A stretch of DNA of 64,000 bases from the human T2T-CHM13v2.0 reference genome, Homo sapiens. The stretch is taken from assembly GCF_009914755.1 (NCBI RefSeq), contig NC_060933.1; one strand, 5' to 3'. A program made the translations under genes and the position numbers. Under the pieces are notes generated by a model. It did no database searches. It was not told the origin of the DNA and saw only the letters and a list, made by a program, of their open reading frames with translations. Below, in pieces: positions 1-64,000 of this stretch. Position 1 is the stretch's first letter. The number at the start of each line of letters is the position of its first letter.

Positions 1-119
1 TATATTCACAGAGTTGTGCAAACATAACTACAATTAAAATGATTAATTTGATTACTTCAAAATTAAAAACTTCATTTCCCTGAAGAACACTATGGGCAAA
101 GTTCAAAAACACTGATGGG

Positions 120-398
120 GGTCGGGCTCCGTGCCTCACACTTGTAATCCCAGCACTTCGAGAGACCAAGGCAGGAGGCTTCCTTGAGGCCAGGAGTTCA
201 AGACCATCCTGGGCAACATAGCAAGAGCTTACCTCTATAAAAACTTAAAAATTAGCCAAGCACGGTGGCATGTACCTGTCTTCCTAGCTAATCGGGAGGC
301 TGAGGCAGGAGGATTGCTTAAGCCCAGGAGTTCAAGATTGCATTGAGCTATTATCACACCACTGCACTATAGTCTGGGAAACAGCAAGATCCTGACTC

Positions 399-427
<29 letters not shown>
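120..427 (+). mobile_element. Alu (AluJ-like)
   Basis: Dimeric Alu with long poly(A); ACTGATGG repeated on both flanks (TSD remnant). Confidence 0.93.
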
Positions 428-429
<2 letters not shown>

Positions 430-633
430 GATGGATCGAGAGATGTTTTCAATATCTAAAACCAAAAAGAGACATACATAGAAAACAAGTAATTCCTATA
501 AATCCAAAAAAAGACAGGAAACACAATTGGGTAAAAAATATAACAAGCAAGCTACATATAATTAAGCACAAAAACGTTAAGAAATGTAAGAAGAAATAAT
601 CAAACCCATTTGTGGTTAATCAAATGCAAAATA

Positions 634-914
634 ACCAAGCATGGTGGCTCACACCTATAATCCCAGCAGTTCGGTGAGCTGAGGTGGGAGGATTGTTTGA
701 GGCCAGAAGTTCAAGACCAGCCTAGGAAACATGGCAAGACTCTGCCTCTACAAAAAATATTTTTTTAACTAGCTGGGTGTGGTGGCATGTGCTGTTGTCC
801 CAGCTACTCGGGAGGCTGATGCAGGAAGATCATTTGAGCCAAGGAATGCAAGGTTAGAGCGAGCTATGATTGTGTCACTGCAGTCCAGCCTAGGTGAGAG
901 AGTGAGACTCTGTC

Positions 915-947
<33 letters not shown>
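634..947 (+). mobile_element. Alu (AluJ-like)
   Basis: Dimeric Alu, divergent, poly(A) 919-947. Confidence 0.92.
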
Positions 948-965
948 ATAGAAGAAAGAAAGATA

Positions 966-1280
966 AGGTGGCTCACGTCTGTAATCTCAGCACTTTGGGA
1001 GGCTGAGGCAGGCAGATCACCTGAACTCAGGAGTTTGAGACCAGCCTGGCCAACATGGTGAGACCCTGTCTTTACTAAAAATACAAAAATTAGCCAGATA
1101 TGGTGACGGGTGCCTGTAATCCCAGCTACACAGGAGGCTGAGACAGGAGAATAGCTTGAACCTAGGAGGCAGAGGTTGCAATGAGCCAAGGTCTTGCCAC
1201 TCCCCTCCAGTCTGGACGACAGAGCCAGACTCTGTCTCAAAAAAAAAAAAAAAAGAAAAGAGAAGAAAAAAGAAAGATAA
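966..1280 (+). mobile_element. Alu (AluS-like), inserted in the tail region of the previous Alu
   Basis: GGTGGCTCACGTCTGTAATC...TACTAAAAATACAAAAATTAGC...poly(A). Confidence 0.92.
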
Positions 1281-1289
1281 AACAACAAA

Positions 1290-1860
1290 GAGACATCACT
1301 CTATGCTATCAGATTGTTAAAAATTTGAAGCCTGGACAATGTAAATGTTGGCAGTTATATGGGATATAAGGGCTTTTTGGAACTCCTGGTAGGAGCACGG
1401 ATTTGTGCAATCATTCTAGAGATATATCTGCCAATATGTTTTGAAAGTAAGTATACAGATTGCTAGCACATGGCATATATTCTCAGTCTCACACAAGTTC
1501 TTGAGGGAGCATGCACAAAGTTCATCACTGTGTCATTTATAGTAGAGAGTTGGGAGAAACCTAAATGTATATCATTAGGAAGAATGGATAAATGAAATGT
1601 TTTAGAATACTAGGCAGCAATCAGAAGTGATGAGCTGCATAAATATATGGCAACATGAATGATCTTGACAAGATCAATTCAAGATGATAATACATCAAGA
1701 ACTATCATTATAAGCACAATCTTAAGAAGTACATAGATCAATATAAAAACAAGTAGCTCAGATAGTTCCTTGCTTGCCTCCAGGGAAGGTAGTAGAGGTG
1801 ACAGTGTGACTGGTCCAGGGAACTGCTACTGGGGGTTATAATGCCTTTGGTAGTATTTGA
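1290..1860 (+). mobile_element. Old L1M (L1ME-like) 3' fragments
   Basis: Degenerate L1 3' motifs (AACCTAAATGTATATCATTAGGAAGAATGGATAAAT). Confidence 0.55.
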
Positions 1861-2706
1861 TTTTTTTAACCTTTATTAAAAATATTTATGAAGCATTTGT
1901 AAAGAAAATCATCCATAAGAGGGAAAAGTGTGTTTCCTGTGAGTCCTTGGCCAGCTCCCTTAGGGAATGATTTCTTCCTCCACTGAGCCCCAGGAAGACC
2001 GTGCATGGCTCTGTTCGAGTGCTCTTCACATTTCACAGTGATGGTTAGCTCCTGCTGAGCTTGCCTGCCCAGGTGGATCCCGCTCCCTAGCTCAGCTGAC
2101 TTCACCTGGCACCTAAAGCAGCCTAGTCTGATAGGATGTGAAGGGCAACCTCCACATGAGAAAAATCAGTCTCTCCAGGTCTAATTATAAACAGACCTTG
2201 AATCAACCCCTGGGAGAGGAGAGGGCTGCCATGCCACTTGCCAGTCCCCTCCCTCCTACCCCACCCCATGTGAGTGGGGAGCCTGATGGGTTTGATTTCT
2301 ACACAGATTCCTTGCTCCACTCCCCACTGAGGGGCCTTGCTATGATTACAGCTTATTTCTGGACCCTCAAACTTCGTAGTTAGTATCTTTCACTCTTATC
2401 TAGCTTGTCTGAATCTTCAGGGTGGACTGTGCTTCTGACAATCTTTCTTCCACTCCTCCTTCTGCCCCAGCAGCTCACTGGTATCTGCATACATGTACCT
2501 CACAGTCCTGGCAGAACCTGAGACACTGGCATTCCTCTGAGAATGAAACTCCTCCTTGCGTAGAGCTCAGAAGTCCCCAGCACCACATCCTACCCAGGCC
2601 TTTTCATCTTAAATCTCATAGATATTTATTCTAGGCTAGAGCTGACTCTAATTTACCCATTTCCTAGGAATTTGTCCATTAATACCATCAGCAAAAGGGC
2701 TGACAC

Positions 2707-2840
2707 GGCTGGGCATGGTGTCTTGTGCCTGTAATTCCAGCACTTTGGGAGGCCAAGGTGAGAGAGTTGCTTGAGCCCAGGAGTTCAAAACGGGCCTGGA
2801 TGACAGTGAAACCCCATCTCTAAAAACAAAATTTTAAAGA
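2707..2840 (+). mobile_element. Alu left monomer (FLAM-like)
   Basis: Single monomer; TSD AAAAGGGCTGAC at 2693-2704 and 2841-2852. Confidence 0.88.
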
Positions 2841-3089
2841 AAAAGGGCTGACTCTTTCTTTTTTTCCTTTTTGTCCAAATACTGTGTTTACTTCTACAGC
2901 CCTGGTACTAAGTCAAGTGGCTAGACCATTTTAGCAAATATTTGCTATTGGATGTTAACTAAATTAGTTCTTCTCAGTTAAAACCTTGTACCCTGCTCAG
3001 CTGTCTCCTTCTTCCTGTCTCCTCTAGATGACCACCATTTTTCAGTTGTTCCAGTCATAAGAGAAACAATTCATTTGCAGTTTTGCCTC

Positions 3090-3235
3090 CAACATTCTTG
3101 ACTGTGAGATCCTAGAGTTTTCTATTTATTTTTGTCTCTCTCAGTGCCTAGTTCAAAACACAGGACATAGAAGGTGCTCAACAAATTTTTACTGAATAAA
3201 TAAATGAAATGAAAGTTTGAATGAATAAATGAATC
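3090..3235 (+). mobile_element. L2 3' end
   Basis: CAGTGCCTAG...GTGCTCAACAAATTTTTACTGAATAAATAAATGAA, typical L2 tail. Confidence 0.6.
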
Positions 3236-3974
3236 TGTTTCTCAGAAGCTCAATAGAGCCTACAAATGCACTTTTCCATCCATTAAATATTAATGTAGAA
3301 GCCAGCAAAGTTTCCCGTAAGAACTGTTATCCCTTCTTTAGGAAACTTTAGCTGTCTCATGACAATGTAAAATAAAAAGGATAAGATTGTTTACTATAAG
3401 TTGCTTGGGAATTTCATACACTCATCAGTGTCAAACAGAGGAAATGTGCAGTTTTCCAAACTCATTATGACTGAAAATCAGCTTTAATCAGTATATCAGC
3501 ATTGCTATATGTAACTGTAATTTTTAAAGACCCCCTTCAGGTGGTAAAAGCACTCTATCAAAGAGGCCTCAGCTCACTACTCTCCTTAAAATTGACACCC
3601 TCATACACCCTAATGCCATGCCCCAACTCTCTGTTACCTTTCCTTCTCTGCTTTTCTCTGTAGCACTCGCTACAGTCAAGGAAACTCACCTAGTGCCCCA
3701 GGAAAATCAGAGACTTTCTGTAGTGATGGACATATTCTGTAGTGATGGACATATTCTATATCTTGCCATGGTAATGGCAACATAGGTATATACACTGTTA
3801 AAAATCTTGACCTGCTAAAATTTGTGCATTCTAGTGTATATAAATTATACTTGAATAAAGTTCTCAGAATTAGGAAATTAAAGAGCTATAAACATAAAAT
3901 TATGCAATTTTTTTATATTATATACTGCAATAAAACATTTTTTAAAGATGAATGCCTCAAATCTCTGACTATGG

Positions 3975-4730
3975 TTAGTTATAAACTGAATGCCTGTGGC
4001 CCCCAAAATTCACATGTTGAAACCCTAATCCCAGTATGTATGATTGTATTTGGAGATGGGGTCTCTAAGAATATAATTAAGAGTAAATGAAATCATAAGA
4101 ATGGGCCCTGCTCTAATAGAATTTGTGTCCTTATAACAAGAGACGCCAGGGAGCTGTCTCTTCACCTATGCATAAAGAAGTCAGGTGAGCACAAGGAGAG
4201 ATGGCGGCCATCTACAAGCCAAGAGAGAGGCCTCAGAATGAAACCTACTTTGCTAGTACTTTAATTCTGGACTTCCCAGCCTCCAGAACTATGAGAAATA
4301 AATTTCTGTTGTTTAAAAGGCTATTCAGTCTGTGGTGTTTTGTTACGGGAGCTATATTAGTCCGTTCTCACACTGCTAATAAAGACATACCTGAGACTGG
4401 GTAATTTATAAAGGAAAGAGGTTTAATTGACACACAGTTTAGCATGGCTAGGGAGGCCTCAGGAAAGTTACACTCATGGCTGAAGGGGAAGCAAACAAGC
4501 AGCAAGGAGAAGTGCTGATCAAAAGGGGGAAAAGCCCCTTATAAAACCATCAGATCTCAGGAGAACTCACTGACCTATCACAAGAACAGCATAAGGGTAA
4601 CCACCCCTATGATTCAATTACCTCCCACCAGGTCCCTCCCACAACATGTGGGGATTATGGGAACTACAATTCAAGATGAGATTTGGATGGGGACACAGTT
4701 AAACCATATCAGAAGCCAAGCAGACTAATA
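3975..4730 (+). mobile_element. MLT1 (MaLR) LTR interrupted near its 3' end by THE1
   Basis: CCCCAAAATTCACATGTTGAAACCCTAATCCC...GGACTTCCCAGCCTCCAGAACTATGAGAAATAAATTTCTGTTG; resumes CAAGCAGACTAATA after 4716. Confidence 0.82.
4353..4711 (-). mobile_element. THE1B-like solo LTR nested in MLT1
   Basis: TATTAGTCCGTTCTCACACTGCTAATAAAGACATACCTGAGACTGGG...AAACCATATCA; 5-bp TSD GGAGC/GAAGC. Confidence 0.9.
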
Positions 4731-4736
4731 GAGCAG

Positions 4737-5128
4737 TGTAATCAACTGACAGCCCCAGCTACTGCCCACTCTGAAGTTCATCACTTTATTAGAGCCAAGG
4801 CCACTTTCCCTGCCTGCTGCTCCTCACCAGTCATTGAACATGGCAGGAACGCTAAATCCCGGAAGAGGTGGGATTCCTCTGATGAGCCATTTGGGCTTCA
4901 AGACTCCACATCAGCCTTATCAAAACTTTGTTAGAACTATGCTACAGTCTTAAGATTTTTCCTTTTCTCTCTCCTCCACAGTAGTCAATCTGGCATTCCG
5001 GTCTGACAGCTCTCCCAAGCAACTTCAGCTCCTTCATATTTTTTCTCTGACAAGCATTTCCCCCAATAAATCTCCTGCATGTATAACACCATCAAGACAT
5101 TTGCTTCCCAAAAGACCCAAGATAACAT
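4737..5128 (+). mobile_element. ERVL LTR (LTR16-like)
   Basis: Ends CCCAATAAATCTCCTGCATG...GACCCAAGATAACA, LTR16-type U5. Confidence 0.6.
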
Positions 5129-6129
5129 AGCTCCCTAAAAAAGGAAAAGAGATCAAATCAATAAGTTAGGTGCCAGGGGAAACAAATAAGCTGTCAGTTA
5201 ACAAGAACAATTAGAATAGTTAAGAAAATTGAAACAGTGACTACTTATATGACAAACTCGCCTGACTATTTACTGGTGTAAAACTGGTGTTAACTGTGCT
5301 ATCCAAGGGAATTGAGCTTTCTTTGAAATCACTGACTTAACTTCAGTTTGTTGAAAACTCCTAGCCACTCTCAAAGTACTTCCAGTTTTGGCTTCTCACC
5401 ACACCTCTACTCAAATCTTGAACAAGCCAAAATAAATTATTGTTCTTAGTCATTGTTTATTGTCAAGGATATGCTAATAAGATTGTTGGAGAAAATCAGG
5501 TCACAGAGATCATGAAGCTGGACATTAAGCTACCAAAGACTTTGAGGGACTGGCTGTGTCTGGATAGCTCTGGAAACATCTCACCTTTATTTAATTACTT
5601 AAAGTAATTCAGTTCATCACCCTGCTTCAGGCAGGAACACAGTGTATAGCAACAGCACTTAATCTCATCGTTCCCTGCCCATGACTCCTTCCTGCAGGGT
5701 TAGTTCGAATGATGGAGGATGTTCTGTCATTACCCATGTGCAGCAGTGACTTTATGATCACAGGGGTGTGGCTTGAGATTGGTCAACAAGTCATAAATTT
5801 TCTACCTCTAAGATCTCTGGACATTCCTGTCTGAGGAGCGATGTTGTGTGGAACGCTTTGTGCTTCCCAAGCACTAGGACAGAAAATGCAAAATAACTTG
5901 GATTATCTTCTTCTCTAAGTGGTCCCGTCTTCCAATTTAGAACTGCAGTTTGTTTTTTAGTGGTTGTTTTCATAAAAACAAAAGAAAGCGACTCAAGGAT
6001 CCATAGGTTTTGTTTGTCCAGAAAAAGAGAAACTCTATTTTGGTTCAGGCCTGCTCTCTATAATAGATGCTTACTCTCTGACTTTATCACGAGTAAGTCA
6101 TATTTTACTTCCCTAGTCCATTCACCCTC

Positions 6130-7690
6130 TCATTCCTCTAACCTCTAACCTCAAACTCTAACACCTCAAACCTCTAACACCTCCTGCCTACCTCTGCTCA
6201 CAGCTCAAGATGTTGCTTCCAAATCCCCTAAGAACATCACAGCAATCAGCAGAGAATATCCACCCATCACAAATGCATGTATTTACCAGCATCCGTACAT
6301 ATACTCTGCCTTCCTAACCATTACTTTAGATGGACGACAGTCCACCTTTCTAGCTAACGCCAGCTGCCCTTGTACACACATGCATTCTCAAGGCTATCAG
6401 GAATGGCATTTCTTTGTTCTCTCCTACATGAATAATTTTCCCATTGCTACTAGGTCATTCTCTTCAGCATACAGACAGGCTATTGTTTAGCCAGTCTCTA
6501 AAAATGACAACAACAATAACAACCACATCATCATCAACAACAACTAAAGAATTTTACTCCTCCCACTTCCAGAAACTGCCTCATATATCTGCTTTCCTTC
6601 CAAACAAAACAATGCCTCAGAAAAACAGGCTATATTTGTTATCTCTAATTCCTCTCCTCCCATTCTCTCTCCAGTGAGGCTTCCTCCCACATCACCACCA
6701 ACATTGCTCTTCTCAAGGTCAACAATGACCACAGCATTGCTAAATCTAAGGTTGATTCTCAGTCCTCATCTTATTGACCCAAAGACAGCATTTGACACCA
6801 TTGAACACTCCCTTATCCTTGACGCACATTTTTCACTTGACTTCCAGGTTACCACACACCGCTGGTTCCCTCCCACCTCCTGGTTGCTTCTCAGTCTCCT
6901 CTGCTGAGTCCTCTTCTTCTCCCTCCTGGAGACACAGGACACAGTCTTGCATCTGTTTTCCTGTCTGTCAACACTCACTCTCTTGTTGACCTCATCCAGC
7001 ATTCACAGCTTTGAGTAACATATATCTCAAGGATTCCCAAGTTTACATCTTCACCCTAGACCTCTCCCTGGAACTCCAGACTCTTATATCCACCCTCCTG
7101 CTTCACACATGCACTTGAATGTCTCATAGAAATCTGAAACTGAACATGTCAAAAGCCAAAGTCCTGACCTTCCTCATCTCAATGAATGAAAATCTCCTCC
7201 ATCTAGCTGCTCAGACCAAAAATCCTGTGTCTTCTCTCTTTCTCTTACTCATTCAATTTATTCTAAATTTCTGTTGACTCTATCCTCAAAATATATCCAG
7301 AATCTGACTGCTTCTCAACACTTCTACTGGTGCTGGTCCAAGCCACTGTCATCTGTCCCTGGAATTATCACAGAAGACTTCTAACTAGTCTTCCTACTTT
7401 CACCCTTGCCTCTCTAGAACCAATTTTCAACATGGCAGCAAATTATTTTTAAAAGGCAGTCAAATAATGTCATCTTCATGCTCAAAACTTTCCAGTGGCT
7501 CCCACTTCTCTCAAACAAAAGACAAAGACAGAATCTGGCCACTTCTCTGTTCTGATCTCTCACTAACCACCTTCACTCACCTTACTCCAGCCATAGTGAT
7601 CTCCTTACTTTTCCTCAAATCAGCATGGTTTGCTTCTACTCCAGGGCATTGGCACTGGTTGTTCTCACTGCCTGAAATGCTATTCCCCTA
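6130..7690 (+). mobile_element. L2 (ORF2/3' region) fragment
   Basis: GCATTTGACACCATTGAACACTCCCT, CCTAGACCTCTCCCTGGAACTCCAGACTC, CAAAATATATCCAGAATCTGAC motifs. Confidence 0.8.
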
Positions 7691-8493
7691 GATAGTCTTC
7701 CAAACACCCATCTTTTCCTTTCTATGCTTCAGTTTCCTCAATGGTCAACTGATAAACTTGAGGTAACAAGATGACCCAACTCATATGTGTGTAAGCCAGA
7801 CCCTTTTGACATCAGTGGAATCACACTATGTGTATTATGCTATAACTCTCTTTCCAACTTTAAAATATGTCCTTGAAATGCCACATTTTACTCATATGAT
7901 CTTTCTTACTTTTAAACCATATTTATTTCACCTGTTGCAATGTATTCCACAATATAGATATATAATACTTTATTTATAAGGATGCTTAGATTATAATCTA
8001 TTTTTCTCAAACTAAAACAATTCTACAAGACCCTTTTGTGCATAGGTGCAAGTGTTTCTTTAGCAAGAATACCTAAAAGTGGAGTTGTTGGGTTAAGGCA
8101 TAAGCACATTCCTAAAATGGAGGCTAAGAAAATGCCTCCACAAAGATCATGCCCTTTTACATACTTAGGCATTTCTCTGCATCTTTTCCACCATTGGATA
8201 TTAGTAATCTTTAGTTTCTGCCAATCAAAAGAGCAAATCTATCACTCCCCAACGATGTGAAATGTCATCTTTATCATATTTCAAGTTACTATATGTATTC
8301 AAACACCATATCTTACCCTTTTGATGATTTTATGTTTTAAGGCCTAAGAAAAATGACCTCCCATTACTCTTTAAAAAATTTGTTTTTTGCTAGCTATTCT
8401 TGCCTGTTTGTGTTTCCGTATATTATTTAGGATTAGACTGTCAAGTTCCAATAAAAATCCTACTGGTAATTTTGGAGGGAGGGGATCATGTCA

Positions 8494-8817
<324 letters not shown>

Positions 8818-9249
8818 GGATAAGGAGAAGAGACATATTTATGATATTGAATCTCTTGTTTGAAAATATCATGTGCCTTTCTACTTATTTAAGTCTTCTT
8901 TTTCCATCCTTTAGAACCACTTTTAAATTTTCTATTGATCCCTCACATTTCTTGCTATTGTAAGTGCCACACTTTCTTCCATTTTGTCATCTAGTGAGCC
9001 ACATACATGAAGACATATGTTTATTAATTTGTGGCAGCCAGCTAACTAAATTCACAATTTGTGAAAACATTTTAGTTGTTTCTCATGGATTTTCTAGGAA
9101 ACTAATTGTAATATATTAGTATTTAATCTCCTATTTGATTTTTGGGCATTTTTTTCTCATTGTGCTTGCAAGTACTTTCAGAGTAATCGAGGCATCATTA
9201 TCAGCAGGAATACGAATGTTTTCAGCGGATGTACGTCACGGTTTCAAGT

Positions 9250-9540
9250 GCCTACCTTCTGCATCCCTTTCTGGGTTTATACCTACATTATGAGGCTTGG
9301 TAGACAAAGGCCACCTCTTCTAAAGAAGGTGAAAATGCTAGATATTTTCCTAGCCTCGACTGCGGCCAGGGTACAGGCACGTGATCTGGGCTTGGCTCAT
9401 TTAGGTACGCTCACGCCAGGAGTTGGTAATGCAAGAAGGAAGAGCGGATTCTCTCCTTCTTGGGCCAGTTGGAGCAATAATGGCCACACATTTGAGTTCT
9501 TGGGGCAGAAGCACAAACAAATGCTTTGGGAGGGACTACC
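9250..9540 (+). mobile_element. ERVL LTR fragment (LTR33-like)
   Basis: TTTTCCTAGCCTCGACTGCGGCCAGGGTACAGGCACGTGATCTGGGCTT resembles the LTR33 core. Confidence 0.4.
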
Positions 9541-9559
9541 CTTTCACATTTTTTCTATT

Positions 9560-11171
<1,612 letters not shown>

Positions 11172-11384
11172 CCATCTTGCTCTTCTTTAAGAACTTTTCT
11201 TTAAAGAAAGGAGTTTTTTATTTGTGGCAAGTTTTTAATTACCTATTCAATCACTTCAACAGACATAGAACTGTGAAGAGTTTACATTTCTTACACAGTT
11301 TTAGGTAAGTTCTGGTTTTCTAATAATTTCTCTCCATCTAAATTTTCAAATGTATTGGCTTGAATTTGCTCATGATATTCTTTT

Positions 11385-11717
11385 GTTGTTGTTTTGGGTT
11401 TTTTGTTTGTTTGTTTGTTTTTGAGACAGGATCTCACTCCATCACCCAGGCTGGAGTGCAGTGGCATGATCTCGGCTCACTGTAGCTTTGACCTCCCAGG
11501 CTCGAGCTATCCTTCCACCTCAGCCTCCCACCTCAGCCTCCCAAGTAGCTGGGACTAGAGGGATGTGCCACCAAGCCCGGCTAATTTTTGTATATATCGT
11601 AGAGACGGGGTTTTTCCATGTTTCCCAGGCTGGGCTTGAACTCCTGAGCTCAAGTGATCCACCCACCTTAGCCTCCTAAAGCACTGGGATTACAGGTGTG
11701 AGCCACCACATCTGGCC
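11385..11717 (-). mobile_element. Alu (AluJ-like)
   Basis: Antisense Alu with (TTTG)n tail. Confidence 0.92.
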
Positions 11718-12780
11718 TACTCATAATATTCCTGAGGAGATGATAAAAATCAGCAGCTTTGGGGATGTTCACAAGGTAGGCTCTCTCCTCTATACTGCCT
11801 ACCTGACAGGAAGCTGAACTGAAAATATGGCTGGTATCAGTGATTTCTTGTTCAGCCCCAATCCCCTTCGTCTTCATGCAAAGCATGGGGACTGACAAAC
11901 CCATCCTAGCATTATTGGATTTGTTGGTTTCGCCTCTCAGGTGTAGCCTTACTTCAGAGAACTGTGTTTTAACAGTTTCATTTGAATTCTGCATTCACAG
12001 AGTCCTCTTTGCATCTTCCCGCATCCTGTTTACATTTGGATAAATTTGTTAGCTGTTCTCTTACACTGCAATTCAGAGTTACAGATGTGTCTCCCAGATT
12101 CATTGAAAATAGTGTTTAAGTTTCTATTTCTCTGGGTTATTATGTTTTGTTTGGGTTGGTTTTGCTTTGGGATAATTTCCAAAAGGAGATGTAGGAAAAT
12201 GCTATTACATATTTAGTTCACTTTCTAAAATAAGATTAGACAATTGTTACATTCAATAGAATCTGACTATAATACATTGAATGTATAAATATTTGAGAAG
12301 AATTATCATTTTCAAAATACTGTATTTTCCAATTCAGGAATATGGTATTTCTCATTTTTTCTTTAGGTCTTCTGTTATGTCTTCCAACAATGTTTTTTAG
12401 TATTGTCGTTGTCGTTGTTGCTTTCAGATAGCATGGCACAAATACTTGAAGGTTTATTCATAGCTACTTCTGATTTGTTTTTCTATCAGTAACTGATGGT
12501 CTCATTGGTTATGGACATATATGAAAACTCTATTTCATTTTGCATTGTCATCATTTATTCAAGTATTTTTGCAGTAAAGTGTTTATCAGTGTGCCATTTT
12601 ATGGTCTTGGATCTTCTAGGAAGACAATCATGCTTTCTGCAAATGCAATCATAGTTCCCTCCGCTGTTCCTTTCAAATATTTACCTGCCTGATTTATTTC
12701 TGTGTGTTATTCCATTGTCCAATACACACAGTACACGTAGTGGTGATTAGCACCCTTATGCTATTTCCAAGAGAATGCTT

Positions 12781-12847
12781 TCAGGTGATCCACCCGCCGC
12801 GGCCTCCCAAAGTGCTGGGATTACAGATGTGAGCCACCAGACCTGGC
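12781..12847 (-). mobile_element. Alu 5'-end remnant (~65 bp)
   Basis: TCAGGTGATCCACCCGCC...CTCCCAAAGTGCTGGGATTACAGATGTGAGCCACC...GGCC only. Confidence 0.8.
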
Positions 12848-13121
12848 CCTCTTCTATATGTTTTAATTATGCATCTTTCAAAGTTTCCTTCTACTTTTTC
12901 TTTCCTTAGGTGTAAGTTCTTCTGTTCATTGAGTCATCAGCTGTCTTAAATGGCATTCATTGTTTCTAAACATTTGATGATCCTGAACTGTGGGTTCAGC
13001 TTTGAATTTGTGATTCCCTTTCAAATGTGAGCATGTTTGCAGATTTTCTCAGTCTACTTCTGGTGACTAGGAGAAAGAAGCAGGTTGTACAACAAGTTAG
13101 GATCCAAGAACAATTTGTTGT

Positions 13122-15019
<1,898 letters not shown>

Positions 15020-15073
15020 TTAAAAATTTGTTTTAAACAACTGTACAAACTTAAATAGAAACTGGCATTAGAT

Positions 15074-15266
15074 CAGTGATTCCCAACCAGGTGTGATTTT
15101 CCTCCCACTCTAGAAACATTTTTGGTTGCCATGATGAAAGGTGTGCTGTTAGCATCTGGTAGTAAAGACCAGGATGCTCCTAAACTTTCTACAGTGCACA
15201 GAACAGCCCCCAACAACAGAGAATTATCTGGCCTCAAATTTCATATTGCCAAAGTTGAGAAACCCT
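15074..15266 (+). mobile_element. MER20 (hAT-Charlie) fossil
   Basis: CAGTGATTCCCAACC...CAGTGCACAGAACAGCCCCCAACAACAGAGAATTATCTGGCC...GTTGAGAAACCCT. Confidence 0.8.
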
Positions 15267-15671
15267 ATATTGGATGATATTAAGAAATTATTAATTTTAT
15301 AAGGTATGATGACAGCATAGTGGTCAGGGTTTTTTAAAAGTTCTTATTGGTTAGAACTGCATATTTAAGCATTCAAGAATAAAAAAGCATGATGTCTGAG
15401 ATTTGATCTAAAATTCTTAAAAAAATAGAAGGGGATAAATTCAATAAGATGGGGGAAAATGTTCATTTTTGAAGCTGAGTAATAATTACAGGTGTGTTTA
15501 TTATATTAGTCTCTACTTTTATGTTTGACATTATCTGTAATATAAAGCTAAAATATTTGAATTATTTTTAAAAGCAAGACATTTCTGGCATTTTTACAAT
15601 CTATGTGTTTCTTAAAAATACAAAATAAAATAGATATTATTTAAATTGCAATAATTTTATTAAAATGCTGG

Positions 15672-15963
15672 GGTTGGGCAGGGTGGCTCATGCTGTAATC
15701 CCAGCACTTTGGGAGGCTGAGATGGGTGGATTACCTGAGGTCAAGAGTACCTGGCCAACATGGCGAAAGCCTGTCTCTACTAAAAATACAAAAATTAGCA
15801 GGGCATGGTGGCAGGCGCCTGTATCCCAGCTACTCGGGAGACTGAGGGAGAGAGAATTGCTTGAACCTGGGAGATGAAGATTGCAGTGAGCCGAGATGGC
15901 GCCACTGTACTCCAGCCTGGGCAACAGAGTGAGGCTACATCTCAAAAAATTAAAATAATAATA
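15672..15963 (+). mobile_element. Alu (AluS)
   Basis: Dimeric Alu. Confidence 0.92.
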
Positions 15964-16673
15964 ATTTTTAAAAGACACTGAGTTTAAGGGCTTGGGGGTC
16001 AGAGACATCTCAAATGGAGTTCCTCTGTGCCTCTTGATATCTGAGCAGGAAACACAGAGTGTTTTGGGTGAAGGCAAGATATTAATAAAGGTATGTCATG
16101 AGAAAATGAGGAGACCACCCTAACTAGTAGATTGGGATGCAAAATGAGTGAAAATAGGACTAGAATAAGGCAAGCCCAGGCTAGGAGCTACTTAAAAGGC
16201 AGGCAGAGAAGTGAAATTTTGCTATGATAGAAAATAGAGCACTGTAGTTTAAGGGGCAGATTAATTTTCCGGAAGTAGTCTGCATGAGGATTTTTGGAGA
16301 AAAATATTCAATACACAATAATTATCCTATTAGGTCTAAATTAACAATTATGATCATATTAGGAGAAAATATTTATGATATTATTTTTGTCATGCAGCTA
16401 ACACAATTATTCCTGGCTATTGATGACAATGGGAGAAATGAAAGGTGATGTGGATAAAATCCAGGGACAAGGAGAAGGACTGGCTTTGGCTGCAAGGGCA
16501 GGAGGTGAAGGTGGGTGCAACTGTAAGTCAGGCTGCAGGTTCTGATGAGCAGGGACACTAAGGGTCTCTAAGTCTGAGGATGAGTTATCAGCTAAGACTA
16601 ATGATGGAAGAAGGGCCATTGGACCCGTAAAAGAAGAAAAAAAATAATTCCAGGAAGAAGCCCACTAAGTAGG

Positions 16674-16727
16674 ATTAATGCCGATTTGAGGCTTAGGAAT
16701 AAACTTAAGCCTCAAATTGGCATTAAT
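16674..16727. repeat. Near-perfect hairpin, 22-bp arms, 10-nt loop
   Basis: ATTAATGCCGATTTGAGGCTTA-GGAATAAACT-TAAGCCTCAAATTGGCATTAAT; one mismatch. Confidence 0.93.
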
Positions 16728-17104
16728 TAAGCTAAGTTCATTCTCTTGTGCAATTTAAGTGAGCCAGGTCCATTCGCTTGTACAATTTTGTCCATCAACA
16801 TTGAACTGCTCAAATGGAGGCACAGGGAAGATAGATGGGAGGGTTATTCCAAGGTTGGGGTTTTGTCAAGTGAGTATGAGTATGATGAACAGAAAATGGG
16901 GAGGAAAGCTGACAGTGTTTGCAAAGGAATGACTGTGTTGAACCTTGAAATCTACCTGGATAAGAAAGAAAGAAAGTAACAAGAAGGTGATGAGGATCAA
17001 TGGATTGATTGGCTGTCTAAAGAACATCAAAGGAACATGCCCGTGGGTTATCTTAGCAAGCAAACTGGAAGGACAGGAGGTCTCAGTAGAAAACAGGATA
17101 TCTG

Positions 17105-17172
17105 GGAAATAAACAGCCATGTTGTTCACACAAAGCCTGTTTGGTGGTCTCTTCACAAGGACGTGCATGAAA
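17105..17172 (+). mobile_element. HERV-H LTR7 R/U5 terminal fragment
   Basis: GAAATAAACAGCCATGTTGTTCACACAAAGCCTGTTTGGTGGTCTCTTCACAAGGACGTGCATGAAA matches the LTR7 3' end; no His-tRNA PBS follows. Confidence 0.88.
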
Positions 17173-17293
17173 GCCTCCAGTGGTATACTGAGTTGGTCAG
17201 GTCCCCCATTTTGTCTGCTTCCAACACCCCCAGTTCTCCTCTTTGGTGATTGAATGGTTCAGGGAAACTGGCCTTTATAAGAATTGAGAATCT

Positions 17294-18757
17294 CTCCCTC
17301 TCCCTCTCCCTCTCCCTCTCCCTGTCCCTCTCCCTCTCCCCACGGTCTCCCTCTCCCTCTCTTGCCACGGTCTCCCTCTGATGCCGAGCCGAAGCTGGAC
17401 TGTACTGCTGCCATCTCGGCTCACTGCAACCTCCCTGCCTGATTCTCCTGCCTCAGCCTGCCGAGTGCCTGCGACTGCAGGCGCGCACCACCACGCCTGA
17501 CTGGTTTTCGTATTTTTTTGATGGAGACGGGGTTTCGCTGTGTTGGCCAGGCTGGTCTCCAGCTCCTAACCGCGAGTGATCCGCCAGCCTCGGCCTCCCG
17601 AGGTGCCGGGATGGCAGACGGAGTCGCGTTCACTCAGTGCTCAATGGTGCCCAGTCTGGAGTGCAGTGGCGTGATCTCGGCTCGCTACAACCTCCACCTC
17701 CCAGCCGCCTGCCTTGGCCCCCCAAAGTGCCGAGATTGCAGCCTCTGCCCGGCCGCCACCCCGTCTGGGAAGTGAGGAGCGTCTCTGCCTGGCCGCCCAT
17801 CTTCTGGGATGTGAGGAGCCTCTCTGCCTGGCTGCCCAGTCTGGAAAGTGAGGAGCGTCTCTGCCCGGCCGCCATCCCATCTAGGAAGTGAGGAGCGTCT
17901 CTACCCGGCCGCCCATCGTCTGAGATGTGGGGAGCGCCTCTGCCCTGCAGCCCCGTCTGGGATGTGAGGAGCGTCTCTGCCCGTCTGAGAAGTGAGGAGC
18001 CCCTCCGCCTGGCAGCCACACCGTCTGAGAAGTGAGGAGCCCCTCCGCCTGGCAGCCACCCCGTCTGGGAAGTGAGAAGCCCCTCTGCCCGGCCAGCCGC
18101 CCCGTCCGGGAAGGAGGTGGGGGGGTCAGCCCCCCACCCGGCCAGCCACCCCGTCCGGGAGGTGAGGGGCGCCTCTGCCTGGCCGCCCCTACTGGGAAGT
18201 GAGGAGCCCCTCTGCCCGGCCAGCCGCCCTGTCCAGGAGGTGTACTCAACAGCTCATTGAGAACAGGCCATGATGACAATGGCGGTTTTGTGGAATAGAA
18301 AGGGGGGAAAGGTGGGGAAAAGACTGAGAAATCGGATGGTTGCCGTGTCTGTGTAGAAAGAGGTAGACATGGGAGACTTTTCATTTTGTTCTGTACTAAG
18401 AAAAATTCTTCTGCCTTGGGATTCTGTTGATCTGTGACCTTACCCCCAACCCTGTGCTCTCTGAAACATGTGCTGTGTCCACTCAGGGTTGAATGGATTA
18501 AGGGTGGTGCAAGATGTGCTTTGTTAAACAGATGCTTGAAGGCAGCATGCTCGTTAAGAGTCATCACCACTCCCTAATCTCAAGTACCCAGGGACACAAA
18601 CACTGCGGAAGGCCGCAGGGTCCTCTGCCTAGGAAAACCAGAGACCTTTGTTCACTTATTTATCTGCTGACCTTCCCTCCACTATTGTCCTGTGACCCTG
18701 CCAAATCCCCCTCTGCGAGAAACACCCAAGAATGATCAATAAAAAAAAAAAAAAAAA
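17294..18757 (+). mobile_element. Full-length SVA (SVA_D-like)
   Basis: (CCCTCT)n ~17294-17360, antisense Alu-like domain, GC-rich VNTR ~17760-18240, SINE-R ~18240-18737, AATAAA plus poly(A); 15-bp TSD AAGAATTGAGAATCT at 17279-17293 and 18758-18772. Confidence 0.97.
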
Positions 18758-18804
18758 AAGAATTGAGAATCTAAATTAATGCAATTTAAACCATTGACTG
18801 TGTA

Positions 18805-19219
18805 TGTGAGAGGAGAGAAAGACCCTCTCACATTGTTTTATATTCAGTAAAAACCACAAGGAAGTAAAACCAAGACAGGCAGCCCAGCGCCAGGCCCGAA
18901 ACCAGGCCTGGGCCTGCCTGGCTTAAACCCAGTAGTTAAAAATCAACTTATGATTTAGAAGCTGATGTTATTCATAGATTCCTTACATTGTATAGAAGAA
19001 CACGGTGAAACTCCCTGCGCTGTTCTGTTCCTCCCTGACCACTGGTGCGTGCAGCCCCTGTCATGTACCCCTTGCCTGCTCACATCAATCACGACCCTTT
19101 CAAGTGAAATCTTTAGTGTTGTGAGCCCTTAAAAGGGCAGAAATTGTGCACTCAGGGAGCTCAGATTTTGAGACAGTAGCTGGCCGATGCTCCCAGCTGA
19201 ATAAAGCCCTTCCTTCTAC
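18805..19219 (+). mobile_element. HERV-E-type LTR (LTR2B/LTR2C-like), U3-R only, cut at its poly(A) site
   Basis: TGTGAGAGGAGAGAAAGACCCTCTCA...GAGCCCTTAAAAGGG...CCCAGCTGAATAAAGCCCTTCCTTCTAC then poly(A); U5 absent. Confidence 0.85.
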
Positions 19220-19362
19220 AAAAAAAGAAAAAGAAAAAAGAAAACAGGATATCTGAAATTAAGACTGCAGATGGAGTAGTTTCTGAAAATGACAGGGTCC
19301 AAGGTGTGACCACGGGACCAAGTGGCTGAACTGGAATGAAGTTAAGAAGCAGTAAGGTAGGT
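19128..19362 (+). promoter_or_regulatory. Candidate LTR2B promoter (CTTAAAA TATA-like box) and downstream splice donor AAG|GTAGGT (19356/19357)
   Basis: Motifs are visible in the sequence; activity is inferred only. Confidence 0.35.
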
Positions 19363-20169
19363 GATTACCAGAGACCCAGCGTTAGTGCAAACAGTCTTTC
19401 TTTTCCTCTTCTGCTTAATTTTCCACAATCCCTTTACTAAAGCAAATGACTGCTTTTAAAGGAACATGTGATGACATGTATATGTTACATGGATGCCTGA
19501 CGAACCTCATTTCATTCAGGATGCTAGGGTTAGGTGGGGTATGGAGGAGCCTGGGGAGCAGGGAGATGGCATGGGGCTTTTCTGCGGCAAAGCAAGAGAG
19601 CTTGAAGAAGAAATGGAGAAATCAGGGCTACTCCATCAATGTTGCCTTAAAGCCAGCCCTGGCCAATTTTCACATACTGCACGTTGAATTTGACATGCAT
19701 CTGAAAGAAGTTTATAACCTAAAATGCATCAGATAAATTTGATTTCATAGTGATCAGTTATTTTAATAATACCTTAAAGAATCTCATCTATTTCAGAAAG
19801 GATTACCCAAAAGGTTGATATCTCTTTTTGAGCTATCCACAGCAGCTCAAAACAGGATCTGACTTCAAGCTAGATGAGAAGAGATTCTTTTTGTCACTGA
19901 GTAGCTGCCCAATAGTGGAAAGGTCAGTATGTTCTTGTTAAATTATGAACAACGTAAGTAGCCTCCTGCCTTCCTGTGGCTGCTTAGGGCAGAAAAAACC
20001 ATACCCGAGCCAGAAATGCCCACTCCGCCCGTGTGAATGTATTAAAGCATCAATAACGTCTGTTGTTTTCTGTACTTTTTTACTGTCAGGCTCAGTGTCC
20101 ACCTATAGGGATAAGCAAAGGCAGAAAGATTAACTTAAATTGCACCAATTGCAAGAATATCCACTTTGC

Positions 20170-21130
20170 TTCATTCATTTATCCAACAAATATTTACTGA
20201 AACTGTCCTGTGAGCTGGGCATTCTGCAGGTGCTATTGACAGAGACTAGAGACAGTTCCAGCCCTCAAGAGATTACAGGCTAGGGAAGGTGGAAAACCAG
20301 ATAGTTTCAATATAGAGGAGATCCAATTCCTTAGATTCATTTACTTACTCCATAATGTTTGTAAGCTATGGGCCAAGTATTTTGTTAAGCCCCAGGAATA
20401 AATACAGATATAGTCCCTGCCTTGATGAAGTTATGTACAGCATGTGACATGAGCAAAGAGGAGGTAATCCTGACTGGGCAAGCAGGGAAGCCTCCATGGA
20501 GGATTTGCCCTCTTGTTGAATCTTGAATGCAGAACAGAAGCCTTAAGCACAGAGGCCTGGGAAACATCCCGAGCAAAGCATCAGAATCAAGAAATCTCAA
20601 TGCATTTGAGAAACTGCAGGTAGATTAGAATGGTTGGGACTGATGTGTGGTATGGGGAGCTGCAAGAGATGAGGCTGAGGAGAGACTGTAAAGGAAGGTG
20701 TACATCATGTTCAGAGATCTCAGCTGTACTCTGCAGATGATGGTAGGCTGTTTAAGGACTTTTTTTAGCCGAGGAGTAATATGATTGGACTGCATTTCAT
20801 ATAGATCATTCTGCAGCAATGTGGAAATTGGCTTTGTGTCAGGCAGGACTGGAGACCAGGAGCACAGTTAGAAGTTGAGTGCAATGATCTTGGCAAGAAA
20901 TAATAAGGGTTTGAACTAAGACAATGGTACTGAGGGTATAACAACAAAATAGGATGAATTTGAGAAATATTTAGCAAGACTAAAAAGCGCTTTGAGTTGG
21001 TGGTTAGAGATAGAAGCTGTAAGAATTGGAGGACTCAGAGATGACTTCCAAGTATGTTTGGGGTACCACTAAGCAGATTATGGCATTGTTGACATATAGA
21101 ACGACAGGAAAAGAAATGTGTTTCCATTTA
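20170..21130 (-). mobile_element. L2 fragments
   Basis: TTCATTCATTTATCCAACAAATATTTACTGA (L2 tail, reverse strand) and purine-rich antisense L2 body. Confidence 0.7.
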
Positions 21131-21189
21131 GATAACCACGATGCAATTTTTGCACTAATGGAAAAAGAGCAGCAGAACAGGTTAGGTTA

Positions 21190-21688
<499 letters not shown>

Positions 21689-21689
21689 T

Positions 21690-22870
21690 CAAAATTTAAA
21701 AACTTTTGCTTTGCCAAAGACTCTGTGGAAAGGCAGGCTATCCTTGGAGAAATATTTCCAAGCCACATATTCAACAAAGGCCTTGTGTCTAAAATACATA
21801 AATAACTCTCAAAACTTAATCAACAAACAATCCAATTCGAAAATGGGCAAGATATTTCACCAAAGACATGAGCTGATATTTCACCAAAGAAAATTTATGG
21901 CAAATGAGCACATAGAAAGATGTTCAACATCATGGACCATTAAGGAAATGAAAATTAAGGCTGGGTGTGGTGGCTCACTCCTGTAGTTCCAGCTACTCTG
22001 GAGGCTGGGGTGAGAGGATGGCCTGAGCCCAGGAGTCTAAGGTTGCAGTGAGCTTTGATTATGCTGCTGAACTCCAGCATGGATGACAAAGCTAAACCCT
22101 GTCTCAAAAAAAAAAAAAAAAAAAAAAGAAATGAAAATTAATGCCACAATAAAATATCACCACACATATCAGAATGGCTAAAATAAAAAACAATGGTAAC
22201 ACCAAATACTGGCAAAAATGTAGAGAAGCTCATCACTCATACATTGCTGTGGGAACATAAAAATGTCACAACAACCCTGGGAGAAAGTCTGGCAGTTTCT
22301 TACTCTCACAAAATTGAATCTGGACTTAAAATTCAACCCAGCCATTGAACGCTAGGGCATTTATCCCAGAGAAATTAAAACTTCTGTTCACACAAAACCA
22401 TGCATGTTTATAGTAGCTTTCATCGTAACAGCCAAAAAGTGGGAAAAAATCAGATGTTTTTCAATGAGTAAATAGCTAAACAACCTAAACAAACTGTGGC
22501 ACATCTGTGCTGCGGAGCACTAGTCAGCAATCAAAAGGAACAAATTCTTGATACAGAAAACTGGAATGGGTTTCACAGGAATTAGGATGAATGAAAAAGC
22601 CAGTTTCAAAAGGTTATATACTATATTATTAACATTCTTGAGTGTTACATAAATTATATAAATCTAGATATATATACATACACACACAAATGGGTGCATG
22701 TAAAACTGGTAAAATCTTAAGAAGCTCTGAGGATTGCACCAATGTCAGTTTCCTGGTTTTCATTCTGCACTATAGTTATGCACCATATTACCATAAGAGA
22801 AAACTGGGTGAAGGGTACACAGGATCTCCCTTTATATTTTTTTCAAACTTTCTGTGAATCTATTAAATAT
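21690..22870 (+). mobile_element. L1M ORF2 end/3' UTR, interrupted by an Alu monomer
   Basis: GCAAATGAGCACATAGAAAGATGTTCAACATCA, CACTCATACATTGCTG, GGGCATTTATCCCAGAGAAAT motifs. Confidence 0.8.
21959..22127 (+). mobile_element. Alu right monomer (FRAM-like or truncated AluJ)
   Basis: GAAATGAAAATTAA on both flanks; long poly(A). Confidence 0.85.
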
Positions 22871-23202
22871 AGAGAGATATACATTTACAGATTCGTATGC
22901 AGTATATACGAAAGAAAAAGCAGATAATTGATAAAACCTGTTCATTGAAAGACAGAAGAGTTGATTCTAGTGCACAGATGGAGAGATTAGCAATAAACAG
23001 GAAGGATGATGCCTCTTCTCTAAGAGAGGTTGAGGAAATAGCCACAGATGCAAGGAAGTAGGTGCTGGGGATAGAAGGACAAAATATAAAAATATAAAAA
23101 ATATCTACACCTAATGTTGTCTACATTTCTTATAGCAGAGGAGTCACAACCACCTGTCAAAAGTGATGAGGGTGTGGTGATTACAAAGCTGGAGTGAGCT
23201 GA

Positions 23203-24165
<963 letters not shown>

Positions 24166-26032
24166 AACAGTTGCACATCATATAGAAGCCGTAAATGTCC
24201 AACCACAGTATAGTCCTATTGGATAGTTAGTAAAGATCCAGGCCTAAAATCCAAAGTATATCATTTTCTTCCTAATATTCAAAGTATATCATTTTCTTCC
24301 CTTTCTATGTTTTTCATAATTCAGTTTGTACTGAAACTGCAATTCACTATGAAATCCTTGGTTCTCAAAGCTCCAATAGCCAGCTTTCAAGCAATTCCAT
24401 CTACTATTATTTCTGAATTTCAAATTCTCTTTGTTGCGCTTATATCTCAAACTACTTGGCGGTGAAGTCTTATTGAAGTACAGCCTTAGAAGGTCTAAAA
24501 CTATAACATATACGTGGTTTTGTTTTTTTTTTGGAAACTTTCTAAGCCCAGAGCAGACTCTGGATGGTGCATGAGCCTACTCACTCTCATGGTGTGGCTG
24601 AAGGGCTGAGGCTCTTCTGATAGGTCCTCAGGCCAGTGACAGAACAACTTCCAAACTCAACCACAGACTGATGACCCCACCTCATTTCTTACCACTCTCT
24701 ACATATCTTGCTAAGTTTCAAATACACCAGCTACCTGACATTTCTGAAACCCAGCAAGGACTTTCTGGCCATGGAGCACTCAATAAATTACTTCCATAAG
24801 TGAATGAACAGAACAATGGAGAAATGCAAGAGGTTAACAATGTTCATGATCAGTGCTCCTCCCACCTTTACCACCAGGATATTTCTGCCCGAGTACCAAG
24901 TCAGCCATCAGGATCCTGTCCTTCTCCTTGTACCTGCTCTTTACAAATTCATGTCCCACTCCCTTTAGGCCCTTTCTCCCAATCACATAAGGATAAAGAA
25001 CAAGAAGTGCCCATCTGCAGTGATCCTTAACAGAAATCCAGTTAGCCAGGACAATCACCACTCCTCATTCAAATACTGCAGTAACTCCTCAGATGACATC
25101 CTTGAGGCAAGGGCGTGACTATCCCTCCAGAGACATTTCACCAGGGCCTCCAATACCATCAATACAAACTGCTGTGCTGGCATGTTCTAGATGATTCTCT
25201 TCCAATCAGCAATTCTTTGCAAGAGGTAAGCCCTAAAATCTGTTGACTGAAGAACTTCCTGGGGTTGCAACTTCCTGAGTACATGACTGGTTAACACAGT
25301 TTTGGAAATAGAGGCTTTAAGTAATTCAGAGCCAGCCTGCCCTCTGCTCACAGATTGGCTTTTCAGAGGTGCTCTGAGGAGGGTTTCAGTGTGGTCAGCC
25401 TTTTCCCTGTAACCTGAGAGCTTGGCTAGTGCCCCTCAAGTGTTTCACTGATAGGGAAGAGCAGCCTGGTGGAGACTTTCAAGGAGAGCTTACACATTAA
25501 AAATTGATGTGGCACTTTAAAGTTTAATATTTAAACAAAACACTTAGTGTTTACTGGTACCGCACATTTTGATCAGTACCAAATGTGGGGAAAATTCTGT
25601 TGAACTGGGGGAGCATTATTAAGAACACTATTTAGTATTCATGGCCTATATGCCTAAAAAGTCAATTTAGGGTTTTTAGCCTCCAATTATTCCAGAATAA
25701 TGTTTTTTTTTTTCAGCCTAGAAATGATAAGTTGGAAGGACTGACTGCCATCTCTTCCAATAGCCATGAGTGCTGAAAAGCCCCCAATCTCTGCTTCTAT
25801 AACAGCCACTCTCAACCTTTATTTCTGCAAAACATTTAAGACTGCCACCATTAACTATAAATGATAATACAGAAATCCAATTATTTTAAAAATGCATGCA
25901 CCTTAAACAGGGTTCTTTCTGAGGAAGTGAATAAAAGATGCATGGAAACACAAAAACTGACCAAAATTTCAGAGTGGGGATTGGGTTTCTATATGTGACA
26001 AGTCAGGAAGAGGGAAAACAAACCCAAAATAA

Positions 26033-26403
<371 letters not shown>

Positions 26404-26909
26404 GTATCTATAGGGGTAAAATAGTAAGAGTGAGCTATAAAGTAATGCGGCTGGCTACACAAGCCACACACAGGGACCAGTCTCAATACCTTCTCATGGC
26501 ACCATCTGGGTGCTGACTGTGCAAGGACAGTGTGTTGGGGAGTGGAATAGCGTGTGTTCCCATATGAGTATCAGTTAAGGTTCTTGTGGCAGGTAACAGA
26601 GACTCACTTTACCTAACTTAGACCAAAGGGGATTTGTGGAAAGGAATATCAGGTATGCCACAGAAGTGACAAAGGATGGGGAACTAGTTTGGTAATGGGC
26701 TGGGGCAAGGGCCCTGCAGAGGACCAAGCAGTTGAGGTGGGAACCCCAGCTTGGTTAGTTCATGCCATCACTGTCCCTCGGCAACCAGGAATGATCTAAA
26801 GTGTCTCCCTCGGCCATTTACTGCTCTGACAGTCCCAGAGGAGAGGCCCTGACTGGCCAAGCTTAAGTCACTTATCTGCGCCTGGCTGTACTGGAGGAGG
26901 AGAGAAAAG

Positions 26910-27300
26910 GGCTCATTCATTTGGCACCTGTTTTTTGAATGTGTACTAAATGCTAGGCACTGTCCTAAGGCACTGGGATACAGCTATGGCTAAACAAAGT
27001 CTCTGCCCTCCTGGTTCTTATATTCTAGTGAGGAGTCAGATGTGAAAAACAGTGAAGAGGGCTATGAAGAAAGGTAAGAAAACTCAGGGTCATAGGCTAG
27101 GGCAGGGGAGACTGTTGTAGGTGTGATGGTCAGCAAAGCCATTTTTGAGAAGGCAATATCTGACCAGCAACATGTAGCAAGTGAGGAAGGAGCCCACAGG
27201 ACCATCTGGGGAAATAGAAATCCAAGGTGATTAGTAATGGCAAAAGCCCAGAGGCAGGCATGCGCTTGGCATGTTGGAGAAAGTAAAGCAGCACAAGCAA
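26910..27300 (-). mobile_element. L2 fragment
   Basis: ATGTGTACTAAATGCTAGGCACTGTCCTAAGGCACTGGGATACAGC...GTCTCTGCCCTC. Confidence 0.7.
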
Positions 27301-27564
27301 TTGGGAGAACTACAGCGCTGGAGGAACGCTTTCCTCCCCTGAGGTTTTATTCCACAGACAGGGAGCTCCATTAGCAGAGCACCCCTGGCAGTCAGACTTG
27401 TTTGCCCACTCACAGGGGAGGGGAAATTCTCCAATGAGAAACTGAGATGCTCTTAGGGGAAAGGCCTCTGTCTGGTGGATGAATGTTGAATGTCTACTGG
27501 AATTTCCATCCCCCTCTAGCTTGGTGGGCACCCTTCAGTGTCCTGAAGTGGGTCTGTATTTTAG

Positions 27565-27926
<362 letters not shown>

Positions 27927-28469
27927 TTCAGCACTGTTCTCACTCAAGCAAATATATCTCCTTAGTTGCACTAGCAGATTAATTTAAGCAGAAGAAAGGT
28001 GTGATAAATCCGTATTATTTATCATAGGTATACACTGAACTCACTCTCATCAAAATGTAAAAGCAATTGAGATGTTTTGCCAAGTTCATCAAAGTAAATT
28101 GTGCATAAGGAGAAAAAGGTAAATGAACATTTGCCCATCTTATCATTTTAGGTTCCCTAGGATGGCCTACTGCTGGACTAGAAAAATCAGAGAGGAGACC
28201 TCACTCTTATATTAAAATCTAATGGGCTCAGTCTTAAAGTGTTCCACATGCCTTTCTAGATATCTTTTTCTTATAGACCTCCAATATTCCCTACTGATAA
28301 GATGCAGGAATAGGAGCCATAAGGGATTAACCAAACAGTGACCATTTGGGAGAAATCATATATAGAAAGAGCAGTAATAACGTTTTGGTATGCATATAGC
28401 CTCTTTGCTAAAAATGCCTAATTTGAGTTACAAAGCAGATTAACTGATTAAAAAAAAAAAATCACTGCA

Positions 28470-28770
28470 GGCTTGATGCCATGGCTCATGCCTGTAATCT
28501 CAGCACTTTAAGAGGCCCAGGCAGAAGGATCGCTAGAGGTCAAGAGTTTGGGACCAGCCTGAGCAACATAGAGAAACCCCGTCTCTACAAAAAAAAATTA
28601 TTTAAATTTGCTGGGCATGGTGGCATGTCTGTATCCCCAGCTACTCTGGAGGCTGAGGAGAGAGGATCACCTGAGCCCAGGAGTTTAGGGCTACAGTGGC
28701 CTATGATCATGCCCCTGCACTCCAGCCTGGGTGACCGGGCAAGACCCTATCTCTAAAAAATAATAAGAAT
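28470..28770 (+). mobile_element. Alu (AluJ-like)
   Basis: Divergent dimeric Alu; AAAAAATCACT on both flanks. Confidence 0.9.
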
Positions 28771-30399
28771 AAATTTTTTAAAAAATCACTTTAGGTAAAC
28801 TAGGGAAGATATTAACACTCAGCTGGTTCTTCAAAGCTGGGGATGAACACTGTGCTCAGTATTGCTTTCCGAGCCCCCTGTTCATAATGACAGTTATCAG
28901 GGGGCAGAAATGGCAAGCATTTGATTCAAGGAGTGAGCCTCAGAGTGTCAATGAAGTGTGGGGCAGCTTTGGTAATGGCAGCTGCAAACAAGATGCATGG
29001 ATTTGGAAGGCCACCCAAACTCCTATCACCACTTAAAGTACTTCACTCATTCAGCATGTGGATATATGACTTTAGCTTATGATTTTGCTCCCTACTAAAA
29101 TGCAAATACCCCTGGAATGGTGGATTACATATACTACTTAGGTTTTCCTAGAAGAAGTGGAAGAACTTGCTGGAACTCTGGCTTCCTGAGGGACAATGGT
29201 GCTAATCAGTAATAGAAGGTGGCAGCTTGAGTTGGACTGAAATTTCGGAATTGCCCAGGACTAGCCCCAGCCTATTACCCATGTGGGATCTCATCTTCTC
29301 ATATGCCAAACCCCTTCCAAGTGCCCCAGTGCCTAAGCACCCACTCCCCAAGCACCCACTCCCCCACTTCTGGCCTGAACCTGGTCGTTACTATCCTGTG
29401 AGGCGTTTCCTAGATGCTCAACAACCCCATATACGTTCACATGCATCGTCTCGTTTAATTCTGTGCTTTGTTCCATCATTCCCTCTGAGCAAAATGGCTG
29501 CCACCTCTACACCACCAACCCAAATTCAATCCTTCAAGTTCAAACCTCACCTCTTCCACAAAGTCTTCCCGTGATCCCTCCCGCTAATAGCAATCTCCTC
29601 CTGGTCTGAATTTAAAGCACTTATTTTCTGAAGTAATCACTTGGCAATGATCCATACTAGTCTTATGATTTCTTTCCATTTTCAATGGTCTCATATGTTT
29701 GCTTCTGCAACTTGGCTATAAATGAACAGGAGGGGCACAGCCTATGTCTTTTTGTAGTATTACACAAGATCACCTTCTTCTAATAACCCTTTGAACCACG
29801 GGTATCACCACTTTTCTCCAGCCCATACCTACACAATACCACCCAACTTTGCAAAGTTATAGGTGACAAAGTACATATTGGTCCTAACCCATAAATATCC
29901 ATCCTTTTAAATGTTCAACAACCCTGTGAAGAAGGTTTTATGATTTCTATTTTAGAGGAGACAAAATTGAGACGCAGGATGTTAAGTAATTTGCCCCAAT
30001 CTCATTGACAATTTGACTAATCACATTGCTAAGAAGTGATAGTATTGTCAAGTGACAGTTTCACTTACTGTGCCAGATTATGCTGCTCTAGAATATATTC
30101 CCAGAATCTAATACTGTTTAGATCCTTATAGCACTTCACATAGTAAGTGAAAAGAACTGAGATTGCTTTTAAGAGAGCAAGAGAGTGAGAAAGCTCACAG
30201 GTAAATATTGGTAGAGAAATTAGCAACGAATATATAATTGGGAAGTATAGTTCTCATCCTTTAGTTGGATCTTTACAGAATCAGTATATAGGCTTCAGGA
30301 CGCCTGTGAACCACTTGAAATTAAAATGAAATTGTACCAGGAATGTGTACATCTGTGCATATTGTGGGAGGGAGAGTCCACAGCTTTTATAAGATTATT

Positions 30400-30790
30400 A
30401 GAGTAATTCTCTGCCAGTCCTCAGGGTGATCACACATCTTTTGCTTTTCTCTCTTCCTGGCCCATAAGCAGATGGCACTGTCCCACCTCTAGAAGCAAAT
30501 ACATCCATGTGACTTGGGGCACTGAAATGTGAGAGTGACTTTGGGCACTTTTGGACAGAAACCTTAAGAGACAAAGCTTACCACATTTCATTTCCCTCTG
30601 GTATCATGGTTGGCAATGGTCAAAATGGCAGCAACTCCATTAGCTCAGGCCCCTGAGGCTCTGCAAATCGGCCGGTCCCTCCTGCCAATCCAAAATGGAC
30701 ATGTAGTGTGAGGAAAAAAAAAAAGCTTTGATGTTTTATTCCAAGGAGATCATACGGCTATTTGTTCCTACAGCACACCCTCATTTGTCA
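30400..30790 (+). mobile_element. MLT1-type LTR fragment
   Basis: CCATGTGACTTGGGGCACTGAAATGTGAG...ATGGACATGTAGTGTGAGGAAAAA. Confidence 0.5.
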
Positions 30791-32349
30791 TCGCCGATAC
30801 ACATCTTTAACCCCTCAAAAGTTAAAGATCACTTTAACCCTAATGAATGAAGTCCTAACAGAAGACGAATTCCAGGAAGAATTTCTTCTTCTCTTCATAC
30901 CGATGAGAGCCATATACTATATTGAATTCTGCCTTAGTATTCCAATTACCTCTGAGTAACATTTCTCCCTATGGTAGCATATGACACATTGCTCTTTTTT
31001 CCTTCGTAAGTCACACACAATCACTCATGAAGGAAAAAATTGTGCACGTAAGTGCCAGAAGCTCCTAGGAGAAGGAAGCATGATCATGAACAGCTTACAG
31101 AGGGGAAGAATTCCTCAGAGATTTGGGACCATTTTCTCTGTTTGTCCCATTAGTAGCTCTGAACATCCATATGAATGGAATATTCCATTAATCACTTAGT
31201 CAGTTTCCATGGCTCAAGACAGTTCTCCAATTATCATGCACAACTTGGCAATATTCATCTCTCTAAAATGTCATTTGGAGCATGTCATTTTCTTTGTCAA
31301 AATCAGGCAGTGTTTTCCTAGTACCAACAGGACAGAAGTACAAAGATGTTGCCTTAGCAGTCAAGCCCACTTGCACACAGCAACTATCAGTATCATGGGT
31401 ATTGATGCCATCACCCAGCTTCCTGCCCTCTGTATACCTCATACTAACCAGACCAGTTGTCTCTTAATGCCCTGAACAAACTGGCGTGTCTCCACCTCAA
31501 TACCTTTGTTTACTCTGTTCCCCTTGCCTGGAATGTCTTCTCTCCCTCCTCTCACACAAATCCTCCAAAACTACAAATTCACTTACTCTCTGATGAAGCG
31601 ATTGACCTCTAGGTATCTATCTCAAAGACTGACTGGAAAAAATATGAAATGCTATTTATTGCAGCACTATTATGATAACAAATGACTGAAAACATCAAAC
31701 TTTCCATTAAAAGTAATGACTGAACAACTTGTTAGAGCTGTGCAATGAGATACTGTGCAGTCATAAAAAGTACTGAGAAGTATCTGGATATAGAGTGATC
31801 TCTAGGATATATTAAGTGAAGACAGTACATTGGGGGAAAATGTGTGTTCTGTGTTAATAAATAGCTAAGGCACATGGGCTCATACTGAGTGCTAGGGAGG
31901 CTTCCACAGCCTGGGATGGGGCAGAACACCTGTAAGAAATCCCTTTGAGGCAACCCAGCCTTCTTGAGTTAACTGCAGCAGCCTTCCAAAGACTGTGAGT
32001 AAGGTAGCAAACCAGATATCCCCAGGCATAGACCCCTACAGGCACAAGTGGAAAGCAACGAGAACTTCCCAAAGACCCCAAAAGCAGACAGCCAGGCTGT
32101 AAAGCAAAGAGAGATCTCCCAGGGCTCAAAATTCAGACAGTTCATCTGTAAAGCAAAAGGAGATCCCTGGAAATTCACCAGTGTTCAGACTCTAATTCTT
32201 ACTGAAAAGAAAGTCCTGATTCTACCCTCGAAACATTTGAAGCCAGTGGAGAATGGAATCAAACTAAAATGGCAACAAAGCCCAGACCCAAATCAATGAC
32301 AAATTAGTGTGCCTTACTCAGAGCCTGAGAGAAGAAGGAGTGTGTCCTT

Positions 32350-35040
<2,691 letters not shown>

Positions 35041-35327
35041 ATAATAATATCTTGTTAGTTAGAAAAACCATCCATCCATTTATGGCCCCCAAAGTAAGCA
35101 TTTATCCTGACTTTTCTATATAAACTATATCTCAGGGTAACCAAATAGTTGGGAAGGGGAAGTTTCTCTCTCAAAATATGCCAGTTAATAAAAAAAAAGA
35201 AAAAATTAAAATATCAATATTTTACAAATTCTAATAAGGAGGAGATGTAGGAAAATATCATCAGTGACTGCTAACAGAACAAAAGAGAAACAACCAAGAA
35301 TTCTATGACTTGTTGTACATATACTCA

Positions 35328-35674
<347 letters not shown>

Positions 35675-35723
35675 TTAATCCAAATCTGAGTTATCCTCTA
35701 GAGTTGATAGGCTCTAGCTCTAA

Positions 35724-36287
<564 letters not shown>

Positions 36288-36693
36288 TAGGGCTAATGCC
36301 CAAATTATAGTGTGATGAATCTAGAGAAAAATAGCTCCAGCCAAACCAAATAAAGGCCACACCAGCCTTCACATGCCACTCAACCTGAACCTGCCAGAAG
36401 GATGCTGCTGAAATATGCACCCATTCTTGACCCCACCAGCCAGCTCACTCAGCTCCAATTGCCATCTAATTTATCAGTAGGAATATTAATAAACAGAACA
36501 TATTATAGCATCTAGCTATGAAATGACATAATTTAGAACTCATGCTACAAGATCCATTCACACATCCTGTGTAGTAATGTAAGTACACTTACCTATTTAC
36601 CCAGAGGTTGAAAATACAAAGTGTTGACTGCACAGTGACTCCACTGAGAAAGCATCATTCCAGGTGATTTGTATGTTCACACATCTTTCTCTC

Positions 36694-37328
36694 ATTCCAA
36701 TCACCGCCCCTTCATCACAGTAATTCTCATTAGAATGAAAAATTAAGAGCCAAGATTTAGGCTTGGGTTACTGGCATCGATTTTAAGTAGAAAGTTTAAT
36801 TTCTACTACAACTTTATTGTACTAGAAATTTTCTAGTAAAACTGAAAAAACTGGGGATTATTTTCTTTAATAGAAATCCAGAAGAATAAAATGCAACCCA
36901 CCAACACATGAGCTATGGAAATACGTAAAGAGAACTCACAACAGCTGCAGCATCCTTAGCCATACTGGCTGATGGATTCCAATTCATCCACCACAACTGA
37001 TTTAATATGAGAGTATAATTAGTACTGCTGATTACTATCTGGTGCCAGATATCCCAAATGCCCCACCTTCATGCTAATTAATCTTGAAAACTTTCCAAGC
37101 TTTCCTCTACCCTGCCTGCCTCTGTTCCCTGCATCGGTGCACACATAGCGTTCTACTCAAACAAACAGTGCAACAAGAACAGCATCACTAGGTCTTGCAC
37201 ACAGTTGGCACTCAGTAAATGTTTGTTTATTCAAATCACTGCTCCTTCATCACAGTAATTCTCATTAGAATGAAAAATCAAGAGCCAAGATTTAGGCTTG
37301 GGTCACTTTAACAGGCATTAATTTTAAG
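36694..37328. repeat. Dispersed direct duplication, ~95 bp (36694-36787 and 37229-37328)
   Basis: CCTTCATCACAGTAATTCTCATTAGAATGAAAAAT(T/C)AAGAGCCAAGATTTAGGCTTGGGT(T/C)ACT shared by both copies. Confidence 0.93.
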
Positions 37329-38347
37329 GCCATGGAAATATATGTGATCAAGTTGATAGTAAAAAGCAATCTTTAGAAAATCTAAGGAATCATCAAGGGG
37401 TAACTTTGTCAGAATACCCTACATTTAGACACTGAAAGATGAGAGGCTGTGTACCACTAAGGATGTATTCATATGTCACTGATCTGAATGAAAACAGCAG
37501 AAATCTAACAGAAACAAGGCTGTGATGCTATTAAAACTTAGGCTACGGGACTAAAGACAATGTAGCCTCTAATCTTTTCTATGAATACAGTTTTTACTGA
37601 AATATTTGTGAAGTAACTAAATGCATTTGATAAAGGATGGAGCAAGAATTATCTTCAACAAAGATACGGTTCACAAACCTTTTCATTCTGTGCTCCCTTC
37701 CTCAGTCTGCCCCGCTCCCTACAGCCTCATCAATCCAGCATTGCTTCTGCATTCTAAGTAATCCCCCCGACCCCAACAAAACATAGTGGGTTTTTGCCAG
37801 GAGCCACCCTTACAAAACAGCGGGTTAGAGTTCTTCTTATTAGAGTGGTGGTGTTAAAGATAGGAGGCAGAGGAAGATAGCAAGAACAAGCCCAAGAATG
37901 GGAAGAAGCAAAGTCAAAACGTCCTGTTTGAAAAATCATTTCCCTATCAACTGTGGGGGGTTTTGTAGCTCCTATTCACGCTTCCTAATGGAAGACACAC
38001 ACTACTCCTCTGTGGAACTAAACTTTCTATTTGAGAAACAATAGCCTTGATAATTCAGCTTCTTAATAATTCTTCCTTAAATAGGAAAAGAAAAGGAATG
38101 GTTGAGGACTGGGATTCCCTGGCATTTTTAATCTGCAGCACTAGCTTCACTTGAGAAGGCAGTGCTTTTAAGTGCTAAAGGCAGTTCTGGTGAGATAAAC
38201 TTATATCACTGAGAAAATTTAACACATCTTCTCACCACCTTGTTTGTCTTCAGATGTGCCCAGCAGCGTCTACAGGAATGGCGTTGGGGCTTTAACATAT
38301 GGGCAAGAAAGGGTACGATTGGGCAGGATCATTTTACCCATTCATAA

Positions 38348-38660
<313 letters not shown>

Positions 38661-38926
38661 CCCATTCATAAGTCCTTAACTCTTCAGCATAGTACTTAGA
38701 CCCCAATGCAGCCCTCTCAGGCACCTCTCTGCCTCATCTTCACCAAGTCCACTTCTCCTTCTCCCCTTTGCTGTAAGCATTTCCCAAATCTCAGTTTTTG
38801 TCCCACTCCCCCAGTGCTTCTCTCTCCACATGTTTCCCATAGTAAGCTGCAGCAGTCTCAGAAATCTGACCTTTGACTCTGATTCTCACCTCTTTATCTC
38901 CAAAATCAGACATATTTACTAAGCAT

Positions 38927-39090
38927 TGGCCAGTGCAGTGGCTCACTCTTTGGGAGGCTGAGGCAGGAAGATTGCTTGAAGCCAGGAATACAAGACCAGC
39001 CTGGGCAACATAGTGAGACCTTGTCTCTACAAAAAATTTAAAAATTAGCCTGGCATAATGGTACATACCTTTAGGCGAGACCCTGTGTCT
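38927..39090 (+). mobile_element. Internally deleted AluJ/FLAM
   Basis: Left monomer plus the start of a right arm. Confidence 0.75.
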
Positions 39091-39899
39091 AAAAGAAACA
39101 ATCTGATGTGTTTGTCCAAAATTAAAAATGTCATCTCCATCTGCAAAAGTATGGAGAAATTATAAGGCAAACATTAATCCAGAAAAATGTTATAGTTATT
39201 ACACATTGACACATATAAATATATAATATGCATGTGTACATATTATATATGATATATAAATACTATAATAATAGACAATATAAATATGATCTATAATAGA
39301 TAATTTACAAAAGAAGAAAAGCAGATCTCTACTATATATTTGGGAGAAAAAATAAACTTGAAGAAATGCAAATTCAAACAATTTAAACAGAAAAATTGCC
39401 ATAACTGTGGATGATAATTTATGCACAAAATGCTCATTGTGCCCTTGCCATAGTATCAAATTGGAGATCTTCTAACTGCACAACACTAGGGTAATGGTTC
39501 GGTAATTGTGGTACAGTGTACACTAGGATTTATGGTGGGCTTTGGGGGATCATCATATATTTCATAAACAACATGCATTGTCCCAAACAGTGGAGATTTA
39601 AACTGCTTGAGGTTTTCAGGTAAATATGAAGGACAGATATGTAGACTTCTGCATGCTTCTAAAACTCCATTAAAACAACAGTAAAGGATGAATGACAAGT
39701 ACAAAGAGAACTATAGAAGGGATAATAGTGGATGTGATATTTTGATAAAATTTCAGGAGTGGAAAACAGATGGAGAAATTAGATTTGATTTGGCAGAGCT
39801 GAAAGAAGCTGAAATGCAAGTGCATATGAAGGAAGATACCAATGAGAAAAAGCTGATCTACCCCCACAGAACCCCTGAAAGACTCAGGAAGTGGCAGTC

Positions 39900-40082
39900 T
39901 AAATAGCTAAAAGAGAGGTTTTTGAACGTTCTCACCACAAAGAAATGCTAAATGCATGAAATGACGGATACACTAAATACGCAGATTGGATCATTATGTA
40001 ACATATACATGTATCAAGACATCAAATTATACTCCATACATAGGTACAAAGCATCAAAGATTTTCTAAATTAAAAAAAGAAG
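39900..40082 (+). mobile_element. Short 5'-truncated L1 3' tail
   Basis: GTTCTCACCACAAAGAAATG...TATCAAGACATCAAATTATACTCCATA...A tail; TGGCAGTCT on both flanks. Confidence 0.65.
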
Positions 40083-41455
40083 AAACTGGCAGTCTCAGCC
40101 TCAGTGGGGGAGAAGCATGTGGCAAAATACTGATTGGAAATCCCTAGGGAAAACAATAAAAGTCCCACATCCCACCATCTCTTTGAGCAGTCAGGCAACC
40201 ACCCTCAACTGTTCCCCAAAAGAGACAGGAGATTTAATATCCAGAGAACTGAAACAGAAAGACTCTGTACTTGAAGACTCAAGTACGGCAGAGGGTTGTG
40301 ATGATGATGCCTCCGATTAAAAATGGGAATTAATTGACAGTCTGCACACTGAGCTGCAAGACCCTCAGCTCTCTTCCTCAGCTTTCTGTTCAAGAGAACC
40401 AGCCACCAGGCTTATTAATACATCTTCCAGGACTGGATTCCAGGACCGGACTCCAGGACGTTTCTCTGGAAGAACTGAATGGTCCCAAAGAATACATCTA
40501 TAGGCTCAGGCATTTAGGACCCCCCCAGGTTTCACCCACCTGCACAGAGATTCCAGTCAGCATGTTAGTGCCTCACTCTGAAATATCAATGCACAGCCAC
40601 AAACCACTAGACGTGAGGAAAGCCTTCCTTATGAAATAGACAGACTGAAACAAACAGAAAAATGTAGCTCGGAGGAAACAGAGACAATGCAGAAAATAGA
40701 AGAAAACTACAAAACAAATTGATAACTTCAGTGAGATGAGATGTTTCACCAATGAAATAAGAACAAAGGAGAAACAAGAAAGAAAACAAGAAAAGCTATA
40801 AAAGATCAAAATATAATGGCCAAAACTGCCTAATGAATCGTCAGAATCTTGTCTGAACCATATATGGGATTTCTACGTGGATTCTGTTTTAATAGAAAGA
40901 GACTCACTAATAAAAGAAAAATTTTAATGTTTTGCTCTATACAATGCATTACTTCCAGCTATTTAAAAATCACACCCAATGGAGTTCTTAATAACGTGGG
41001 AAAATGCTTATAACACTGAGTGAGAAAAGCAGAAAAAATTTATTAGGTATTAAAGGCATGTTTTCAGGCATTACAGCTATATGCAGGCATATTTTTACCT
41101 GTGTATTTGTGCATATTGCTTTATGGATGTGTTGACCATCTCCCTAGATGCCTAGCATTTTTACTTTTCACTCTCTCTCTCTCCACCAAATCTAACTTGT
41201 CTCTGGAGTGGGAAAGCTTTGCTGTCTCAATCATGGAAGTGCACATGATCCAGTTTCCAGATTGACAACTATTTTTGTAGAAACTTACTTTCCTCTGATA
41301 ATTAAAGAGTAGCTTTAAACAAAAGAGCAAAATAAGACATAAAAATACCTTCCGAATATAAGTTTCTGAATAGGTCCAAATAGGACAGTTTACCTAATAT
41401 GTTCCCTGGGGTCTTGCTCACGTCTACTCAGTCCTGTTTTACAGATGATTATTAC

Positions 41456-41763
41456 TGGCTGGTGCGGTGGCTCACGCCTGTAATCCCAACACTTTGGAAG
41501 GCCGAGGCGGGTGGATCACCTGAGGTCAGGATTTCAAGATTAGCCTGGTCAACATGGTGAAACTCCATCTCTACTAAAGACACACAAACAAAAATTAGCT
41601 GGGCATGGTGGCGCATGCCTGTAATCCCAGCTACTCAGGAGGCTGAGGCAGGAGAATCGTTTGAACCTGGGAGGTGGAGATTGCAGTGAGCCGGATATCT
41701 TGCCACTGCACTCCAGCCTGGGCAACAGAGGGAGACTCCATCTCAAAAAGAAAAAAAAAAAAA
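41456..41763 (+). mobile_element. Alu (AluS)
   Basis: Dimeric Alu with poly(A). Confidence 0.95.
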
Positions 41764-42326
41764 GGTATTACAAGCGTGGGGATCTAATTTTCAAATTCAA
41801 AGCAAGCTAGCAGCAACCATTAAGCAAAAATTGATCAGCATTGAGGCATTAAGACAAAACACTACTATGTAAAGACAGGAAAGTAGTTTCTATAATTGTT
41901 ATTCAATATAATCAAAAATTTTAAAAATAATTCTGAGCAACCCATGGACCTGCCAGTAAGGAAATGGATGAATCAATTATAACAGATCTATATAATGGAG
42001 TATGATGCAACCATGAAAATGGAACGAAAAGGATCTCAGTATACCAATGTGGAGTGATCTCCTGGGTGTGTTATTAAGTGAAAAAGTCAAATTGTGTAAC
42101 AGTACGCTACATTTTGTAAAGGAAAAACAAGACTAATACATACTTGTCTGTTATTGCAAAAATAAACATGGAAGGATAAACCAAAAACTAATGATGAAGT
42201 GATCATCTATAGGGGACAGAGGTGGAATCAGGTAGAAGGGATAAAAATGAAAGTGAGACTTCTCTGAATATCTTCACCTAATTTTAATTTTTGATTCTTA
42301 TGTTGACATACATAACTCAAAGATAA

Positions 42327-42794
<468 letters not shown>

Positions 42795-42906
42795 TAGGTG
42801 TGTTATGAAGACAAAAAGAACTACAAGAAATTTTAATTTTCACTTAGTTTGTAGTAGTAGTAATATTGGTGCTGTTGTTTTAAATGTTATAGAGTGAAGC
42901 AAATAA

Positions 42907-43665
42907 CAGTAGTCCTCTTTTATCCATGGTTTTGCTTTCCACAGTTTGTTACTTACTGTCAACCCCAGTCCAAATAAATTGAATGAAAAATTCCAGAAGC
43001 AAACAATTCCTAAGTTTTAAATTGTGTGCCATTCTGAGAAGTATGATGATATCTCACACCATCCCACTCCATCCTGTCCAGGACTTAAAACATTGCATTG
43101 TTCAACACATCCATGCTGTATGTGCTACCTGCCCATTAGTCACTAAGTAGCTTTCTTTGTTATCAAATTGAAAAAATGTAGTATATACAGAATTTGGTAT
43201 GATTCACAGTTTCAGGAATCCATTGGGAGTTACGGAGGCTAAAGTAACTCCATCTTGGATGCTAATCTACCATGTTGACTTCTGATTAATCCCAGTTCCT
43301 GGAATGCCTCTTTATCTACTGTTCCTTGTGTAGGAGCATGTACTTACTGTAAGCCCTGCCCCTAGGTCAAAACAACCTTGATGTTATCACACAAATTATT
43401 GGCTGTGACATACATAGCATACTTGTCTTTTCCTGGTAGGTTGCCCTATAGAACATGTATACCCTTTTCCTACAGTATATAAACCCCCAGTCTGTGGGGT
43501 AACAGTGTAGGGATCCACCCACTGGAGGCATGGCTGCTGTTCCCAAGTTTCTATTAAATGTTTCTTTCTGAGAAACCTGATTTGTCAGCCTCTTTCTTCA
43601 GCCTCTGCTCACCATGAAACAGGAATCTTGGAACATATCCCCCACACAGAAGAGAGGAGTACTGT
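42907..43665 (+). mobile_element. MER44/Tigger7-type DNA transposon fossil split by an LTR
   Basis: Starts CAGTAGTCCTCTTTTATCCATGG, ends GGAACATATCCCC...GAGTACTGTA (inverted termini). Confidence 0.75.
43229..43621 (+). mobile_element. ERV1-class solo LTR (family uncertain, LTR26-like)
   Basis: AAAGTAACTCCATCTTGGATGCTAATC..., TATATAAA box ~43476, ATTAAA ~43553, ends ...AAACA. Confidence 0.65.
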
Positions 43666-44004
43666 AAATAAATTGTTTAGTGATATTGGTAACTAAGATT
43701 TTTAGTGTAACAGAAAGATATACAAATATAAAATCAAAGAAGGTAAGAAATAATCTATAATGTTGAATTTAAATTAGAAATATTATTATGAACTCATGTT
43801 TTCTTCTTTTCCTTAATTGGTTTTATATAATTTGCATGTAATTAAATTCACCCATTTTCAGTGTATAATTTTTGATAAATGCATACAGTAATCAGCATCA
43901 CAAACAATATGTAGAATATTTCTCTCACTGTAAGAAGTTCCCTTTTAACTCCTTGAAAGCAATTTCTCCCTTCTACCCTCAGCCCTTGACAAACACCGTA
44001 CTGC

Positions 44005-47000
44005 CCTCATGAAATGAGTTAGGGAGGAGTCCCTTCTTTTCAATTGTTTGGAATAGTTTCAGTAGACATGGTACCAGCTCTTCCTTGTACCTCTGGCAGA
44101 ATTCAGCTGTAAATTTGTCTGGTCTTGGACATTTTCCGTCCAATTTCAGGACGTGTTGTTAGCCTATTCAAGAATTCAATTTCTTCCTGCTTCAGTCTTG
44201 GGAGAGTGTGTGTGTCCCAGAATTTATCCATTTCTTCTAGATCTTCTAGTTTATGTGTATAGAGGTGTTTATAGTATCCTCTGATGGTAGTTTGTATTTC
44301 TGTGAAGTCAGTGGTGATATCCCTTTATCATTTCCAATTGTGTCTGTTTGATTCCTCTCTCTTTTCTTCTCTATTAGTCTAGCTAGTGGTCTATTTTATT
44401 AGTTTTTTCAAAAGAACAGCTTCTAGATTCATTGACTTTTTGAAGGGTTTTCTGTGTCTCTGTCTTCTTTGGTTCCACTCTGATCTTGGTTATTTCTTGT
44501 CTTCTGCTAGCTTTGGAGTTTGTTTGCTCTTGGTTCTCTAGTTCTTTTTGTTGTGATGTTAGATTGCTGATTTGAGATCTTTCTAGATTTTTGATGTGGG
44601 CATTTAGTGCTGTAAATTTTCCTCTTAACGCTGCCTTGGCTGCATCTCAGAGATTCTGGTATGTTGTCTCTTTGTTCTCATTAGTTTCAAAGAACTTCTT
44701 GATTTCTGCTTTAATTTCATTATTTACCCAGGAGTCATTCAGGAGCAGGTTGTTCAATCTCCATGTAGTTATGTGGTTTGGAGTGAGTTTCTTTTTTTTT
44801 ATTTTTTTTTATTTGATTGCACTGTGGTCCAACAGACTGTTATGATTTCAGTTATTTTGCGTTTGCTAAGGAGTGTTTTACTTCCAATTATGTGATCAAT
44901 TTTAGAGTAAGTGCCAAGTGGAGATGAGAAGAATGTATATTCTATTGTTTTGGGGTGGAGAGTTCATAGATGCCTATCAGGTCCACTTGATCCAGAGCTG
45001 AGTTCAGGTCCTGAATATCTTTGTTAATTTTCTGTCTCAATGATCTGTCTAATATTGTCAGTGGGGTGTTAAAGTCTCCCACTATTATTGTGTGGGAGTC
45101 TAAGTCTCTTTGTAGATCTCTAAGAACTTGCTTTATGAATCTGAGTGCTCCTATGTTGGGTGCATATATATTTGGGACAGTTAGCTCTTCTTGTTAAATT
45201 GAACACTTTACCATTATATAATGTCCTTCTTTGTATTTTTTTTATTGTTGTTGATTTAAAGTCTTCTTTGTCAGAAACTAGGATTGTGGCCCCTGCTTTT
45301 TTCTGTTTTCCATTTGCTTCGCAAATTTTCCTCCATCCCTTTATTTTGAGCCAATGTGTGTCTTTGCATGTGAGATGGGTCTCTTAAAGACATACCAATT
45401 GGGTCTTGACTCTTTATCCAGCTTGCCATTCTGTGTCTTTTAACTGGAGCATTTAGCCCATTTACATTTAAGGTTAATATTGTTATGTGTGAATTTGATC
45501 CTGTCATTATGATGCTAGCTGGTTATTTTGCAGACTTGTTTATGTGGTTGCTTCATAGTGCTGCTGGTCTCTGTACTTCAGTGTGTTTTTGTGGTGGCAG
45601 GTAATGGTTTTTCCTTTCCATATTTAGTGCTTTTTCAGGAGCTCTTGCAAGGCAGGCCTGGTGATGTCAAATTCCCTCAGCATTTGCTTGTCTGAAAAGG
45701 ATCTTATTTCTCCTTAGCTTATGAAGCTTAATTTGGCCAGATATAAAATTCCGGGTTGGAAATTCTTTTCTTTAAGAATGTTGAATAGTGTCGTTTCTGT
45801 ATCTTGGCTATTGTAAACAACGCTGCGATGAACATGGTAGTACAAATATCTTTTATTTGGTCTTCCCCCAATCTCCTCTGGCTTGTAGAGTTTCTGCTGA
45901 GATGCCCACTGTTAGTCTGATGGGCTTGCCTTTGTAGTGACCTGGCCTTTCTCTCTGGCTGCCCTTAACATTTTTTCTTCCATTTCAACCTTGGAGAATC
46001 TAAAGATTGTGTGTCTTGGGATTGATCTTCTCATGGAGTGTCTTACTGGGGTTCTCTGGATTTCCTGAATTTGAATGTTGGCCTGTCTTGCTAGGTTGGG
46101 AAAATTCTCCTGGATGATATCCTGAAGTATGCTTTCCAACTTGGTTCCATTCTCCCTGTCACTTTCAGGTATTCCAATCAGTCATAGGTTTGGTCTTTTT
46201 ACATAATCCCATATTTCTTGGAGGTTTTGTTCATTCTTTTTCCTCTATTCTTGTCTGCCTGTCTTATTTCAGAAAGATAGTCTTCAAGCTCTGAGATTCT
46301 TTCCTCCACTTGGTCTATTCTGCTATTGATGCTTCTGATTGCATTGTGAAGTTCTTGTGTTGTGTTTTTCAGCTCCATCAAGTCAGTTCTGTTCCTCTCT
46401 AAATTGGCTATTCTGGTTATCAGCTCCTGTACTGGTTCTTAGCTTCTTTACATTGAGTTAGAACATGATCCTTTAGCTCAGTGAAGTTCATTATTACCCA
46501 CCTTCTAAAGCCTACTTCTGTTAATTCAGCCATCTCAGCCTCAGCCCAGTTCTGTGCCCTAGCTAGAGATGTGTTGGGTCATTTGGAGAAGAAGCAGCAC
46601 TCTGGCTTTTTGAGTCTTCAGTGTTTTTGCGTTGATTCTTTGACATCTTTGTGGGCTTATCTCCCTTCGATCTTTGAGGTTGCTGAACTGTGAATAGGGG
46701 TTTTGTGGGGTCTTTGTTGTTGATGTTGTTGTTATTGCTTTCTGTTTGTTTGTTTTCCTTTAACAGTTAGGCCACTCTTCCATAGGGCTGCTGTGGTTTG
46801 CTGGGGGTCCACTCCAGATCCGAGTCACCTCAGTCCCTCCCTGGACGTATCACCAGCGAAGGCTACGAAACAGCAAAGATGGCAGCCTGCTCCTTCCTCT
46901 GGGGGCTCCATCCCAGGGGGCACCAACCTGATGCCAGCCTGAACGTTCCTACAGGAGGTGTCTGGAGACCCCTGTTAGGAGGTCTCACCCAGTCAGGAGG

Positions 47001-47180
47001 AACAGGGTCAGGGACCCACTTAAAGAAGCAATCTGGCTGCCCCTTGGCAGAGCAGGTGTGCTGTGCTGGGGGGAGCCCTCCTCATCCAGACTGCCCAGAC
47101 TCTCTAGAGCCAGGAGGCTGGGAAGGCTATGTTAGCTAAATCACAGACAGGGTGGCCACCCCTCCCCCGGGGACTTCGTC
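44005..47180 (-). mobile_element. L1P (older primate L1): 5' UTR, ORF1 and ORF2 endonuclease region, decayed and 3'-truncated
   Basis: ORF track gives MTGSNSHITILTLNVNGLNAPVKRHR (ORF2 start, 45507) and ILQDIIQENFPNLARQANIQIQEIQRTP (ORF1). Confidence 0.93.
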
Positions 47181-48139
47181 ACAGGGAGAGATCAGATGAA
47201 CTCATGATTTTTAAAAATAGATTTCCTAGTTCTGACCGTTGAAAGAGTCTAGAAGTACCAAAACTCCGGTAGCAATTAGCATACCTAGTATCTGGATCTT
47301 GGCTTCTAAATACCATTCCCCAATAAAAGGAATCAAATATCCTCAGTAAAAGGTTGAATTCCAAGTCTGGGGCAAGGAAAGGACAAGATGAGACATCTTG
47401 TTTTGCCAGAAAGCAAGGAAGCCTTTACTAAAGAAATGATAAGGGCATATCAGTAAAACACAGCAACCAGTTTTCAGGGCTTCTACTTGGCAAATTTGGG
47501 GAAATTGTAGCCTCAATAAGTATAATGAATTGTTAAATATTGAATAAATGAAAAGGCATAAGTCCACATACAATACTCAAAGGAGGCAAAACAAAACAAA
47601 ATTAATTTGGCACCATGGAAGATTATGACTATTATTTTAACTTTCAACTCCTTACTCTGAAAATTGGAAATTAAAACAAAAGAACTATTTTCCCTGCTTC
47701 CTAAGAGCAATGGTAGTTAATCTCCAGGTGATCTAGAAAAGCTTCTTCAGAGAAGAATGTCGGCTAATAAGTTTGCAACCCCCAGTGAAATAATTGATTC
47801 AGAAAATGACTAAATCAATGAATGTTAAAATCATTAGTTAAAAGATTGCTGGGAAAAGGACAGTGTCATATATCTCCAGTTGCTTGCTAATTGCAAAGGG
47901 GAAAATGGGCCTTTACAATCAGAGATCTACTTGTCACAACAAAACCAAGTAACTTAGCATCATTAATAGTGAAACAACCTGGCATTTTGTGCCTCCTGAT
48001 GTGGTGCAATATGAAGTACACAATAACATTTATAAAGTTATCTGGCCAAAATATTCTACCTGAATCTCATCAAGGTTTCAGAGCTGACTTCCAGTTTATA
48101 GTAGCTACAAGCAAGAGAGGAACTAGTTAAAAGATAAGA

Positions 48140-48705
48140 TATTGCATCAGACACACTTATGTATCAGATCCTCTCGGCCTCATCTGTCTCCAGGGACATT
48201 GTGTTCAGCTCCAGGCATCCTTGCAGAAACCAAGTCTGCCTGGGCTCCAGAAGACTTTATGTGGGCAGCACCCTACAGTGCTGCTTCTCATCCCAGGCTT
48301 CCCCCGAGACAGAGATATGAAACTTCGCAGCCAGTTCCAGGCTTGCTCATGCACAAACTGAAAGGAGGGCAGGATTCACTCTGTAGGGTGCACATGACTC
48401 TTGCATCGGTGGAGTATGAAAGCCGGTGGATACATTCTTCCCTGTTGTCTCCTTCAAACAGATCATCTTAAGAAACAGCCATTGACATGCTGTCTCAGAT
48501 GATCCCACAAGATAAAGTAGCCAACCTACTTAATAGTAGAGAACGGGAAGCATGATAACACATAGTCATATCACCTCACTCCCCTTCCCTGCCTCATTAC
48601 CAACTGTACACACCCACACCTGCTCCCCAGGCCTGAACTTCCAAGGAGAATTGTAGCATATAGGCCTTGCCTCAGGTTCTAACATCTGAGGAACAATGCA
48701 CGTTA
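48140..48705 (+). mobile_element. ERVL LTR fragment (LTR16-like)
   Basis: CCCCTTCCCTGCCTCA...CCTTGCCTCAGGTTCT terminal motifs. Confidence 0.45.
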
Positions 48706-48718
48706 AGAATGATCCTAT

Positions 48719-49030
<312 letters not shown>

Positions 49031-49129
49031 CTAGAATGCAGGATAATCCAAATGACAATAGGCCTTGACTTAAATACGTATATATGTATATGTGTATTTA
49101 CATATGTATATGTATATATACATACACTC

Positions 49130-49641
<512 letters not shown>

Positions 49642-50980
49642 TCATGGTTTAGCAGTTACATAGAAGAAAGTCTTTATTGTTAGGAGTTATATGCTGAATA
49701 TTTAGGGCTGATGTGTCATAACATCTGCAACTGGCTTCCAAATATTTCAGAATATGTATATATTTTTTTGAAGGAAAGCATTTATACCTTAAAAGATAAA
49801 TACACAGCTAGATGTCCCCCAAAAAGTAAAGCAGCTGTTCAGAAGTACTCATTCCTCAAAAGCTACAATTTCACTATAGAATTTAGTCCACCCACCATGT
49901 GTAAGCGTGAAGGATTGTGAGAGGGCCTTTCAAAGGAAAGATGAGATGGCTCCACCTGGTATGTTGGAATAAGATGCGAGAAAGAGAGAGAGAGAGAAAG
50001 AGAGAGTTGAGGGGTGGGGGAAGATTTTTCTAAAGGAAATACTAAGATTTTCTTCTAATTATCCCGAAATTTTAAAAATAAAAGTTTTCACTTAAACTGA
50101 GAAACTTGAAGATTTCAGTGTGTTCAACTGCAGGTAAGAGCGCTAGACTTTCCTCGAACAGAAACTGGTTACCTGTGAAGCCCTATACAACATGCTGTGA
50201 GCACAGTGCCTACAACACTAAAGGCCAAATGACAGTTCAAGCTGAATCTGGCTCAATTTCCTAGAAAAATGGCACCATCTGCTGGCTGGGCAAAGGCAAA
50301 CTTTATAGACCTGGACTCTGGTAGGTCAAGGAAATCAGTACCATACTGCAAAACTTTCAGGATTTATCTCTGTGATTGGAAAGAAGTCTGAGTACATTCT
50401 ATGGATAGTCATCCCTTAGGCAGAGGAGAGAGATAATCTCTCTCATTTCATCACATTAAAGTCCCATAAGAGTTTCCTGGGATGCTTCTGCTTGTTCTTA
50501 GCAGAGAATGAGAATGTCAACCAGCCTATCAAGGATAATATGACCAAAGTACCCCATCCTTTTACCCTGCCACCTCTTCATCCTCCAGCCCCTGTCACTT
50601 TCTAAGATTCTAATATTTCTGCTCTCAACTCTGTTTTGCTTTTGTAGAAACATCCGATAATATGGTGATCAGTTCAACAGAATGACATATTCACCATGTC
50701 CCCAAGGAGGAGATGACTGAGATTTCAAATTCTCAAGCAGCCTCAATGCAGCCAGAGATTTAAGAGGGCTATGTGTCCAGAAGGAGACTCTGGGCAAACG
50801 CAGAATGGATTCAGATTACTCAAATTCCTGTCAGATTTCTTAACCTGGTGGGCTATACCAAACCCAAAAACTTTAAGCAGCCTCTACTTTTGCTTATTTT
50901 CTCCTAAGCCCAACCTTGGCTTTCTTTTGAATCTCTATGAGCAGAGACATGGCTCCTTAAGAAAGGAGACACTTCAATCC

Positions 50981-51345
50981 TGTTATAGGCTAAACTGTGT
51001 CCCCCAAAAATTTATGCATTGTGGCCCTAACCCCCAGTATTTCCAAATGCCTATATTTGGAGATAGAGCCTTTAAGTTAAATGAGGTCATTAGTGTGGGT
51101 TCTAATCCAATATGACTGATATCTTCATAAGAAGAGGAGATTCGGACCCAGACACACAGAGAGGGAAGACCATGTGAAGACACAGGAAAAAGGGCATCTG
51201 CCAGCTAGGAGAGAGGTCTCAGAAGAAACCAACCCTGCTGCCACTGCGATCTCAGACTTCTAGACCCTAGAATTTTGAGAAAATAAATTTCTGTGATTTA
51301 AGTCTGTGGCACTTTACTTTGGCAACCCCAGCAACCTAATACAAA
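50981..51345 (+). mobile_element. MLT1A/B LTR
   Basis: TGTTATAGGCTAAACTGTGTCCCCCAAAA...AATAAATTTCTGTG...CCTAATACA. Confidence 0.85.
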
Positions 51346-52494
51346 AGTCCATCTTTTAACAGTAGCTGAGAGAGGGAAAGGGAAGTGATGGAAATTGATG
51401 TGAAGAAGAAGCATGTCATGGAAAGAGGGGGCTTTGAAGCTTCTCCCTCCTGCCCAGCCTCCACCCACTATGGCGCATGGTGGGCTTTTGAGGACTCCAT
51501 TAGGTCTTTGACCCACATCAGAGGTCCTCTTTCTTGGAGCTGAAATAAGGTTGAGAAGCTTTGAACTTCCTCTAGCTATTCGAGAATGTAGCCAGCAATT
51601 AACTTGTTTATTGCCCTTTACATACCAATTAGCAAACAACCATTTGTTGCTGAGCAATGTGTAAAGCTCTGAACAAGGAAGAACTTACATTTCTTATAAG
51701 TTAATTACATTTATTTCACCTTTTCCAATTGCAAAAGCAAAACATTTTTATCAATGAAAGCAAAGAAGATATAAAATATAAAGGAAAGATTGTCATCTGT
51801 AATTTCCATCCTTAGACAACTATTATTTACTGTTTTAATCTGTTTTATTTCAGTCATTTTTCTACACATATGTTTAACCAATTAGGTTCATATACATAGT
51901 TTCATATTCTGCTTTTTTCACTTAACATATTGATAAAACAGTTTTCTCATTTTATTAAGTATTATTGTCTTCTCTATCTTCTTGAGACTTGTGTGATACA
52001 GAGAAGTGAGGTCAGCAATAAAGATCCAAGAGGGGGTCCCCAGCCCCATGCAACCACTACCAACAAGCCAGTGAAAGGGCATGGGCTCCATGTCATTGAT
52101 GCAATGCACATTTGCTGACCAGTCCCCTGTTACTGCTATAGCAGCCATTGGCAAGACAGCCTGCTGCAACCAACGTGAGCAGTGATCACAATGACCATGA
52201 CCATGCAAACACAGAGAAACAGTCTCTCTTTGTTCAATTCGCTTGATAGAGGTTTAAATCATTAAACAGTCTCCATATCTCCCTATTTAATTCTCGTGTC
52301 TCATGACCTACTTTGCCTTTAGACTTTCACACTTCTTTAATGCAAATTCACCCTGCTTTGACACCACACTAACATAGAACCAAATTAAACTCTCTTAATA
52401 GCTTTCTTGGTCTCTGGAGAATGCAGGTCTGTTTCTGTCCAGACCCTATACCCCATTTTCTCTGCCACAGGTGGATATAGTTCTTTTTTAAAAA

Positions 52495-52895
52495 TATTTT
52501 TTAATTTCAATAGTTTTGGGGGTACCAGTGGTTTTTGGTTACATAGATGAATTGTATAGTAGTGATGCCTGAGATTTTAGCGCACCTGTCACTCTACCCA
52601 ATATGTAGTACCCAATATGTGGTTTTTTATCTCTTGTGCCCCTCCTATCCTCCCCCTTGTGAGTCTCCATAGTCTGTTAAATCACTCTGTATGCCTTTGC
52701 GTACTAATAACTTAGCTCCCCCTTGTAAGTGAGAGCATATGGTATTTGGTTTTCCTTTTCCGAGGTGCGTCGCTTAGAATAATGGCCTCCAGCTCCCTCC
52801 AGGTTGTCGCAAAAGACATTATTTCATTCTTTTTATGGCTGAGTAGTATTCCCTGGTGCATACATACCACATTTTCTTGATCCACTCATTGGTAG
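52495..52895 (-). mobile_element. L1PB/L1MA 3' end
   Basis: TTTTTATGGCTGAGTAGTATTCC...CCACATTTTCTTGATCCACTCATT. Confidence 0.85.
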
Positions 52896-52919
52896 AAATT
52901 ATTCTTGAAAGGTCTTTCT

Positions 52920-53071
52920 TTTTTTTTTGTCATTTTTTTTTTCCTTTTTGTGGAGAACGGGGTCTCTCTATATTGCCCAGGCAGGTCTCGAACTCCTGGG
53001 CTCAAGCTATCCTCCTGCCTCTGCCTCTCTGAGAGCTGGGATTACAGGCATGAACCACTGCACCTGGCTTG
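52920..53071 (-). pseudogene. BCYRN1: BC200 (BCYRN1) RNA retropseudogene
   Basis: Minus strand reads ...CCCAGCTCTCAG...GGATAGCTTGAGCCCAGGAGTTCGAGACCTGCCTGGGCAATATAG.GAGACCCCGTTCTCCA.AAAAAGGAAAAAAAAAATGACAAAAAAAAAA, BC200-diagnostic positions; 14-bp TSD TGAAAGGTCTTTCT at 52906-52919 and 53072-53085. Symbol is the parent gene. Confidence 0.87.
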
Positions 53072-53182
53072 TGAAAGGTCTTTCTAAGAAATTTTAAGAC
53101 TTGCCTTTCCTTGCCCTTTTCTCCAGTTACCTTGCCTGTACAACACACTTAGATAACACTGAGACCAACACCAACCTCCCCT

Positions 53183-53184
<2 letters not shown>

Positions 53185-53226
<42 letters not shown>
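53185..53226. repeat. (CA)~21 microsatellite
   Basis: Directly visible. Confidence 0.97.
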
Positions 53227-53228
<2 letters not shown>

Positions 53229-53319
53229 TACCCAGCTGGCCTCATCTCCCTTCTGAACTCAAGGGAGCTTTAGGAGTTTCTTCAACCCTACTCCATTTCT
53301 CCACACCTCTTCTTCTCCC

Positions 53320-53520
53320 TTTAGAGCATGCTGTTCTAAGTACTTTACAGTGATTAACTCAGTTAACTCTCACAGAAACCCTTTGAGCTAGGTACCATTA
53401 TCCACATTTTAAAAATAAGAGAACTCAGAGGAGCAGAAGCAAAAATGACTAACACAAGTCCAACCGAAGCCACACAACTAGTAAGTGGGCAAATCAGAAC
53501 GTGGAGTCCACATTCTTGCT
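53320..53520 (-). mobile_element. MIR
   Basis: TAGGTACCATTATCCACATTTT...CACACAACTAGTAAGTGG MIR core. Confidence 0.6.
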
Positions 53521-53538
53521 TTAGAAGCTTGTTGCACT

Positions 53539-53868
<330 letters not shown>

Positions 53869-54000
53869 CTACAATGGTTAACACGTGTTGAGAACTTACT
53901 CTGTGCTAGATATTCTGTAAACAGAATCTCATAACGACCCTATCAGATAGGAACTATTATTAGCTCCATCTTACAGTTGAGAAAACTGAATGTATTATAG

Positions 54001-54387
<387 letters not shown>

Positions 54388-54525
54388 GGTTTTTACATTT
54401 ATTTTTAATATTTATATTTACATACAGTAAAATTTACTTTTTTGGATGTGCAGTTCTATTGCCAAATACAGAGAGGCCTATATCCACAACTACAATCAAG
54501 ATAGAGAATAGAGTGACTCCCTTCC

Positions 54526-55582
<1,057 letters not shown>

Positions 55583-56209
55583 GATGAAGCAACATCATTG
55601 TCTGGGGTAAATACCTGAGATTCATTGTCTCACGTCCACGGAAAACTGGATGTGGACATACAAAGAGTGAGGTGCACAGTGGAAGTTTAACAGGTAAAAG
55701 AAAGAGAAAAGCTCTCTGCAGAGAGAGGGTGCCTGGAGAAATGGGTTGCTGCCTCCACGGTGAAGGGCAGGAGGTTTTATAGATGAGCTTGGGGAGGCGG
55801 TGTTTGATTTACATAGGGCGCAAAAGATTAGTCGGACCAGGTGTGCCGTTTGCATAGCGTGTGAAAATCTGGCCATCCCCACTCTCATCTTTTATTATGC
55901 AGATGGGTTCTCTACCTGGCCGGCACCATGTTGCCTATTCTTTTACTGTACCATGGTGACAAAGAAAAGGGAAGATGAACTCTCCATGTTGAACATACCT
56001 GGCCCTCAGGTAGCCCGTTTGCATTGGCACAGCTGCCGGCATTCCCACCGTCCAAGCTTCTGGCTTGCTTATCCATGTCTGCAGCTCAATTTTTCAGGCT
56101 GCTCTTTGTTAGAAAAGAAATTATTTGGGGGCTGCCTTTTTTTGTTAAAAGGGAAATTCTGCCGAGGAAACTTTTACCTTCACTATCTTCCTGGATAACT
56201 TACTTACTT
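55583..56209 (-). mobile_element. ERV1 solo LTR (LTR9/MER83-like)
   Basis: TTGTCTGGGGTAAATACC...GTTTTATAG (TATA on minus strand)...GCTGCTCTTTGTTAGAAAAGAAAT...GGGAAATTCTGCCGAGG. Confidence 0.75.
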
Positions 56210-56490
56210 TCTTTTTTTTTTGATAGAGTTTCGCTCTTGTCACTTAGGCTGGAGTGCAATGACACAATCTCGGCTTACTGCAACCTCTACCTCCCAGATT
56301 CAAGCAATTCTCCTGCCTCAGTCTCCCAAGTAGGTGCAACTACAGGCACGCGCCACCACGCCCAGCTAATTTTTGTATTTTTAGTAGAGACGTGGTTTCA
56401 CCATGTTGGCCAGGATGGTCTCGATATCTTGACCTCATGATCCACCTGCCAAAATGTTGGGGTTACAGGCGTGAGCCACCGTGCCTGGCC
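56210..56490 (-). mobile_element. Alu (AluS)
   Basis: Antisense Alu, no clear TSD. Confidence 0.92.
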
Positions 56491-56571
56491 TCCTTTTCCT
56501 TCTTAATACGATCTAGTATCTAAAAATAAGAGTACCAAGCCCTAGAAAAGTCTTCAAATAGCCCAGCCTGT

Positions 56572-56868
56572 GGGCTTGGTGGCTCACACCTATAATCCTG
56601 GCAGTTTGGGAGGCCAAGGAGAGTGGATTGCCTGAGCTCAGGAATTCAAGACCAGCCTGGGCAACATGGCAAAACCCCGACTCTACTAAAAATACAAAAA
56701 ATTAGCTGGGCGTGGTGGCAGGTGTTTGTAATCCCAGCTACTCAAGAGGCTGAGGCAGCAGAATGGCTTGAACCCAGAAGGCGGAGGCTGCAGTGAGCCA
56801 AGATTGCACCACTGCACTCCAACCTGGGTGACAGAGTAAGACTCTGCCTCAGAAAAAAAAAAAAAAAA
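56572..56868 (+). mobile_element. Alu (AluS)
   Basis: TSD AGCCCAGCCTGT. Confidence 0.94.
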
Positions 56869-57166
56869 AGCCCAGCCTGTACATCAGACCCTTCTCTACA
56901 TTTTAATGTGATTATTTGTATAGGCTTCTTACTAGTGAACCACCCTGAATGTTTAGAATAAGCTTCTTTGGTCATGGTTTACTTTCTTCCAATGTGCTGT
57001 TACAATCTACTTGCTGGTATTTGACTTAGGATTTTTGCATCAAGAGTTTTAAGCGAGGTTATTCTGAGGTTATTTCTTCCTTGTGCTTTTTTGGTCAGGT
57101 TTTTATATCAGTGTTATGCTAGCCTAATACAAATAATCACGAGGCCTTCTTTCTCTGTGGCATTAG

Positions 57167-58243
<1,077 letters not shown>

Positions 58244-58848
58244 TTATTTTCTTCTCGCTACCCTCACCCCCTTCCTTCTGCTCCTTCCAGGAGTCTCAGC
58301 AAAAGCTTCCTTTTTACAACTTGCCTTTTTAGTACTCTTCTAATTTTACCTGGAAAATGCCATTTATAGTATATTTACCCTCCCTATTTGTATGTGTCAT
58401 ATTGCTGAGTTAGAAAATCACAAAACTTTTCATCAACGTGGTTGTTCCAAGACAATGTTTTGTTGTGGGAGAGGTAGAGGTGGTACTCTGAAGCTATCCT
58501 AAATGTCTATAGGATGTTTCTCAGCAAGCCACATGCATCCTAATTCCCCTCTCTGGTTTTGGGTGGTTCAATATTATAAAGAGAAGCATTGGGGGAGCAA
58601 ATATAAGACCACAAATATTTCATGCAATATCAGTTATGGCTATAGAAGCAAAGGAAACAGAGAACAGAAATAACTCTGTGAGCTAACAGTGTAGGGATGG
58701 TAGGCAAGGGTAATTTCTCAGATGAAATGTCCCTTTAACTATGCTTACAGAGAGGGCCTCAGAGGCAAATCAGGTTATGGCTTTTAAAAACTCACTACTA
58801 TTTTTAGACCATGGCATATTATAAAATAATTTATTTTTGACAATTCTA

Positions 58849-58985
58849 TACAGTCATCCGTTGGTATTTTAGGGGAATTGATTCCAGAACCCTTCCTGGA
58901 TACCAAAATTCCTGATGTTCAAGTCTCTTATATAAAATGGCATAGTATTTATACATAACCTACACACACCCTGTTGTATACTCCA
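58849..58985 (+). mobile_element. MER2/Tigger2-type fragment
   Basis: TACAGTCATCCGTTGGTAT...GATACCAAAAT...CAAGTCTCTTATATAAAATGGCATAGTATTT. Confidence 0.75.
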
Positions 58986-60074
58986 AAGAGGCCCTTTTGA
59001 CATTTTTGTACAATTCTTCTCTAGGGTAATGACCATTAAAAGTTAATTTATTCTAAAGGTTAATGTAAATAAATTTTGAATGTGAATCTATTGTATTTGC
59101 TTCTAAGATCACACAGAGATCTCTTGTTTATGCCCCCCTTTTGTTGGCAGTAAGATCTTTTTTAGATTACAAAAAAAATAAAAAGAAAGAACCTTCAAGC
59201 TCGCCCTAATAAGAAATCTCTTTGCAAAGTCATATCTAAAGTCATAAGTCACTTTAAAACTCAGTCCACCACGGGAACATGCTGAGCTCTGGAACGAGGT
59301 GGTGCCTGCGGTGGCCTGTGTCCCAGAGGCCCCTTCAAGGTGCTGGCCCAGCTCTGCAGCTCATCTGTTGACTCCTGCTCCCTCTGCTGGCCCCGCTGCT
59401 CAGTGGCCATCCCCAAAACAGTATGTGTGTCAGATGTACGATGGGCCTCAGGAGACAGCAAAGACTGGTCCTTTTGGGGAAACTGAGTCCCAGTTGGTGA
59501 TGGGCCTTGCTCAAACTCAGTCAGTGGCAGGGCCAGCACTGCAGCCAGTCTTCCCACTGTTCCCCAGTCCTCACAATTACACAATTACTCATGGCTACTC
59601 AAATATTTTAGAGCTTGGTGGTACTCCTCACCTATGAGCTGCTTTTCCAAAAACAAACACATTTCAAAGTGCATATATTATTAATTTATAATGTACAAAT
59701 AATGGTTGACATTTTGACTGAGTTAACCGAAAGATTTTTTTTAAAGGATTCTGTTACTGATGCTGGTGATACACATAACAAAAATAATGAATCCCAAAAA
59801 CACTGCGCTGAGCAAAACAAGCCAGACATAAAATAGTACATGTGTAAAGTTCCATTTATTCCTTTTACATGAAGGTCCAGAACAGGCAGAACTACCCTAT
59901 GCTGATAGAAATCACCTCACTGATTGCCTGGGACAGGAGGAACTTCCAGTGGGCCCAGGGGAACATTTTAGACTGATGCAAATGTTCTAGATCTTGATTG
60001 TGATGTTGATGGCACAGCCACACACACTTGTCAAAACCCATTGAACATTTGTCAAAACCCATTGAACTATACAT

Positions 60075-60385
60075 TTTATTTTATATTATTTTATTATTTT
60101 TTCTTTTTGAAATAGGGTCTCACTCTAGCCCAGGCTAGAGTACAGTGGCATGATCACAGCTCACTGCAGCCACGATCACCCAGGTTCAAGCAATCCTCCC
60201 ACCTCAGCCTCTTGAGTAGCTGAGACTACAGGCACGCACCACCACATCTGGCTAATTTTTGTATTTTTTGTAGAGATGAGATTTTGTCATATTGCTGAGG
60301 TTGGTCTTGAACTCCTGAGCTCAACTGATTCTCCCACCTCGGCCTCCCAAATTGCTGAGATTACAGGCATGAGCCACCTCACCCA
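60075..60385 (-). mobile_element. Alu (AluJ-like) within an L1ME 3' end (~59740-60450)
   Basis: Antisense Alu; L1 terminus TGTAAATTGTACCTCAATAAAGTT at ~60425-60448. Confidence 0.9.
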
Positions 60386-60550
60386 ACTGAAGTACACATT
60401 TTAAATTAGTGCATTTGTATTTGGTGTAAATTGTACCTCAATAAAGTTGGTTTTAAAAGAAAAAAACTTCTGGGCTAGTCAAATCATAAACTCTAATCAG
60501 TTCTTTCAACCTGAATATACCTGGACCTATTTTTTAAAAGAACAAAAAAA

Positions 60551-60846
<296 letters not shown>

Positions 60847-61339
60847 CCAATAAACAGACATCCTCTTGCTTCAGTATTTGGCCACATGCTTTGATTTCCT
60901 GAAAAAGAATAAAAACCTAGATCCAAAAAGCAGGGTCGGAGGGAAATCATAGTTTCCACATGTTTTCTCATAAGATAATTGAGTGCCAAAGACAACACGC
61001 CAACAGGAGAAATAAAATTATGGCAAGAGCATGATGCTGGGTGGGAGGTCTTTTGAATCCCCAGCCCAGCTCCTCACCAAGGTGTGTGCTCTGGGGTGGA
61101 GGCTCAGCTGCCAGACACAACTGTGACTTGGAGTTTCTGTTCCACCTCAAACTTTCTCTCATGTGACAGTGGCTACACTGCACGGTGACCCCACTTTGAT
61201 TGCCACTCTTCATAAGCCATGCACCACGACTTTCTTTATGGCTCCAGGTCCTATGTGTGTGAATTAGGACTTAGATGGAAGAAAATCCAGTTCTGGATTC
61301 TGGGTTCAAATTTGCTGGTAGAAAAATAGGGATTTGTTT

Positions 61340-61455
61340 ATTTATTTTAGAGACAGGGTCTTGTGTTGCCCAGGGTGAACCCAAACTTCTGGGCTTAATC
61401 GATACTCCCACCTCAACCTCCCAAGTAGCTGGGACTTCAGGCACCTCACCCAGCT
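61340..61455 (-). mobile_element. FLAM monomer
   Basis: GAGACAGGGTCTTGTGTTGCCCAGG...CCCAAGTAGCTGGGAC. Confidence 0.75.
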
Positions 61456-61695
61456 TTGTTACAAACTCTTTAACTCATGTATTCCTTACAGCAACGTTCT
61501 TTGCGAGATACTGTTATCACCCCTATTGTACAGATGAGGAAATTGAGATAGAGAGAAGTTCAGTAGCTTCATCAACATTATAGAAGGGACAAAGCCAGGC
61601 AGCAAACCTAGGCTGTCTGTCCTGATAGCTCATGCTTTTAATCAGCATGTTACAGTGCCTCTCCACACTGCAGAAGAAAATCAAGATGTGGACGC

Positions 61696-62052
61696 TGTTA
61701 TGACCTGAATGTTCCTGTCCTCCCAAAATTCATATGTTGAAATCCTGTCAGTCAAGGTGATGGTAGTAGGGGTGGTTCCTGGGGAGGATGATTAGATTAT
61801 GGGGGTGGAGCCCCCATGAACCAGATTAGTGTTTTTATAAAAGAGGCCCCAGAAAGGCCTTCAGCCCCTTCCACCATGTAGGACAGACAGAAACGATGCT
61901 GTCTAGGAGCCAGAAATCAGGCCCTCGCCAGAGGCTGAATCTGCCAGTGCCTTGATCTTGGACTTCTCAGCCTCCAGAACTGGGAGAAATGAATATCTGT
62001 TGTTTATGGGCTACCCTGTTATAACAAATAATAGCCCAAACAACTAAGACAC
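61696..62052 (+). mobile_element. MLT1A LTR
   Basis: TGTTATGACCTGAATG...CCCAAAATTCATATGTTGAAATCC...CAACTAAGACA. Confidence 0.85.
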
Positions 62053-62062
62053 TTTAAACCCT

Positions 62063-62215
62063 CACTACTCAAAGTGGGGTCCATGGATCAGCAGTCGCAG
62101 CACCAACCAGGAGCTTCTTAAGTATGCAGAGCCTGATCCTCCCTAGACCTACTGGCTTAGAGCTGGCATTTTAACAAGATGGGCAGGTGGTTCACTAAAG
62201 TTGGAGAAGAGCTGC
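62063..62215. mobile_element. MER5A-like fossil
   Basis: CTACTCAAAGTGGGGTCC...GGCATTTTAACAAGAT...CTAAAGTTGGAGAAG. Confidence 0.7.
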
Positions 62216-63357
62216 TCTAAACAAGAAAGTGTTCAGTTTCTCTTGCTTTGTTTTGCTCTGTTTTTGCTTTTCTTTTAGTCCCAGGCTCCTCTGAGAATCT
62301 GATGAAAGTCATGGATCCCGGGCAAAAAATTGTGCACAGGATTTTGAAGAGGAGTTCATAGATTCATGTTCATGAAACCCTATTGTGGAGGATTTGAAGG
62401 TGCTGAGGACCAGTCCTTTATGCTTTCCATGCATTATTACATGTAGTCCTTATAAACCCACTGTCATTAACATGGGAACTTGGAGAGGTTAAGTAGCTTG
62501 CCCTAGTCATAGCTAGGAAGTGCTGACACCAGGGTCAAACTAGACATTCTGCCCTCAGGGCCCAACTATAACGCTTTTCTGCTGAGAGGGGTGACTCAGC
62601 TACAGTGATTCTGGGGAATATCCTGATACGACTTTCCCCTTCTCTGACAAGTTCATCCTCTCCACTACAGTATAGTTCCCATGAAGGAAGCGCCAATGGA
62701 GTGATGAGGTAGGGGCCACTGCCTACAGAGGAAGCTTGGCCGGATGGCAGGTGGATCCTAGCAATCCACGTGATGGTGGGTGTCCTGGGAAGGTCTCCTG
62801 TGTATCTGCCTGACACATTTCCAACCTGTCCAGCCTCAAGCCACGTGCCGATGCATAACTTTCACCTATATCACTCTCCTACTCTCAACCGTGGTTGGCA
62901 AAGAGATTTCCTTTCATGGGCCAACTGATTGATTGGTAGTGGCTGCTTGGTATTCCAATATTAAAGAGACGCCAGTTGAGGACTGTGGTAGATTAGTAAC
63001 ACCTGCCCCCCAGTGGCACAGGATAGCACAGTAGTAGGAACCACCTGGTCCATTAAATCACTGCTTAATTCCCTTGGCTTTCCATTCTTTTATTTAACAC
63101 ACCTGTACTAAGTATGAATTCTGTATACACAGCCAAAGCACTCTTATCCATCCTAACGGAATGACGAACTTAAACTGCCTGACAGAATGAAGTATTACTA
63201 ACAAGCACATACACCTTAAACATTTCATTTTCAATTAAAACACTTACGTACTTACAAATTAACCACTTTTAGAAGAAGGGCTAAGTCCCTTTGCTTCTGG
63301 GCCCACTCTTTTGGAGTTTCCCATAGAATTTTTTCACACCAGACTCAAAATGCACCG

Positions 63358-63680
<323 letters not shown>

Positions 63681-64000
63681 TAAAGATCCTTCCAAAGCAA
63701 TATTGCTGGCAGTATCTTAACAGATTCCCAGTTACTATCGGCTTCCCCACACCTCATCCAAAAGCAAAATTTATGGGAAATTTATATATGTTTCCAAGCA
63801 TTCAACTTAGTTTTCATAGAAATAATCCTTTTCTTTCCCCCTCATAAAGTTACCAAACCACACATTTCATCAAATTATATAATTACGTAACAAGTATAAT
63901 TTGTACAAAGAGATTTGGGCAGAAACACAACTAATTACTGGAGGTATGCTACTCAACCAGCTGCAAAGGGTTTTACGGAGAACTGGAGAGCATTAGTTAC

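What the first reader, a model, noticed from the sequence alone, without database searches (positions are those of the whole stretch)
17088..19255. Nested-TSD composite retroelement: LTR7 end - SVA - LTR2B U3-R - poly(A), a probable SVA with simultaneous 5' and 3' transduction
Seen in sequence: an inner 15-bp TSD (AAGAATTGAGAATCT, 17279-17293 and 18758-18772) brackets a full SVA. An outer exact 17-bp TSD (AGAAAACAGGATATCTG, 17088-17104 and 19239-19255) brackets 2.1 kb that starts in the R region of a HERV-H LTR7 and ends at the AATAAA and poly(A) of a HERV-E-type LTR2B lacking U5. Established: retroviral integration gives complete LTRs with 4-6-bp TSDs, whereas poly(A) plus a long TSD is the signature of L1 target-primed reverse transcription; SVAs are known to carry 5' and 3' transductions. 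Inference: at a source locus an SVA sat between an LTR7 (promoter) and an LTR2B (terminator). The read-through RNA bypassed the LTR7 and SVA AATAAA signals (17108, 18738) and was retrotransposed as one cassette, with ~190 bp of 5' and ~450 bp of 3' cargo. One extra G at 17105 could be a copied cap (speculative). Alternative: a ~650-bp LTR7-LTR2B retrocopy inserted first and the SVA landed in it later. Either way three retroelement families moved through one RNA route, and the cassette may have siblings.
Basis: partly seen in the sequence, partly recalled or inferred. Interest (0 to 1): 0.85.

Follow-up and report, generated by a model that had tools for sequence, protein, structure and literature searches.

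The report
ERV read-through retrocopy, SVA inserted later
A 0.65-kb L1-made copy of a chromosome 19 RNA that ran from one retroviral LTR into the next landed on chromosome 9, and an SVA element later jumped into it, so this is two ordinary insertions in sequence and not one SVA carrying cargo on both sides.

Summary
Both nested direct repeats are exact and occur only twice in the window. The inner pair brackets a full SVA. The outer pair brackets an insert that begins 2 nt before the AATAAA of an LTR7-type LTR and ends in a poly(A) tail at the poly(A) site of a HERV-E-type LTR lacking U5.

Searching the window's own genome found one colinear parent, chr19:20298720-20299367. It is the 3' LTR7 of a HERV-H provirus, then 152 bp of host DNA, then a complete HERV-E-type LTR with U5. 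It holds one copy of the inner target (one mismatch) and no SVA.

Copy and parent differ at 23 of 635 aligned bases, 3.6%. The SVA has 7 private differences in 863 bases. That fits a younger SVA, but only weakly (Fisher p = 0.07).

The likely history is an L1-mediated retrocopy of an unspliced chr19 read-through RNA, followed later by an SVA insertion into it. No sibling copies and no SVA offspring were found. This is a known kind of event and of low interest. Ape orthologues could not be checked.

The parts
17088..17104 (+). Outer target-site duplication, left copy (17 bp)
   Evidence: Exact; 2 copies in the window, 0 expected. It is preceded by T, giving T|AGAAAA, an L1-endonuclease-like site (read).
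17105..17105 (+). One extra G between the TSD and the copied sequence, not templated by the chr19 parent, which has T there
   Evidence: Alignment A1. Cap-derived G, untemplated addition and a later T>G change cannot be told apart.
17106..17172 (+). Last 67 bp of an LTR7-type LTR: part of R with AATAAA at 17108-17113, plus U5
   Evidence: 39 of the 41 matches listed cover only this stretch, at 92-97%. All 18 such loci examined carry LTR sequence further upstream. It is colinear with L002:1502-1568.
17173..17278 (+). Copied chr19 host DNA lying 3' of the HERV-H provirus (left part of the spacer)
   Evidence: Only chr9 and chr19 match over 104-106 of 106 bases. The other 38 listed matches cover only part of it (40-83 bases) at 79-95%, so it is an old repeat fragment.
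17279..17293 (+). Inner target-site duplication, left copy (15 bp); part of the copied spacer
   Evidence: Exact pair. Present once in the chr19 parent, with one mismatch.
17294..18757 (+). Full-length SVA, 1464 bp: hexamer array, Alu-like part, VNTR 17743-18238, SINE-R part, AATAAA 18738-18743, uninterrupted A tail
   Evidence: Sequence and TRF. The SINE-R part matches 39 other genomic copies at 98-99%. Absent from the chr19 parent.
18758..18772 (+). Inner target-site duplication, right copy
18773..18804 (+). Copied chr19 host DNA (right part of the spacer)
   Evidence: Colinear with the parent. Only chr9 and chr19 cover query positions 1-13.
18805..19221 (+).
   Evidence: 38 other copies at 86-93%. 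The full family LTR is about 470 bp and includes U5. Homology to the parent stops at CTACAA.
19222..19238 (+). Untemplated poly(A) tail of the retrocopy (17 nt, two G interruptions)
19239..19255 (+). Outer target-site duplication, right copy

Best explanation
There were two successive L1-driven insertions.

Step 1. On chr19 an RNA ran through the end of the 3' LTR7 of a HERV-H provirus, past that LTR's own AATAAA. It crossed 152 bp of host DNA and was cleaved and polyadenylated at the poly(A) site of the next LTR, a HERV-E-type LTR in the same orientation. The L1 machinery reverse-transcribed about 0.64 kb of this unspliced RNA into chr9. That produced the poly(A) tail, the loss of U5 and the 17-bp duplication.

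Step 2. Later, an SVA RNA was inserted by the same machinery into the copied spacer, producing the 15-bp duplication.

Shown: colinearity with a single SVA-free parent, the exact homology breakpoints, and both TSDs and tails. Inferred: the order in time, the approximate ages, and where the RNA started. The start could lie in the 3' LTR7, or upstream of it with 5' truncation of the copy.
For: (1) There is one colinear parent. chr19:20298720-20298907 matches window 17106-17293 at 95%, and chr19:20298908-20299367 matches 18773-19221 at 95%. Every other listed match covers only an LTR part or a fragment of the spacer.

(2) The parent reads full LTR7, spacer with a single AAGAACTGAGAATCT, then a complete second LTR with U5. 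It has no SVA and no A run at the target.

(3) Homology stops exactly at GAAATAAAC on the left and at CTACAA, 14-16 nt after AATAAA, on the right. There the chr9 copy has an A-rich tail and the parent continues into U5. This is the R/U5 boundary expected for a polyadenylated RNA.

(4) Both target sites look like L1 endonuclease sites, T|AGAAAA and T|AAGAAT (read).

(5) Relative age. Copy and parent differ at 23 of 635 bases, 3.6% (Poisson 95% interval 2.3-5.4%). Over the 484 bp of LTR sequence, 10 changes are chr9-derived, 3 are chr19-derived and 2 are ambiguous. The SVA has 7 private differences in 863 bp against its 7-9 nearest copies, and its SINE-R part matches 39 other copies at 98-99%. 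The SVA tail is uninterrupted A, whereas the outer tail has two G.

(6) The LTR7 is a proviral 3' LTR. The DNA upstream of it matches 39 other copies at 97-98%. A 5-bp duplication, GCCTC, flanks a roughly 6.35-kb element whose 5' LTR is reduced to about 27 + 5 bp, followed by a primer-binding-site-like stretch.
Against: The age contrast is statistically weak. Fisher p = 0.07 for 7/863 against 10/484. It is 0.26 if the 4 differences that the SVA shares with some copies are added, and 0.02 for SINE-R alone. The comparison copies were the best-matching ones, which lowers the private count.

The split of 10 chr9-derived against 3 chr19-derived changes is not explained.

Precise loss of an SVA from the parent by recombination between its TSDs would leave the same parent sequence, so the parent alone does not exclude the cassette model absolutely.

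No ape orthologues could be examined. The order of events is therefore not observed directly.
Confidence: 0.9

Rival explanations
1. An SVA sat between the LTR7 and the second LTR at the source, and one read-through RNA carrying 5' and 3' flanks was retrotransposed as a single cassette. The SVA was afterwards lost precisely from the chr19 source, or the source was an allele that no longer exists.
For: The nested TSDs are compatible with it. Both 5' and 3' SVA transductions are common: 1389 5' and 748 3' events among 7554 polymorphic insertions (PMC10681720, passages read). The source does have the predicted full LTR7 and a complete second LTR.
Against: The only parent has a single target copy and no SVA, no A run and no scar. 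The RNA would have had to read through the SVA's AATAAA and A run. The SVA shows fewer private changes (7/863) than the surrounding cargo shows chr9-derived changes (10/484), whereas this model predicts at least as many. No sibling or second source was found.
Confidence: 0.04
2. A variant of the best explanation that concerns only the RNA's origin. The transcript started at a true cap site inside the 3' LTR7, at or next to G17106, with the extra G at 17105 copied from the cap. Under this variant the copy is full-length, not 5'-truncated.
For: There is one untemplated G exactly at the 5' junction. Extra 5' G residues on full-length L1-mediated copies are known (recalled, not checked here). The provirus's 5' LTR now lacks its promoter. 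LTR7 is a frequent sense-oriented start site for lincRNAs (PMC3580499, passages read).
Against: The TATA box with its adjoining GC-rich box lies at about L002:1432-1449, roughly 64 bp upstream of the first copied base. Initiation is usually expected 25-35 bp after a TATA box (inference). One G can equally be an untemplated addition or a T>G substitution. All 18 other LTR7 loci examined carry LTR sequence upstream of this point, so none is a retrocopy truncated there. No expression data are available.
Confidence: 0.2
3. A DNA-level duplication or gene conversion from chr19 to chr9, not an RNA-mediated copy.
For: The two loci are colinear and unspliced.
Against: The copy ends exactly at a poly(A) site, 14-16 nt after AATAAA, with an untemplated A-rich tail. 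It is flanked by a 17-bp TSD at an L1-endonuclease-like site, and it is only 0.65 kb long.
Confidence: 0.01

Closest known systems
L1-generated processed pseudogenes of endogenous retroviral RNA (HERV-W type; Pavlicek et al. as summarised in PMC5016936)
   Same: The 5' LTR part lacks U3, the 3' LTR part is U3-R without U5, there is a poly(A) tail, the insertion motif is TT/AAAA-like, and a TSD is present (defining list read in PMC5016936; features seen).
   Different: The two LTR parts belong to two different ERV families, and the RNA is a 0.64-kb read-through from a 3' LTR into a neighbouring LTR, not a proviral genome. The TSD is 17 bp, where that paper quotes 5-15 bp. It is a single copy, not a family. 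The abstract of PMC5537654 (search listing) calls HERV-W the sole HERV group specifically mobilised by L1.
Ordinary processed retrocopy of an unspliced non-coding Pol II transcript
   Same: One parent, colinear, ends at the parent's poly(A) site, has an A tail and a long TSD.
   Different: The parent RNA consists almost wholly of LTR sequence, and no annotated gene for it was available to me.
Canonical full-length SVA insertion nested in an older element
   Same: Hexamer, Alu-like part, VNTR, SINE-R part, poly(A) tail and a 15-bp TSD at a T|AAGAAT site.
   Different: Nothing unusual was seen. The subfamily was not assigned because no reference library is held.
SVA with 5' and/or 3' transduction (PMC10681720)
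   Same: Non-SVA sequence lies on both sides of the SVA inside an outer TSD.
   Different: The source locus has no SVA, and the SVA has a complete TSD pair of its own inside the flanks. The flanks are therefore the SVA's target, not its cargo.

Membership tests
L1-mediated (TPRT) processed retrocopy | Colinear with a parent locus elsewhere, ending at the parent's polyadenylation site | tested here: met
   chr19 parent at 95% identity. Homology ends at CTACAA, 14-16 nt after AATAAA, and the parent continues into U5.
L1-mediated (TPRT) processed retrocopy | Untemplated 3' poly(A) tail | tested here: met
   17 nt at 19222-19238, A-rich with two G, absent from the parent.
L1-mediated (TPRT) processed retrocopy | Target-site duplication longer than a retroviral integrase gives, at a TT/AAAA-like nick site | tested here: met
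   17-bp exact TSD; 0 of 100 shuffles gave any match. The site is T|AGAAAA.
L1-mediated (TPRT) processed retrocopy | Empty site in an outgroup species | not testable with these tools
   No primate genomes other than the window's own assembly are held.
SVA with 5' and 3' transduction | Source locus carries the SVA between the transduced flanks | tested here: not met
   The only parent (L002:1502-2148) has one target copy and no SVA. No other locus holds the spacer at full length.
SVA with 5' and 3' transduction | A single TSD around SVA plus flanks, with no separate TSD directly around the SVA unless inherited from the source | tested here: not met
   An exact 15-bp TSD hugs the SVA, and the source holds that sequence only once.
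SVA retrotransposon | Hexamer array, Alu-like part, VNTR, SINE-R part, AATAAA, poly(A) tail and a TSD | tested here: met
   39 other genomic copies match the SINE-R part at 98-99%. The part names are applied from recall of SVA structure.
HERV-H LTR (LTR7) | Belongs to the LTR family that flanks HERV-H internal sequence, with a tRNA-His-type primer binding site after the 5' LTR | tested here: inconclusive
   The 67-bp piece matches at least 39 other loci at 92-97%. 18 of 18 loci examined carry LTR sequence upstream of the piece, 12 of them the whole ~450-bp LTR in one alignment. The chr19 LTR follows a high-copy internal sequence and closes a provirus with a 5-bp TSD and a primer-binding-site-like stretch. 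That this site matches tRNA-His, and the name LTR7, are recalled. No Dfam or Repbase comparison was possible.
HERV-E LTR (LTR2B) | Match to the LTR2B consensus; proviral copies with a tRNA-Glu-type primer binding site | tested here: inconclusive
   A family of at least 40 copies of about 470 bp. A chrY pair 8.75 kb apart looks proviral, and a degenerate primer-binding-site-like stretch follows its 5' LTR. Its likeness to tRNA-Glu is recalled only. The subfamily (2, 2B or 2C) is not testable here.

The most novel reading that the evidence does not exclude
The extra G and the start 2 nt before AATAAA mark a true capped 5' end. On this reading the 3' LTR7 of a provirus that has lost its 5' LTR promoter fires from a downstream start site, placed so that its own poly(A) signal sits too close to the cap to be used. 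It then makes a short LTR7-to-HERV-E-LTR non-coding RNA in germ line or early embryo, abundant enough to be captured by L1. That would show HERV-H LTR-driven RNAs, not only HERV-W, entering the L1 retrocopy route.
Probability: 0.15. Interest if true: 0.3.

Novelty: new member of a known kind. Interest (0 to 1): 0.15.

Why it matters
It matters little beyond correct annotation. The locus is a clear worked example of how nested TSDs can mimic a double transduction, and of how finding the parent locus settles the question. It records that a HERV-H 3' LTR read-through RNA, ended by a neighbouring HERV-E-type LTR, was present in the germ line or early embryo and was retrocopied by L1. That is a minor addition to a picture in which HERV-W is described as the HERV group mobilised by L1. 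The copied HERV-E-type LTR fragment overlaps a RefSeq-annotated enhancer (18857-19358, hub annotation), so a retrocopy may have carried LTR regulatory sequence to a new place. That was not tested here.

Tried and rejected
- **Siblings.** I searched for sibling copies and for offspring of this SVA carrying the right-hand flank. Searches of the whole assembly with the left part, the right part and the spacer alone gave only chr9 and chr19 at full length. The tool scores only the best 40 candidates, but a sibling would outrank LTR-only matches.
- **Second LTR7.** I looked within 10 kb on either side of the chr19 parent. Only a 25-bp remnant lies upstream, so LTR-LTR dating of the provirus is not possible.
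- **Spacer as HERV-E internal sequence.** 0 of 4 other family LTR loci share the chr19 flanks.
- **LTR7 start site in print.** The Sjottem 1996 paper is not held. PMC3580499 gives no base-level start.
- **Not attempted.** SVA subfamily assignment, because no reference is held. Ape orthologues and human polymorphism of the SVA, because no data are held.
- **DNA-level duplication.** Rejected because of the tail and the TSD.
Full report
**Observation**

The 17-mer AGAAAACAGGATATCTG lies at 17088-17104 and 19239-19255 and nowhere else in the window, even with one mismatch allowed. None of 100 dinucleotide-preserving shuffles gave a match. The 15-mer AAGAATTGAGAATCT lies at 17279-17293 and 18758-18772. 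None of 100 shuffles reached two matches. The repeat finder returned both pairs independently (families D7 and D8).

Between the inner pair is an SVA of 1464 bp:
- a hexamer array from 17292
- an Alu-like stretch
- a VNTR at 17743-18238
- a SINE-R stretch
- AATAAA at 18738-18743
- an uninterrupted A run to 18757

The part names are applied from recall of SVA structure.

**The parent locus**

The window's own assembly (T2T-CHM13, handle G000) can be searched. I used window 17105-17293 as query, which is the left flank of the SVA including one inner repeat. Apart from the window itself there was one full-length match, chr19:20298720-20298907, at 95% over query 2-189. The other 39 listed matches covered only the first 36-75 bases, the LTR7 piece.

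With the right flank, 18773-19238, the best non-self match was the directly adjoining chr19:20298908-20299367, at 95% over query 1-449. The other 38 matches began at query position 14 or later, that is, essentially at the LTR. With the spacer alone, 17173-17278, only chr9 and chr19 matched over 104-106 of 106 bases.

There is therefore one parent and no sibling. The tool scores only the best 40 candidates, but a sibling would outrank the LTR-only matches.

**What the parent looks like**

Read directly and aligned, the chr19 locus is, in order:
- a complete LTR7-type LTR of about 454 bp (L002:1115-1568), with a TATA box and an adjoining GC-rich box at about 1432-1449 and AATAAA at 1504-1509
- 152 bp of other DNA containing a single AAGAACTGAGAATCT
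- a complete LTR of about 470 bp of the second family (L002:about 1721-2190), including roughly 42 bp after the poly(A) site that chr9 lacks

There is no SVA and no A run at the target.

Homology with chr9 begins exactly at GAAATAAAC (window 17106) and ends exactly at CTACAA (window 19221). After that point chr9 has AAAAAGAAAAAGAAAAA followed by the outer repeat. The parent and the copy are colinear, so the RNA was not spliced. The only length differences are two indels in the right flank, of 10 bp and 1 bp.

**Consequence for the interpretation**

That is what the genome holds. The flanks are the SVA's target, not its cargo.

The outer insertion carries the marks of L1 target-primed reverse transcription. 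Its end lies 14-16 nt after AATAAA, it has an untemplated A-rich tail, it is flanked by a 17-bp duplication, and the nick site reads T|AGAAAA. The inner one has the same marks, with T|AAGAAT. These are the features listed for L1-processed HERV-W pseudogenes: R-U5 at the 5' end, U3-R at the 3' end, a poly(A) tail, a TT/AAAA motif and a TSD (passages of PMC5016936).

**Relative ages**

Copy and parent differ at 23 of 635 aligned bases, 3.6%. The Poisson 95% interval is 2.3-5.4%.

I polarised the 15 differences that fall in the two LTR parts (484 bp), using 18 other LTR7 loci and 4 other loci of the second family. This gave 10 changes derived on chr9, 3 derived on chr19 and 2 ambiguous. The 10:3 split is not explained.

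The SVA's SINE-R part matches 39 other genomic copies at 98-99%. Against the 9 best copies (SINE-R) and the 7 of them that cover the whole Alu-like part, the SVA has 2 private differences in 505 bp and 5 in 358 bp. A further 2 and 3 differences are shared with some copies.

The contrasts are as follows:
- 7/863 against 10/484 gives Fisher p = 0.07
- with the shared differences added, p = 0.26
- for SINE-R alone, p = 0.02

The data thus lean towards a younger SVA, as the sequential model needs, but they do not prove it. Choosing the best-matching copies also lowers the private count. The uninterrupted inner tail against the outer tail with two G points the same way.

Ages can be converted only with recalled ape divergence figures (inference). 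That places the retrocopy at roughly 10-25 million years and the SVA at several million years.

**Where the RNA came from**

The LTR7 is not a solo promoter LTR. The 461 bp upstream of it match 39 other copies at 97-98%, so it follows the internal sequence of a high-copy element.

About 6.35 kb upstream lies the start of an LTR7 (about 27 bp), joined directly to its last 5 bp and to a primer-binding-site-like stretch. The same 5-bp word, GCCTC, flanks both ends of the element. The LTR7 is therefore the 3' LTR of a HERV-H-type provirus whose 5' LTR has since lost almost everything, including the promoter.

The copied RNA either started in the 3' LTR or read through from further upstream and was 5'-truncated during the L1 copying. 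The first copied base lies about 64 bp after the TATA box. That is further than the usual 25-35 bp (inference), which favours truncation or an alternative start.

The single G at 17105 is not in the parent, which has T there. It could be a copied cap, an untemplated base or a substitution. All 18 other LTR7 loci examined carry LTR sequence upstream of this point (12 the whole LTR in one alignment), so none is a retrocopy starting there. I found no base-level start-site data in print.

**Family names**

No Dfam or Repbase library is held, so the names LTR7 and LTR2B rest on recall plus structure.

For the first LTR, the structure fits HERV-H. The title of Sjottem et al. 1996, seen only as a reference entry, describes a GC/GT box immediately 3' of the TATA box of HERV-H LTRs. 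The chr19 LTR shows that arrangement.

For the second LTR, at least 40 copies exist and the full unit is about 470 bp. A chrY pair 8.75 kb apart looks proviral, with a degenerate primer-binding-site-like stretch after its 5' LTR. The flanks of the chr19 copy are not shared by 4 other loci. Whether the chr19 copy is a solo LTR, and its own TSD, were not resolved.

**Comparison with known things, and verdict**

The object is an L1-processed retrocopy of an ERV-derived read-through RNA with a later nested SVA. Both events are of well-known kinds.

SVA transductions are indeed frequent (PMC10681720, passages), but this locus fails the defining test: the source holds no SVA. The closest named parallel is the HERV-W processed pseudogene class. 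One difference is that the two LTR ends here come from different ERV families. Another is that the RNA is a short 3'-LTR read-through, not a proviral genome, and the copy is a singleton.

The abstract of PMC5537654 (search listing) calls HERV-W the sole HERV group specifically mobilised by L1. A one-off HERV-H/HERV-E read-through copy does not contradict that.

Novelty: a new member of a known kind. Interest is low. What stays open is the direct check in ape genomes, the exact RNA start, and the subfamily names.

Noticed in passing
L027:4131-4185 and L002:1115-1573 (G000 chr19, about 20292430-20298792): A HERV-H-type provirus of about 6.35 kb flanked by a 5-bp duplication, GCCTC. Its 5' LTR is reduced to about 27 bp of its start joined to its last 5 bp, directly followed by a primer-binding-site-like stretch. 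The 3' LTR is complete.
   Followed up: partly
window 17173-17278: The 'unique' spacer is not fully unique. Its first ~55 bases (33 of the 38 partial matches) or its second half (5 of 38) match loci elsewhere at 79-95%, so the HERV-H provirus on chr19 inserted into an older, unidentified repeat.
   Followed up: no
window 18857-19358: The RefSeq 'enhancer' feature (hub annotation) covers most of the copied HERV-E-type LTR fragment, the outer tail, the right outer TSD and about 100 bp of chr9 flank. The activity, if real, may come from LTR sequence delivered by the retrocopy.
   Followed up: no
L002:1750-1769 against window 18834-18843: The chr19 parent has a tandem duplication of a 10-bp word (TGTTTTATAT-type) in the second LTR that the chr9 copy lacks. 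The chrY family copy has the duplicated form, so the chr9 copy probably lost one unit.
   Followed up: no
L002:2191-3188 (chr19, downstream of the second LTR): The sequence after the complete HERV-E-type LTR is not a primer binding site, and by eye it looks like a retroviral pol fragment. The LTR may be a solo LTR sitting in yet another ERV remnant.
   Followed up: no
window 17106-19221: Of the polarised differences between copy and parent, 10 are derived on chr9 and 3 on chr19. This is unexplained; chance, reverse-transcription errors, or gene conversion of the chr19 LTRs are possible.
   Followed up: no
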